Below, in pieces: positions 1 through 64,000 of a stretch of DNA of 64,000 nucleotides. A program made the translations under genes and the position numbers. The notes under the pieces were generated by a model. The model was not told where the DNA came from and did no database searches. It was given only the letters and a program-made list of their open reading frames with translations. Every line of letters starts with the position of its first letter. The first letter of the stretch is position 1. Source of the DNA: Octopus vulgaris (lineage: Eukaryota); NCBI GenBank assembly GCA_951406725.2, contig OX597820.1, positions 106,144,001-106,208,000 on the forward strand, read 5' to 3'.

Positions 1-28
1 TGAGAACCCAGGTTCAAAATTTCCCCAA

Positions 29-71
29 GACACCTGATGAAGGCTGGAGAGTATATCAGCCAAAACGTGTT
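29..71 (+). ncRNA. Degenerate minimal type I hammerhead ribozyme (Penelope-like terminal repeat remnant)
   Basis: GACAC-CTGATGA(34-40)-A-GGCTG..CAGCC stem II-AAAA (GAAA expected)-C-GTGTT. GACAC pairs with GTGTT as stem I. Stem III and the cleavage triplet appear deleted. Confidence 0.5.
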
Positions 72-139
72 AACAACAAACAAGATGAGGACAAATATTC
101 ATCAATTGTAAATAATGTAAATAATGTACATAATTCCTC

Positions 140-1251
140 ATCTCTAAAATACAGAACAACAGAAAAACTCTTCTCTATTCATAAGAAAGTGATAAAATAC
201 AAACAGAAACAGGGTGCAATGAAACAGTAAATTTAGATAACAAGAAAACAAAAATGGTTAAAAAGACAGAGACAACATGAAAATAAAACTACGAGACATT
301 CTTGAGAAGAAATGAAAAGGAAAAAGCCATCCCATGGCCAATACCTTGCAAGGCTTGGCAGAGAAGTACGCCAGAGTGAAAATCAACAATGGCTTAAAAG
401 TTCTGGCCTAAAAGCAGAAATAAAGATACTGGTCCTTGCTGCATAAGACCAGTGTTTGACCACAAATAACTATACAAATAAAATCATGAGAATGGATCCA
501 ACACCAAATATTAGATGTACAACCATCAAAATGAGATAGTTAGCAACATCATTTCTGGTTGCTCAGTCCTTACCAAATACACAGACGTAATCATTTTGGC
601 AGCTACTTCCACTGGGCAACATACCAACACTTCAATGTAAAAGCAAATGAAAAGTGGTATCAGTTTGACAGTGACCCAGCCACAATAATCTTAGACATGT
701 CCATCCAAATTGACAAAGAAATCTAAGCATGCCATCCAAACATAATAAAAGACAGATAGATGTTGTAATCAGTTCTTATGAAAATATGGATCTCAAATTT
801 TGGCACAAGGCCAGCAATTTTGGGGAGGGGTTGATTACATCTATCCCAGCACTCAACAGTACTCATTTTATCAACCCCAAAAGGATGAAGGGCAAAGTTG
901 ACCTTGGTAGAATTTGAACTTGGAATGAAAGATGGAGAAAATGCCACTAAACATTTTACTCAGCGTGCTAATGATTCAGCTATCTCACTGCCTTCCTTCT
1001 TCCGAAAATATTGTTTGGAAGGAGATGGAGAAACTGTCAAAATACAAGAATCTTGACATGGTAATATTCAAGATGAGGGGAATGAAGAGGAAAATGGTTT
1101 CATTAGTAACTGGAGCATTAGGCATGATTTAGAAAAATATCGAAAAAAAGAAATTGAAACCATACCTGGGCTCACAACACTACAAAACTGTCCAAAAGTA
1201 AATAGCTCTGCTAGGAATAGCTCACATCTTGCACAAGACACTGTCAATTTA
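140..1251 (+). mobile_element. R4/Dong-clade non-LTR retrotransposon, decayed 3' part (zinc-knuckle and RLE endonuclease region), interrupted by a SINE
   Basis: Translates across stops and frameshifts to KPSHGQY..QWLKSSGLKAE..LAA*DQCLTTNNY, IISGCSVL, KWY, KEMEKLSKYKNL, VTGALGMI, GIAHILHKTLSI*. Confidence 0.8.
790..997 (-). mobile_element. tRNA-derived SINE family A
   Basis: Reverse complement of the repeat best preserved at 36697-36922 (GTTCAAATTC B-box, CTTTGCCYTTCATCCTTT core). Confidence 0.75.
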
Positions 1252-1555
1252 ACAGAATAGTTGATGGTTCAATTGAATAGCTAAAACAGAATAATCTTTA
1301 CACACAACAAACAGCTTATGCAACAGACATTTAATAATCTAAAACAACACAACTTACACAGCATACTATATAAGACTTGGACTCAACAAAATAACACAAC
1401 TTACATTACACACGTGTGCATGTGCACACACACATGCACAAACACACAAGATAACACAGAAGTTGTTACATCGAGCCCATTTATCAACCCTGAAAGGATG
1501 AAAGGCAAAGTTGACCTTGGCAGCATTTGAATTCAGATTATAATAATAATAATAA

Positions 1556-1770
1556 TCCTTTCTACTATAGGCACAAAGTCAGAAATTTGGTAGAAGGGGG
1601 CTAGTTGTTTACATCTACCCCAGTGCTCAACTGGTACTTATTTCACTGACCCTTGAAAGGATGGAAGGCAGTGTCAACCTTAGTGGAATTTGAACTCAGA
1701 ATGTAGTGACAGATGAAATAATGCTAAGCATTTTGCCTCATGTGCTAATGTGTCTGCCATCTCAGTGTCT
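1556..1770 (-). mobile_element. SINE family A (a partial copy also lies at ~1478-1540)
   Basis: GAAAGGATGGAAGGCAGTGTCAACCT..GGAATTTGAACTCAGAATGT matches the family core. Confidence 0.75.
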
Positions 1771-1803
1771 TAATAACAACAACAACAACAATCATAATAA
1801 AAT

Positions 1804-3820
1804 GACAGTACTTGGTAGATAAAGCAATTAAAAGTATGAAGATAGGGAAAGCCCCTGGCCCATCAGAAATCACTGCACAGATGCTTAAAATATCTGGCAG
1901 TGTTGGCTATAGCCTAGTCACCCGTATAGTTAACCAGGTGATACACGAAGGAGTCATTCTCAATGACTGGTGTAGCAGCACTATAGTCAAGTGCTACAAA
2001 GATAAAGGTGATGCTTTAGATACAAATAATTACAGAGGAATCAAGTTGTTGGATCAGGTAATGTTGGATCACGGAGAGGGTCATGGCCCAACTAATTAGG
2101 GAGAGAGTCAGTTTAGATGAAAGGCAGTTTGGGTTCATGCCAGGGATGCCATATTCCTGGTAAGACAGCTGCAGGAGAAATACCTAGCCAAAGATAAACC
2201 TCTGTACCTGGCTTTCATTGACATGGAGAAAGCCTTTGACAGGGTTCCCTGATCCCTTATCTGGTGGTCAATGAGGAAACTAGGGATAGAAGAGTGGTTA
2301 GTGAGAGCTGTGCAAGCCATGTACAGAGATGCTGTAAGTAAGGTGAGGGTTGGCAATGAGTACAGTGAAGAATTCTGGGTAGAGGTAGGAGTCCACCAAG
2401 GTTCAGTCCTCAGCCCCCTCCTATTTATCATAGTTCTCCAGGCAATAATGGAGGAATTCAAGACAGGATGCCCCTGGGAGCTCCTCTATGCTGACAACCT
2501 TGCTCTAGTTGCTGAGTCACTATCAGAACTCGAGGAGAAGTTTCAGGTGTGGAAGCAAGGATTAGAATCGAAGGGCCTTAGAGTCAACCTAGCTAAAACC
2601 AAAGTCCTAATGAGTAGGAAGGTAGGAAAACCACAAATCCCTTCAGGTAGATGGCCGTGCTCGATCTGTAGAAAAGGTGTAGGTAGAAACTCTATAAGAT
2701 GTACCTAGTGTAAGCTATGGACACATAAGAGGTGCAGCAATATCAAAGGAAGGCTAACTGGGAAGATAGTTTTTGTATGTGGCAGATGCTCAGGGGCAAT
2801 AAACACTGGAAATGTGCAGAGAAAAACTTCTGCCACATTCCAGGGAGAAAAACTAGAAGTAGTTGATAGCTTCCATTACCTATGTGACCAAGTCAGTAGC
2901 GGGGGAGGGTGTGCTGAAAGTGTAGCTGCTAGAATAAGAATAACCTGGGCAAAGTTTAGAGAGCTCTTACCTCTGCTGGTGGCAAAGGGCCTCTTACTCA
3001 GAGTAAAAGGTAGACTGTATGACGCATGTGTACGAACAGCCATGCTACATGGCAGTGAAACATGGGCTGTGACTGCTGAGGACATGCATAAGTTCACAAG
3101 GAATGAAGCCAGTATGATCCGATGGATGTGTAATGTCAGTTTGCATACTCGACAGAGCGTATGTACCTTGAGAGAAAAGTTGGGCCTAAGAAGCATCAGT
3201 TGTGGTGTGCAAGAGTGATGACTGTGCTGGTATGGTCATATGGTGAGAATGGATGAGGATAGCTGTGTGAAAAAGTTCCACACACTAGTGGTTGAGGGAA
3301 CCTGTGGAAGAGGTAGACCCAGGAAAACCTGGGATGAGGTGTTCAAGCATGACCTTCGAACATTAGGCCTCACTGAGGCAATGACTAGTGACCAAGACCA
3401 ATGGAAGTATGCTGTGCTTTAGAAGACCTGGCAAGCCAAGTGGGACCATAAACTCGTGGCTTATGCCAGGGGTGTAACCAGCCCATTTATACATACCTTT
3501 CCTTCATTGGACTCTAAACTCTGCTTGCAAAGACCTGTTGAGACAAGTGAAATCGAAATCAAATTCGATGACTGGCTCCTGTGCAGGTGGCATGTAAAAA
3601 ACACCATTTGAGTGCGGCCATTGCCAGTACTGCCTGACTGGCCCTTGTGTGGGTGGCATGTAAAAGCACTCACTACACTCTTGGAGTGGTTGGCATTAGG
3701 AAGGGCATCAGCTGTAGAATATCTGCCAGATCAGATTGGAGCCTAGTGCAGCCATCTGGTTCGCCAGCCCTCAGTCAAATCGTCCAATCCATGCTAGCAT
3801 GGAAAGCGGACATTAAACAT
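1804..3820 (+). mobile_element. RTE-clade LINE, 5'-truncated, pseudogenised reverse transcriptase plus 3' UTR
   Basis: ORF fragments 1812-3422: GKAPGPSEI, NYRGIKLL, MEKAFDRV, GVHQGSVLSPLLF, LLYADNL (YADD site), C-terminal GRGRPRKTW. Confidence 0.95.
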
Positions 3821-3918
3821 AGAATAATACTGTACGTTTTGGATAATAAACGCACTCTATTGACAGATATACGAGAGCATCTTTTCCTTGACTTATGAAC
3901 TCTCAGACGACTCACGTA

Positions 3919-3954
<36 letters not shown>

Positions 3955-4129
3955 TATATTACCTTGCTTGGCAACAGGTGGGGGTTGGCATCAGGAAGGG
4001 CATCCGGCCGTAGAAAACTTGCCACACGCATAGTGCTGCATATATGTGCAATCCCATGCTCATTTATAACTGAAGAGGGTCTTTACCTTTTAGCCATTTA
4101 CAAAAAGAATAGAACATCTTTGCATTAGA

Positions 4130-4770
4130 CTCAGGTGTGGCTGTGGGATAAGAAGTTTGCTTCCCAACCACATGGTTCTGGGTTTGACCCCACTGTGAGG
4201 CACCTTGGGCAAGTGTCTTCTACAACAGCCTTGTGCTGACCAAAGCCTTGGGAGGGGATTCGGTAGACAGAATCCTAAAGAAGCCTGTTGTGTATTTATC
4301 GATTTGTGTATGTCTTTGTGTCTGTGTTTGTCCCCCAACCACCACTTGATAACTGGTGTTTGTGTGTTTATGATATGACATATGACTTCTCTTCGTCACT
4401 GTTATATCTGAACTGTTATACTATCAAACGTTTCTGGTGTTCTCTTATTACTCTCCAACTGTGTGTCTTCAACAACCACTCCATGATATCTCTATTCAAT
4501 AATTCCCACGACCTGTACACTATAACTGCACATATGACACTCATCGCAGACAGTTCTGCGCATACTCATTTATACAAACTAGTATAGTTCACTTAGCCAA
4601 TCACGGGGGTGTACAGATTCCCCATACAACAGTTTACATCCCTGTAACTTAGCAGTTCAGTAAAAGCAAATGAAAAATAAGTAGGGGGGGGGGTCAATTC
4701 ACTTGACTAAAATGTTTCAGAGTAGTGCCCCAACGTGGCCACAGTCTAATGACTGAAACAAGTAAAAGGG
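4130..4770 (+). mobile_element. tRNA-derived SINE family B, interrupted by a solo LTR
   Basis: GTGTGGCTGTG..CATGGTTCTGGGTTTGACCCCACTG..GGCACCTTGGGCAAGTGTCTTCTAC head and GACTGAAACAAGTAAAAG tail. Confidence 0.85.
4371..4631. mobile_element. Solo LTR (261 bp) with 5-bp target-site duplication
   Basis: Begins TG (TGATATG) and ends CA (CATACAACA). Flanked by GTTTA at 4366-4370 and 4632-4636. Removing it restores a continuous SINE B. Confidence 0.75.
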
Positions 4771-5606
4771 TAACACATTTATGCCTAGGTAATTTACATA
4801 CATTAAACAAGTGGCCAGGTGACATGTATATGAATAGCATAATCAACTGCAGTTATATCAACTTCCACGCAAATAAATTCTTGAGTTTATCTCTACTCTC
4901 ATAAGGAGGTGTTCTCAGTTGCTATTTGGCAACTGTGATACATGTGGAGGTGGAGACAGTCTTAGGAAATCAAGAATTTTTATTGTATGGTGTTTGATAT
5001 ACCTTCATTTGTCTATGTTGTTCATTAATGCACATGCCACTGGACACTCTGAAATATTTCTCTCAGGTCATATTTTTTTTATTTATGAAGGTCGAAAGTT
5101 AGAGAGAGGAGAGGAAATGATGGTGGGGGGATGAAAAGAAAAAGAAAAAAATAACAGTAGAAAAATATGTTGGCAGGAATATTAGAGAATCAACTAAAAA
5201 GAGTAAGATAATGAAAGAGAAACATAAAATCAGTTCTATAGAGGAGAAATATACTGATATACATATAGAGAAAGAAGCAGACTTAACAAAGATACTTCCA
5301 CCATACCAAGAAAAGAGAAAAAAAAAAGAAGAAAACCAAGTGATAGGAAGTTATTTTTAGTTACACAGAAACCTGTCTTAGTCATATGATTGTTATTGGT
5401 AGTGTACAAAATAGTGTGTAGGAAACTGGTATGTTAACAGGAGCTCCATCTACATAACGCAATCTGTGGCTGTCTATCAATTTACATACTAAAGCCAGTA
5501 AGTGATCTGAAGATTCTGGTATCTTCTCTCTCCGTAAAGCAGATGCTATACATGGACACCTTATCACACAGCCTTGCATTAGCTACTGGCTACATAAACT
5601 CTAGTT

Positions 5607-6021
5607 GTTGAAACATTAACATCTAAGTTAGACAACACAACAAATAAATGAATTAATAACAAAATAGATAAATGGGAAAGAATGGGAAAAAAAGGAGAGA
5701 TAAATATGTGGAAATGTAAAGTTCACACTACAGTATTGCATGCGTTGGAGTATTGTGATGAGAATGGACTTCTGATGTGATGAGCAAGTGAGCTGCCACG
5801 AAGAATGATAAAACATTAGCATCTAGCTGAAAGAGAGAGAGAGAGAGAGACCAGGACAAGGGTAAGAGAGAGGGTGAGAGAGAAGAGATACATGGAAGTA
5901 TAAAGTTCACACAATGGAATAAAGTTTGCATGTTGTGAGTAAAATAATGTTGAAACATTAGCATGTAGTTAAAAAGTCCCCTTGCCCTCGTGAATTAATA
6001 GTAGATAAAATGAAAAGTAAG

Positions 6022-6066
<45 letters not shown>

Positions 6067-6140
6067 AAAGATAAAATACATGGAACTATGAACTTCACAG
6101 GATGGAATAACTTTGTGTGTTGTGAGAAGAACATTCTATT
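5607..6140. repeat. Degenerate triple tandem repeat (~150-200 bp units with GA tracts)
   Basis: AAACATTARCAT..(GA)n..ATACATGGAA.TAT.AA.TTCACAC recurs three times. Confidence 0.55.
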
Positions 6141-6364
6141 GTAATGGGGTTGGAGTCTTTCATTGGAGAAGATCATCACCAATACCACCACCATCATCAT
6201 CATCATCATCATCATCACTTAATGCCTGGCTTCCTACTGGCAGGGTTTGGACAGTTTGACAGGAGCTAGCAAGTGAAGAAGACTGCACCAAGCTCCACTG
6301 TCTGTTTGGCATTGTTTTTACAGTTGAATGCCTTTCTAAATACAAATACACACACAGACATATG

Positions 6365-6520
6365 TACATGAATAAATATATATACATATATATACATATA
6401 TATACATATATATATACATATATATATACATATATATACATATATATATAAATATATATACATATATATATATATACATATATATACATATATATATATA
6501 AATATATATACATATATATT
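6365..6520. repeat. (TA)n/(TACATA)n microsatellite
   Basis: Directly visible. Confidence 0.95.
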
Positions 6521-6524
6521 AACT

Positions 6525-7000
6525 ATAAGTGAAATCAAAATCGAAATCGGAATCGAAATTGAACCAATCCTATGACTGGCATCCGGCAGATGCCAGGACC
6601 CCTGGACTGGTGGTACATAAAAAGCACTATCTGAATCGTGGTCGATGCCAGCGCCGCCTCAACTGGCTTCCGTGCCGGTGGCACGTAAAATGCACCATCC
6701 AAACCGTGGCCGATGCCAGTGCCGCCTCGACTGGCTTCCATGCCGGTGGCACGTAAAATGCACCAATGCGACCATGGCCGTTGCCAGCCTCGCCTGGCAT
6801 CTGTGCAGGTGGCATGTAAAAAGCACCCACTACACTCACGGAGTGGTTGGCGTTAGGAAGGGCATCCAGCTGTAGAAACATTGCCAGATAAGACTGGAGC
6901 CTGGTGCAGCCTTCTGGCTTCCCAGACCCCGGTCGAACTGTCCAACCCATGCTAGCATGGAGAACGGACGTTAAACGATGATGATGATGATGATGATGAT
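6525..7000 (+). mobile_element. RTE LINE 3' UTR-only copy with ~4 tandem ~68-bp units and (GAT)n tail
   Basis: Matches the 3' UTR of 1804-3820 and ends CATGCTAGCATGGAGAACGGACGTTAAAC(GAT)n. Confidence 0.9.
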
Positions 7001-7003
7001 ATG

Positions 7004-7044
<41 letters not shown>

Positions 7045-8195
7045 GATGGATGTCTTTCAGTTTTCGTCTACCAAATCCACTCACAAAGCTTTGGTTGCCC
7101 CAGGCTATAGTGGAAGATACTTACCCAAGATGCTACTCACTGGATCTGTACCTGGAATCCTGAACTTTTAATTTTTTTCATAGTAGTACTGCCATTAAGC
7201 CATTGTGTCTGTCTATAAACCTAAAACCATTCATCCATTTATTCAAAGGAATTGCTACCAAATTAGTATTATTAGATGAATGACGTGGCAGAGATGGCAG
7301 AGGGCCAAACTAAATTCCATATAGAATTTAGTTTAGTCCCTCTATATTTTAGATTCAAATGAAAATCTTACAGTGGTTTTATTATACATTTCATCTCTAG
7401 GATTGATAAATAAAAAACGCTGAATTTGATTCAGCTCATAATGTTCTTCCATAACAATACATGAATTTGTGTCAGTTTTAGAAAACTTTATCCTAAAAGC
7501 AATTTTCTAAGCAAAATATAATGATCTGAGAGAAAATTTATGTGAAAAATTTTTTACTTGGCAGAGTATTCTCTCTACTATAAAAGCTGAACTTCCAATT
7601 GAACAAAATAATTGTTACACCTACAGCCTCCCATAGTAAACAGTAGATGACCGTATTTTCTTCCAATGCTAAAGTATTCTTTATGTGTTCTTGTGCACTG
7701 TAATCACACTTCCCCAACTATACAAGCAATAACCTCATCCACATGTTAAGCTGATAATAAGCCGGTTTTACTAAGTATAAAGACTCAGCCATCACCTCAT
7801 CTACTTAGGGTTATCTTTTATAATAGTATAACATTTGTAAAAATGTAAACTAAACATGCAGGTAACTGCAGGAAATTATTCTTTGTTATAAAGATAAAAT
7901 CATTGCCAACCATTACCTCCTCAATTGCCAAACAGAATGATATCAAGTCTGTTATTAGCTAGTGAATGTTAAATTGAGTGAAACATTTATCTATAGCAGC
8001 TAGATTATAAGAACTAATTCTTCAAATTTTAGTGGTCATTTTATCAGTCAAGCAGGCAAAGAATGAATCATATTAACAAGGGTTGCTGAAGTCTATTGAA
8101 TTTTGTTTTATAATTTCTACTTTGAATTCATCCAAATCTTCATATGTTATATTGTTTCAATATCCAGCCATATGGGTAAATATGAAAAGACATAC

Positions 8196-8239
<44 letters not shown>

Positions 8240-8975
8240 GCAGTGACTGGTAAAACCTGGGCATATAGAGGGGGTGGGGACAACCCTTTGCATTCATGTC
8301 AAGTCTCTACTCCCTGCTCATGCACCTTGGCAATACCCAACCATATATACTCTGACCCTGTATCTTGAGGGTATGCCCTTACACTTTGCTTCCATTTATC
8401 TCTCCCTTGCTCTTCTCCACCATCCCATTTATTTTGATCCCTGTTCCTTGTGAGCATGCCCTGGTGCTTTGCCACCATCTTTCTACTGCTCTCTTGCACT
8501 CTCTCTTTTTCTCTTGCTCTATCCCTGTGTGGTTAACCATGTATCTCCTCAACAGCAACACACCTGTTACTGGCCTCAGTCTTTCTCTTTCTCTTTCTCT
8601 CTCTCTCTCTCTGACCAGGTAACCATGTACCACCTTTACAGTAAGACACCTTTTTTCTCTCTCTCAGTTACACTTTAGCCTTTCATCATCTGGCACAAGA
8701 TATCCTCCTCCAACGCCCCATCCCCTCTCAAAGAATCATTGTCTTCAAGTTAATTGGTGACCCTGCCAGTGTTGATGCCACGTAAAAAGCATTCAGTCCA
8801 CTCTGTAGAGTGGTTGGTATTAGAAAGGGCATCCAGCTGTAAAAACCATGCCAGAACAGACAGTGAAGTACGGTGCAGTCTTCTGCTAAACCAGCTCCTG
8901 TCAAACTATCCAACCAATGCCAGCATGGAAAATGGATGTTAAATGATGATGATGATGATGATGATTATGATAATG
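8240..8975 (+). mobile_element. RTE LINE 3' end, subfamily with a pyrimidine-rich 3' UTR
   Basis: Terminal AAGGGCATCCAGCTGT..CAGCATGGAAAATGGATGTTAAAT(GAT)n. The upstream C/T-rich region resembles 49910-50490. Confidence 0.7.
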
Positions 8976-8997
8976 ATGGTGGTTGTGGTGGTATATC

Positions 8998-9031
<34 letters not shown>

Positions 9032-9569
9032 TATTTATATATGTGTGTATATTTATATGTATATATGTATGTATGTATGTGTGTGTGTCTATTTAAATAT
9101 TACAAAGCCTTACTGTGGGTGAAATAACGTTGTAAACACATTCTTTCTATGCTTTTTATGTGCAGAAAAGAGAAACCAATTAACAGTTTAATAACTGTTC
9201 CTCAGAGAAGATGCACCCAACTTCTTTTCCCACACAAAAGCATAAAACATTTGTCTGCCATATAAAGCAATCATAAATTAGGCTAGCACCTTAATGGATT
9301 GCCTAACTTACATATTTGTGCTCATCAGTTATTAAACAATATCTATTTTATGTGTAACACAGCATGAATCACGAGAACTAGCTAGAGCACAAGAGGGAAG
9401 CAGTTTTAATAAAGGGACCACTGAACAGGTGTTGTTGTACATTGGAGAGATTCAGCTTCTGAAGATGGAACCCAAACCAACTATAATTAGAAAAGACAAG
9501 AGGTAGCAATGACAAACTTTGTTGAATACTTTAGACCTGGGCTGGCCAACTCAATATTGACCCCTGTGG

Positions 9570-9900
9570 GGTACGAGTATGCAGAATAAAACACACACAC
9601 ACACACAAAAACAAACAGGCAAGTGAACAGTGACAGAACCATAAAGAAGAAAGGGTGCATATACACATTGGGAGTAGTGTTGGTGAATATTAGAAAGCAT
9701 AAAATTTTTTAAGGATACAGTGACCTGAGAGCTAACAACTGACACACGTAGTTTATTCCATGCTTTGACAATTTTATGGATAAAAACTTATTTCCCAAAG
9801 TCACGAGTACTGCTCTGTTCTTTTGATAAATGTCCATGTATGAGCTGGATGAGCCACTGAGGTTTGTTCATGTCTACATCGATGTACTTATGAAATTCAG
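9570..9900 (-). mobile_element. CR1/L2-like LINE 3' remnant
   Basis: Minus strand encodes HKIVKAWNKLRVSVVS..VSLKNFML, a typical C-terminal motif. Same family as 26103-26351. Confidence 0.6.
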
Positions 9901-10270
9901 GTGATATTTGTAAATAATTTAGATGGCTGGAACAGGTGTGTGAAACTTTTGCACACCTCCTTATATTGGTTATTCCAACACAATCTTTACATGCATTTAA
10001 GTTACCACTCCATTCATCTCCAGGTACTAATGAATGAAATGTTTCTAAGTCTTTTTAGATGTTTGAAGAAATTTGGCCTTCCAGCTTTTGTCAGGCCATG
10101 AAATAGAAAACATTTTCTGGACATTTTTCATCACTTTTTGTGTCAGACTATTATTTTTGACTCAATTCAAGATCGGTCTAATTTTTGGTATAATCTATGT
10201 GGGTAGTGGGTTACTACCTGTAACTTTAGATATTCACATGATTTGAATAAATTATCAGGTATTATTATTG

Positions 10271-10895
10271 AAGGTGGTGAGCTGGCAGAGTTGTTAGTAT
10301 ACCAGGCAAAATGCTTAGCAATATTTCATCTGTCATTACATTCTGAGTTCAAATTCCGCTGAGGTCAACTTTGCTTTTCATCCTTTTGGGATCAATGAAT
10401 TAAGTGCCAGTTGAGTACTGGGGTTGATATAATCGACCAATCCCTCTCCAAATGTCAGGCCTTGTGCCAATAGTATAAAGGAGTATTGTTATTATCATTA
10501 TCATAAGGCAGTGAGTTAGCAGAATCATTAGCACACCAGGCATTTCATTCTTCCTTACATTTTCAGTTCAAATTTGGCCGTGGTCAACTTTGCCTTTCAA
10601 CCTTTTGGGGTTGAGAAAATAAGTGACAGTTGAACATAGGGGGTCGGTGTAATCAGCTTACTCCTCCCCTAAAATTTCTGAAAATTCAAAACATTATTAT
10701 TTTCACAAGGCAGCAAGCTGGCAGAATTTTTAGCATGCCATGCAAAATGTCTAGTGGCATTTTATCCATCTTAAGGTTCTAGGTTCAAATGCCACCAGGG
10801 TCGACTTTACCTTTCATCATTTCAGGATCAATAAAATAAGCACCAGTTGAGCACTGGGGTCAATTTAATCAACTTAGCCCTCTCCCCTGAAATTG
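10271..10895 (+). mobile_element. Three head-to-tail SINE family A copies (~10271-10480, 10507-10690, 10708-10895)
   Basis: GG..G.GAG.T.GCAGA head and GTTCAAAT B-box repeated three times, separated by short ATT tracts. Confidence 0.85.
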
Positions 10896-11813
10896 CTTTC
10901 AGTCCTTTAGGTAGCATTTTGGGTACTGTACAAAGTGCACCGATTGCTACAGGAAGAATTGTTTTGGTCTTTCACTGTCTCCTTAGCTTTCTGGCAAGAT
11001 CTTTGTATTTCTCAATTTTTTCCATTTCTTTGGTATTGACTCTGCTATCATAGGGAATTGCAAAACCCATAATCTTTCCCTGTTTATTTTATCCTCTGTA
11101 ATTATATCTGGTCCTTTTACTTCAATAATATGGCCAGTCTTTATGGGGGAGTCTCACCAGATCTTGTAATTGACATTTTCTATTACATCTTCTGGTTCTT
11201 GTTCATACCACTTGTCTGTTGTTTTGAAGCTGCACACTTGGCACTTTTTTTGCCTAAATAGTCATGTCTGCACTTACACTCTTTTTGTGCAAGAATAGAT
11301 GGTTGTGGTCGCACTTGGTGGTCTCACATCTAATGACCACTTCGTTCAGAAGGCAGGAATAGATGTCATTCAAAGAAAAAACACTGTGCAATGAATTCAT
11401 AGAACCAAGCTGTAACTTTTAAATGCTTTTACTCCAGATCACAAAGATATACAAGCTGAATAATCATGGAAGAGTTTACATGCAAAGGCCATGTCCAGCT
11501 TCTGCGTATTCTACATCGTAGCTGTTCAATGTCTGTTAGCTGTTGCGTACATTATGCAAGAGCTAACAAGGTCACGTCCTCACACTCTGCTGTTGCGATG
11601 ACAAAGAGGAAGGGCTAACTGCTGGAACATTAGAGTTACATGTTGTGCCACCTAGTGGTGAGCTATTTTAGGCAGCTACCATCAGGGGAGGTAATTGCAC
11701 CTACACTAGTATACTGCACTCACTCAAAATATGATCAATACTCTCATCTCCTCTCCTGCAGATTCTACATTTGCTGTCTGACTAAGTTTTGTCAATCTTT
11801 GCCTTTATCAGGT

Positions 11814-11859
11814 TTGTTCCAAGGGCTTGTTCCAAGGGCTTGTTCCAAGGGCTTGTTCC
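11814..11859. repeat. 13-bp tandem repeat (TTGTTCCAAGGGC) x3.5
   Basis: Directly visible, perfect units. Confidence 0.95.
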
Positions 11860-12235
11860 TGAACAGCTATAACTAGCATTTCTTTATCTCCTATCAAGTT
11901 CCTGTTTGTCAACCAAAACCAATGATCTTTACTTCCAAAATTCTCAGTTTGTTGCAGGAATTGGCCATGTAATTCCATTTCTTTCCATTTGTTTATTTGT
12001 TGTTCTTATTTTACTCTTGGAATTCTCCCACTGTTTCAGTCATTTTTGGGGGGTATCTCTGGCTGCCAAAAGTATTCTTTCTTTACTCTGCACAACATAA
12101 TTTCTCAGTGTCTTCTGCATAATTACAAACAGTGTCTTCTGCATTTTGTAGTCCTCCACCACTTTCCTTTCTTGGTAGAGCCCATTAATATTACTTTTAA
12201 GATGGAGTGCATTGTGCCTTGTGAACAGCTTTCTT

Positions 12236-12465
12236 ATTTCTTTATTGCCCACAAGGGGCTAAACATAGAGGGGACAAACAAGAACAGACAAATGGATTAA
12301 GTTGATTACATCGAACCTAGTGCATAACTGGTACTTAATTTATGGAGCCCAAAAGGATGAAAGGCAAAGTCGACCTTGGTGGAATTTGAACTCAAAACAT
12401 AGTGGCAGACGAAAAACTGCTAAGCATTTCGTCCAGCATGCTAACATTTCTGCCAGCTCGCCACC
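12236..12465 (-). mobile_element. SINE family A
   Basis: Close reverse complement of 36697-36922. Confidence 0.9.
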
Positions 12466-13080
12466 TTCATTGTGAACAGCTTTCTAGTTCTTCTATCCAA
12501 GTTCTGCAGCTTGATTTATGTCCATTTCAGAAAGGGAACAGATTATCTCAATACTGGCACAGCTCATGTATTTATGGCTTTAATGACGTTCATCCATTAA
12601 AATCTTTTGAGACTATTCTTAATTCTCCTCTTGTAACTACGAAGTGACTTTTACCCTCATTTCTCTTGCCATTATCCTATTGTCTTATAGCACTCTTAAG
12701 TTTTTGTATCCCTCATCACTCCACCACACTCTAAGGATGTTGTTTTGAGGTAGTTTTATGCCATCAGAATTTACCTTCTTCCCTCTCTTTAAAAATAGCA
12801 TTGCACACTTATCTACCCTAAATTGCATACTAATTTCTTTACTGAATACTCTTACTGTTAAGATCAGAGAATCTAGGTCTGTCTTATGTTTTGTATATAG
12901 CTTGAGATCATCTATATAAAGTAGGTGATTTATTCCCATCTTGATTTTAGTAAACTCATAGGCAGGCCTGGAAAATTCCTCTGTGCATTTTCCTGTTATC
13001 TAGCAATTCATTTGCACATGTCAGTTCTGCTTCCCACACTCTCACTGCTTTCTCCAAAAAGTTGTTTATCTTCTCATTGA

Positions 13081-13652
13081 ATTATTATTATTATTATTGA
13101 GTGAGAAAGCAGTGCATGCCATCAAAGTGACACTGGGGTGAAATATATGAAACCCAGTATACCCATCATGACTACCCGTCTGATAAGGGTACACTAGACA
13201 CATGCATCACAACCATATGTGCATGACATGGTGATCTCATATCAAGATAAACAGCATATGACCTTGCAGGTGGGGCCCAGTTAAAATTTTCTTCTGGTCG
13301 AGTAACCCATCCTGCTCAAAAGGTCCTTGAATAAGGGTTGTTTAAGAATGTTGAATGAAACACCCATGTTTCCAGAGATTAATTATTCAAACGCCAAAGA
13401 ATCCCTCTCAACATATGGCTATGATGCTCCCCTACTGCTTCTGCTCGAGATCAGAGATGCACATATCGTCAGCCACTAAGGGACATGCTCAATTAGTTAA
13501 GGTCAAACAACTGACAGGCAAATCTGTGGTATTGAGCAGAATATTTGCTGTAGCCCATCTTTTATACCAAGACCAAACAATATACATGATAACACTTTCA
13601 ATCAGTTAAGATCAGAAGCCATGAGAGCCACTGCCTGGTACTGCATCAGGGC

Positions 13653-13695
<43 letters not shown>

Positions 13696-13885
13696 ATTGC
13701 CTTTGCAGAGCTTCTAACGCTGGAGATGTACTATGGTGTTAGCTGTTCACTACCAGTGAACTAAGGTAACACCCATTATTTTTCGAGCACCTTCCAGAGT
13801 ATTCGATTGGGTCCAAGCAATGCTGTTTTCTGCAAGTGCTCCACCCTTATTGCGGCCCCTATTTGTTCCATGTACTTCTCAAGAT
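13081..13885 (-). mobile_element. R4/Dong-clade element 3' end (ORF C-terminus, long 3' UTR, (TAA)n tail)
   Basis: YLEKYMEQIGAAIRVEHLQKTALLGPNRILWKVLEK* followed by the UTR and a (TAA)n tract. Embedded in ATT microsatellites, as expected for Dong-like elements. Confidence 0.8.
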
Positions 13886-13895
13886 AATTATTATT

Positions 13896-13948
<53 letters not shown>

Positions 13949-13975
13949 TATTATTATTATTATTATTATTATTGT

Positions 13976-14016
<41 letters not shown>

Positions 14017-14017
14017 T
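13886..14017. repeat. Compound (ATT)n(ATC)n(ATT)n(AGT)n microsatellite
   Basis: Directly visible. Confidence 0.95.
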
Positions 14018-14545
14018 TGAGTAAGTGAAAGAGCAATGCAAGTCATCAAAGTGACGCTGGGGTACAAATATACGAAGCCCAGTATACCCATCATAACTAC
14101 CCATCTGATAAGGGTACACCAGGCACATGCATCACAACTATATATGCACAACATGGTAATTTCATATCAAGATAAACAGCACATGACCTTGCAGGTGGTA
14201 CCCAGTTGAAATTTTCTTCAGGTCGAGTAGCCTGTTCCACTCAAATGGTCCCTGAATAAAGCTTGTTTAAGGATATTGAGTGAAACATCCATGTTTCCAG
14301 AGGTGAATTATTCAAACTCCATAGAATTCCTCTCGACATATGGTTATCATGCTTCCCAATACTTCTAGTTGGGATCAGAGATGCACATAGCGTCAGCCAC
14401 CAAAGGACATATTCAACTGGTTAAGGTCAAACAACTGACATGTAAATCTGTGGTATTGAGCAGAATATTTGCTGTAGCCCATCTTTTATACCAAGACAAA
14501 ACAATGTACATGATACCACTGCCTGGTACTGCATCAGGGCATTTA
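14018..14545 (-). mobile_element. Second copy of the R4/Dong 3' UTR
   Basis: Colinear with 13098-13655, with a short internal deletion near 14516. Confidence 0.85.
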
Positions 14546-14562
14546 TTATTATTATCATTATT

Positions 14563-14780
14563 AGGCAGTGAGCTGGCAGAATCGTTAGCATACCAGGCAA
14601 AATGCTTAGTGGTATTTTGTCTGCTACTACGTTCTGATTTCAAATTCCACCAAGGTCAACTTTGCCTTTCATCCTTTCGGGGTCGATAAATCAAGTACCA
14701 GTTGAGTACTGGGGTTGATGCGATCAACTGTCCCCCTCTCCACAAAATCCAGGCCTTGTGCCTATAGTAGAAAGGATTAT
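14563..14780 (+). mobile_element. SINE family A
   Basis: GGCAGTGAGCTGGCAGAATCGTTAGC head and family core. Confidence 0.9.
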
Positions 14781-14861
14781 TATTATTAAAAGACGAGTGC
14801 CATTGTTATCTAGTGAACGATATTTTGATATCTTGTGTGTCTTCAATTATTATTATTATTA

Positions 14862-14904
<43 letters not shown>

Positions 14905-15310
14905 CATCATCATTATTATTTTTATTATCATTATTATTGGTATTATCTTGATCATCATTATTTTCATCATTATTATTACTGTTCTTGTCGTAGTTGGTGT
15001 TATTTCAAAGAGAGTCTGGAATGTAAATGCAGTGATGTATGTAGGTGTACTGCTGGCTACAACATAGCTGAATGGGCTTCGTATTAACTAGGCTTTTATT
15101 TATTTATTTATTTAATTATTATTATTATTATTTGCTTACCATAAGCAAAGCTAGTACTGCAACAACTGAAGTTGCAAGTAAAAATAGAAGGCCTGGATTA
15201 GGTTGTTGGTTAGCATATCTACGCACTGCAGATAAGCATTTGTAGGTAGATTTCATTTCTTAATCAATCTATTTATATTTATTTATTCATTATCATCACC
15301 ATCAACTTTC

Positions 15311-15311
<1 letters not shown>

Positions 15312-15342
<31 letters not shown>

Positions 15343-15460
15343 CTTCTTCTTCTTCTTCTTCTTCTTCTTCTTCTTCTTCTTCTTCTTCTTCTTCTTCTTC
15401 TTCTTCTTCTTCTTCTTCTTCTTCTTCTTCTTCTTCTTCTTCTTCTTCTTCTTCTTCTTC
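15312..15460. repeat. (CTT)n microsatellite
   Basis: Directly visible. Source of the poly-R and poly-E ORFs. Confidence 0.97.
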
Positions 15461-15839
15461 TATTTTTTTCCTTCTCCACCTTATTACTATTGTCATCACC
15501 AGCACCACCATCATCACCATCCTCACTACCCTAACACCACCACTACCACCACCACCACTGTCACCACTACTATGGTTTCTGCCAATGGCACACTATCCTG
15601 AATTCACAGAACAGGGGAGTGGTCAGTTTAATTGACTCCAATACTTTGTCTGCTACTTATATTAATGATCCTGAAAGGACAAAAGCCAAAGTTGACCTTC
15701 AGCAAGATTTGGCCTTGGAATACAAAAGGATTTCATTCCCCATTTTGTTTGGTGCCAATTAAAATATTAATAATGGGAACGATAAAGAGGAGGAGGAGGA
15801 CAATGATGATGATGATAACTACAATAACAATGATAATAA

Positions 15840-15945
15840 ACCAGTTGTGAAGCAGTACTGGGGAGCAAACACAGAGTCACACACACGTGCTCACACACAC
15901 ACACACACATACACACATACACTCACACACATGCATGCACGCACA

Positions 15946-15977
<32 letters not shown>

Positions 15978-16560
15978 TGCACGCACACACACACACATAC
16001 ACATGATGGGCTTTTTTCAGTTTCTGTCTACCATTCAGAAAGCTTTGGTCAGCCCGAGACTATAGAAGACACTTGCCCAAGGTGCCATGCAGTGGGACTG
16101 AACTTAGAACCATGTGATTGGGAAGCAATGTTCTTACCACACAGCCATGCCTGCATCAATTATTCTTTTATTCTTTTACTTGTTTCAGTCATTTGACTGT
16201 GACCATGCTGGAGCACCTCTTTGAAAGGTTTTTAGTCAAACAAATCAACCAGGACTTACTTTTTAAAGCCTAGTACTTATTCTATCAGTCTGTTTTACTG
16301 AACCGCTAAATTGCAGGGACATAAACACACCAACACTGGTTGTCAAGCGGTGATGGGGAGCAAACACAGACATAAAGACACATACACAAATATATACATA
16401 CATATGTGTATGTGTGCATGTGCATGTGTGTGTGTGTGTGTGTGTATGCACAACAAGCTTCTTTCAGTTTCTATCCACCAAACCCAATCACATGGCTTGG
16501 TCAGCCTGAGGCTATAGTAGAAAATACTTGCCTAAGGTGTCATGCAGAGGGGCTAGCCAC
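15840..16560 (-). mobile_element. Two tandem SINE family B copies
   Basis: GAAGACACTTGCCCAAGGTGCC..AGTGGGACTGAAC and TTTTACTTGTTTCAGTCATTTGACTG. Confidence 0.85.
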
Positions 16561-17772
16561 ACCTATACCTATGTTGATAAAATTTCCAAAAATAACATAT
16601 ATTTATTGAAAATATACAAATGAGAAATTTGTGTTATCTAATTTTATTATAAGGTAATAAATATTTTTCTTTTAAAAATTAGTATTCATTTAAATGTTTT
16701 GTAATAAGTACCAAGAAAATTAATAAAAGTTGATGGGGTTGGGGGAATGGGTATACTCTTAGCTGAGAAATGGGTTGATAATGTAATCAAGATAGTCAGA
16801 GTCTGTGATAGAATACTAAAGCTTAGATTAGTGCTGCAACATTATCTTGGCCTATGCCTCTCAGCCAGGGCTACCTGATGAACAGAAAGATCTATTTTAT
16901 GACACCTTCTTGCAGACTACCTTGTCAATGAATGACAGGGACTTTCTCTTTGTGGATGGCGACTTCAATGCGCATGTTGGACATCATCTGGGGAGCTTCC
17001 ATGGTGTGCATAGTGGCAATGGATTTGGTTCCTGCAATGAGGAGAGAACCAGGTTGCTGGAGTTCTGTGATGCAAATGATCTTATGATCTTTAATACTAA
17101 CTTCAGGAAACCTACTAGTCACCTGTTGACCTACCAGTCTGGTGGGTACACTAGTCAGATTGACTACATTCTCACCAGGAAATGAGAAAGATGGCTACTT
17201 ATAAATGCCAAAACTTTCCCAAGTGAAGAATGTACCCCACAACATAGGTTAGTAGTTAGCAACTTCAGGATCAGGGCTAAATGCTGCCCAGAAGACAACC
17301 AATATGGAAAAGAAGGGTCTGGAAGCTTAAGGACCCTCTGAATGGATAGAGATTTAGAGATGTATACTTGAAGATTTTGACAAAAAAGAGGAGGGTATAG
17401 CATCACATAATGTGGTGGATAACTGGAAGTTCCTACAGGACAACCTGTTGAGGGCTACAAACCAGATCTGTTGCTGGTGCAGAGTCCCCTCTTGACCCAA
17501 GGTGACATGGTGGAGAAACAATGTAGATGACAGAGCCATTAGGGAAAAGAAACAGGCATGGAAGGACTAGAAGTGTGGTGGTAGCAGGGAACTGTATCAG
17601 ATAGCCAGAAGGGAAGGTAGGAGACAGGTTTACTTACTCAGAGGGGAAGCAGATAAGAAATTTGCCAATGTTCTGTGTTGTGAGGACCAAAGACTTGAGG
17701 TGTTTTGAATTGCAAGACAGTGTGTGAGAGAAAATTACGATGTCATCGGAGAGAAATATGTTTACATGGATG

Positions 17773-18845
17773 GGGGAAAACCACAAGTAGTTGATAGCTT
17801 CTGTTACTGAGGTGACCAAAACAGTAGCAGGGATGGATGCCCTGAGAGTTTAGCTATTAGAACAAGAATAGCCTGAGCAAAGTTCAGAGGGCTCTGCTGG
17901 TAACAAAGGGCCTCTCGCTCAGAGTAAAAGGTAGACTGTATGACGCATGTGTGCGAATAGCCATGCTACATGGCAGTGAAACATGGCAGTGAAATGTAAC
18001 TGCTGAAGACATGCAAGGAATGAAGTTAGTATATTCTGCTAGATGTGTAATGTCAGTGTGCATACACGACAGAGTGTAAACGTCCTGAGAGAAAAGTTGG
18101 ACATAAGAAGCATCAGATGTAGTGTGCAAGAGAGACAACTGCATTGGTATGGTCATGTGTTGCATATGGATGAGGACAGCTGTGTGAAAAAGTGTCACAT
18201 CTTAGTAGTAGAGGGAGCCTGTGGAAGAAGTAGCCCCAGGAAGACCTGGGATGGGGTGGTGAAGCATGACCTTTGAATGTTGGGCATCACGGAGGCAATG
18301 ACAAGCGACCGAGATCTTTGGAGATATGCTGTGCTTGAGAAGACCTGGCAAGCCAAGTGAGACTGTAACTGTGGCCTATGCCAGTGCAGCATAACCAGCC
18401 CATTTAAGAGTACCCTTCAATCATTTGGCAATAAACTGTGCTTGCAAAGACCTGTTGAATCAAGTGAAGTTATTTTCATGGCCGATGACAGTACCTCCTG
18501 ATTGACACCCATGCCAGTGGCACGTAAAATGCACCATTTGAGCATGGTCGATGCCAGTGCCAGCTGACTGGTCCTGTATCAGTGGCACATAAAAAGCACC
18601 ATTCGAGTATGGTCATTGCCAGTCCCACCTGACTGGCTCCCATGCCAGTGGCACATAAAAAACACCATTCAAGTGTGGAGTGGTTGGCATTAGGAAGGGC
18701 ATCCAGCTGTAGAAACGTTGCTAAATCAGATTGGAGCCTGATGCAGCCTTCTGTCTTGCCAGCCCTCAGTCAAACTCCAACCCATGCCAGCATGGAAAGC
18801 GAACGTTAAACGACAACGATGATGATGATGATGATGATGATGATG
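17773..18845 (+). mobile_element. 5'-truncated RTE copy nested inside the same-family element
   Basis: Abrupt jump from the post-endonuclease linker to the C-terminal VVDSFCY region, then its own 3' UTR and (GAT)n tail. The host reading frame resumes at GATGATGCAAAGAGAGAG. Confidence 0.75.
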
Positions 18846-20667
18846 CAAAGAGAGAGAGAGTTGGAAATGTCACTATGAAAGGTTGCTAAATGAAGAGAAT
18901 GAATGGGAGAAAGAAAGTATGCCACATATTGACCCAACAGAGGGGACAGCCATCCGAATTGACTGTACCTTGGTAGATAAAGCAGATATAGGTATGAAGA
19001 CAGCGAAAGCCTCCAGCCCATCAAGAATTACTGCTGAGATACTTAAAATATCTGGTGGTGTAGGCTATATTCTAGTGATCTGTATAGTTAATCAAGTGAT
19101 ACAATCATACCCAATGATTGGTGTAGCAGCACAAACTGCTACAAAGTAAAGGTGACATCTTAGATAAAAATAATTACAGAGGCATCAAATTGTGGGATCA
19201 GGTGATGAAAGTCATGGAGAGGATCATAGTCCAACTAATTAGGGTGATAGTTTAGATGAGATGCACTTTGGGTTTGTGCCAAAGAGAAGCACCACTGATG
19301 CTATATTTCTGGTAAGACAGCTGCAAGAAAAATTCCTATCCAAAGATAAACCTCTGTATTTGGCTTTTCTTGACTTGGAGAAAGCCTTTGACAGGGACCC
19401 CCCACTAATCCCTTATTTGGTGGTCAATGTGGAAACTAGGGATAGCTGAGTGGTTGATGAGAGCTGTACAAGTCATGTACAGGGATGCTGTGAGTAAGGT
19501 GAGGGTTGGCAATGAGTAGAGCAAAGAATTCTGGGTAGAAGTAGGGGTTCACCAAGGATCAATCCTCTGATCTTTCTTGTTTATCATAGTTCGCCAAGCA
19601 ATAACAGAGGAATTCAAGACAAGCCACCCCTGGGAGCTCCTCTATGCTGATGACCTTGCTCTAATAGCTGAGTCACTACCAGAACTAGAGAAGTTTCAGG
19701 TGTAGAAGCAAGGTCTACAATTGAGTTAACCTAGCAAAAACCAAAGTTTTAGTAAATAATAAGGCGGACAAATCACAAATCCCTTCAGGGCCATACTCGA
19801 TCTGTAGAAAAGGCATAGGTAGAAAGTCCACAAGATGTATTTTGTGTAAGCTATGGACACATAAGGTTAACTGGGAAGATAGTTTTTGTGTGTGGCAGAT
19901 GCACAGGTGCAATAAACACCAAAAATGTACAGAAAATAGATTCCATCACACACCAAGGAAAAAGATTAGATTTAGTTGATAGCTTCTGTCACCTAGGTGA
20001 CCAAGTCAGTAGTGAGGGTAGATACTCTGAGAGTGTAGTTGCTAGAATAAGAATTGGTTAGGCAAATGTCAGAGAGCTCCTACCTCTGCTATAACAAAGA
20101 GCCTCTTGCTTAGAGTGAAAGGTAGACTGTTTGATGCGTGTGTGCAAACAGCCATGGTACACAGCAGTGAAACATGGGCTGTGACTGCTGACAACATACA
20201 TAAGCTTGAAAGAAATGAAGCGGGTATGCTCTAATGGATGTGTAATGTCAGTGTGCATACATGACAGAGTGTAAGTGCCCCGAGAGAGAAGTTGGACATA
20301 AGACACATCAGATGTGGTGGGCAAAAAAGAGGACTGCACTGGTATGGTCATGTGATGCGTATGGATGAGGACAGCTGTGTGAAGAAGTGACACCCTCTAA
20401 CAGTGGAGGGAACTTGTGGAAGAGGTAGACCCAGGAAGATATGGGATGAGGTGGTGAAGCACAACCTTCGAATATTGGGCCTCACAGAGTCAATGACAAG
20501 CAACCAAGACCTTCATGCTTGAGTAGACCTTGCAAGCCAAGTGAGATCATAGTCATGGCTGATGCCAGTGTTGCATAACTGGCTCGTTTAAAAGCACCTG
20601 TCAATCGTTGAGCGATATGGTGTGCTTGTGAAGACCTGTTGAACCAAGCAAAATCATACTTGTCGCT

Positions 20668-20990
20668 GATGCCAGTGCTGCCTGACTGGCACCTGTACCA
20701 GTGGCACATAAAAAACAGCATTTAAGTGGGGTCGATGCCAGTGCCACCTGACTGGCACCCATGCCAGTGGCATGTAAAAAGCACCATTCAAGCATGGCCA
20801 ATACCAGTGCCACCTGACTGGTACCTGTGCCAGTGGCACATAAAATGCACAATTCAAGCATGGCTGATGCCAGTTCCGCTTGACTGGTACCTGTGCCAGT
20901 GGCATGTAAAAAGCACCATGTGAGCATGGCTGATGCCAGTGCTGCCTGACTGGCTCTTGTGCTGGTGACACATAAAAAGTACTCACTACA
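20668..20990 (+). repeat. Five tandem 66-bp units in the RTE 3' UTR
   Basis: Unit starts at 20668, 20734, 20800, 20866 and 20932. Confidence 0.95.
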
Positions 20991-21484
20991 CTCTCAGAGT
21001 GGTTGGTGTTAGGAAGGGCATCCAGTGGTAGCAAATACTTGCCAAATCAGATTAGGGCCTGGTGCAGCCTCCCAGCTTGCCATTTCTCAGTCAAACCATC
21101 CAGTGCATGTCAGCATGGAAAGCGGACATTAAATGACAATAATGATGATGATGAAATGATAATTATTGTATGTATGCCATATTTTCTGATGTAACCCATG
21201 ATGATAAAAGTATTCTTCTAAAGTTAACCAACATACAACAGCTAAACCTTTAGTGTATTATATAATAAAAAAAAAAGGCCTCAACAATTCCTAGTAGATA
21301 TTCAAATAAAACAAATTCTAAATTGCTATATTTTATTTAGCTGTGAGGAATGGTAAGCAAATCTTTTCTTGGAAAGTAACCTGCAGACAACAAGCAGATT
21401 GGTAAAGCAGATTTATCATTTATTCTATATCTTATACATGTTGACATAAAAGCGATGATGATGATGATGATGATGATGATGATA

Positions 21485-21538
<54 letters not shown>

Positions 21539-21660
21539 GTGATAAAGCAAAATAAAATGAACAAAAATGAATGAAAAAAAGTTATATGGTGGTTTGGTTC
21601 TCTGTCAGTAAATCAACTTTTGCTGCATGGGAAACATTTTGCTATTCAGACACATTATTC

Positions 21661-21745
<85 letters not shown>

Positions 21746-21829
21746 AAAAACTTTACCTTCTGTTTTAAGAATTTCCTAATAAACTTTAAGTAACTTCAAC
21801 AAATCATGATTTAATATTTAGATTTGTTA

Positions 21830-22030
21830 GAGGAGCAAGCTGGCAAAACCATTAGCACACTGGGCAGAATGCTTAGCATCATTTCGCCTGTTTATACATT
21901 CTGAGTTCAAATTCTGCTGAAGTCAGCTTTGCCTTTCATCCTTTTGGGGGTCAATAAAATAGGTACCAATTGAGCACTGAGGTCGATCTCTCCCCCAAAA
22001 CTGTTGGCCTTGTGCCAAAATTTGAAACTT
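21830..22030 (+). mobile_element. SINE family A
   Basis: Family head, B-box and core. Confidence 0.85.
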
Positions 22031-22284
22031 TTATTTAGTTTTGTTTTAAAACAGAAAAGGATCCATGTGCTGTTTCCAACATTAATATAAAAACTATACT
22101 CTTTTACTTATTTCAGTCATTTGACTGCGGCCATGCTGAAGCACTGCCTTTAGTCGAGCAAATTGACCCCAGGACTTATTCTTTGTAAGCCTAGTACTTA
22201 TTCTATCAGTCAAAAAAGTAATGAACAGACTTTATTGAGTTTCAAACCTTATTGCGATTCTCAAGACCTACGCAATGTTTACAT

Positions 22285-22440
22285 GCATGGGTGTGTGGTA
22301 AGAAGCTTGCTTCTCAATCACATCGTTCTGGGTTCAGTTTCACTGCATGGCCCTTGGGCAAGTGACTTCTACTTTAGCTTTGGGTTGACCAAAGCATTGT
22401 GAATGGATTTGGTAGACGAAAACTGAAAGAAGCCTGTTGC

Positions 22441-22492
<52 letters not shown>

Positions 22493-22718
22493 GTATATAT
22501 TTGTGTGTGTGTGTGTTTGTCCCCTGCCATTACTTGACAACCAATGCTGGCGTGTTTATGTCCCAGTAACTTAGTGGTTCATCAAAAGAGACCGATAGAA
22601 TAAACACTAGGCTTAAAACGAATATGTCCTGGGGTCAATTTCTTTGATTAAATCCTTTAAATGCTGCTGCAGCATGGTCACAGTCAAATGACTGAAACAA
22701 GTAAAAGAATAAAAGAAT
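22285..22718 (+). mobile_element. SINE family B (an inverted 3' fragment also lies at ~22100-22210)
   Basis: Family head, internal (TA)n(TG)n and GACTGAAACAAGTAAAAGAATAAAAGAAT tail. Confidence 0.88.
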
Positions 22719-22994
22719 ATGCATATATACACAACCACACAAATATGTGTGTGTGAGTGTGTGTGAGAGTGTTTAAATGTTTTTGAGTGGGTGTGTGTAC
22801 ATAGATATGTGTATGTGTTCTTTTTTTACGTCAGATCACTTTGAAGGCTACTAGTAACATGTAATCCGTACCACTTGTTACATGGATGGGCTGTTGGTAA
22901 CTAAACTGGTACACCATCATGCTAGGCTGGTTAGGACATAGCTGAAACCCATCAAATGAATGGATGAACCTGACATAGGACCAATGTCTATCTA

Positions 22995-24157
22995 TCAGGT
23001 CATTAAGAATGAAATATTCGCTTTTGAACTTGTTATAAACCCAAACTCGAATATCAAAGTTTAAAAGGTTTTAATCAACTAAAAATACAGCAATCTACAA
23101 TACAAACAAAGATTGCTAAACTGTAAGCAAAACCAAACTTCAACGCAATAGCATTTTTATGCAGCGAGTTGCTACATTCTCAACTACCTAAAACCAACAC
23201 TGAACACGTCGTGCTGCAAACAGAACAGAACTCCGCACAGCCGCACTGCAGGCATATAGCAGCAATCGAGACAATCAAAATCACGTGATCAAAACTAAAA
23301 TCACAACAGAACCGAAAGTTTATTTCACTTTATTTCAACGAAAAGCAATGCAGCTAATCAAAGTATGTACCTAAATTATCAACACAATTTTGCCATTTTA
23401 TCAGTAGCTTATTGATGCTGGCAGCAAAGAATCCTGGAGAGCAAGAGGTGATGAAATCACGAAAGGCTGTTTTTGCATTGTCTTCAGATTTGAAGTTTTA
23501 TCCTTTCAAAAAATGCCTGTAAAACATGATAGTCAGTTGGTGCATGGTTTGGTGAATATGGTGGATGACAGAATACTTCCAAATTCAGTTCCTGTAACTT
23601 GAGTAGCATTCTTTGTGCAAAATATGGTCAAGCATTGTCTTGCAAGAGAATTGGCCTATCTCTATTGACCAATCTCGGTTGTTTAATTGCAAGGTCACTC
23701 TTCATTTCATCCATTTAGTTGATGTTGACATCCACTGTAATTGACTTACCAGGTCTCATGAAGCTGTAGTGGATGATACCAGCGCTGGATCACCAAACAG
23801 ACACCATTAGCTTTTTTGGCAAATATTCTTTTTTGGGACTTCGTCTCTATCCAACCAATGTGTAGAATACTTACTATTGTTGAAAAGAATCCCGTTTTCA
23901 TCACATAACAATATGATGCAAAAATGGTTCACTTTTATGCCATTTCAGCAAAGAACAGTTTTTAATTTATCCATAGGTTTACAAAAATTGATTTACAAGA
24001 GAAAAATATAATCAGACACCATGAACTGCATTTTGAAAAGTGATGATGTAACTCTTCAATGTTGTAAAACAAAGAATCGTCAGGATAAAACACTAGGATA
24101 AATGAGTGTCAAACTTGGTGCATAAGAAAATCGGACATTTCATTCTTAATGACCTGA
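22995..24157 (-). mobile_element. Mariner-type (DD34D-like) DNA transposon, internally deleted, both TIRs present
   Basis: TIRs TCAGGTCATTAAGAATGAAAT / ATTTCATTCTTAATGACCTGA with TA TSDs. Minus-strand motifs IVMCDENGI, LLQDNA, HPPYSPNHAPTDYH. Confidence 0.9.
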
Positions 24158-25310
24158 TAGAAATTGTGTGTTGGATCATAGAAAGACCCAAGATCTTGAA
24201 GAAACACACAGGAAGACCATACTGGGAGTAATGGATTTTAGGTTCTAGTTAGAATGTCTGCCTGGGAGAGCTGTAGGCTTGGTAGGGATTATTATATGAA
24301 GTGGCAGCAACTTTAATACACTTCCTTTTTACCTAGTGTATGAGTACAGGAAGAGAAAAGATACGGTAGTAAGCACATCCTGAGAAGAAAACAAGATCTT
24401 TCTGGGTTGACAAGCAGAGAGGGTGAAAATTGAATGTTTGCTCAATGACATGTCATGTGTGAAGTGCTCCTTTGGCCAGGCACCAGGTAAAAGAGCAATG
24501 TTGAGTGAAATAGAAACAATAGACATTGGGTTTTTTATTCATAATATTTTCCTACTTAAATTAAATCAAGTTAAACAAAGGATTTTTGTCTGTTATCTGG
24601 TCTAAAGTGAATTTAACCTTAGAATCTTCTGGAAACAATAGAAATCTAATCTAAATATGACATTTGACTCATAAATTTCTTAGTGCAAATGCCAAGAATG
24701 ATAGAAAGGGACTCATAGAAAAATCTAGACTGGGTTTGAATCCTGCCTAAGAATCCAGGAACCAATTTGTTCATCACCTTTCCCTCTTAGTTTGTGAAAA
24801 AGAAAAAAATATGCATGATAATAGGAAAAATTGAAAAAATGTGCTCTATGCAAAAATTAAAGGACATTCAAAATTGTGAATGCAGAATGCAAGGTGCATA
24901 GGACGTGATGCAAGCCCAGAAAGATCATAGCAACTAGGAGAAGGGATCTGAGGTGGTGTATAAGGGACAGCAGGTGCTTATTTGAGTGGGCTCAAATAGC
25001 AAGCAATGTCACTTGTGTGCCTAGCTTGCAGTCTGGGCTTTGTGTAGTGTTGGCTTCATGTAGGTCAGCTTTAGCCAGCATTAAGTGAGTGTGCACATGA
25101 TTCAGTGACAGATTGTGCGAGAACACTGCAGCTTCAGGCTTTCATTGAAAGGAGCTGAGGCAAGAGAATGCATTCTCAATTCATGGAATAATAGTAAAAT
25201 TTCTGGCAGAAATGTGCATTATATGGTAAGTGCCTTAAAAGAAGTGCAAAGGCCAGACAGACAGCTAGGTAGAGAGACAAGCAGACACACACGCAGACAG
25301 ATACACACAC

Positions 25311-25682
<372 letters not shown>

Positions 25683-26102
25683 TAGACAGCTTAAAAAGGA
25701 AAACAGATAAATAGGATAGACAGCGTGATAGATAGATAATTAGATGTGCTTGTAGATAAACTAATGCATGTAAATAGATAGATAACTTAATATATGTAGA
25801 AATGGAAAGACAGCCAGGCAGACCAACAGAGAAAGAGAGAGAGGGAGACAGAGATAGTAAGATAATTATGTTAATAGTCAGGAGGTAAATACTATGAAAG
25901 AACAAACATATATAATGAGATACCTCTTAATTATAAGCTGATTATTGTTTTGTTGATTTTTAAAAACTTTTTTCAATTGAAGAAAACTGCTAACCTGTTG
26001 AATGCTGTAGAGTTAATGTGTCTTACTAAAAAAAAAAAACATGGCACAATGCCCACAGGGAGATAAAATTTGAAGGATAAAATTTCATTTATTTTCCCCA
26101 CT

Positions 26103-26351
26103 AATAATAATAATGAAATCATTGTATACAGTGCTCAGGTGCACCACAACTTGTCAAAAGTGCATATAAAGCATATGCAGTAATGTACAAATGTCTGGAA
26201 AGTGAACAGTGTATAAGTCAGATACATGCTTGTGTGTGTATGGAGGGGAGAAAATTAGGTGTAGTGTTGGCGAATCTCAGGAAGCATGGAAGTTTTGAAG
26301 GATGCAGTGCTCCGACAACTAACAACTGATTCCAGCAGTTTGTTCCATACT
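26103..26351 (-). mobile_element. CR1/L2-like LINE 3' end with (ATT)n tail
   Basis: VWNKLLESVVSCRSTASFKTSMLPEIRQHYT* followed by a UTR and ATT repeats. Confidence 0.7.
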
Positions 26352-26779
26352 AAGTCACATTACTTTTCAGTTCTGCCAAATTCAGATTTAGAGGATAAGT
26401 GTGGTAATGAGATGTGGTGGCATACATGTATTTCTGTTTATGTGCCTATTGTTAATGTACATAAATGCATGTGTTCATATATGTAAAAATATGTATGTGT
26501 GTGTGTGTATGTGTGAAAGAGGAAGACAGAGATAGAGTTAGAAAGACAGACCATGACAGAGAGACAGAGAGAGTGAGTCTGTGTTTGTGTTTGTTTCATT
26601 TGACATGTAAGAGCAGATATCTTGTGTAGCAATGTTTCTTGAACTCTTTCTGTATTCTTCTTCCTGATTCCTTTTGATTTCTACTGACACCACCCAACCA
26701 CCACAACCACCAATTTAAAGATTAAATCACCTTTAAAGGAAACCAAATCTCGTAAATATAACATAAATAGCACTTCCAC

Positions 26780-27200
26780 TCATCATCATCATCATCATCC
26801 TTTAACGTCCACTCTCCATGCTGGCATGGGTTGGATGGTTTGGAGCTGGCCAACCGGGGAGCTGTCCAGACTCCAGTTGTCTGTTGTGGCATGGTTTCTA
26901 TGGCTTAGCAGAGTGTGTCGGGTGCTTTTATGTGGCATCAGCATGGGTGCATTTATGCAGCACCAGTGCAGGTGCATTAATGCAGCACTGGCACAAGCTC
27001 TTTTTAAGTGGCACCAACACCTGAAAGGACAAGCCTGTATGTGTGCAAGACTGTGATTTTACTGAGCTAGACATGTCTTATCAAGGACAGCAAGTCGCCA
27101 CATGTCCCGGTCCCTTGCCATTTCCTCAGTGACACCCAGCATCTGAAGATTCTTTCTCACCACTTTGCCTCACATCTTCTTGGGTCTACCCCTTCCACAG
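26780..27200 (-). mobile_element. RTE LINE 3' end
   Basis: (ATC)n tail, TTTAACGTCCACTCTCCATGCTGGCATGGGTTGG, and GRGRPKKM on the minus strand. Confidence 0.8.
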
Positions 27201-27209
27201 TTCCACAGG

Positions 27210-27880
27210 TACCTTTCAGTGGATCTAAAATGTGAGTAACCCTGTAGCTCCTAGCAATAAAAAAACCTCTTCTACTCTGGCCCCTTTTCCCATACTTTAA
27301 CTGTCTTTCTGATCACAGCCTTCAACAAGTGTAGACGGCTTCCTATCCCTTTCTTAAGCCGTTGTTCTCACACGTTCAAAATAATTTTTCCTTTGCTCGG
27401 CTTAACAGCCCTCAACGTTTGTATTACTGTTATTCTACTTGTCCTGTCGTTTACTGTTTTTATTTGTATTTTTACTGTCTTGTATTGTTTTTACTGTCCT
27501 GTTTTTGTTACCACTTTTACCCCTCCGCAAAAACTCAAATTTTATTTAATTTGCTTTGCGGGAAGGACTGTTTCACCAAAGTTGTGTCTTGCCTTTACCT
27601 TCGAAACATGGAGTAGATGAAACAGAGACGGCTGAAGAAGGGCAATTTCCCTTGTGTTGTATGGCTTTTACTCTGTTTTCTCGTTGTTTGAAAAAATGTC
27701 CGTTTCCATGGTTCTGTTTTTATGTTTTCGCTTCTCATTGTGTCCGACGTTTTTTTGGTGTCCTGTACCCATATATGCATGTATATATACATATAGATGT
27801 AGGTACGTACATATATGTATGTATATATGCATATGTTTTATTTATTATTTTGTTATTATATATATATATATATATATGTG
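27210..27880 (+). repeat. Unclassified interspersed repeat ending GTCCTGTACCCATATATGCATG + (TA)n
   Basis: The same terminus occurs at ~57695-57720 and ~58375-58400. Confidence 0.55.
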
Positions 27881-28256
27881 GATGGATGGATATTTATGTG
27901 TGCATGTGTGTGTGTGTGTTTGTACTCCTGCTTTCACTTGACAACCGATGCTGGTGTGTCCCTGTAATGGTGTGTCCCTGTAATTTAGTGGTTTAAGCTG
28001 CAGTCAAATAAGTGAAACAAGTAAAAGGGTAATAAATGAATGTAAGTTGGTCCACCTATTTGGTATTAACACCTAATATTAGTGGGTACATAAGCAGTGT
28101 ATTCATGAATAGTTAAAGAGAGCACACAGTTGCTGATGATGATTCCAACAAGTATCAAAACATACCAAAAGTTATTCTTTCCTTTTAAGTACACAAGCAT
28201 ATTTTATAGGCATGCAATAATTACATTCAGTATAACATACAGTGTGGTCTATCAAG

Positions 28257-28288
<32 letters not shown>

Positions 28289-28295
28289 TATATAA

Positions 28296-28696
28296 TATAG
28301 GATAAAATTTTTCGAAAAAAATTTTATCGATGGCCAGCATATTAAAAAATACCTTCAAAGGTTAAATATATAAACAATATATAAACAACGGCAAAAGAAA
28401 AAATTTTAATGCCAAATATGCCGAAAAAGGACAAATTGTCAATAACCATATAATTTATCAGGGTATGAGTAAGTATTTCATTTATGTCTTACGTATTTAT
28501 CGCTGATGAGGAGAAAATTCTTATGAATTAACTCTGAAATCGGCACCGATACGGTAATAACGGAATTTTTTAGAAGTTTCTGTTGGTTTACTTCATGACA
28601 CGTATTTATAGTGAGAAATTATATGGTTATTGACAATTTGTCCTTTTTCGGCATATTTGGCATTAGAAGTTTTTCTTTTGCCGTTGTTTATAAATT

Positions 28697-28706
<10 letters not shown>
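28296..28706 (+). mobile_element. (TA)n-bounded non-coding element: ~91-bp inverted repeats enclosing a hammerhead ribozyme (Penelope-like)
   Basis: Arms 28366-28456 and 28616-28706 differ at about 3 positions. Palindrome GATAAAATTTTTCGAAAAAAATTTTATC at 28301-28328. Confidence 0.75.
28497..28557 (+). ncRNA. Type I hammerhead ribozyme, intact core
   Basis: TTATCG-CTGATGA-GGAG..AATTC TTAT GAATT..CTCT-GAAA-TCGG CA CCGA-TA|CGGTAA. All three stems pair. Predicted cut after 28551 (AUA). Confidence 0.85.
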
Positions 28707-28738
<32 letters not shown>

Positions 28739-28837
28739 TATGCTATATATATATATATATTCATTCATTTAGAGATAGTAGGCCCCTTCATCTCACCATA
28801 TAAAAAAGAATTTTTATTTTAAATACACATGCTTCAT

Positions 28838-28916
28838 GAGGTACGTTTCCCGGTTCCTAAACCACTCCGTGTTTTGCTGGAATCATTCTTAAAATATAAC
28901 ACCAGTCATCAGGCTC
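28838..28916 (-). ncRNA. Type I hammerhead ribozyme with minimal palindromic stem III
   Basis: Minus strand GAGC-CTGATGA-CTGGT..ACCGG-GAAA-CG-TA|CCTC. Stem I has a C.C mismatch at the first pair. Confidence 0.65.
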
Positions 28917-29067
28917 CTATATCACTTTCTCACAATTCAATACTATAAACTATACTTTAATTTTTTTTTTTTTAAACCCACAAGTATGTGTAAAATAGGT
29001 TCGCCGGACCCTACAGTACAAGCCATAATTTAATTTATATTTAATTTAATTTATATATATATATATC

Positions 29068-30860
29068 TCAGGTGATGAAAGTTACAGAGAGAGTCATAGC
29101 CCAACTAATTAGGGAGAGAGTTAGTCCAGATGAGATTCAGTTTGGTTTTGTGTCAGGTAGAAGCACCACTGATGCTATATTTCTGGTAAGGCAGCAACAG
29201 GAGAAATACATAGCCAAAGATAAATCTTTGTACTTGGCTTTTGTTGACTTGGAGAAAGCCTTTGACAGGGTCGCCCGATCCCTTATGTGGTGGTCAATGC
29301 AGAAATTGGGGGTAGATGAGTGACAAGTAAAAACTGTAAAAGCCCTGTACAGCGATGCTGTCAGTAAGGTGAGGGTTGGCAACAAGTATAGTGAAGAATT
29401 CCGAGCAGAAGTAGGGATTCACCAAGGATCAGTCCTCAGCCTCCTCTTATTCATTATAGTCCTCCGGGCAATAGCAGAGGAATTCAAGACAGGCTGTCCC
29501 TGGGAGCTCCTCTATGCTGATGACCTTTCACTAATTGCTGAGCCACAGCCAGAACTAGAGACGAAGTTTAGGGTGTGGAGCAAGGTCTAGAATCGAAGGA
29601 CCTTAGGGTTAACCTAGCAAAAACTAAAGTCTTACTAAGTAGAAAGGCTGTCAAATCACAATCCCCTTCAGGTAGATGGCCCTGCTCAATCTGTAGAAAA
29701 GGTGTGGGTAGAAACTCCATACGATGTACCCGGTGTAAGCTATAGACTCATAAAAGGTGCAGCAATATCAAAGGAAGGTTAACCAGGAAATTAGTTTTTG
29801 TGTGTGGCAGATGCTCGGGAGCAATAAACACTGAAAATGTGCAGAGAACAACTTCTGCCACATTCCAGGGAGAAACACTAGAAGTAGTTGATAGCTTCCG
29901 TTACCTAGGTGACCAAGTCTGTAGGCGGTGTTGATGCTCTGATAGCATGGCTGCTAGAATAAGAATAGCCTTGGCAAAGTTCATGAAGCTCCTACCTCTG
30001 CTGGCAACTAAAGGCCTCTCGTTCAGAGTGAAAGGTAGACTGTATAATGCATGTGTGTGAACTACCATGCTACACGGCAGAGAAACATGGGCCATGAATG
30101 CTGAGGACATGCATAGGCTTGAAAGAAATGAAGCTAGCATGATCCGCTGGATATGTAATGTCAGTGTGCGTACACAACAGAGTGTAAGTGTCCTGAGAGA
30201 AATGTTGGGCATAAGAAGCATTAAATGTGGTGTGCAGGAGAGGTGACTGCACTGGTATGGTCATGTGTTATGTATGGATGAAGACAGCTGCATGAGAAAG
30301 TGCCACTCCCTAACTGTGGAAGGAACCTATGGAAGAGGTAGACCAAGGGAGACCTGGGATGAGGTGGTGAAGCATGACCTTCAAACATTGGGCCTCACAG
30401 AGACAATGACAGGAGACCGGGACCTTTGGAAATATGCTGTGATTGAGAAGACCTGGCAACTAAAGTGAGATCACAGCCACACATGTCTGGCCCTGTTAAG
30501 AATACCCCTGATGCATCAAGCAATATAATACACTTGAGAAGACCTGTTGAGTCAAGTAAAACCAATATCATAGCTGTGGCCAGTTCCCCCTGAAAGCACC
30601 ATCCAAACGTGGTCGATGCCAGGTATACCTGGCTAGCTCCCGCGCCAGGCCCATCTGATTGGCTCTTGTGCCGGTGGCACGTAAAAAGTATCCACTAAAC
30701 TCTTGGAGTGGTTGGCTTTAAGGAAGGCATCCAGCTGTAGAAACATTGCCAGAACAGACTGGGAGCTTGGTGCAACCGCTGGCTCTCCAGACCTCAGTCA
30801 AACAGTCCAACCCATGCTAGCTTGTAAAACAGATGTTAAATGATGTTGATGATGATGATC
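29068..30860 (+). mobile_element. RTE LINE, 5'-truncated pseudogene
   Basis: QFGFVSGRSTTDAIF, LEKAFDRV, GIHQGSVLS, LLYADDL, GRGRPRETW, 3' UTR and (GAT)n tail. Confidence 0.95.
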
Positions 30861-31126
30861 GCGATCATGATATGTTCTATAGTACATCACACCAGTGAAA
30901 CACTTCATGTTTGTCTTAATTTAATTCACCTATGTTTATATAAACTATGTAAATAGTTAATCATCATTTAGACATCTACATACAATATGTGTGCATTCAT
31001 GCATGATTGAAATTCTATATGTATATGAAAAAAAAAATCAACAAAATAGTATGTGTATAGTGAGCAAGATGTCACTCCAACAAAAATAAAAATAATTTTA
31101 ACTTGTCAACTTCTGTTACACACACA

Positions 31127-31180
<54 letters not shown>

Positions 31181-31399
31181 TATATCATTCCTTCCTGTTT
31201 ACCATTAATTTGTCATCCAGACTAAAAATATTCTCATTACCAAAATTCAGTTTTTCTACGACAGGCAAGAATATGACAATGGTATATACGTATGTTAATG
31301 CAAATGCCGTCAAAACACAAGTGAAAAATCATCCTGCGCACATGTACTTTACAAACTGTTGAAGTAAAGACATACTATATGCAGAGAATACTTTCTTTT

Positions 31400-31410
31400 T
31401 ATTTTTATTA

Positions 31411-31462
<52 letters not shown>

Positions 31463-31507
31463 CATTATTATTATTATTACTGTTATTACTGTTATTATTA
31501 TTATTAT

Positions 31508-31539
<32 letters not shown>

Positions 31540-31540
31540 T
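31400..31540. repeat. (ATT)n microsatellite
   Basis: Directly visible. Confidence 0.95.
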
Positions 31541-32664
31541 ATTTTGTATTCTTATTTCTTTATGCTTTATTTTGTTCAGTATTTATAGTACCAAAAGAAC
31601 TATATTACATTACTTTGGAATTTCTTCTTGTAGTAGAAAACAAGTTGCTGATGGAAAACTATAAATAGGTTGGATTTTTGGTTTCCATGTTTTTTTTTTT
31701 TCTTTTTCACAAGTTAATCGTTGCTGTTCTGCTGTTTACTCTGTGATGTTTTCAAGCAATGTTGATGGTTTTTCAGTCAAAGAAGTGTAAAAGTTTCAAA
31801 GTGATTATTTTATACGTCAGGAGAATATACAGCAGTGATTCATATTAGTGTCTTAGAACAGAAAATTTCTCACTTAAAACTTGCCTTAAAGAAAGTAGCC
31901 AACTTAATTCAAAATGAACATTTTTGGCATAAATTAAAATTTATCTTTTGATATTTTTATATTCACCAGCACCAGCACCAGCACCAGCACCACCATCATC
32001 ATCATATAATAACCATCTTCCATGCTGGCATGGGAGATGGTTTGACAGGATCCAACACATTGGAGAAATGTGTTGAGCTCCAAAGTATTCTTTGGCATGA
32101 TTTCTGTTGCCAACCCCTTTACAGCATGCATAGGGTGCTTTTTCTTTATGTGACAATGGCATTAGGTGTGGTTACCAGGTAACTTGCAAGATGACAACAA
32201 ACCTCTCTTGACTGAATATAGTTGTAGTAGAGAGGGAGGTGATTTCATTCCAGGTGATAAGAGGTATAAGTATCATAGTGGATGGCAGGCACAGTTGTCC
32301 TGCTATATAGGAAATACATGGTACTCTGCATTATATAATAGTGGTGGGTAGTACCCAGAAAGAGAGATAAAGATGATGAAAACCTAAAAGTTAGCTTTTA
32401 CAGTCTCTATTAAAAAATAAAATTTATTAAAATTTTTAATAAACCAAAAATTTATGCATTGGGGTCAATCTTAAAAATATTAATCTTTAAAGATGAGGAG
32501 ATGCTCATGGAAAATTGCATTATGGCTGATCCTTCCACTTCATGCCAACATATTCTGGCATCTCAGATTGCTTAGTCATCTTGGTACTATACAATATACA
32601 TGCATACATACATACATACATATAAACATACAAACATACATACATACATATAAACATACAAACA

Positions 32665-32698
<34 letters not shown>

Positions 32699-32707
32699 CA
32701 TACATAC

Positions 32708-33043
32708 GGTGGCTGCCCCCTCTTTATCGAGTATGGCCACTGCACGAAGCTTAATCAATGTTGTTACCGTGCAATGCCTGTGCAAGAAGATTTTTTTGAA
32801 AGTGAGGAAAGGCTGTGCACTGAGTCAATCCCACTCACTAAGCAACAGCAGCCATAATCCGAAAAGAAGTACAAGTCAACATCATCGGTAACCACTGAGC
32901 CGCAGGTTTTATGTTGGAGTTATCCCAGTTACCTGAGTTACCTTCTCCTAGAAGGATGCCCCAACAAAGGCTAGGAGTCCTTCACTTCCAATGGTTTAAC
33001 CGCGCGATCGGGTATTTAGTCCAATTATTTCTATGTCCCCGCG
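32708..33043 (-). mobile_element. Short non-autonomous retroelement inserted in (CATA)n, possibly a bipartite RTE derivative
   Basis: Relatively GC-rich island bounded by CATA repeats. Minus-strand CTAGCCTTTGTTGGGGCATCCTTCTAGGAGAAGGTAACTC resembles, from recall, a motif of RTE 5' regions and RTE-linked SINEs. Confidence 0.45.
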
Positions 33044-33119
33044 CATACATACATACATACATACATACATACATACATACATACATACATACATACATAC
33101 ATCATACATACATGTATAT

Positions 33120-33337
33120 TCTTCCTTTATTCTTTTACTTGTTTCAGTCATTAGACTGGGGAACTACCTTGAAGAATTTTTAGTTAAACAACTCAACCCT
33201 AGTACTCATTTTTTTAATGCCTGGTATTTATTCTATCAGTCTCTTTTGCTGAAGTTAGAGAGATACAACAAACCAACACTGGTTGTAAAGTGGTGATGGG
33301 GAACAAACAGAGATACAAAGACACAGACACAGACACA

Positions 33338-33373
<36 letters not shown>

Positions 33374-33470
33374 ATGGGCTTCTTTCAGCTTCCATCTACC
33401 AAATCCACACACAAGGCTTTAGTTAGCTTGAGGCTATAGTGGAAAACATTTGCCCAAGGTGTCATGCAGT
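33120..33470 (-). mobile_element. SINE family B
   Basis: Family tail and core in reverse orientation. Confidence 0.85.
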
Positions 33471-33785
33471 TTATATATTTTATTTTGGTTAAAACTGTGC
33501 ACTTGCAGGGGAAACTCAGAGTAGCAACACATTGACTTGATCAAAATAAAATGCATTGTCAATTCCTACTGTGGTATTGAATACACATTTTTCCAACTTT
33601 AACATTAAACATATACATGTGTGAGTGTGTGTGTGTGTGTGTGTGTTTGTGTGAATGTGAGTGTAAATATATATGCACATGGAATCGTTTATGTGCAATA
33701 GTCTTAGAAATGGAGTGGTGCCAAAACAATTCTTACTAATAATAAAATTGTGCTACATTCATTCTTTGTCTTCTTGTATTACATA

Positions 33786-34070
33786 CTAGCACTATGACCC
33801 AGCAGCGCCAGGTCATAGTGCTAGTACATGCATATACATCTGTGTGCGTGCGCACATACATGCGAGTACTGTCCAAATCTCCGACCAATCACATACAGCT
33901 AGCTGGCATTCAATTGGTGTATCAAGTTTCGGGAATTTTGATTAGGTTTGGGATAGAAAATTCACAAAAAAGTCACTTCTATTGATTTTTTAATGGCTTT
34001 GCGGGGTGACTGGGGAAATGTAAAGATGTGTACGACCACCCTTGGGATGGCTTTGAATAACCATAGAATT
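33786..34070 (-). mobile_element. Helitron-like 3' end with a long terminal hairpin
   Basis: Perfect 16-bp inverted repeat TACTAGCACTATGACC / GGTCATAGTGCTAGTA (33784-33826), ending CTAG|T on the minus strand. Confidence 0.5.
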
Positions 34071-34545
34071 TACTACTCCTTCAGGATCTACACTATGACT
34101 GATCATTCTATTTTCTCATTCTTCCTTCAAACTAAATATGAAGAGCCATGCTGATCGTCTACAAAAAGCTATGCTGACTACACCCTCACAGTTTAACCCC
34201 CTTGTAACTTAATATTAATTTGAAACTGCCACCTCCTCCCAGGTTCATATACCTATGAGAAGCATGGTGACCTCAATAGTGTAGGTGGCACATGCTGTAA
34301 AGTGATTGGTGTTAGGAAGAGCATCTGGCCATAGAAACTGTGCCAAAGCATGGACTCATCAAATCTTGTCAAATTGTCCAGCCTGTGCCAACATGGAACA
34401 GGAACATTAAATAATGATGATGATGATGATGATGATGATGTTGTATATCTGTTTCCTCATATGCATCACTCAGTACTTTTGTACACAATACACATTTATG
34501 TGCCTTCACTCTACTGCTTCTGTAATAGCTTGAAGCCTGTGTCTA

Positions 34546-34594
<49 letters not shown>

Positions 34595-34704
34595 GCTACT
34601 ACTGCTGCTGCTGTGGCTCCACCACCACCACTACAACTATATATTAAATACACATCATTTATACTTACATGTTTGTGTACGTATACACACACACACACAC
34701 ACAC

Positions 34705-35058
34705 AAATAACAAAAGACGGATCATGGTTCACTATTGTTGTTTCAGATGTGTTTTTTTTCTTTTCTGATGAATAGAAGTATTGCCTCATGTGAAAAAATC
34801 GTTTTCATCAGGTGTATACATGTAAGAATTAAATATTTTGAACATCTCAACACCAAAGCAATATCGACCATGGATTTTTGATCGGCAGAGTTGAAAATAG
34901 TACTTTTGCTTTGGAATTGCAATGTTCCAAATGCGTAATTCTTACATGTATTCACCTGATGAAAATGGTTTTAACACATGATGTAATAGTTCTATTCATC
35001 AATAAAAGACAAGTCTTAGAAAAGCTGTTGTGAACCACAATCGATCTGTTGTTATTTG
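34705..35058. repeat. Foldback or MITE-like element with long imperfect inverted arms
   Basis: For example TGATGAATAGAA..TTTTCATCAGGTGTATACATGTAAGAATTA versus TAATTCTTACATGTATTCACCTGATGAAAA..TTCTATTCATCA. Confidence 0.75.
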
Positions 35059-35331
35059 TTTATCTTTCACTTTACTTGGAACCTGCAATTCACATGGATC
35101 TGGAGTCGATTGCAGGCAGTACAATTGGTGCAGTGTTTGTACTCCTGTGCAACCTTGACACTCGTTGCATATTTAGTCAACCATTTGTGATTGTACATAC
35201 AACCAGAGTATAGATCTGTGTTCACTTGAGTAAGTACATATTTGTTCTTCAAATATTGTTTGTATACAATAGCAATTTCACTGACTCCAACTTTAAAGAC
35301 TTGGTTCACTTGAATGTATGTGTGTGTGTGC

Positions 35332-35332
<1 letters not shown>

Positions 35333-35401
<69 letters not shown>

Positions 35402-35452
35402 GGATAGATAGACAGTTGTAAGCATAAATGATGCATGTTTATATTTATATGT

Positions 35453-35518
<66 letters not shown>
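35333..35518. repeat. (GATA)n and (TAG)n microsatellites
   Basis: Directly visible. Confidence 0.95.
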
Positions 35519-35519
<1 letters not shown>

Positions 35520-36696
35520 GACATAGATTCAAGCATATGAACATACATACATACATTTGCATTCATACCAGTAACCATTGCTACATTGAGTTATGTTAGT
35601 AAATGTCTAAGCAACATTCTGGAGGAGCAAAGAGTTTCTTCAAGGGAAGAGAGAGACCATCTAAAATGAATTTTACAGATACAATCAGTAAGTGGTACAG
35701 TAAAAATATGAAAGACTTTCCTAAAGTTTCATATATCCAAACTCCTATGATGCAGCATTTTTTTGTCATTGTTAAAAACCAACTTCTTCCTTCCAGAAAG
35801 AATATTAATAAATAAAAAGAAGAAAAGACATACATATGTAGGTACACACACACAAACACACACACAAAAAAAAACATGAGACTGTATAGAGACTATTTCC
35901 CTAAATATATAGGTACACAGGTACTAGAAACTACTCCAGACACACCTTCACAGCAGCTTACTCTACGTTAGCAGAAGTCAACTTTGAAGTCAGAGCTGTT
36001 CACCACATTGCTAAGCCTATCAAAATCCATGCCTGGCTCTTCTATGTTTCTGAAACAATCCCACAGTTGCTGACTTCCTAAGCTGTCAACAGATTTTCTT
36101 CTGAATTGTCTCTGAACATAAATAAGTAAAGCATCAAAGAACAAACTGGATTTAACTGGCTGGAACCAGTAAAAGAATAAAAAGAATCATACATCAACCC
36201 ACACACATATCTACATAACTATTTTTAAGCAAGTGTTTCTTAGCTTGGATGATGGTGGTGGAGAGATATTATTAGTGTAACACCATCTTATATTGTTCAA
36301 CTAAAGTTCAGAAACAACATTTTGTCTTGTTTGTTTTACAGCTGTGTTTCCTGTGTTAGCGCAGGTTACAGGAATATGTTTTTGAGGCATTTTTTTTACA
36401 GCCAGTTGCTCTTCCTGGCACTAATTCATATTCTGTTTTTCAAGTAAGGGTTCATTTATTCTACACAGCTTTTAAGATATTGAGAGATCAGAAAATTTAT
36501 TGATAGGGAAAAACCAATAAGAACACAATGCCACTTGGACATCGTGATTTTCATATTTGTGAGCATAGATGAAAACAAACACATGGACATGTATGGGCAC
36601 ACACATAACATATATAAGCATGCATATACATATGCAAACAATATGTGTGTGTACATACACACACATGCAGGTGCATACACACAAATATATATATTC

Positions 36697-36922
36697 TGCG
36701 AGCTGGCAGAAACGTTAGCATGCCGGGTGAAATGCTTAGCAGTATTTCGTCTGCTGTTATGTTCTGAGTTCAAATTCTGCCGAGGTCGACTTTGCCTTTC
36801 ATCCTTTCAGGGTCGATAAATTAAGTACCAGTTTCGCACTGAGGTCGATGTAATCGACTTAATCCGTTTGTCTGTCCTTGTTTGTCCCCTCTATGTTTAG
36901 CCCCTTGTGGGCAGTAAAGAAA
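36697..36922 (+). mobile_element. SINE family A, CpG-rich (young) copy
   Basis: GCGAGCTGGCAGAAACGTTAGC..GAGTTCAAATTCTGCCGAGGTCGACTTTGCCTTTCATCCTTTC. Confidence 0.92.
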
Positions 36923-37087
36923 TATATATATATATACAAAATTAGAAAATGGAGAAATATATCTAAATCAATCATCAACCATCTGATAATACCCAATCAA
37001 TACTTTATTAAACCATTACACAATAGCAATGATATTATACATTAATATAGTACAAATATAACAAGACATAGAAATAGAAATAGAAAT

Positions 37088-37224
37088 ACTTTACATTGTA
37101 GCTGACAGCTGTTTTGGCCGTGAAGACAGGTATGTCCCATTTAACCTATTAGCCATATAAAGCAGGTATAAATGAGACATTAACAAGAATATCTCACGGC
37201 CTCTTCAGAGAATTTAATGCAAGT
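37088..37224 (-). ncRNA. Type I hammerhead ribozyme with 86-nt stem II and one core mutation
   Basis: Minus strand CT-CTGAAGA-GGCCGTGA..TCACGGCC-AAAA (GAAA expected)-CAGCTG-TC|AG. Distal stem I TGCATT/AATGTA. Internal 12-bp helix ATGTCTCATTTA/TAAATGGGACAT. Confidence 0.75.
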
Positions 37225-37536
37225 GTGAAAAAAATTTACATATAAATATAAATATGTGTGCATACACACTCATATTCTTACATCTATATATATATATACA
37301 CAATAATACAATATAAACAATATAGATCAATATACATCAACAAACACAATAATGTTCCATATTGAACTCCACAGTTCCATAACCAACATCAAGGAACCAC
37401 AACATGTACACTCACACTCAAAGCAGGCATATATATTGAACAGTCCAATACATTAAAATGTGTCATTACACAAAAAGTCAATAAAATTAATATTAATATT
37501 AATATTAATATATATATATATATAATATTAATATTA

Positions 37537-37567
<31 letters not shown>

Positions 37568-37782
37568 AAAAGAGAGAGAGAGCAATAAGAAAATGGAAGG
37601 GATCAATAGGTGGTACTCATCAACTTTTAGACATTATATTATGTCAATTTATTTATTTACTAAAAGGACAATTATGACAATATACATACATGTATAACAC
37701 ATATTTTACATATATTATATATAAAATATAAAAATATTAGTAATTATTAAAATATATATCATATAGCAATAGAAATTGGGAT

Positions 37783-37912
37783 AATATCTTACAGCTGTTT
37801 CAGCCAAGAAGCAAAAATGCCTCATTCTACTTTTATCCTTTCAGTAGACTGAAGTAATTAGTAGATGAAATTGAGGTACTTGGGTGTTTCTCTAGGCTTC
37901 GTCAGAGATTTT
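37783..37912 (-). ncRNA. Type I hammerhead ribozyme with 97-nt stem II, intact core
   Basis: Minus strand ATCT-CTGACGA-AGCC..GGCT-GAAA-CAGCTG-TA|AGAT. Nested helices CCTCA/TGAGG, TCTACT/AGTAGA, TTCAG/CTGAA. Predicted cut between 37790 and 37789. Confidence 0.85.
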
Positions 37913-38027
37913 AGAGAGTACATAAGGTTAAGTTATAAATATAAATACATGCACATATACATGCTTTTACAAATACATACATATACATAAATATACATAA
38001 ATACATATACCTACACTTAAATGTTTG

Positions 38028-38122
38028 TTGGACAGTTGTGATGAAAACTAAATTAAAATTGTTCTAGTTTTCATCACAACTATCCAATGAACAGAACTGT
38101 AAAACTCTGAGTAACAGTTCTG
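38028..38122. repeat. Two adjacent hairpins (23-bp and 9-bp arms)
   Basis: TTGGACAGTTGTGATGAAAACTA / TAGTTTTCATCACAACTATCCAA and CAGAACTGT / ACAGTTCTG. Confidence 0.8.
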
Positions 38123-38754
38123 TGATAATCTTGCATCTTTAATAAAAAGCATATTACTCTACCTTTGATATTTGAGTTCTATTTTTTCCATTTTGTTTTG
38201 CACTTAAGTGCTCCCTTGTGTGTGTATGTGTGCGTGTGTGTGTGTGTGCGTGTGTGTGTATGTATGTGTGTGTGTGTATGTGTGTGTGTGTGTGTAAATA
38301 TACACCATAAAAACCCATGTAATTTGTGCACCTGTATATTTTTACACAGGTGATTTTCAGGATAAAATTTGTTAAACAAAAGCTTCTACTCATGTAAAAT
38401 TCGTACCTAAAAGCTTTCAGAATTGCCGATATAGCCAGGAAAAAAAGGTTTCCAGTTTAGTTGTATTTAGTATAATTTCACTTACTCATGATTAGATTTT
38501 ATTAAATTTTCATTAAATAGAAATGATTTCTGTTTAACAGGTATCATATTGAAAGCTATTAAATTACAAAGTGTTTGTGTTATTTATCATAAACTTTATT
38601 GTAAGTTATGTGGATGTAAATAAATGAACAGCAGTTGTGAAGCAGTGATGAGGGCGAAACACAGAGACAAAGACGCACACATATATTTACATATATACAT
38701 ACATATATATACAATTGATTTGTTTCAGTTCCTGTCTACGAAATCCATATATAT

Positions 38755-39720
38755 TGTTGTTGGCATCCTTTTTGTCTCGGAGACAATGGATTTGCGCATA
38801 AAATAATCTAGTCCAGCTTTTACATTTCATGTCCTAATACATCTCCTGCCGTGGCTGTGTAGTCCTATCCTGGACAAACACACCCTCTGGCAGGTGCCGC
38901 AAATGTAGCGAAGACTTTGCCTGGCTGGTTGTAATGTCATAGTTTCTTGTTGACGTCTTTTCTTGTCTTTCCATTTCTCCTCTCTCTCTCTCTGTCACTC
39001 CTTTGTGTTCCCTCTTTTACGGTACGTCACCAATCTCCATGGTTACTGGCAATTGCTTCCCAGTTGGTAATATTGATGTTGCAGACATTCATGTCCTTTT
39101 TGCAAATATCCTTGTATCGTAAGAACAGTCTTCCCACAGACATAGTACCCCTAGCAAGCTGTCCGTTGAGCATGTCCTTGGGGATTCTGCCATCTTCCAT
39201 ACGACTAACATGCCCAAGCCATCTCATACGTCTTTGTGTGAGGAGTGCAAACATGCTTGGTATTCCTGCTTGCTTGAAGACATCTTTGTTGGGGACATGA
39301 TTCTGCCACTTGATGCGAAGGATTTTCCGGAGGCAGTGCAGATGAAAGATGTTTAGGCGACGCTCTTGGCGTGTGTATGGCATCCAAGTCTAACTTCCAT
39401 ACAGTACAGTGCTAAGTACACATGCCTGGTAAATCTTCATTTTTGTGGTCTTGGTCAGTTTATTGTTGTCCCATGCCTGTTTGGAGAGTTGGGCCATCAC
39501 AGCAGCTGCCTTGCCAATGCGTATATTGAGCTCAGCATCAAGGGATAGGTTGTAGGTGATGGTAGAGCCAAGATAGGTAAACTTCTTCACCTCCAATATG
39601 TGGTCTCCAATATGTATGTTTGGGATGTCCGATGTAGCCTAACCTATGATGTTGGTCTTCTTGGGGTTGATAACTAAGCCAAAGTTGCCACATGCTCGCT
39701 CAAAACAGTTGATGAGCCTT
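38755..39720 (-). mobile_element. Second, distinct RTE-clade LINE family, 3' part
   Basis: FTYLGSTI..RIGKAAA..IYQACVLSTVLYGS, CLRKILRIKWQ, RMRWLGHVSRMEDGRIPK, C-terminal CGTCQRVCLSRIGLHSHGRRC. Terminal CCATTGTCTCCGAGAC..GGATGCC + CAA repeats. Confidence 0.9.
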
Positions 39721-39959
39721 TGTCCGATCAATGAAGGCCATATGATAGCATTTTCTACTCTCTGGACTTCTGAAGTTGGCATATGGAGAATATCATGTCA
39801 ATAGTTGATCTGCTTCTTCTAAAGCCACACTGCAATTCTGGATAAATTTGAGAAGCAAGCAGTTGTATACTGGACAGGATAATGCAAGCAAAGTACTGAT
39901 ACAATTAATAGAAGGAAGATAAGAGGAGGAGATGGCAAAGTGGGGTTGGCAGCAAGAGC

Positions 39960-40870
39960 AGGATGGGAAAGGCAATCATTGTCCATGATGAGAGGTAGTT
40001 TACTTCACTGGTGGAAATGTGGGGTTGAATCAATGTAACATGTGGGTGAAGAGCACAAAATACACAGCATTTGCAGGACTCATTTTCACTGAGGTGGACA
40101 GGTTTTCTTGAGAACCTCATATCCTGGTCCTTGTCATCTTTTCTGTTAGGCTCAACACCTGAAGGTAATTTTGTACTACTTCATCCCACATCTTTCTAAA
40201 TCTCCCTCTTCTACAGTTTCCATCCACTTTAAACATAAGCAATTGATATTTCTTTATACAACGGTCGTCATTCATATGCATCATATGGCCATACCAGCAC
40301 AGCCTTCTCTCTCTTGCACACTACAGCTGATTTCTCTTATGTCTACTTTTTCTCTCAACACATTTACTCTTTCTCACACATGCACACTAGAGTTGCACAT
40401 CCATTGAGGCATACTAACTTCATTCCTCTCTAGTCTTCATATGTTCTCTGCATTCAAAGCCCATGTAGCATAGCTGTTTGTACACAAGTATCATACAATC
40501 TGCCTTTGACTCTGAGAGAGAGAGAGACCTTTTGTAACCAACAGAGGTAATAGCTTTCTGAACTTTTGCTATCCTATTCTTATTCTAGCAACTATACTTT
40601 CAGAACATTCTTCTCCATTGCTAATTAGGTCACCTCAATAACAGAGACTATATACATCAAAGGAATCTCCTGGGCATTTGAGAAAATCTAATTCCTGTGT
40701 ACCCTTAGTGTTTATTGTTTCTGAATATATGCCACACAAAAAGGCTATTTTCTCTGTTAACCTTCCTGTGATTCCACTGCACCTTTCATATGCCCATAGC
40801 TTGCACTGGGTACATGGTATGGAATTCTTTCCATCACCTTTCTTACATATCAAGTAGGGTCATCAGCATA
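39960..40870 (-). mobile_element. Old RTE LINE fragment (main family)
   Basis: Minus strand YADD at 40859-40870 joined by a deletion to ICKKGDGKNSIPCTQCKLW and the C-terminal region. Confidence 0.8.
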
Positions 40871-41133
40871 TAATAATTTCCAAGGGACATGATGAGTAAG
40901 AGGAGATTGTGTGCCAAACCGTAGTGAACTCCTACTTGTACACTAAATTCATCATTGCACTCGCAGCTGACTCTCACTTTAATGACAGCACCCTGTACAC
41001 AGTTGAATGGCTCCAACAAACCATTTGTCTACTTCTCATTCCTTAGAGACCACCTCATTATAGAGTCAAGAGCTTTCTCATACACACACACACATACACA
41101 TATATGTGTGTGTGCACGTGTATATATGTATGT

Positions 41134-41470
41134 ATATTGGATTGTTAGATAAATTTGTTCAGTTTTTTCTCCCACTTAAGTTAATCCTTATTTTTCATCA
41201 ACAATTTTAACAACTCAATCCATGATATATTCTCATTTATTGTTCATGACTTCTTGCCAACACTCCACAAGCTTTTCAACACCTTGGTGGTGAAATTCAG
41301 CAGGTCCTGACTTGAAGAATTCCTCATGACCCATTTTCAGCTCCAAGTCATTGCTGAATAAAACTGTCGGACAGCAATCAAAAACTGTAATATTCTGAAG
41401 GTGTTAAATCAAGAGAATATGGTGGGTGCAGTAGAACTTCCCAACCAAGTTCTTAAGTAGTATTTTTTGG
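41134..41470 (-). mobile_element. Mariner transposase C-terminal remnant
   Basis: Minus strand ELGWEVLLHPPYSLDLTPSEY..GVEKLVECWQEVMNNK*EYI. Confidence 0.8.
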
Positions 41471-43794
41471 TCAAATTAGGAATAAGCTTCTTTTAGTCAT
41501 TAGGCTTTGGTTGGCCCAGACTACAATAGAAGATACTTGTCCAAGGTGCCATACAGTGGGACTGAACCTTAAACTGCATGGTCGGGAAGCAAATTTCTTA
41601 ATGACACAACCATATTTCCAGACACAAACATGCATTTATACATGCATATATACATATAGCATTCATATGAACCATTCATAATAATGTCATTCATCACAAT
41701 AAAGCTATTTTAATACTGAATTGCATGACTATCATTTTTATTGATAATACATAAGAGATTAGGTGTGCTTATTGTTACATATCTTATACATACCAAAAAT
41801 AATGTAAGGTTCTGTGTTAATTAATGCTACACTTAACGAACAATACAGAGGTTTGTATAAGTCGTGATACTACTTCAGAAGTATGCTGCTCTGGGAGGTC
41901 TTCAGTAGGAAGCTGTGAGAGCAGGCATTTTATTTGTTTATTGTTGATGCATTTAACATTTGCATCTAATCTCTAGCTTCAGTTGAGTAGCTGCTGTTTG
42001 TAGAATAGATCACAGGTTGCAACAAGATTTCTTGAGAGCCAATCCTCTTTTTCAACGCCATTTTTTTCTGGCAACTTTGCCAAGAAATGAAAATCAGCTA
42101 ACAGCATTGTATTCTCTTGTAAGATAAAGTGTAGGAGGCTGTTAAAATAAGCCATTATTTACACTTTTTTTTGCATTATATTGGATTGTGGGATATTGTT
42201 GTTGAGATTCTTGATGACAACCCATTTGGCAAACAACCCATTCTTGTGAAGTGGAATGTTTTCCATTGTGCAGATATCTTTGACAAAAAGAAACAAGTCA
42301 GTAGAAATTGTAAATCAGCTAACTAACTGTTTCATGGTTTTTAGTTTTGCCATGCGTTTCTGAATTCTGAATCTTTTTAGAATTAACCCTCAACTTCATT
42401 AATCCAATGTAGTATGATAAATACCAGCAGTATGTTAATAAATTAATAACAACTCAATTAATTACATGCCCACCTTACCTATATAAAACCTGACTTTGTG
42501 CCCAGTCAAAAGTAATCAGTCAAAGCATGGCATCAAAGATAATATAACTTTATCACAGTTTTGTATAATTTGAAATAAGATTCATTTCACAGAAATAATT
42601 GTCCAAAGTCAAATGTTCTCACTCAGGTAAATAACATCAAGGCTACATTTTATAGCTAAGAAATAATGTTAATTTAATTGGCTTTGGTATATTACTGGTA
42701 TATATTTCAAAGATTTTAGGGTAACTAACAGCCAAGCCAAACCCAGAGGAACTCAAAATGTTAGAGAAGGCCCTCATTTGTTACTGGTATGTATTTCATT
42801 GGCCTTAGGAGTATTAATGATAGAGTTAAATGCAGTGATATGTAATTTTAAAAAGGTAGAAAAGGCCTAGTGTATTACCTGTTTGTGTTTCATTGACCTT
42901 AAGAGAAACTAGTATCAAAGCTAAATCCAGTGCCCCTCAAGCTCAGAACATAGAAAAAGTATTTGGCATAAAGTACATTTCATTTGTGTTTTTCTAGATT
43001 TATCATCAGGAATCTTTTTTACCAATTTAGAAGCTGTGAGACATTGTAAATATTACAGATAAATCAAAATTGACCTTCCAATATATTAAATGACCAAATC
43101 ATTTACACAATTTCTTATAATTTTATGGATACATATTTCCATTTCGATAAGATGGCCTTTACTATGAAAAAAAAAGAAGCTTAAGTTGATTTTGACAGAA
43201 CTTCTTAGATTTATAGACTGTGAATTACATGTTAAATGTGTAGGCCACAGACCACTAAAACTTCTCAAATACTATTGAATGTGAATGTTGATATCTCACA
43301 TTAGAGGTTAACTGGTTAAAGGTATGGGAGAAAAGGTAATGGATAACCAGCTCACACATCATCATCCAATCAGATGTTTCATTGTGTTTCTAGCCAAAAC
43401 ATTATACTTGATATGCTTCAGTGAACTTGGCTGTCAGGAATAGGTACCAGATACTCTGGAAATATTTTATGGCTTTATGCCTATCACAAGAAGGAAATGA
43501 AGAAACCACTTCCGTGTATCATTTCATAGAAAATGCTGTAAATTCTTCAGCAACATACTTATAAAATTTGCTTTCTACTTAACAGCTAATAAATGACTGA
43601 CTCAACATGTGCAGAAAAGTCTTGTGTTTATAAGGTGTGAGTGGGGAGAATAAGACTGAGTGACGTTCATGACTCTAGCATGAAGATTAATGATGTGGTT
43701 TAAAATAGCTACACTGAAGGAATCAAGTTTGGTCGGACAAACAAGATAAATACAATATTTGATAACTACTGTGTATGAAACTCTCAGTCCTTAC

Positions 43795-43992
43795 CCCCTT
43801 AACATACCTAACCCAATCAGCTACCTGTTTTAAGTACAAACTAGCCAGATCTAGTTTCTCATACCTATGTTATTCTGAAATAAGCAATCACATCATCAAA
43901 ATCTTGGAGCTTCAAGATAATGCAGGATTAATTTGAAACGATGGGAATAAAATAAGTATTACATTTGAGAAAGTAATCTGAATGCTAAAGGG
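43795..43992. mobile_element. Degenerate piggyBac-type MITE
   Basis: Ends CCC(C)TTAACAT.. / ..ATGCTAAAGGG with TTA(A)-like flanks. Confidence 0.5.
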
Positions 43993-44829
43993 TTATGTCA
44001 CTTTCATAACATCCGCTCATTAAAAATAAAATGCAATGAGGAATCGAAATTGGTTGAGGATTTAGTTTATTGAAAACTTATTTCTACTCTGGTACTTTGT
44101 ACATTGCAACTGAAAATTGAAATACTTGCCAGCAGCGATTAAACTCAAAGGACTGAGTCATTTTTTTTGTTTTAAAGTCAACATACATTTTACTGCTTCC
44201 CATCATTGATCTGCTCCCATGCTGGGGCACTGCCTTTTAAGGGTTTTGGTTTTTTAATGGATTTTATTGATCCTGGTTCATATTGATCTGAGTTCTTATT
44301 TCTGCCTGGAATCTATATTTTATATACATCTACAGTGGTGTGTTTCAACAGTTTATTTTATTACACAGGAGTTGTATATTTACAGAAATGTACTTCCATA
44401 GCAAGTGACTTGATCTGAGATTGTGTGCTGAAACAAAAACAATGCAGAATGAAGTTTTGTCAGTGAACAGGTTGCAGTTTCAAAGCAATGAAAATATTTT
44501 GGCACAAATTAAATTTAAATGTGAAACTAACGGTTTTTGTGTGTTCTTAAATGGCTTACAAACATTTTCCATACTGCAATTGCTTTAGTTGTATATTTGT
44601 TTTCACTTAAGTCAAAGCATAAAGATTTCAATTATATTAGACTCAATAGATCTAAACTGATTTATTCTCAGTACTTTGTTGATATAAACTACAATTATTG
44701 CTTCCATGCAGGGATCATGAAGAGATCCCAAATCTCAGAAATATTAGAATATAACATCTGAACATCCAAAACATATTGCAATAGAGCAAGTTGGTCTAAA
44801 ATTAAAAAAAAAAAGGTGGGTACAGAATG

Positions 44830-45240
44830 TCAGCCAGTTCTTGGCTTGAGCTTTGTTTAGTTTCAATGACTGCTTGACTATATTGTGGCTTTGAGGAAAC
44901 CAGCCTGTGACATTGCTCAAATGTGATAGAAGCCTAGGAGGCCTTAATAGCAGCTTTCAGCTCTGCCTGATTGCTTGGACACAAGTTGATCACCTTTACA
45001 TACATTATATATGGGGCTCAAATGAGGAGAGATACTTTGTCATGGAAGTCTGATTAGTGTGATGATCAGCAAAGCAGGCAGTGGGTGCTTTGGTACTATG
45101 TGCAGGTGCCACGTTCAGCTGGAACCGAAATTCTACATTACCAAATAGCCTGCCAGCATTAAAAGCTCCAAGTTTTCTTAGTAGATTGTTGTGAACCTGT
45201 AGAAACACAATGCATGACACAGTAAACATTCCATTTAAAA
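44830..45240 (-). mobile_element. Tc1-like transposase remnant
   Basis: RLFGNVEFRFQLNVAPAHSTK resembles the FQQDxAPxH catalytic region. ELKAAIKAS*ASIT follows downstream. Confidence 0.65.
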
Positions 45241-45359
45241 TCTTTCTACCACCACCACTACCACAACAACAACAACAGCAATAACAGTTTGAAGAAGATT
45301 GAACCCAAATTTTCACAAACTAACCTTACTTCTCCACATGCTACTGCTGTTGCCTCAGT

Positions 45360-45404
<45 letters not shown>

Positions 45405-45409
45405 CAAGA

Positions 45410-45960
45410 CCACTGGAAATCATTGAAATATCTATTTTACAGTAATGATGTCAGCCACTGTTAGTGGGAAAAGCTGCTACCATATGTGAGAAAGCCCTTG
45501 TTCATTAAGATTGATGCCCACAAGAAAAGTGGTTTGATGTTTGATTCTGAGATAATAAGTGACTGGAGCGATACAGTGTAGGGGCAATGTCCAAGGGGTC
45601 TGTTGAAACATCTGCTCTTACTAGGGTTTGATGCATTTAGATACTAATGAAACAGCTGAAATTTTGAAATCTGATCTTTTTATCATTCCTGGTGAGATGA
45701 CCACTCTTCTACAATCTTTGGATATCAGCATGAACAAGCTTTTGAAGTTGCATGTTTGGATCAAGTGGATCCAGTGACTGGCAAAGGGGCAAAAGTTCAT
45801 TAGTTCAACACACTGCATTCACTGAGCAGAGCTCTCCTTTATAAGTACATAGCCCCTGAAAGCCTGGAGGAGCATCTCTGAAGCTATTTTTATAAATTCT
45901 CTCAAAAGATGCTGCATTACAACTGCACTGGTTGGTAGTGAAGACAATCCTTTTTTTGGA
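45410..45960 (+). mobile_element. pogo/Tigger-like transposase remnant
   Basis: LLLGFDAFR and IIPGEMTTLLQSLDISMNKLLKLHVW match the pogo PxxxTxxLQPLD motif. Confidence 0.7.
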
Positions 45961-47384
45961 AGAGCAATTTTAGGATGACTCTTTGGATAACGACATGGGA
46001 GGTGATCAAGGCAGCATTGACAATGCTGACAGTTATGTGGTGACATCTACCTTTGATATGAACAGCAATGAAGTCGACTCTCTCAGGTTTGATGGCAAAT
46101 CAGCAGTTGCTGAAACATGAACTGCTAAATTTCTAAACGAGAACCTCCTCCTCCTCCTCATCATCATCATCATCAGCAGCAGCAGCATCCTCACTCTTCT
46201 ACCTCCCCCCATTCTCCTACCCCTCCCTGCCACAGCCGCCACCACCACCATCATTGTCATCATTATCATTTTCATGTACACTTTTCTATGCTCACATGGG
46301 TCAAATGGAATTCATTAAGTTAGATTTTCTGCAGCCATGAGCTCTTGCTATCATCAACCCTCACCTGTTTCCAACTAAAGTAATATTTCCCCATAACTAG
46401 ACAGGTTTCCATGGAAGATTGGAAACAAAAGACATTGTACAGTGATGATGCTTGTTCACAGCTCTTACATGCTGCCCACATGCATGCACACATACACACA
46501 CACATGCACACATCCACACACTTACATATATGACAAGTTTCTTTCAGTTTCCATTTAGTAAATTTACTTACAAGTCTTTAGTTGGCCTAGGGATATAAAA
46601 GACACTTGCCCAAGATTCCATACAGTGGGCCTGAACCTTAAATCATGTGTCTGGGAAGCAAACTTCCTAACCATACAGCTGCTCTTGTGTCTAGAGCCAT
46701 GCTGCACTTGTCAGTGTACATGCATCAATAGTAAATGTCTAAATTCTAAGTGAATTTGGCAAATGGGTAAAATCAGTCTGAAACTAAAAAAACAAAAACA
46801 ATCAGTTTGTTAGTGTGTGATTACATCACTGTTCTGTTATTGGTACATAGTTAAAACTGAGATGTGATTAAAACATTGGTAGCCACTCCTGTATTTCTTG
46901 TTTCCTGTAAATGTAATTTCATGGGACATTAATTGTGTTGACACCAATAATGGTGCAGACTGTTTATTTATAGTATGAAGTCACACACACTTTTGAATGA
47001 ATTTTTGTCATGATGAAAACAAAATAAAACAGGATTTCATTTCTACCAAAGTTACTTTTGTTTTCTGATTACTCCACATCAATAATATATGAGCAAAATT
47101 TTACTGATTTTAGTGAGATATTGTTTTATTCATTTTGAGCAGTCATGCATGGTGTGTAAACGTCATGCAACAGGTATCAATATTTCATCAGCATCATAAA
47201 CTTTACATCGTTACACATCAGTTACTTTTGACAGCAGATATAACTTATTTCTGATCAAGTCATTTTTAATATTGACTTGCATTTGGCCCAGAAAAAAAAA
47301 GTGAATTCCTGTGTATATTACACACTCTTAATGTTTAGGTTTAAAAATCTCTAGAAGGAAAATATGTTATACACTGAAATAATG

Positions 47385-47707
47385 TGTTCAGAAGTTTGCT
47401 TCCCAACCATGTGGTCTTGGATTTAGTAACATTGCAGGGTATCTTGGGCAAGTATTTTCTTCTATAATCCAGGTGAACTAAAGCCTTGTGAGTGGATTTG
47501 GTAGTTGGAAATTGAAAGAAACCAATTATAATATATATATATATCCGATTGTGGCCGTTTGCCAGCCTCGTCTGGCACCTGTGCTGGTGGCACGTAAAAG
47601 CACCCACTACACTCACGGAGTGGTTGGCGTTAGGAAGGGCATCCAGCTGTAGAAACACTGCCAGATCAGACTGGAAAACGGACGTTAAACGATGATGATG
47701 ATGATGA
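47385..47707 (+). mobile_element. SINE B 5' half followed by an RTE 3' terminal fragment with (GAT)n
   Basis: SINE core 47385-47525. RTE end 47546-47707 closely matches 6770-6999, with an internal deletion. Confidence 0.8.
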
Positions 47708-48169
47708 TATATATATATAGTTTACTTTACTGTTCAAGTAAGATCAGCAAAAACAATTCTCCATCTGGTAAGATATAAATTTTGTATAATGTATATATAG
47801 TTATGAGCTACGAATAGTTTCATACATTAGAGACATGGTTTTGACAGGTTTTTATAACATGCTTAGTATTTCCAAGTAATCTTCAGTCTATGAGCACATA
47901 ACCTGTACAAGTTACAAATCAAGGCAATAGAACAAGAAAAATCACAAAGAAAGCAAAAGGGAAGTGGATGAAAAGAATAGACAGGTGAGAAAAATGGAAA
48001 AAGAAAAGAAAGAGGGAGAATTAGAGTTATGTCCCCTTTGAGCGTAAAGCCATAATAAGGCCAGTTGGTGTAGAATGGAGAGAGAGACCTCTGTCTAAAG
48101 TTCACAACACAGCTACTCATTTCAGAGAGTTGGGGTGTCCTCCAAACTACCAAAAGAAACTTGTCCATA

Positions 48170-48560
48170 TTCTTTTATTCTTTTATTTGTTTCAATCATT
48201 TTGACTACAGCTATGCTGGAGCACCGCCTTTTAGTCAAACAAATTCACCCCACGACTTATTCTTTGTAAGCCTGGCCCTTATTTTATCAGTCTCTTTTGC
48301 TGAACCGCTAAGTTACGTGGACATAGACACGCCAACATAGGTTGTCAAGTGATGGTAGGAAGACAAACACAGACAGACACACGCACACACATATACAACG
48401 GGCTTCTTTTCAGTTTCCGTCTACCAAATCCACTCACAAGGCTTTGGTCAGCCTAAGGCTATAGTAGAAGACACTTGCCCAAGGTGCCATACAGTGGGAC
48501 TGAACCCAGAACCATGTGGCTGTTAAGCAAAGTATTTACCATGCAGCCACTCCTGCACTT
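48170..48560 (-). mobile_element. SINE family B, full length
   Basis: Complete head-to-tail match in reverse orientation. Confidence 0.9.
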
Positions 48561-48614
48561 GTTTACATTTGCTGAAAATTTCTTATCTGGAATTCAGCAG
48601 TGCAGTTCAGTGTT

Positions 48615-50490
48615 ATGAAAGCCACTGAGAGGGTTATTGCTGGGTAATTACAGAGTTGACTTATATGGGATGCAGTTTGGTTTCATGCCTGGGAGAAGTA
48701 CTACCGATGCTCTCTTTATAGTTTGGCAACTACAGGAGAAGGATTTAGCAAAAAGTAAACCACTGTACTTGGTTTTGGCAATCTGGAGAAAGCCTTATTT
48801 GGTGGTTGTTATGGAAACTACAAGTAGATGAATGGGTTGTGAGAGCCATTCAAGCCATGTACAGGGTTGCTGTCAGCATGTGAGAGCTAATAAGTACAGT
48901 GATGAATTTAGTGTGGAGTTCATTAGTGTTCAGCTATTTATCACAGTCCTCTAGGTCATAATGGTGGAATTTAAGATTGGTTGCCCATAGGAACTCCTCT
49001 ATGCTAACCTTGTTCTCATAGCTTTAATAGAATTAGAAATGAAATGTCAGGTGTGGAAGTAAAACATAGAATCAAAACGTTTTAAACTTAGTTTCTAGTT
49101 AGCAGGAAAAGAGATGGGACACTAATCTCTTCAGGTAAATGGCCCTGTCCTATATGTAGACAAGGTGTATGTAGAAATTCTACATGGCATCTTCAGTGTA
49201 GACTATGGACACATATGAGATACAGTGGAATCACAGAAAGGTTAATGGAGAAAGTAGAATTTGTTTGTGGCAGATGTGCAGAAGCAATAAATAATAATAA
49301 CATATGAGAAATAGATGTTCTGAAATTCTCAGGAGGCTCTCTGGAAGTAGTAGACAGTTTCTGTTACCTAGGTGACCGAATTAGCATTGGAGGGGTATGC
49401 TTTGAAAATATAGTTGTTAGAATAAGAACTGGTTGGAGAAAGATCAGAGAACTTTTTCCTTTGGTGGCAACAAAAAGCTTCTCTCTCAAAGTGAAAGACA
49501 CATTATACAATACCTGTATAAAAACAGTAAGCCAGATGGTTATGAAATTTGGACTGTGAATGCAGAGGGTATGCAAAGACTATAAAGGAATGAAACTAGC
49601 ATGCTTCAATGGAAGTGCAATGTCAGTGTGCATGTATGACAAAATACAAATGTGCTGAGTGAAAAATTGGGCATAAGCAGATGTGGTGAACAGAAGAGAA
49701 GATTGCACTGGTATGGTCATGTGATCCAGATGGCTCAAAGAAATGCCAATGTACAAAGAAGTGCCAATGTCTTCCTGGGGAAGAGGAAGACGTGGGATGA
49801 AGTAGTGAAGACCAACCACGAGATGTTGAACCTCTCTGAGGAGATGATGTGGTACTGAGGAGATGAATGGCAATATGCTGTGCTTAAGAAGACTCTTCTA
49901 TCTCAGCAGATGGAACTCGTCTTCTAACCCTCATCTTCTATCAAGCTTCTATGTTACCTTATTTCCTTCCTCCACCTCCCACCCACTGAACTGATATTCT
50001 CTGCATCCAACTCATTCCCTATCTCTATTCATCTATCACACTATTCTCACTTAGAATCACTTATCTACACACCCAACTTTTCTACTCTTCTATCCTATTC
50101 TGTCTCTCATTTGTAGTTTGATCTTACCCCCCTCTCTCTCTCTCTCTCTTTCTTTCTTTTCAGGTGGGCACACCATGAGTTAACTTCTTCAGCAAGACAC
50201 CTACTCCTGTCCCTCTATTCTAGTTTCTTACTCATTCTATATCCTACTCACTTTAGGGATCTTGTCTTGCAGTTGCTTGGTAACCTCACTGGTGCTGGTG
50301 CCATGTCAAAAGTACCCAGTACACTTTGTTAAGCAATTGGCATTAGGAAAGGCATTTAGTAGTAGAAACCCTGCCAAAGCAGACACTGGAATTCAGTACA
50401 GCCCTCTGACTCATTTGTTCTTGCCAAAACACACAGTTCATGCCAGGACGGAGCTATGGATGTTAAATGATGATGATGATGATGATGATG
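48615..50490 (+). mobile_element. Old RTE LINE pseudogene with pyrimidine-rich 3' UTR
   Basis: MQFGFMPGRSTTDALF, RLHWYGHV, RKTWDEVVK. Terminal GGATGTTAAAT(GAT)n. Confidence 0.85.
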
Positions 50491-50896
50491 TAAATCTCTG
50501 CACACACGTGTTTATATTTGTGTTTTGTTGCCATCACTACCACAATTTGACAATCAGTGTTGGTTTGCTTACTTTCCTATACCCTAGAGATAGAATAATT
50601 ACCAGGCTTAAAGGAAAGAGAAAAAAAGTAAAGTACTGGGCTTGATTTGTTTGACTGAACCCTTCTAGGTGTGCTCCAGTATGGCCATAGTCCAATGACT
50701 GAAACAAGTAAGAGATAATAAGATAGAAGATAACTTTACATATGTATTGTATATTTACAAAACAGTAGTTATACAGAAGAGGTACCAAACTGGTAAGAGT
50801 TGTTAGAGTGTTAAATACAATACTTTGCAGAATTTGATTTAGCTCTCTGCACTCTGAGTTCAAAGCCCACTGAGGTCAACATTGATTTGGAGTTAA

Positions 50897-51116
50897 CCCT
50901 TTCGTTACCAACCTGGCTGAAACCAGCTCTGGCTCTGAGTACAAATGTCTTGTTTTTATAAGTTTTGAATTAAAATTTTCCACCAAACATTAGTCACAAT
51001 TTATGTTCTTAACACTAGCTTAATGATAACCAAGTTATTTTACTAAATTCTTTGTTATATTTAAAGTAATTGAGAGAAACACAGAGCATCTCAACATAAA
51101 TATGATAACAAAAGGG
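50897..51116. mobile_element. piggyBac-type MITE inserted in a SINE A copy
   Basis: TTAA duplicated at 50893-50896 and 51117-51120. TIRs CCCTTTCGTTACC / GATAACAAAAGGG. Confidence 0.85.
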
Positions 51117-52166
51117 TTAATAGATAAAGTACCAGTCAAGTACTGGGATTAGTTCTTCTATCTCAACCTCTCTTTTCCTCCATCCCCACTCTGTCTGTCT
51201 GTCTGTTTTCTGTTTGTCTATCTCTGTCTGTCCATTTCTCTCTCTCTCTTTTTTCTCTCCCCTTCCCCTCTCACTCACCTCCTATCTCTCTCTCTGAATC
51301 AGCTATGTTGCACAGTGAAAAGGGTCTTATGGAACCACACACAACAGCCTTTTCTGCCACATCAGAAAAGAACAGTGTGAGGAGCTGCTATTCTCATGGA
51401 AAACCTGATACACAACTAGAGATATCATAGGATGGGCTAATGTGCAAAACAATACAAAACTGGAAATAAAGAAGAAAAAAGAAAAGAAGAAATGTAGAAG
51501 TAAGTATTAAGAGTAAAATATTAATTATTTATTGATTCTACACACACTCATATTAGTTATTTGTCTTTTTAATATCAGAGGTATCTATCATGAGGTATTC
51601 ACCCTTATTGACTCCATTGGGTAAAAATAACTGTCATAGAATTATTAGTGGGGCAAATAAAAATGACTATGACTAGAAAATGAACCTAAGTTGCTGAATC
51701 AGTTCATTGGTAAGTCACCCTCAGGCTACCCAATGACTAAGGAAGAAGAGGCTAAGATTTTAATGAGAAAATCTTCATTAAGAAAGTAAATACTTCTACA
51801 CTTTCAGATAATTTTAGTTTGCTTTCAGTATGAAGTCTGGAGTCATAGCAAATCTAGGCCTCTACTTTTTGTCATGGTACACCAACTATTCATTCCATTT
51901 TACAAGAACTTAACTCTTTTGACATCAACATGCCCAAGACTGTTCCAGATTCTATGAGACAAACTTCCTGTTTTAAATGATGATAACTTTTATCAAATTT
52001 CTTGGTGCTTATTTAAAATGCAGAAACCAATACTAATTTTCCCAAGAAAATATTTATTTCCTTAAAATGAAATAAAATAAAACAATTTAAAAACATGAAA
52101 ACAAAATTACTTTCTGTGTTGATTTTATATTATAGAAGTTTTCACACACATGCGCATGCACACACA

Positions 52167-52219
<53 letters not shown>

Positions 52220-52305
52220 GCGCGCATGTGGGCACACACATATATGCATGTATGAATGTATGTATGTATGTATGTATGTATGTATGTATGTATGTATGTA
52301 TGTGT

Positions 52306-52336
<31 letters not shown>

Positions 52337-52340
<4 letters not shown>

Positions 52341-53579
52341 GGTTGGACAAAATAATGGAAACACCTTAAAATTTCAAACAAATTTATTTTAATATGGTAT
52401 AGGATCGCCTTTGGCTGTAATTACAGCTTGAATTCTATGAGGTATGGACATGTACAAAGTTTGAATTGTTTCCAAAGGAATTTTTGTCGATTCTTCAGCT
52501 ATAACAGTCTCCAGTTCTTGTAGTAATGATGGTGGAGGATATTGACTCCTTACCTGTTTTTCTAAAATGCACCATAAATATTCAATTATATTGAGATCTG
52601 GGGACTGTGGTGGCCAGATAAGATGTTCAACTTAACTAGAATGTTCCTTGTGCCATTCAGTAACAACTTTAGCTGTGTGAATTGGTGCTTTATCATCCTG
52701 AAAGATTGCATTTCCCTCCAGAAACAGTTCTGCAACAATAGGATGAATTTGATCAGATAAAATGCTCAAATAGTCTTGAATATTAATTCTGCCATGAAGA
52801 GAAACCATTGGGCTGACCCAGATAATCACAGATCCTCTACCATGTTTAACAGTTGGAAGAAGATAGTCTGGGTCAAATGCTTCTTTTGGCTGTCTCCACA
52901 TGTATACTCAGCAGGTGGTCAGAAACAAGGCAAATGATGACTTGTCCGAGAAAATAACATTCTTCCACTGCCCTAGGGACCAATTCTGTAGGTTTTTACT
53001 CCACTCCAAATGCTTTGCAACGTTTGTTTTTAAAAGTAGTGGTTTTCTGATTTCAGCCCTCCTGTGAAATCTGACTTTGTGCAGCTCCTGACAAACAGTT
53101 TTTGTGGAAACTGGGTTCTCGAGGTGATCATTAAGCTCTGCAGTAATTTTGGGAGCTGTACTTTTGTGATTCTTTCTAACAATTCGCATAAGAGTCCAAC
53201 GGTCCCTATCTGAAAGTTTTAGTTTTGTTCCAGAGTTTTGTTTTCACGAAGAGGTTTTTTCCTCTTTCTCAAAGGCTGTCATTACTTTCAAGACAGTACT
53301 TCTTGATACACCAAGCATTTTGGTTGTTTTTGTTACACTAGTACCTGCCATACGAACACCAATAATTTGACCTCTTTGAAAGTTCAATAGATCTGTCATT
53401 TTAATGAATTGTAATTACCTTTTTCTGATGATATCTGAAAGAAACAGCAATTTTAGCAAAACATATTGAGCAACACTAATAATAAATCAAAAAACAAAAT
53501 AATAAACAAGCTTTTGACGATTTTATAGGTATTTCAAAATTATGATGCTAGGTGTTTCCATTATTTTGTCCAAACCCTG
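52337..53579 (-). mobile_element. Full-length Tc1-family DNA transposon
   Basis: TIRs CAGAGGTTGGACAAAATAATGGAAACACCT / AGGTGTTTCCATTATTTTGTCCAAACCCTG with TA TSDs. Confidence 0.95.
52389..53399 (-). pseudogene. Tc1 (DD34E-type) transposase, disrupted
   Basis: MTDLLNFQRGQIIGVRMAG..GVSRSTV (HTH), VIFSDKSSF, TVKHGRGSV, FQDDKAPIH, WPPQSPDLNIIEYLW, AVITAKGDPIPY*. Broken into several ORFs. Confidence 0.9.
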
Positions 53580-53612
53580 TATATATGTACATATAGCAAA
53601 ACAGGAAAGTGG

Positions 53613-53761
53613 AAATTTTTTGGTATTATTCTCCATTGCACATGTTTCATTTGCTAGTAGGAATTACAAAGATTTACATGTTAGATAGACATGTGAATCT
53701 TTGTAATTCCTGTTAGAAAATGAAACACATGTAATGGTGAATAAATAATACCAAAAAATTT
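53613..53761. repeat. Foldback with ~70-bp arms and a 7-nt loop, each arm resembling a hammerhead 3' half
   Basis: Arms meet at ACATGT-TAGATAG-ACATGT and read GAAACACATGTA (+) and GAAACATGTGCA (-). Confidence 0.8.
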
Positions 53762-53886
53762 AGACAATAACTCCACAATATTTCCATAATACAGCAGCAA
53801 TTAAAGGCACTTATTGATTGTAATAATGGAATAAACAGATGTGCTTCAAGCGGAAACAGCTGGGATTGACCCTAACTACTTATATA

Positions 53887-53966
<80 letters not shown>

Positions 53967-53989
53967 GTACTCCCCTGCCTCCTTTGCCT

Positions 53990-54425
53990 CTATTCTTTTA
54001 TTTGTTTCAGTCATTTGACTGCGGCCATGCTGGGGCACCTCATTTTACTCAAACTAATTGACCCCACGACTTATTCTTTGTAAGCCTAGTAATTATTCTA
54101 TCGGCCTCTTTTGCCGAAGTGCTAAGTTACGGGGATGTAAACACACCAATATCAGTTGTCAAGTGATAGTGGGGTGACAAACACAGACACACAAACATAC
54201 ACACACACACACACACATGTGTGTGTATATATACATAAATATATATATATATAAATATATACAATGGGACTCTCCCATCTTCCGTATACCAAATCCACTC
54301 AAAAGGCTTTGGTCAGCCCAAGGCTATAGTAGAAAACATTTGCCCAAGATACCACACAGTGGGACTGACCTTCGAGCCATGTGGTTGGTAAGCAAGCTAC
54401 TTACCACACAGCCACGCCTGCACCT
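53990..54425 (-). mobile_element. SINE family B, full length
   Basis: Complete match in reverse orientation. Confidence 0.9.
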
Positions 54426-54726
54426 ATAATGCCTTCTCTTTCAATATGTGAATGTGTGCATGTGTCTGTGTGTATGAGTGTGTGTGAGAGGGGGAGGGGG
54501 AGAGAGAGTGAGGAGAGAGAATGGGGAAAGAGAGTGGGGAGAGAGAGTAAGCTATCATTTACTCATTGCCTGCCACCAAACCAAGCATTCCCTTTCTACT
54601 CCCTTTTCTATATCCTGCTTTTATTCTTCCCACTTCTCTCTTCACAATACAAGCATGATTGGAGAATTCAACAGACCAGCCAACCAATGAACCAGCCAGC
54701 CAACCAACAATGTACATTGATTATTA

Positions 54727-54767
<41 letters not shown>

Positions 54768-55685
54768 TCCACCTTAGCAAAGGTCAAGGTATTGTTTTCA
54801 GTTGTGTTTGTTTGTCCATGGACAAGATATCTCAAGGACTGCTGGATGGATTTGGATGAAGCTTTCAGGAATGTCTGGCCTCCTGACTGGCACAAATTGA
54901 TTAGATTTTGGGATCAATCTGGTACCAGACAAGGATTCTGGATTATTTTCCTATCTTTTTACTTAATTTTTGAGAGCGGTCGGGTTCATTTTTAGTATTC
55001 TTGTTTGTGAGAGCAATCGAGTTTATTTCAGATATTCTCATTTTAAAAATCATCTCTGTTTAATCATTGAGAGGACGTTGGTGTTGCCTTGGTGGAAGTT
55101 TATGCTCTCTGAGTGCTCTTGTTATTATTATTATTATTACATAGAGATATTATTCATTATTTTTTTTTAATTAATTGAAATAAAGAGGATACATTTCAAC
55201 AGAAATATGGTAACAAAAAGGTCGATACAGATACATACCATCCCTAACCAATTCACTCTTGGACTATTTTTATGTATAAAGTATTGATTTCTATATAAAG
55301 TCAATATAGCATACACAAGTATAGACACAACTGTGCTGGGATGGAATGGATAATCAACTTGTACCAAGTCTATTATATTATGGTATTTTTTTTAATATCA
55401 TTATGTATAGTTATTTATTTTTTTTTTATATAATGTTCATATTGCTAATAATAGCATAATTGGTACAGACCTCCAATCTGCCAATTACTGGTTTACTGTA
55501 TTTCAGATGACAAGACCGTGATAAGGGAGTGTCTGCACAACTCGAAGGAATAACTGCCACAAGGTATTTTTTAGTCCCGTAAAGTAGTTTATTGGGGATT
55601 TTACTGTCTAATTTTCACCTCTATTGGTTACTGGTTACTACACTTGTAAAATAATACACATACATATATACCTATATCTATATAC

Positions 55686-55726
<41 letters not shown>

Positions 55727-55729
<3 letters not shown>

Positions 55730-55825
55730 CCTCTCGCTCAAAGTAAAAGGTAGACTGTATGACGCATGTGTGCGGACAGCCATGCTACATGCCAGTGAAA
55801 CATGGGCCGTAACTGCTGAGGACAT
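55727..55825 (+). mobile_element. Isolated ~100-bp internal RTE fragment between microsatellites
   Basis: GLSLKVKGRLYDACVRTAMLHASETWAVTAED, nearly identical to 2987-3085. Confidence 0.9.
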
Positions 55826-56034
55826 ACATACATACATACATATGTTGGACCTTGTTTGGCCCTACCTGCTTGAGATTTGAAACTGAATCTATAAATTCTT
55901 CCCAGCCATACAGCCTATTGTTCTGTTGAGGAGGAATGCAGATTTTATGTGTTTTCCACTTGACTCTTAACCTTTTCCATGCCATGAAAAGTTGAAATAG
56001 ATAATGAGTGACCTACATTAATTTAGATACTAGA

Positions 56035-56524
56035 CTAGCTTAAGGTAACCCGCTCTATGCGCGGGTAAGGTTGTGGTTGTTACTTTCTGTTGTTTCCTTT
56101 CTGTTTCTTTTTGCCACATTCTCTTGTTTCTCTCTCCTTTCTCACTTTCCCAATCTCTTACTCTTCCTTTCTCTCAGATGCTCCCTCGCTTTCTCTTACT
56201 TTTTATTTTTCTCTATCTATCTCTCTCCCATTTATAAATAATTAGATTAGATTTCCACGTTTAAATTACAAATCCGCTTCCACTTTACCATGTTGAAAAT
56301 TTCATTGAAATCGGGCAATCTAGATCCCCAAGTGTCCCCCAAAATTAATAAAATCCCTGTTTTCACACCAAAGCAACCACTGCAGTGCCCCAAAACGTCT
56401 CCCAATCAATTTCCCACCTCAAGTTACCCCCTCCTGTAAATTTTAATCTCCTTCCATCCCCATTTAAACCCCTTTCTACATAAAAATCAATTTGTATCAA
56501 CGTTCGCCTTCTTCATTTTATAGA
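56035..56524 (-). mobile_element. Non-autonomous Helitron
   Basis: Minus strand 3' end: hairpin ACCCGC/GCGGGT, 9 nt, then CTAG|T. Candidate A|TC 5' ends at 56251 (TCTAATCTAATT) and 56524 (TCTATAAAA). Confidence 0.7.
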
Positions 56525-56780
56525 TTAGACAAATATACCGGGCCTTGCTCAGGATTAAAATAGTTTATTATCATTTTACTTGTTTCGGCATTATAACCCG
56601 ATTTCATTCGGGTGTACGTGGGCCACATTTTAAAAGATGAGGAATTTTGCCCTAGAGGTGATGCTTTTCAATTGAGCAAAATCAATGTTGCCGTGCAAAC
56701 TCGCTAGCACTTTTAACATAGGTGTGCATATTTACCAAAGCCAAAGTGTGCAAGTTATTTTCCTGTTTTATATAGGTAGA
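56525..56780 (-). mobile_element. Second, older Helitron-like element abutting the first
   Basis: Minus strand starts TCTACCTATATAAAA and ends with hairpin CCTGAGC/GCCCGG followed by CTAA (CTAG expected). Confidence 0.45.
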
Positions 56781-57609
56781 ATAGCATAAGGAAAAATCAG
56801 TGAGTGAAAGCAACCAACAGGAATTAGACCTGACCAGCCCAAATGAAACACTGTCTCAACTGAAGTAACGTCATAGAAGGACAGCTATGGAATTCCCCAG
56901 TGTTACAGGTGTCTTGTCCACCATGCTCTTACCTTTGTCATTCACTCACTTTTGTTTCAACAACATCACTTAATCAGTTTAGTTACTGCTGTGACAAGGA
57001 ACTTCGAAATATATAAGTTCAATACTCTCTACCCTTCTACAAGAAAATATAACTCTAATTACTTCATATGCTTTCTGATTGTTTTTATACATGCCTGCCT
57101 GTCATGGTTTGGCTTAAATTATATGTAATGGTGAAATAAATATGTTATCTACAACTTCGGCTACTGTCTTTCTTTCCTGGAGTCAGTATCAACATCATCA
57201 TCTTTGCCTTCAACATAACCACTCCTATTACACATACATACATACATACATACATACATACATACATACATACATACATACATACATACATACATACATA
57301 CAAACAAACAAACAAACAAACAAACAAACAAACAAAAATACCCTGTTGTTGATGTTGAAATTCCAATGAGAGAGACTTGAATTTAGGTTAGAAACTGACT
57401 CTTTCTCTATTGTCAGGGAATCTTGAAATAAAACTGAACAATGACATATATACATGTGCAGGAGAATGGTTTCTATCAATAAAATGTCTCTCCTAAGTTT
57501 TTTTATTAACTCAAGCTTATGGAAAAAAATATTTACACATGGTACCACCCAGTGGAATTGAATCCAGAACCATGCAGGTGAGAAGCAAACTTCTTTGTCA
57601 TGCAGCCAT

Positions 57610-58393
57610 TTGTCCTGTATTCCATTTTTTCTCTTGTTGTTTGTGTATTTAATTCATTTGTTTTCGTATTTCATGTTGTTTACTGTTGGTTACGTCCTGT
57701 ACCCATATATGCATGGATATATATATATATATTATTTATATTATTATTTAATTAAACACCACGCATCAATTTCCAATTAAGTTAATCTTAATCTTTTTGA
57801 TGTGACTCTACTCCTTACTGTTTTCTCCCCTATCCTTCTCTGATTCCCTTTTTCTCCCCTTCACTGTTTTCTATCTATCTCTCACTCTCCCCCTCTTTCT
57901 CATTTTCTCTCTCTTGCTGATCACATGTGACCATTGTCCATCTTTCTTTTCCTCACATGACCATCTTTCTTTTCCTTTGTGGACATCCTAAGGACTGAAC
58001 GTCTTCTATCTCTCTTCTATCTTTTCTCCTTCCAAAGAAGATATTTCTCTCAGTGTTCACTATTTCCCCCTCATTCTGGTCTAACGACCCTCTATGTTCG
58101 TTTTCATTTGGTTTCCTTGTACGTCTCCACTGTCGTGTTTTTGTTCCCAACTTTGACACTCCATAAATCCAAAATTTTATTTTGGTATTTATGGGAGCAG
58201 CTGTCTTTGAAGACTCATATTATCATTGATTGCTCGACATGAGGAGTAGAAAGACATCCAACAACTGATGAAGATTCGTTGTGTATTACTTGTCCTATTT
58301 TCCATTTTATTCTCTCACTGTTTGCGTATTTAACTCATTTGTTTTTGTATTTCATGTTGTTTACTGTTGGTGATGTCCTGTACCCATATATGC

Positions 58394-58435
<42 letters not shown>
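57610..58435 (+). repeat. Two tandem copies (one partial) of the GTCCTGTACCCATATATGCATG-(TA)n repeat family
   Basis: 57610-57720 and 58289-58400 are closely similar to each other and related to 27210-27880. Confidence 0.7.
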
Positions 58436-58443
<8 letters not shown>

Positions 58444-58468
58444 TATTTATATTCATATTTTATATAAA

Positions 58469-59656
58469 CCGTATATACTCAAGTAATAGTCAATCTCATG
58501 TAAAAGTCAACACCCTATTCTTGGCCTAAAAATTGGAAATTTTCCTTAGACCCCATATAAAAGTTGACCCTAGTATTTCATGTACAAGAGGACAACATTT
58601 GTGGGTCAATGACCATATTATTCTGTATGTAGAAATAACAGTTACAAAATTGTGTGGCTACCTTACTGTAGCCTGCTCTATAGGTGGAATGCTTGGTGCT
58701 TATAATGGAATGCTTGGTGCTTATAGTAAAACATCATTTAATAGCAAGCACTACACATCTGTTGATAGGTGTTACATCACCATTACTCAAATGTATGCAC
58801 AGGATATGCTGCAAGCCTGCATGCATCTTCGAGCACAATAAACACGTGTCATACGAGGTGAGAAATGTTTACATGGTGAGAAATGTGTTTCACAGACAGC
58901 ACTATTGGTGAAAACTAGCAAATGCCACTATCTGAATTCATACAAAGGCATGATTTTGATAAGCCTAAAAACATTGAATTAATAGCGAGATCTGTGGTTC
59001 CCATGCGACCTTTATATTTTCCTCATCTCCAAATACAGTAAACACATACATCATACCTTCATCTGTTTACAGGGTAAGAAATGGGCTTCACAGACAACAC
59101 TATCATTGAACAGCAGCAAACACCACTGTATGAATTCGTACAGAGGCATGACTTCAGTAAGCCTAAAAACATTTAGTTAATCACTAGATCAGTGTTTCCC
59201 AAACTTTTTTTGCCACAGAATCCTTCAACATTATTTTGAAAAACGTGGAACCCCTGATAACTTTCAGGGAACCCTGGGGTTTTGCAGAACACACTATGGG
59301 AATCCCTGCTCCAGATTAACAATTTACACCATATTATGGACATTTACTGGTAACTGCACATGACATCCTGCAACTTTTTTTTAAAGGGTAAGTGTAAATA
59401 TTTATAAGAGCAACACGGTCTCATTTATGGAGTTTGTTATTTACTAAAACTTATGTTTTGATGCACAGAATTGGTAACATTACTGTAATTCATTGTGTTT
59501 TAGTTTTTATTCACTTTGAGATCAGTTGGGCTTCTGTTGCTGATGCAGTACTTTGGATTCTAGCTTCAATTTCAGCCCCTCAAAAGTAGTATCCATGTAA
59601 TAGTTGAACCCATAAAAATGGTCTTAAAAATTCGACTTTTACACGAGTATATATGG
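58469..59656. mobile_element. Non-autonomous pogo/Tigger-like element
   Basis: TIRs CCGTATATACTCAAGTAATAGTC / GACTTTTACACGAGTATATATGG followed by TA. Contains an internal ~110-bp duplication (58890-59002 vs 59089-59200). Confidence 0.7.
59190..59308. mobile_element. hAT (Charlie-type) MITE nested in the pogo-like element
   Basis: TIRs CAGTGTTTCCCA / TGGGAATCCCTG. The 8-bp flanks CACTAGAT and CTCCAGAT match at 6 of 8 positions. Confidence 0.7.
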
Positions 59657-59864
59657 TATCCCATAAATAAATAAATAATAAAAACAAAATGAACACTAGT
59701 AAGATTCAAACCCAACACAATAAATAATAAATTTTGTAAATACTAGCATCTCACAATTTTCTGCCATTTGCTATTTTGACATATATATATTATTCAGATA
59801 TTTTCATTTATTAACTAATTTATACAGATTGATTAGTTTGTAGTGAGGCCTCTGAGACAAGTAA

Positions 59865-60246
59865 CAGATTCTAATAGAGGGCTCAGCAGCTCTCTGATCT
59901 GAGATTGTATTTGCCAGCTTTTTATAGCTATAAGCTGTCTTTCTAGAATCTTTGGTAAAACTGTTCAGTGGAACCATAGCTTTCAGATTTTCTCAGTCCA
60001 GAACAACATAATGTATCTCCATAAAAGAAAAAGTGAGAGCATAAAAAATTATCAATAGCTTTGGGAATATGGCTTGACCAATCAGCACAAGCTGACTTAT
60101 TTTTGTTGATGCGGCGTTCAAAGGAAGTATGCAAGTTTTTCTACTGAACGGTTTTGAAGAAGATTCTAGAAATGTGGTTTATTGCTATAAAAACCTGGCA
60201 AATACAACCTCAGATCAGAGAGCCACTGAGCACCCTATGAAAATCT
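59865..60246. repeat. Foldback or MITE-like element with ~110-bp imperfect arms
   Basis: GCTCTCTGATCTGAGATTGTATTTGCCAG..TTTCTAGAATCTT versus AAGATTCTAGAAA..CTGGCAAATACAACCTCAGATCAGAGAGC. Confidence 0.8.
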
Positions 60247-60664
60247 ATCAATGAGTTGGTCTCTCCCTCTTTCACTTTTCAAAATGTAACATGTACTTTA
60301 CAAAAGGCACAGACCTTAACTTGAAGTGTTGAAGTATGCAGTGATTTAAATTCCTTATATTAGTTTCATATTATTATCTAACAAGATGCATTACAGAAGG
60401 CTCCTAACTATTATGTTTGCTGTTTTATGAATGTTTTGACAGGTAACTAAAATATCTGATGACTCAATTATACTTTAGTAAAGTCAATCTCTTCACACAC
60501 AACTTACCTAACATAATGAATAGTCAACGAAGAATATATGACTAATCACCATTCAATAAGATAGAAGGTCACTGTTATATAGAGAAGAGGCTAATCAATC
60601 AGATTTACCTTCATGAAAAGAAAGGAGAGAGAGAAATGACTATGCTTATAAAACTGTAAAAGAA

Positions 60665-61292
60665 GATGTGATGTGTATGGATGGGGACAACTGCATCAAG
60701 AAGTACAAGCCTCTAACTGTGGAGAGAATGTGTGGAAGAAGCAGATCCAGGAAGACACAGAAAGGATCTCTACATATTTGGCCTCACAGAGTGGATGACA
60801 AAGGATCAAAAAAACTTCTGGCCATTTGCTGTGCTTGAGAAGGCATGTCAAGCTATGTAAAATCATGGCAGTCCTAGCATACAGGGTATGTCCCCTACAT
60901 CCCTCTTCAGCAGAGTGATTTTAACCCTGCTAGCTCATGGGTCCTTGGGCCACATAAAAAGCACCTGTGCTGGTGCCACATAAAAAGCACTCATGCCAGT
61001 GCCATGTAAAAGACCCCATGCTGGTGCCACATAAAAGTGCCAGTACCAGTGCCATGTAAAAACGCCCAGGACACTCTGTGAAGTGGCTGGCATTAGGAAG
61101 GGCATCCAGCCATTAGAGACTATGTCAAAATAAACATGGAGTCTGGGCAGTTCTTCAGCTGGTCAGTTCCTGTTAAACCATGCTAACACGGAAAACAGAT
61201 GTTAAATGATGATGATGTTGATGATGATGATGAGGATGATGATGATGATGATGATGACGACGACGACGATGACGATGTTGATGATGATGATT
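60665..61292 (+). mobile_element. RTE LINE 3' end with short tandem units and a long (GAT)n tail
   Basis: MCMDGDNCIKK..CGRSRSRKT, repeated GTGCCA..TAAAA units and the family terminus. Confidence 0.85.
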
Positions 61293-61429
61293 CATAAGCA
61301 TTTTTTCATGTTTGCAAATATTGAAGCATGGACTAAACTAATAAACTACCTGCGGTGGCTGTTTGCTTCCTGAAATTCATTAACTCTAGTCCTGATATGT
61401 CTGTGTATTCTTCCCTCTTTATACTCTTA

Positions 61430-61647
61430 CTCTTTACTCTTTTACTTGTATCAGTCACTTGACTGCAGCCATGCTGGAGCACCACCTTTTAGTTGAGCAA
61501 ATCGACCCCAGGACTTATTCTTTGGGAGCCTAATACTTATTCTATCGGTTTTTTTTGCCAAACCGCTAACTTACATGGACGTAAACACACCACCATTGGT
61601 TGTCAAGCGATGTTGGCGGGGGGACAAACACAGAAACACAAACATAT

Positions 61648-61681
<34 letters not shown>

Positions 61682-61845
61682 GTATACGACAGGCTTCTCT
61701 CAGTTTCTGTCTACTAAATCCACTCACAAGGCTTTGGTTGGCCCGAGGCTATAGTAGAAGACACTTGCCCAAGGTGCCATGCTGTGGGAATGAACCCAGA
61801 ACCATGTGGCTAGTAAGCAAGCTACTTACTACACAGCCACTCCTG
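61430..61845 (-). mobile_element. SINE family B, full length
   Basis: Complete match in reverse orientation. Confidence 0.9.
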
Positions 61846-62388
61846 TCTCTTTTAATGTTCCCTTTTCTGTCTTTTTGTGTTTTAATCTGTGTACTGTGCA
61901 TGTACTTCTAGCTATCATTGGTGGCTTTCTTTACTTGGCTTATTGCTGCTTTCTGCTCTCCTCTTTTAACCCTTTCTGACAAGCTGTATGCATTTAAGCA
62001 CTGTATTGAATAAGCTCATATACACACTCATATCAAAACACCCACATAAACATAGAGTTTGAGTTATGTTCAGAAAATGTTTATTTTTACCAACGTTATC
62101 CTCCTCCAGATACATATATAAATATGTGTGTGTGCGTGTGTGTGTGTATGCGTATCCAGCACAGACAAAATAATTTATAAATGAAAATAGCAGAAGAGAG
62201 GAATATTGGTTCCTTAATAGAATATTGCAAGTAACAAAGTAACCACAGAAAGCAGCAGGAACATAGGAATGGAAAGGTTCCAAAATCAGCTTGAAATTTC
62301 CCACATAGCTGTGTGGGTTGGGCTTTTACCTTTGAGAATTAAAAATAAAATAAATAAATAAATATGTATATATTTATGTATGTATGTA

Positions 62389-62441
<53 letters not shown>

Positions 62442-63789
62442 CTCTTTTTCTATGGACATTTTAACTTAACACATATGTAGAAAAAAAAAACAAGCTAGCA
62501 CACAGAAACAAACCCCAGTCTTTGTAGCTCTACAGTTTCAGAGCTGAAAGTGGAGAACAGAGAAATGAAGCAGACAATGTATGGTGAAGAATTTAACTAC
62601 ATTTTTTTTGGTTTTTTTTTCTTTATTTCTTTCTTCACATTGTTTTGTTTTTCTTTTCTTTTTCCTTTTTGTTTATTTCTTTTCAAAGAACTAGGAAGCT
62701 GGGCTATCATTTTGTTGCCAGGAAACAACTAACATCTTCAACTAATGCTTTACTTTTCAACGGGTATTTTATTACAGATTAAGTAATAAAAGTAATAAAA
62801 AAAAAAGAAAAGAAAATAGAAAAGCCTCAGGTAATGCCAGTTTGTGTTACCAAATAGATATTTCAGAATTTGTAAATGGTTAAGTAGTGTTGCAAAATTG
62901 GTGAGCTTCTCTTGGATAAAGCAAGTGTGCTGTGTGATCGAAGGTGAGTTCTTGGTCATGACTGTTTCAATTATTCTGATAATCAGTGTCCTTGGCAAAA
63001 TCATGAAGGTTACAACATCTCATTGACCCCTACCCATTCTCTACCTTCAATGAAAGACACTATATCTGGTCACTCAACTTGTTAAAAATAGCAGCCAGTT
63101 ATTCCTCAAACCACACCTTTCAATCTTAGAAGAAAATAAAAAAAAAGAACATAGGATAATGTCCTCCTAGACATACTGATACTGCAAAAAAAAACACGGA
63201 GAGGATAGTTATGGTTGGAATATTTTTTTGATGAGAGTTGGGGTTGACTAACAACAACTTCGACAATTCTTTCATCTTGAAGTCAATAAGGTTGATCACC
63301 CATTCATAGATACGTGTCATTTTCAATGAAATTCAACTTTGACCAGTTATTACCAATGTGGGGGCATATGCCCCACTGGTTGGGCTTGGGGAAAATTGTG
63401 GTGGGGTGTGGGATCCAAAATTTTTCTGTTTCTTTTTTTTAGTGGGTCATGGAATTGTGGAGATCTTTTTCTCACAGCAAACATACTACACCTATACTCA
63501 GCCTGGCCAATAAATCAATCCCTCCAGCCAAGCATATTGGGTGAATACTGTTTGCCACAGTATAGCAATATTCTAATACTCTAGTGTGGATATTTCTTTA
63601 AGGAAAGTATATAGTTATGAAGTTGTTTTTATCCAACCATCAGTGGGGAACACATTTTTCTGAAAAGCTATAGAGGAAAATAGATTGGGAAATATTGCTT
63701 TTAACTATCATTGCTATCATTCTTTATCTGCTGCTTTCTGCCCCCTCTTTTACTCTTTTATGATGAGTTGTAATGCATATAAATTGTTT

Positions 63790-64000
63790 TGTTTGTTCCT
63801 TCTCGAGCCATACCTGGCTCATAAGGGCCAGTTTCCCAGTTTCCTTGGCGTACAGGTTCTACACCCAGATGGGACGCCAGTCTGTCGCAGGTGAGCTGAA
63901 AGTTGTGAGAGAAAGTTGTGGCGAAAGAGTCAGCAGAAGTTTGCCATTACCTTCTGCCGGAGCCACGTGGAACTTAGGTGTTTCACTCATTAACACACAC
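63790..64000 (-). mobile_element. Probable SINE of a third family, running off the window edge
   Basis: GC-rich block with GATGGGACGCCAGTCTGTCGCAGG, recalled as a SINE central-domain-like motif. Single copy in this window. Confidence 0.4.

Follow-up and report, generated by a model that had tools for sequence, protein, structure and literature searches.

A type I hammerhead motif between near-perfect inverted repeats in Octopus vulgaris: a probable remnant of a Penelope-like element

What kind of insertion places a hammerhead ribozyme motif in the loop of a long inverted repeat, and would such a motif be expected to work there? The question is raised by a locus on contig OX597820.1 of the Octopus vulgaris assembly GCA_951406725.2. 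We analyzed 64,000 nucleotides around it (positions 106,144,001 to 106,208,000 of the forward strand), referred to here as the window, and all coordinates below count from its first letter. An initial annotation had read the locus as a recent Penelope insertion with an inverted, truncated copy on its 5′ side, whose transcript would form a long double-stranded RNA stem opened by self-cleavage. The analysis described here argues with good probability for a dead, 5′-truncated stub of an endonuclease-bearing, (TA)n-targeting Penelope-like element (PLE), and it does not support the opening of the stem.

Layout of the insert and its surroundings

The insert consists of an inverted, 5′-truncated copy joined head-to-head to a direct copy, as seen from the arms of the inverted repeat and the strand of the hammerhead, which also sets the orientation assigned to the direct copy (Table 1). 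In an ungapped comparison 88 of the 91 arm positions are complementary, so that the approximately three mismatches first reported are exactly three (28379/28693, 28403/28669, and 28406/28666), and the loop estimated at about 160 nt measures 159 nt. A repeat finder draws the arms somewhat longer, at 28363-28460 and 28612-28709 (98 nt, 95%). For the 420-nt region the predicted folding energy is -174.5 kcal/mol (z = -19.4), a stability that none of 100 shuffles reached. The arm pair has the top identity among the non-microsatellite repeat pairs in the self-BLAST list of the window, where the remaining pairs lie mostly at 63-89% identity and two reach 91-94%. No other copy of the element was found within the 64-kb window by blastn at word size 7. 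A-to-I editing was considered as the origin of the arm differences and dropped as unsupported, only one of the three being an A/G difference.

Both arms end in TA-like bases. The (TA)n sequence reported on both sides is present but asymmetric about the arms: the right array adjoins its arm, whereas some 66 nt separate the left array from the left arm. The intervening extension has no match in the rest of the window or in the loop or flanks of the insert. Its length exceeds the 30-40 nt quoted for PLE tails, and it may be host DNA; its closeness to a TA array mildly favors a tail, given that only 2.5% of the window falls within 80 nt to the right of a (TA)≥6 array, although the clustering of TA arrays in this region speaks against giving this much weight. 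The 28-bp palindrome noticed earlier at the outer end of the extension is there, albeit in imperfect form (12-bp arms around 4 nt, 24/28 by blastn). A Helitron 3′ hairpin was rejected for this palindrome, the expected spacer and CTRR end being missing. No target-site duplication beyond chance words of 5-6 nt was seen between the (TA)n sequences on the two sides, and the (TA)n bias of such elements is described as hiding these duplications (PMC8557442).

Table 1. Positions of the features discussed in the text, counted from the first letter of the window
Feature	Position	Strand	Remark
(TA)n array, left	28257-28299	no strand	likely half of the target microsatellite, or adjoining host array
One-sided extension outside left arm, ~66 nt	28300-28365	-	candidate PLE tail or host DNA
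AT-rich palindrome, imperfect	28301-28328	no strand	outer end of the extension; hairpin
Left arm	28366-28456	-	inverted shorter copy of the element 3′ end; stops before the hammerhead
Direct copy, 5′-truncated, ~250 nt, non-coding	28457-28706	+	5′ junction at ~28457-28461
Competing rod fold (predicted)	28492-28553	+	28502-28507 pairs with 28539-28544, and 28492-28497 with 28548-28553; catalytic core buried
Type I hammerhead	28497-28557	+	single site in the window, both strands (own type I descriptor)
Hammerhead stem I	28497-28502/28552-28557	+	6 bp
Hammerhead core CUGAUGA	28503-28509	+	
Hammerhead stem II	28510-28513/28532-28535 plus 28516-28520/28525-28529	+	4+5 bp, two-part
Hammerhead GAAA	28536-28539	+	
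Hammerhead stem III, palindromic	28539-28550	+	AUCGG-CA-CCGAU
AUA triplet	28549-28551	+	predicted cut between 28551 and 28552
Right arm	28616-28706	+	3′ terminus of the direct copy; merges into (TA)n
(TA)n array, right	28700-28760	no strand	target microsatellite; adjoins the right arm
Relatives of the LINE copy at 29068-30860	1800-3817, 17772-18844, 18957-21166, 40122-40864, 48607-49733		

The window around the insert holds many microsatellites and many decayed repeats. Pfam was run on 260 of its ORFs (42 of the 54 with at least 100 aa and 218 of 311 complexity-filtered ORFs of 50-99 aa), and the clear matches were to LINE-type reverse transcriptase, AP endonuclease, PHD, and Tc1/DDE fragments, with all others weak and below cut-off. 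Neither a GIY-YIG domain nor a host gene appeared among these 260 ORFs, and the reverse transcriptase matches lie outside the element. A crude scan of the window for PLE reverse transcriptase and endonuclease motifs gave nothing convincing, and a sigma-70 scan, irrelevant to an animal, stayed at chance level. With no ORF for a telomerase-like reverse transcriptase and GIY-YIG endonuclease in or near it, the insert itself is not an autonomous endonuclease-bearing PLE.

Several other repeats of the window were recorded alongside. Decayed LINE copies with a reverse transcriptase and a PHD-like segment, at 63-78% mutual identity (29068-30860 on the plus strand and its relatives in Table 1), are presumably RTE-like, and at LINE 3′ ends a 65-68 nt unit forms arrays of 3-5 copies (6609-6795, 18477-18678, and 20668-20979). 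A second, different non-LTR element fragment bearing a reverse transcriptase, with stops and frameshifts, occupies 12400-13700 on the minus strand. For a reverse transcriptase fragment of the window, the 120 matches listed include four that are named by species, two from Octopus bimaculoides (64-66%) and two from Hydractinia (60-63%). A Tc1/mariner-type transposase remnant lies between (CA)n and (TG)n arrays at 52148-53968 on the minus strand, and the sole named relative among the 11 matches to the transposase fragment is from Octopus sinensis (75%). Two older, MITE-like inverted-repeat elements are found at 59866-60246 (108-nt arms, 81%) and 34761-35006 (101-nt arms, 82%); the type I descriptor detected no hammerhead in either.

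An older repeat family is represented at 27480-27870 (plus strand), with relatives at ~57610-57741 and ~58100-58440. Its 3′ end runs into TA-rich repeats, and a 22-nt block at that end is common to the three copies. The copy near 27.6 kb contains GAAAC (~27602), then CTGAAGA (27632), then a short hairpin. The same order, with GAAAC preceding CTGATGA, occurs at two Naiad 3′ ends in the supplement of Craig 2021, which by file order belong to octopus. Decay or permutation of a hammerhead could explain this copy, which the type I descriptor did not recognize.

The hammerhead motif and its predicted folds

The report of a complete hammerhead in the loop holds for the core, the helices, and the AUA site. 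The conserved CUGANGA, GAAA, and NUH elements are present in type I order, and three helices (6, 4+5, and 4 bp) are able to form with every pair valid. The pairing first given for stem III, TCGG with CCGA, fails in a single strand, where it would close a 2-nt loop and is impossible intramolecularly. Within one strand the palindromic stem III is reduced to 4 bp with a 4-nt loop at a predicted -1.3 kcal/mol, as against -12.3 kcal/mol between two strands. The motif is close to the 3′ end of the element: the cut site lies 149 nt from the (TA)n array and the hammerhead about 200-220 nt from the element 3′ end, with a 5′ flank that is 55% U and a 3′ flank that is 74% A+U.

The occurrence of this hammerhead is far beyond chance. 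At medium stringency the descriptor returned no site in either 400 block-shuffled windows or 20,000 shuffled loops, and at loose stringency it returned 29 and 2, respectively. Rfam matched nothing anywhere in the window at the gathering score, and at E ≤ 10 no hammerhead family was among the 18 matches between 28200 and 28800. The Rfam miss counts against the assignment, which is made here by motif and helices; a library score is distinct from the defining chemistry. A weak tandem similarity, opening with an exact 10-nt repeat, links 28491-28599 to 28600-28700. An old internal duplication with a second, decayed hammerhead at 28600-28700 was entertained for it and discarded after the score was matched by 28 to 536 of 2000 shuffles, depending on the scoring.

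Folding calculations place a competing rod below the active structure. All energies are Turner 2004 values, which leave the core and its tertiary contacts outside the model. In ViennaRNA the hammerhead fold of the 76-nt segment 28490-28565 lies 6.9 kcal/mol above the rod, and the difference is about 10 kcal/mol in context. When the core and helix layout were kept and pairs and loops permuted, the mean gap was 1.9 kcal/mol, and gaps of at least 6.9 kcal/mol arose in 14-24 of 1000 controls (four replicate runs, one energy model). This result is a warning about activity, not proof. A symmetric double-hammerhead dimer is predicted at -31.5 kcal/mol versus -43.4 to -45.4 kcal/mol for the best dimer fold, so that a dimer model is backed by the palindrome and the literature and not by the folding energy. 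For a minimal PLE hammerhead, monomer cleavage was undetectable and dimer cleavage low (PMC4209133), and the hammerhead of an anole Poseidon element was cleaved only with the protein of the element and was dispensable for insertion in vitro (PMC11167929). Efficient cleavage by the single copy appears doubtful from the modeled folds. A cleavage assay on 28490-28565 alone might fail even with a genuine motif because of the dimer-type stem III, the rod, and the weak relatives.

Were the motif to cut, the consequence would differ from the one first proposed. The predicted cut falls within the loop and the two halves remain paired, so that cleavage would nick the hairpin while the stem stays shut. 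The products cofold at -163.8 kcal/mol, compared with -38.2 and -28.1 kcal/mol separately, and the idea that self-cleavage opens the double-stranded stem is not supported by these values.

Known systems and rival explanations

The layout is already known in print and is not a new device. According to PMC8557442, PLEs show strong 5′ truncation, an adjacent inverted 5′-truncated copy, and a one-ended tail of 30-40 bp; hammerheads lie close to the 3′ end, and Hydra and Naiad elements, among them families from octopus, target (TA)n. Head-to-head inverted pseudo-LTRs (pLTRs), one of them bearing a tail, appear in PMC3846280. The tail has been tied to reverse transcription beginning at two internal positions, with both target strands cut and extended (PMC11167929), and PMC8969392 lists the same layout features as routine for curators. 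Most hammerhead motifs of this kind are single-copy, probably from truncated PLEs, and a palindromic helix III is the published mark of PLE hammerheads that act as dimers (PMC4209133). The O. vulgaris repeat paper counts 190 PLE families making up 6.83% of the genome, of which 31 are given as recently active (PMC13282606). The match to the text and Fig. 2 of PMC8557442 and to PMC3846280 supports the original suggestion of a Penelope insertion with an inverted truncated copy on its 5′ side. Membership in the PLEs, read from the layout, is most likely; against it, the searches described below yielded no sequence link to a PLE coding region.

The insert can be set beside several described groups. 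Hydra-clade PLEs (Penelope-13_HM, Hydra-1_Obim; PMC8557442) share the (TA)n target and a type I hammerhead near the 3′ end, and Penelope-13_HM bears a 5′-truncated inverted copy. In File S2, stem III is a palindrome around a centre of 1-3 nt in all 26 Hydra rows, as is the case here, and the extra base before GAA in 19 of the 26 belongs to a parse that also fits the octopus motif. Stem III starts with AC in 26 of 26 rows (3-4 bp) but with AU here (5 bp). From the start of the hammerhead entry to the consensus 3′ end the distance is 87-425 nt in 25 Hydra rows (our own subtraction from Files S1 and S2, in which the Penelope-18 row and the minus-strand row are 5′-side copies) and about 220 nt here. 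Unlike Hydra-clade PLEs, the insert has an inverted copy that ends short of the hammerhead and no ORF by which to place it by clade, and its sequence is unlike the 3′ end of Hydra-1_Obim, as judged by eye and motif search. Neptune and Penelope/Poseidon elements (PMC3846280, PMC11167929) offer head-to-head inverted pLTRs around truncated copies, a one-sided tail delimited by two internal sites where reverse transcription begins (PMC11167929), an AT-rich target, and a pLTR hammerhead. In contrast to their 30-40 nt, the extension here, if it is a tail, has about 66 nt, and no target-site duplication is visible.

The metazoan PLE hammerheads of Cervera and de la Pena 2014 (PMC4209133) resemble the octopus motif in the CUGANGA and GAAA core, palindromic helix III, long helix II, U-rich 5′ flank, mostly single-copy occurrence, and expected activity as low-activity dimers, and the U-rich 5′ and AU-rich 3′ flanks agree with the consensus in the supplement of that study. 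In the octopus motif helix III is longer than in minimal hammerheads, with 4 bp possible intramolecularly, helix II has at its base G-U, or else G-C and one additional base on either side, and a strong competing rod is predicted. Cephalopod Naiad PLEs share the (TA)n target and a tandem or inverted layout with a tail, but PMC8557442 describes Naiads as being without canonical hammerheads and the insert carries one. Searches for the family itself were negative. Seven short motifs of the element were compared with the supplement of Craig 2021, where 70-nt line breaks can hide matches; six had none, and the match of the seventh, to the 5′ end of an oyster Naiad, was taken as chance. No credible match to short motifs was found in the supplement of the O. 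vulgaris repeat paper, which holds no library, or in the searched files of that of Cervera 2014. Full-text literature searches, covering few subscription papers, turned up no account of the family, and none of cephalopod hammerheads apart from PMC8557442. GTDB genomes gave 0 matches to an exact 23-nt pattern, and phages and plasmids gave nothing beyond matches of 24-33 nt at E of about 0.1, which are not credible.

Other explanations differ in what they make of the hammerhead and of the inverted layout. An unlikely reading takes the insert as a solo or truncated monomer of a non-LTR retrozyme, inserted with inversion by PLE machinery. Such monomers of 220-400 nt are likewise non-coding and low in GC and carry a type I hammerhead (PMC7229834), which the ~250 nt here would suit, and a 2026 preprint (10.64898/2026.07.22.740005) derives retrozymes from PLE pLTRs, so that the two readings overlap. 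The window, however, holds a single hammerhead and no tandem array, the layout is inverted, and the helices are not canonical: retrozymes have 1-2 bp in helix III and 4 bp in helix II (PMC4209133, PMC7229834), as against the 5-bp palindrome and extended helix II found here. The weak similarity between the two parts of the direct copy would recall a retrozyme, but it is not robust to shuffling, as noted above. It is still less probable that the locus is a MITE, in which case the arms would be the 91-bp terminal inverted repeats of a non-autonomous DNA transposon with a TA target and the hammerhead would be present by accident. The 340-nt length, long near-perfect arms with TA at the ends of both, and the presence in the window of a Tc1-type transposase remnant and two older inverted-repeat elements comparable in length would all fit a MITE. 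That reading leaves the hammerhead unexplained when the loop shuffles exclude chance, and the two other inverted-repeat elements carry none; the (TA)n arrays are asymmetric and a second copy is absent in 64 kb.

We give little credence to a kept regulatory unit, in which a transcribed hairpin would be opened or processed by self-cleavage. The fold is very stable, the core is intact, and rotifer PLE copies give small RNAs (PMC3846280), but a cut would leave the halves paired, the predicted fold buries the core, the ORFs scanned in the window revealed no host gene, and an integration by-product accounts fully for the layout. The least credible explanation is an assembly fold-back artefact or a chance pattern. 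The region is AT-rich and flanked by microsatellites, and assemblies are known to struggle with complex PLE insertions (PMC8557442). Against an artefact, the arms carry 3 differences where a folded-back read would be expected to yield none beyond sequencing errors; against chance, the hammerhead far exceeds expectation.

Proposed origin, age, and significance

If the insert is a PLE stub, published PLE biology suggests how it could have formed. A full-length PLE elsewhere would have provided the reverse transcriptase and GIY-YIG endonuclease, and both strands of a (TA)n tract would have been cut and extended. The first cDNA, of about 250 nt, would include the hammerhead, and the second, of about 160 nt, would have begun further 3′ and so included the tail. 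Both presumably stopped early, after which the truncated 5′ ends were joined head-to-head. The inverted repeat would then be a by-product of integration and the hammerhead a passenger from the pseudo-LTR of the parent, where it probably cleaves a tandem precursor RNA, either as a dimer or aided by the protein of the element. At this locus the motif is probably silent; read-through RNA, if made, would form a 91-bp duplex in which a cut in the loop leaves a nick without opening it.

An arm divergence of 3.3% (95% CI 0.7-9.3%), read with a calibration in which a JC distance of 0.09 corresponds to 25 million years (PMC13282606), suggests that the insertion occurred roughly 5 million years ago, within a range of about 1-13 million years, assuming that the arms were identical at insertion. 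The description of the insertion as recent thus stands in a relative sense, by comparison of the arms with most other repeat pairs: it appears young relative to the window and is not necessarily polymorphic.

The value of the locus is modest. It offers a clean and compact case of a PLE head-to-head integration product, and it exhibits a hammerhead variant that is missed by Rfam. The locus may also reveal a pair of alternative 3′ ends, near 28700 for the direct copy and near 28300 for the inverted copy, and these would mark the two sites at which reverse transcription starts in an octopod family. What PLE hammerheads do is still regarded as open (PMC8557442, PMC11167929), and a motif with a 5-bp palindrome and a predicted lock is a usable test substrate for that question. 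Prior knowledge is left unchanged by the locus, and the remaining interest lies in the predicted core-burying rod, as a conserved lock versus decay. On the basis of the modeled folds, we consider it improbable that the hammerhead of the parent family has a built-in lock, with the AUCGG start of stem III pairing with the CUGAU of the core to hold the ribozyme inactive until it is remodeled by a second copy or by the protein of the element. If this were true, with the rod conserved by compensatory changes, it would represent a sequence-encoded switch accounting for protein-assisted PLE cleavage, and head-to-head stubs would constitute a genome-wide supply of long double-stranded RNA for ADAR and Dicer in a cephalopod.

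Follow-up and report, generated by a model that had tools for sequence, protein, structure and literature searches.

Hammerhead ribozymes have been described in several kinds of mobile elements that bear on the present locus. Penelope-like elements (PLEs) of the Hydra clade carry canonical hammerheads, target (TA)n and include an octopus family, Hydra-1_Obim of Octopus bimaculoides (Craig et al., 2021, PMC8557442). In the published description, there is one open reading frame (ORF) with reverse transcriptase (RT) followed by a GIY-YIG endonuclease at its C-terminus, and DKT, CxCX5C, and CxxC and CxH motifs around the late E/N are found. The Naiads, treated in the same paper, likewise have (TA)n as their target and are known from octopus genomes, with an N-terminal endonuclease, and are reported to be without canonical hammerheads. 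PLE hammerheads with a palindromic helix III and predicted dimeric activity form many families per genome (Cervera and de la Pena, 2014, PMC4209133). Metazoan non-LTR retrozymes are small, non-coding and AT-rich, carry one type I hammerhead per unit, are arranged head to tail and bear PLE signatures (Cervera and de la Pena, 2020, PMC7229834; Li et al., 2026, bioRxiv 10.64898/2026.07.22.740005). For the Poseidon PLE PAc of green anole, in vitro work demonstrated an internal RT start, a tail and AT-rich cleavage, and insertion in that study did not need hammerhead cleavage (Frangieh et al., 2024, PMC11167929). An octopus repeat annotation (PMC13282606) counts Penelope-like families, and the word hammerhead does not occur in its main text.

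The window is a 64,000-nucleotide stretch of the Octopus vulgaris genome, and four hammerhead motifs in it were followed up (Table 1). It is highly probable that these type I hammerheads represent the 3′ ends of four separate high-copy PLE families. On the same reading, B, C and D would be 5′-truncated RT plus GIY-YIG elements with Hydra-clade motifs, and A a ∼472 nt non-coding unit in tandem, for which an enzyme of that kind likely does the copying in trans. The elements are for the most part of a known kind, met here in a further genome.

Table 1. Features of the four insertions, in positions of the window (pLTR as in the PLE literature).
Feature	Position	Strand	Remarks
(TA)n array, outer end of family A insertion	28257..28299		
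Inverted 5′ piece of family A, with element 3′ end and tail reverse-complemented	28292..28460	-	query 1-165 matches other copies on opposite strand
Family A sense piece, 5′-truncated part of ∼472 nt non-coding head-to-tail unit, to main 3′ end	28461..28699	+	
Type I hammerhead A, descriptor-intact	28497..28557	+	stem I 6 bp; predicted cut after 28551
(TA)n array common to A and B 3′ ends, tail to tail	28700..28763		
Family B copy, 5′-truncated 3′ end of putative Hydra-type PLE	28764..29051	-	ORF ∼1 kb upstream of hammerhead in long copies
Broken hammerhead B	28824..28917	-	CUGAUGA 28912-28906; GAAG for GAAA at 28835-28832; stem I 3′ strand deleted
Family C copy, 5′-truncated 3′ end (pLTR) of putative Hydra-type PLE	36937..37508	-	3′ end abuts (TA)n
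Hammerhead C	37088..37224	-	G12 to A at 37115; stem II domain 86 nt; palindromic stem III CAGCUG
(CT)n then (TA)n run at D 3′ end	37509..37578	-	C begins directly beyond
Family D copy, 5′-truncated 3′ end of PLE	37579..38024	-	overlap walk to Hydra-type ORF remnants
Type I hammerhead D, descriptor-intact	37786..37909	-	stem II domain 97 nt; palindromic stem III CAGCUG; predicted cut between 37790 and 37789

With a strict type I descriptor, two matches are found in the window, at 28497-28557 (+) and 37786-37909 (-). Among 100 block dinucleotide shuffles of the window, a loose match was seen once in each of two, and a match with a palindromic stem III in none. No hammerhead family is present among the 99 Rfam cmscan matches to the window at E ≤ 5, and the hammerhead calls therefore rest on the descriptor and on family evidence. 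The Rfam matches themselves are microsatellite-driven miRNA models.

The preliminary description had counted four hammerheads in 10 kb. Two of these stand as intact type I motifs, with the CUGANGA, GAAA and NUH core, stems I-III and an open stem I. The same features are found in family-typical copies of A, B and D and in the majority sequence of C, and are incomplete in the window copies of B and C. The motif at 37088-37224 has AAAA for GAAA: the window copy reads CCAAAA where the family majority has CCGAAA, so that G12 is lost. It nevertheless retains the correct fold (z = -4.4), and with best relatives 97-98% identical the copy is young. The fourth, placed at 28838-28916 (-), was a wrong register in a broken copy. 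In the family alignment the true ribozyme has its GAAA further on, ahead of CACGUG-UA-GCC, a register present in 20 descriptor matches among family B copies. The window copy of B has a stem II mismatch and a ∼23 nt deletion that takes the stem I 3′ strand, and its fold has z = 0.08. In hammerhead A, the active fold is at -10.1 kcal/mol and the minimum-energy fold at -19.2, a gap of 9 kcal/mol.

Intact cores are common among the best-scoring copies of each family (A 31/47, B 16/24, C 15/22, D 20/29), and the intact family copies are likely, as predicted from their sequences, to be self-cutting RNAs. Selection on RNA structure, as had been proposed, is visible between families; single genomic copies decay, and two of the four here are broken. 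Three weaker relatives had also been suggested. The one at 29-71 is a copy of an abundant minimal-hammerhead family, damaged and no longer intact. At 58198-58267 the order of the GAAA-like and CUGAUGA strands is inverted, and the segment is part of a different repeat, and 53613-53761 is a fold-back with the GAAA half only, CUGANGA being absent from the printed stretch.

All four families display the anatomy of PLEs: the 3′ end is fixed and lies at (TA)n, the 5′ end is truncated, some copies have a 3′ tail, and 5′ pieces occur in inverted orientation. Partial pLTR tandems are also seen among the elements. Tails are present at 14/40, 8/23, 3/22 and 5/24 ends of A, B, C and D, respectively. Non-tail ends are followed by (TA)≥5 in 21/26 (A), 11/15 (B) and 18/19 (C) cases, against a background of 1-5%. 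The earlier proposal of several distinct PLE-type hammerhead families inserting at (TA)n is supported.

At family D ends, a (CT)n run comes before the (TA)n. The run prolongs the terminal CTCT of the element, with at least four CT units in 27/32 non-tail ends; the runs comprise 6-30 units, none having 3-5, and tail copies show CTCT alone. Elsewhere, (CT)n precedes ∼1.5% of other TA runs, and CT is rare in the 5′ flanks. It is possible, though doubtful, that the D RT adds repeats telomerase-style at the start of synthesis, recopying the CUCU of the RNA start site and so writing new (CT)n between the element and its (TA)n target. Slippage of this kind on UA would make (TA)n longer at the ends of the other families. 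Alternatively, the (CT)n may have grown later by replication slippage at the CT/AT boundary, which is how compound microsatellites are described as forming (PMC2644718). Run length is not correlated with copy age (rho 0.16 against divergence, p 0.37, n = 32), over the narrow range of ages that the tested D copies span. Literature searches, which left subscription papers mostly outside, met no report of PLE CT slippage or of these octopus families.

The preliminary description regarded all the families as non-autonomous and as closed islands of 300-450 bp. A related explanation is that all four are short non-autonomous retrozymes spreading as small circular RNAs. Its outline is true of A, which has a closed 472 nt unit, circularly permuted junctions and one dimer, and the window is without a PLE ORF, as had been noted and as holds for the four PLE-type queries tried. 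It is nonetheless very improbable, as B, C and D reach kilobases upstream into RT/GIY-YIG ORFs with graded 5′ truncation. These three are, rather than closed islands, 5′-truncated ends of elements several kilobases long that have a protein-coding body, degenerate ORFs lying upstream of C, B and D and none being found for A. For B and C, the circular-RNA explanation is refuted by single loci in which the ORF and the hammerhead end lie on one strand. In family B, the ORF C-terminus, the middle and the B end occur in order on one strand in 4/4 fetched loci, which were picked for ORF matches. One locus (L193) is an internally deleted B derivative, which speaks for the short-retrozyme explanation. 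In family C, the ORF and the 3′ UTR occur at locus L152 with a C end that shares 93% identity with the window copy. D is linked by an overlap chain of copies with a gap: ORF remnants precede the D 5′ segment in 3/4 fetched loci, and one of these, L247, has the D hammerhead region as well, ∼4 kb further along the same strand.

A sister subfamily of C provides intact ORFs. Locus L147 consists of pLTR, tail, a 947-amino-acid ORF, a 2.1 kb 3′ UTR, pLTR and tail, plus an inverted copy, and its pLTRs are 98% identical. In L147 and L148 the single ORF is intact in both RT and GIY-YIG. The ORF beside another locus, L091, was rejected, being part of a different PLE family that has a hammerhead of its own.

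Family A alone looks like a non-autonomous element on sequence grounds, and is retrozyme-like in that its AT-rich unit is short and non-coding, contains a single type I hammerhead and is repeated head to tail. For the most part its copies are scattered monomers and incomplete tandems that have inverted 5′ pieces, which differs from the described retrozymes, and the full dimer, with 472 nt spacing, was found at one locus only. The element's own inverted 3′ end lies upstream in 22/47 copies, its own tail precedes 18/19 leader starts, and 0/49 tail ends run into unrelated element sequence. A is probably copied in trans by the RT of a PLE of the B, C and D type; other TA-targeting PLE clades, the Naiad protein included, could also be its mobiliser. 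An autonomous parent or helper was not found by tblastn of 30 loci, and A matched only A-like copies in other loci. A Hydra-type RT piece at L229 was rejected as the parent and belongs to a separate neighbouring element. No RNA record carrying family A is on record. The A unit is covered by contigs from three runs presumed to be RNA and from one further run, and such contigs cannot show strand, ends or circles.

First-look searches gave 3323 candidates for family A, 675 for B, 1476 for C and 927 for D, with 40 scored per family. In a 400 kb fixed-position sample, eight intact hammerheads were found against 0.15 in shuffles; extrapolation gives ∼56,000 intact hammerheads genome-wide. The sample and the candidate counts bear out the earlier expectation of very high abundance. 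Two of the copies are descriptor-intact and the motifs lie in close pairs, as might be seen if the host kept four ribozymes at the locus to process a transcript. This is very improbable, as two of the four are broken, intact cores are normal among best-scoring copies, and the window, with 2 in 64 kb, has about the density of the fixed-position sample (8 in 400 kb).

The 947-amino-acid ORF displays a C-terminal endonuclease and the motifs DKT, RWR, YRDD, CxCX5C, a late CxxC and CxH, and is without DKG and CX2-5CxxC; these match the motif description of the Hydra clade (PMC8557442, section 11). Its sole CxxC is at 907, past YIG, and none lies within GIY-YIG, so CCHH is absent from the endonuclease. 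RWR replaces the RWK of Hydra, and aligned homologues have RWR, RWK or RWM. The B and D remnants contain the CxCX5C linker region in the same domain order as L147. The label Hydra is a putative one, based on motifs and by-eye likeness to the published alignment. A Pfam search of three ORFs or ORF pieces gave nothing above cut-off, with 0 families for the 947-amino-acid ORF, and PF26215 is found in many of its 75 homologues. Assignment to the Naiads, to which the preliminary description had pointed and which share the (TA)n target and an octopus host, is hardly tenable given the C-terminal endonuclease, CxCX5C linker, DKT and canonical hammerheads seen here; L147 has a domain order that rules it out for C, and the B and D remnants have the same order.

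The elements of B, C and D resemble Hydra-1_Obim in domain order, motifs, 3′ hammerhead and (TA)n, and a U-U pair at the base of family B stem II recurs in many of the Hydra hammerheads listed. There are differences from the published Hydra elements (PMC8557442). The ORF has 947 amino acids with two Asn-rich insertions, compared with 709. The L147 unit of 5.6 kb, with its 2.1 kb 3′ UTR, compares with 2.5 kb and is ∼2 times the usual Hydra length (<3 kb). Stem II domains are 70-97 nt in B, C and D, compared with short hairpins in the listed motifs, and tails, by eye, are ∼80-170 nt, compared with 30-40 nt. The number of families and the palindromic stem III recall the PLE hammerheads of PMC4209133; stem II domains are longer here, and activity is predicted only. 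As in PAc (PMC11167929), there are two 3′ ends separated by the tail, downstream of the hammerhead cut, and AT-rich targets. However, in PAc the start of the ORF coincides in part with the hammerhead and with the RT start sites, whereas the L147 tail ends in the 5′ UTR, well before the ATG.

A likely course of events is as follows. The endonuclease would nick (TA)n DNA and the RT would prime there, starting inside the RNA at one of two places, the tail end or a point ∼80-210 nt downstream of where the cut is predicted. In most cases the RT would stop early or fold back, and what is left would be short hammerhead stubs and 5′ pieces in inverted orientation. Trimming of read-through or tandem transcripts would fall to the ribozyme, probably acting as a dimer via the palindromic stem III. 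The genomic stubs themselves are probably passengers. The pairs A+B and C+D likely arose because (TA)n at one element's 3′ end served as the target for a later insertion.

With these families, tens of thousands of octopus hammerheads may now be assigned to many PLE families, and intact, apparently young putative Hydra-type ORFs with complete pLTR-tail boundaries are in hand. The L147-type elements and the candidate passenger A provide a system for studying the role of the PLE hammerhead and (TA)n targeting. If the RT does write the D CT runs, this would be repeat addition by the sister group of telomerase; if it slips on UA too, the elements would be microsatellite makers in a microsatellite-rich genome.

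Four hammerhead folds with a shared catalytic core, A to D (table), were claimed for the window in the preliminary description; the octopus genome, 2.8 Gb in 227 contigs, is microsatellite-rich. A and D are the sole window matches to a strict type I descriptor. Two of 100 shuffled controls contained a single match each, and none of the controls displayed a match with a palindromic stem III. An Rfam scan of the window returned no hammerhead model among the matches listed. C folds as described (z −4.4 relative to shuffles), and its core reads AAAA at the GAAA position, where the family majority has CCGAAA. The family B ribozyme, from 20 descriptor matches, has the order CUGAUGA-U, a 70-nt stem II domain, U-GAAA, CACGUG, UA and GCC. 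In the register originally assigned to B, which was rejected, the paired GAAA is one that comes earlier and lies within the stem II domain. The B window copy has GAAG instead of GAAA, is missing the stem I 3′ strand and folds no better than shuffles.

Each motif retrieves its own repeat family. First-look totals (A 3323, B 675, C 1476 and D 927 candidates) are not copy numbers; 40 candidates were scored per family search. The copies analysed, window copy included, were 47 distinct from 60 loci for A (two without anchor), 24 from 25 for B, 22 distinct from 25 for C and 29 from 30 for D. The main 3′ end is fixed in all four families, ∼80–210 nt beyond the predicted cut, and a minority of copies continue into a family-specific tail. 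At least five TA units directly follow the non-tail ends in 21 of 26 cases in A, 11 of 15 in B and 18 of 19 in C, as against 5% of random locus positions and 1% in the window, in line with the insertion at (TA)n first proposed. D shows 0 of 19, because (CT)n intervenes first. An inverted copy of the family's own 3′ end is found upstream in 22/47 A, 3/24 B, 1/22 C and 3/29 D copies, and the A window copy is one insertion of this type, with an inverted and a sense piece. The fixed 3′ end, (TA)n, tail and inverted pieces are the insertion anatomy of Penelope-like elements (PLEs) described in PMC8557442; both PMC8557442 and PMC11167929 interpret the tail as the stretch between two internal reverse transcriptase (RT) start sites.

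In D tail copies the element reads on as CTCT-ATAAAT. Among D non-tail ends that keep the hammerhead 3′ half (n = 32), 27 have 6–30 CT ahead of (TA)n and five have 0–2; in 22 newly fetched D loci, a CT run was read by eye at 14 of 21 non-tail ends. Background CT at TA-run ends is 20/1,362 and 8/548, and no CT run was seen at A, B or C ends. Later growth of a CT imperfection at the array edge, a route described in PMC2644718, fits the D end data and is the origin we somewhat favor. RT slippage at initiation also fits these data and is a tentative second choice; no paper on PLE template slippage was found in the literature searched. A preference for existing (CT)n(TA)n targets is improbable, as one of 30 rows has a CT run near the D 5′ boundary (boundaries approximate) and none of 11 plain truncated new copies has one there, a rarity that argues against such targeting.

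Long C copies, when extended, lead to an RT + GIY-YIG open reading frame (ORF). In the single locus L152, the ORF and an A + T-rich 3′ UTR are accompanied by a C end that shares 93% identity with the window copy. In a protein search, 150 of 17,858 candidates were scored, and many of these score identically, which points to a young sister subfamily of C. Locus L147 is complete, with a PLE terminal repeat (pLTR), tail, 947-aa ORF, 2.1-kb 3′ UTR, pLTR and tail, then an inverted copy; its hammerheads are 5,579 nt apart and its pLTRs 98% identical. The subfamily of L147 and L148 has dozens of copies with equal scores, and open-frame lengths of 444 and 486 aa common to many of them suggest common break points. 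An upstream walk from B met ORF remnants in nine of 20 loci, and ORF end, middle and B end lie in order in all four of these nine that were refetched. One B derivative (L193) keeps the ORF start and endonuclease region without the RT core (query aa ∼263–807). Two walks from D reached ORF remnants; these are upstream on the same strand in three of four refetched loci and within an inverted piece in the fourth. The D hammerhead region accompanies remnants in one refetched locus only (L247), across a gap, so the D link is weaker. Linkage of hammerheads to such ORFs was found for B, C and, less firmly, D; of the families proposed as non-autonomous, A alone looks so.

The 947-aa ORF displays DKT, RWR, YRDD, CNCRNKNKC (CxCX5C), a C-terminal GIY-YIG and late CxxC and CxH motifs; motif inspection found no DKG and no CX2-5CxxC. 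By these motifs, the ORF of C-related elements appears to match the diagnostics of the Hydra clade (PMC8557442). According to the supplement of that paper, Hydra elements have hammerheads of canonical type and insert at (TA)n, and one octopus family, Hydra-1_Obim (2,507 bp), is included. Relative to that family, those here have a longer ORF with two Asn-rich insertions, which are missing from most of five aligned homologues, a long 3′ UTR and a long stem II. The 75 homologues found are ∼31–45% identical and mostly unnamed, and the ORF matched no Pfam family. The suggested Naiad affinity is not supported: Naiad domain order is the reverse, and canonical hammerheads are reported lacking there (PMC8557442).

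In 18 of 19 cases, the sequence upstream of the A hammerhead leads back into the tail of A itself. Tail ends (n = 49) are at (TA)n (31), at the unit start (17) or at another microsatellite (one). Because of these head-to-tail junctions, a full dimer at one locus (472-nt spacing) and no ORF joined in 30 loci tested, A would fit a non-LTR retrozyme or a non-autonomous PLE derivative. It would resemble the non-LTR retrozymes of PMC7229834 and bioRxiv 10.64898/2026.07.22.740005.

Forty 10-kb stretches at fixed positions (400 kb) contain eight descriptor-intact hammerheads, all different in sequence, versus three matches summed over 20 shuffles of these 400 kb, in keeping with the high abundance predicted. 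This is roughly 20 per Mb, or by extrapolation ∼56,000 genome-wide (Poisson limits ∼24,000–110,000); window density is barely above this average. The 1.04 Mb of loci yielded 90 distinct matches in 21 clusters, and 0.97 Mb of shuffled sequence yielded none. Stem III palindromes are varied and include CAGCUG, CACGUG, CAAUUG, CUCGAG, CGAUCG, CGUACG, CAUAUG and CGCGCG. A stem III loop, although permitted, is absent in 20 of 21 cluster representatives. As the descriptor demanded pairing, this pattern is partly by construction; it resembles the palindromic, dimer-type PLE hammerheads of PMC4209133.

Of three weaker relatives proposed, the one at the window start is a damaged hammerhead copy; its repeat is abundant, matched in 4/40 fixed-position stretches and often with an inverted partner. 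In the second (58198–58267), strand order is the sole reversed-type feature seen. The third, with relatives in loci L238 and L185, may be an inverted PLE insertion of which little remains after truncation. Further hammerhead families occur at L112, L115 and L229: L112 has four matches within a 10-kb stretch, and two of these, spaced 535 nt, are identical in the parts listed; at L115, a remnant of another Hydra-type endonuclease is followed ∼200 nt downstream by the hammerhead.

Features in the window and in two fetched loci
Feature	Position	Strand	Remark
Motif A	28497-28557	+	
Motif B	28838-28916	-	as first placed
Motif C	37088-37224	-	
Motif D	37786-37909	-	
Hairpin, ~70 nt	38022-38095		directly at 5′ boundary of D copy
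Presumed degenerate RTE-type LINE RT fragment, by resemblance	29070-29400		beside family B
Damaged minimal-hammerhead copy	29-71 (repeat ~1-160)	+	AAAA for GAAA, 2-nt loss
Reversed-order repeat	58198-58290	+	GAAA-type strand ahead of CUGAUGA; window copy GACA
Long near-perfect fold-back	53613-53761		GAAA-CACAUG-UA present, CUGANGA absent
Tandem arrays, 65-68-nt unit	6609-6795, 18477-18678, 20668-20979		three window sites
Intact Hydra-type ORF	L147 5274-8114	-	two long Asn-rich insertions
Intact Hydra-type ORF	L148 1914-4778	+	two long Asn-rich insertions

Families, ends, targets and ORF linkage are established at the level of DNA. By analogy with PMC11167929 and PMC4209133, A + T-rich DNA would be nicked, RT would start internally on the RNA, and ribozyme cleavage would be dimeric or protein-assisted; for a Poseidon PLE in vitro, the ribozyme was not needed for insertion (PMC11167929). 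Identity to relatives is ∼83% for B, ∼92% for D and 97–98% for C. The (TA)n at the 3′ ends of older B and D may later have taken in A and young C, forming the two adjacent pairs. The window motifs are a real feature, Hydra-type PLE hammerheads plus one retrozyme-like unit; the families are new, of kinds already known.
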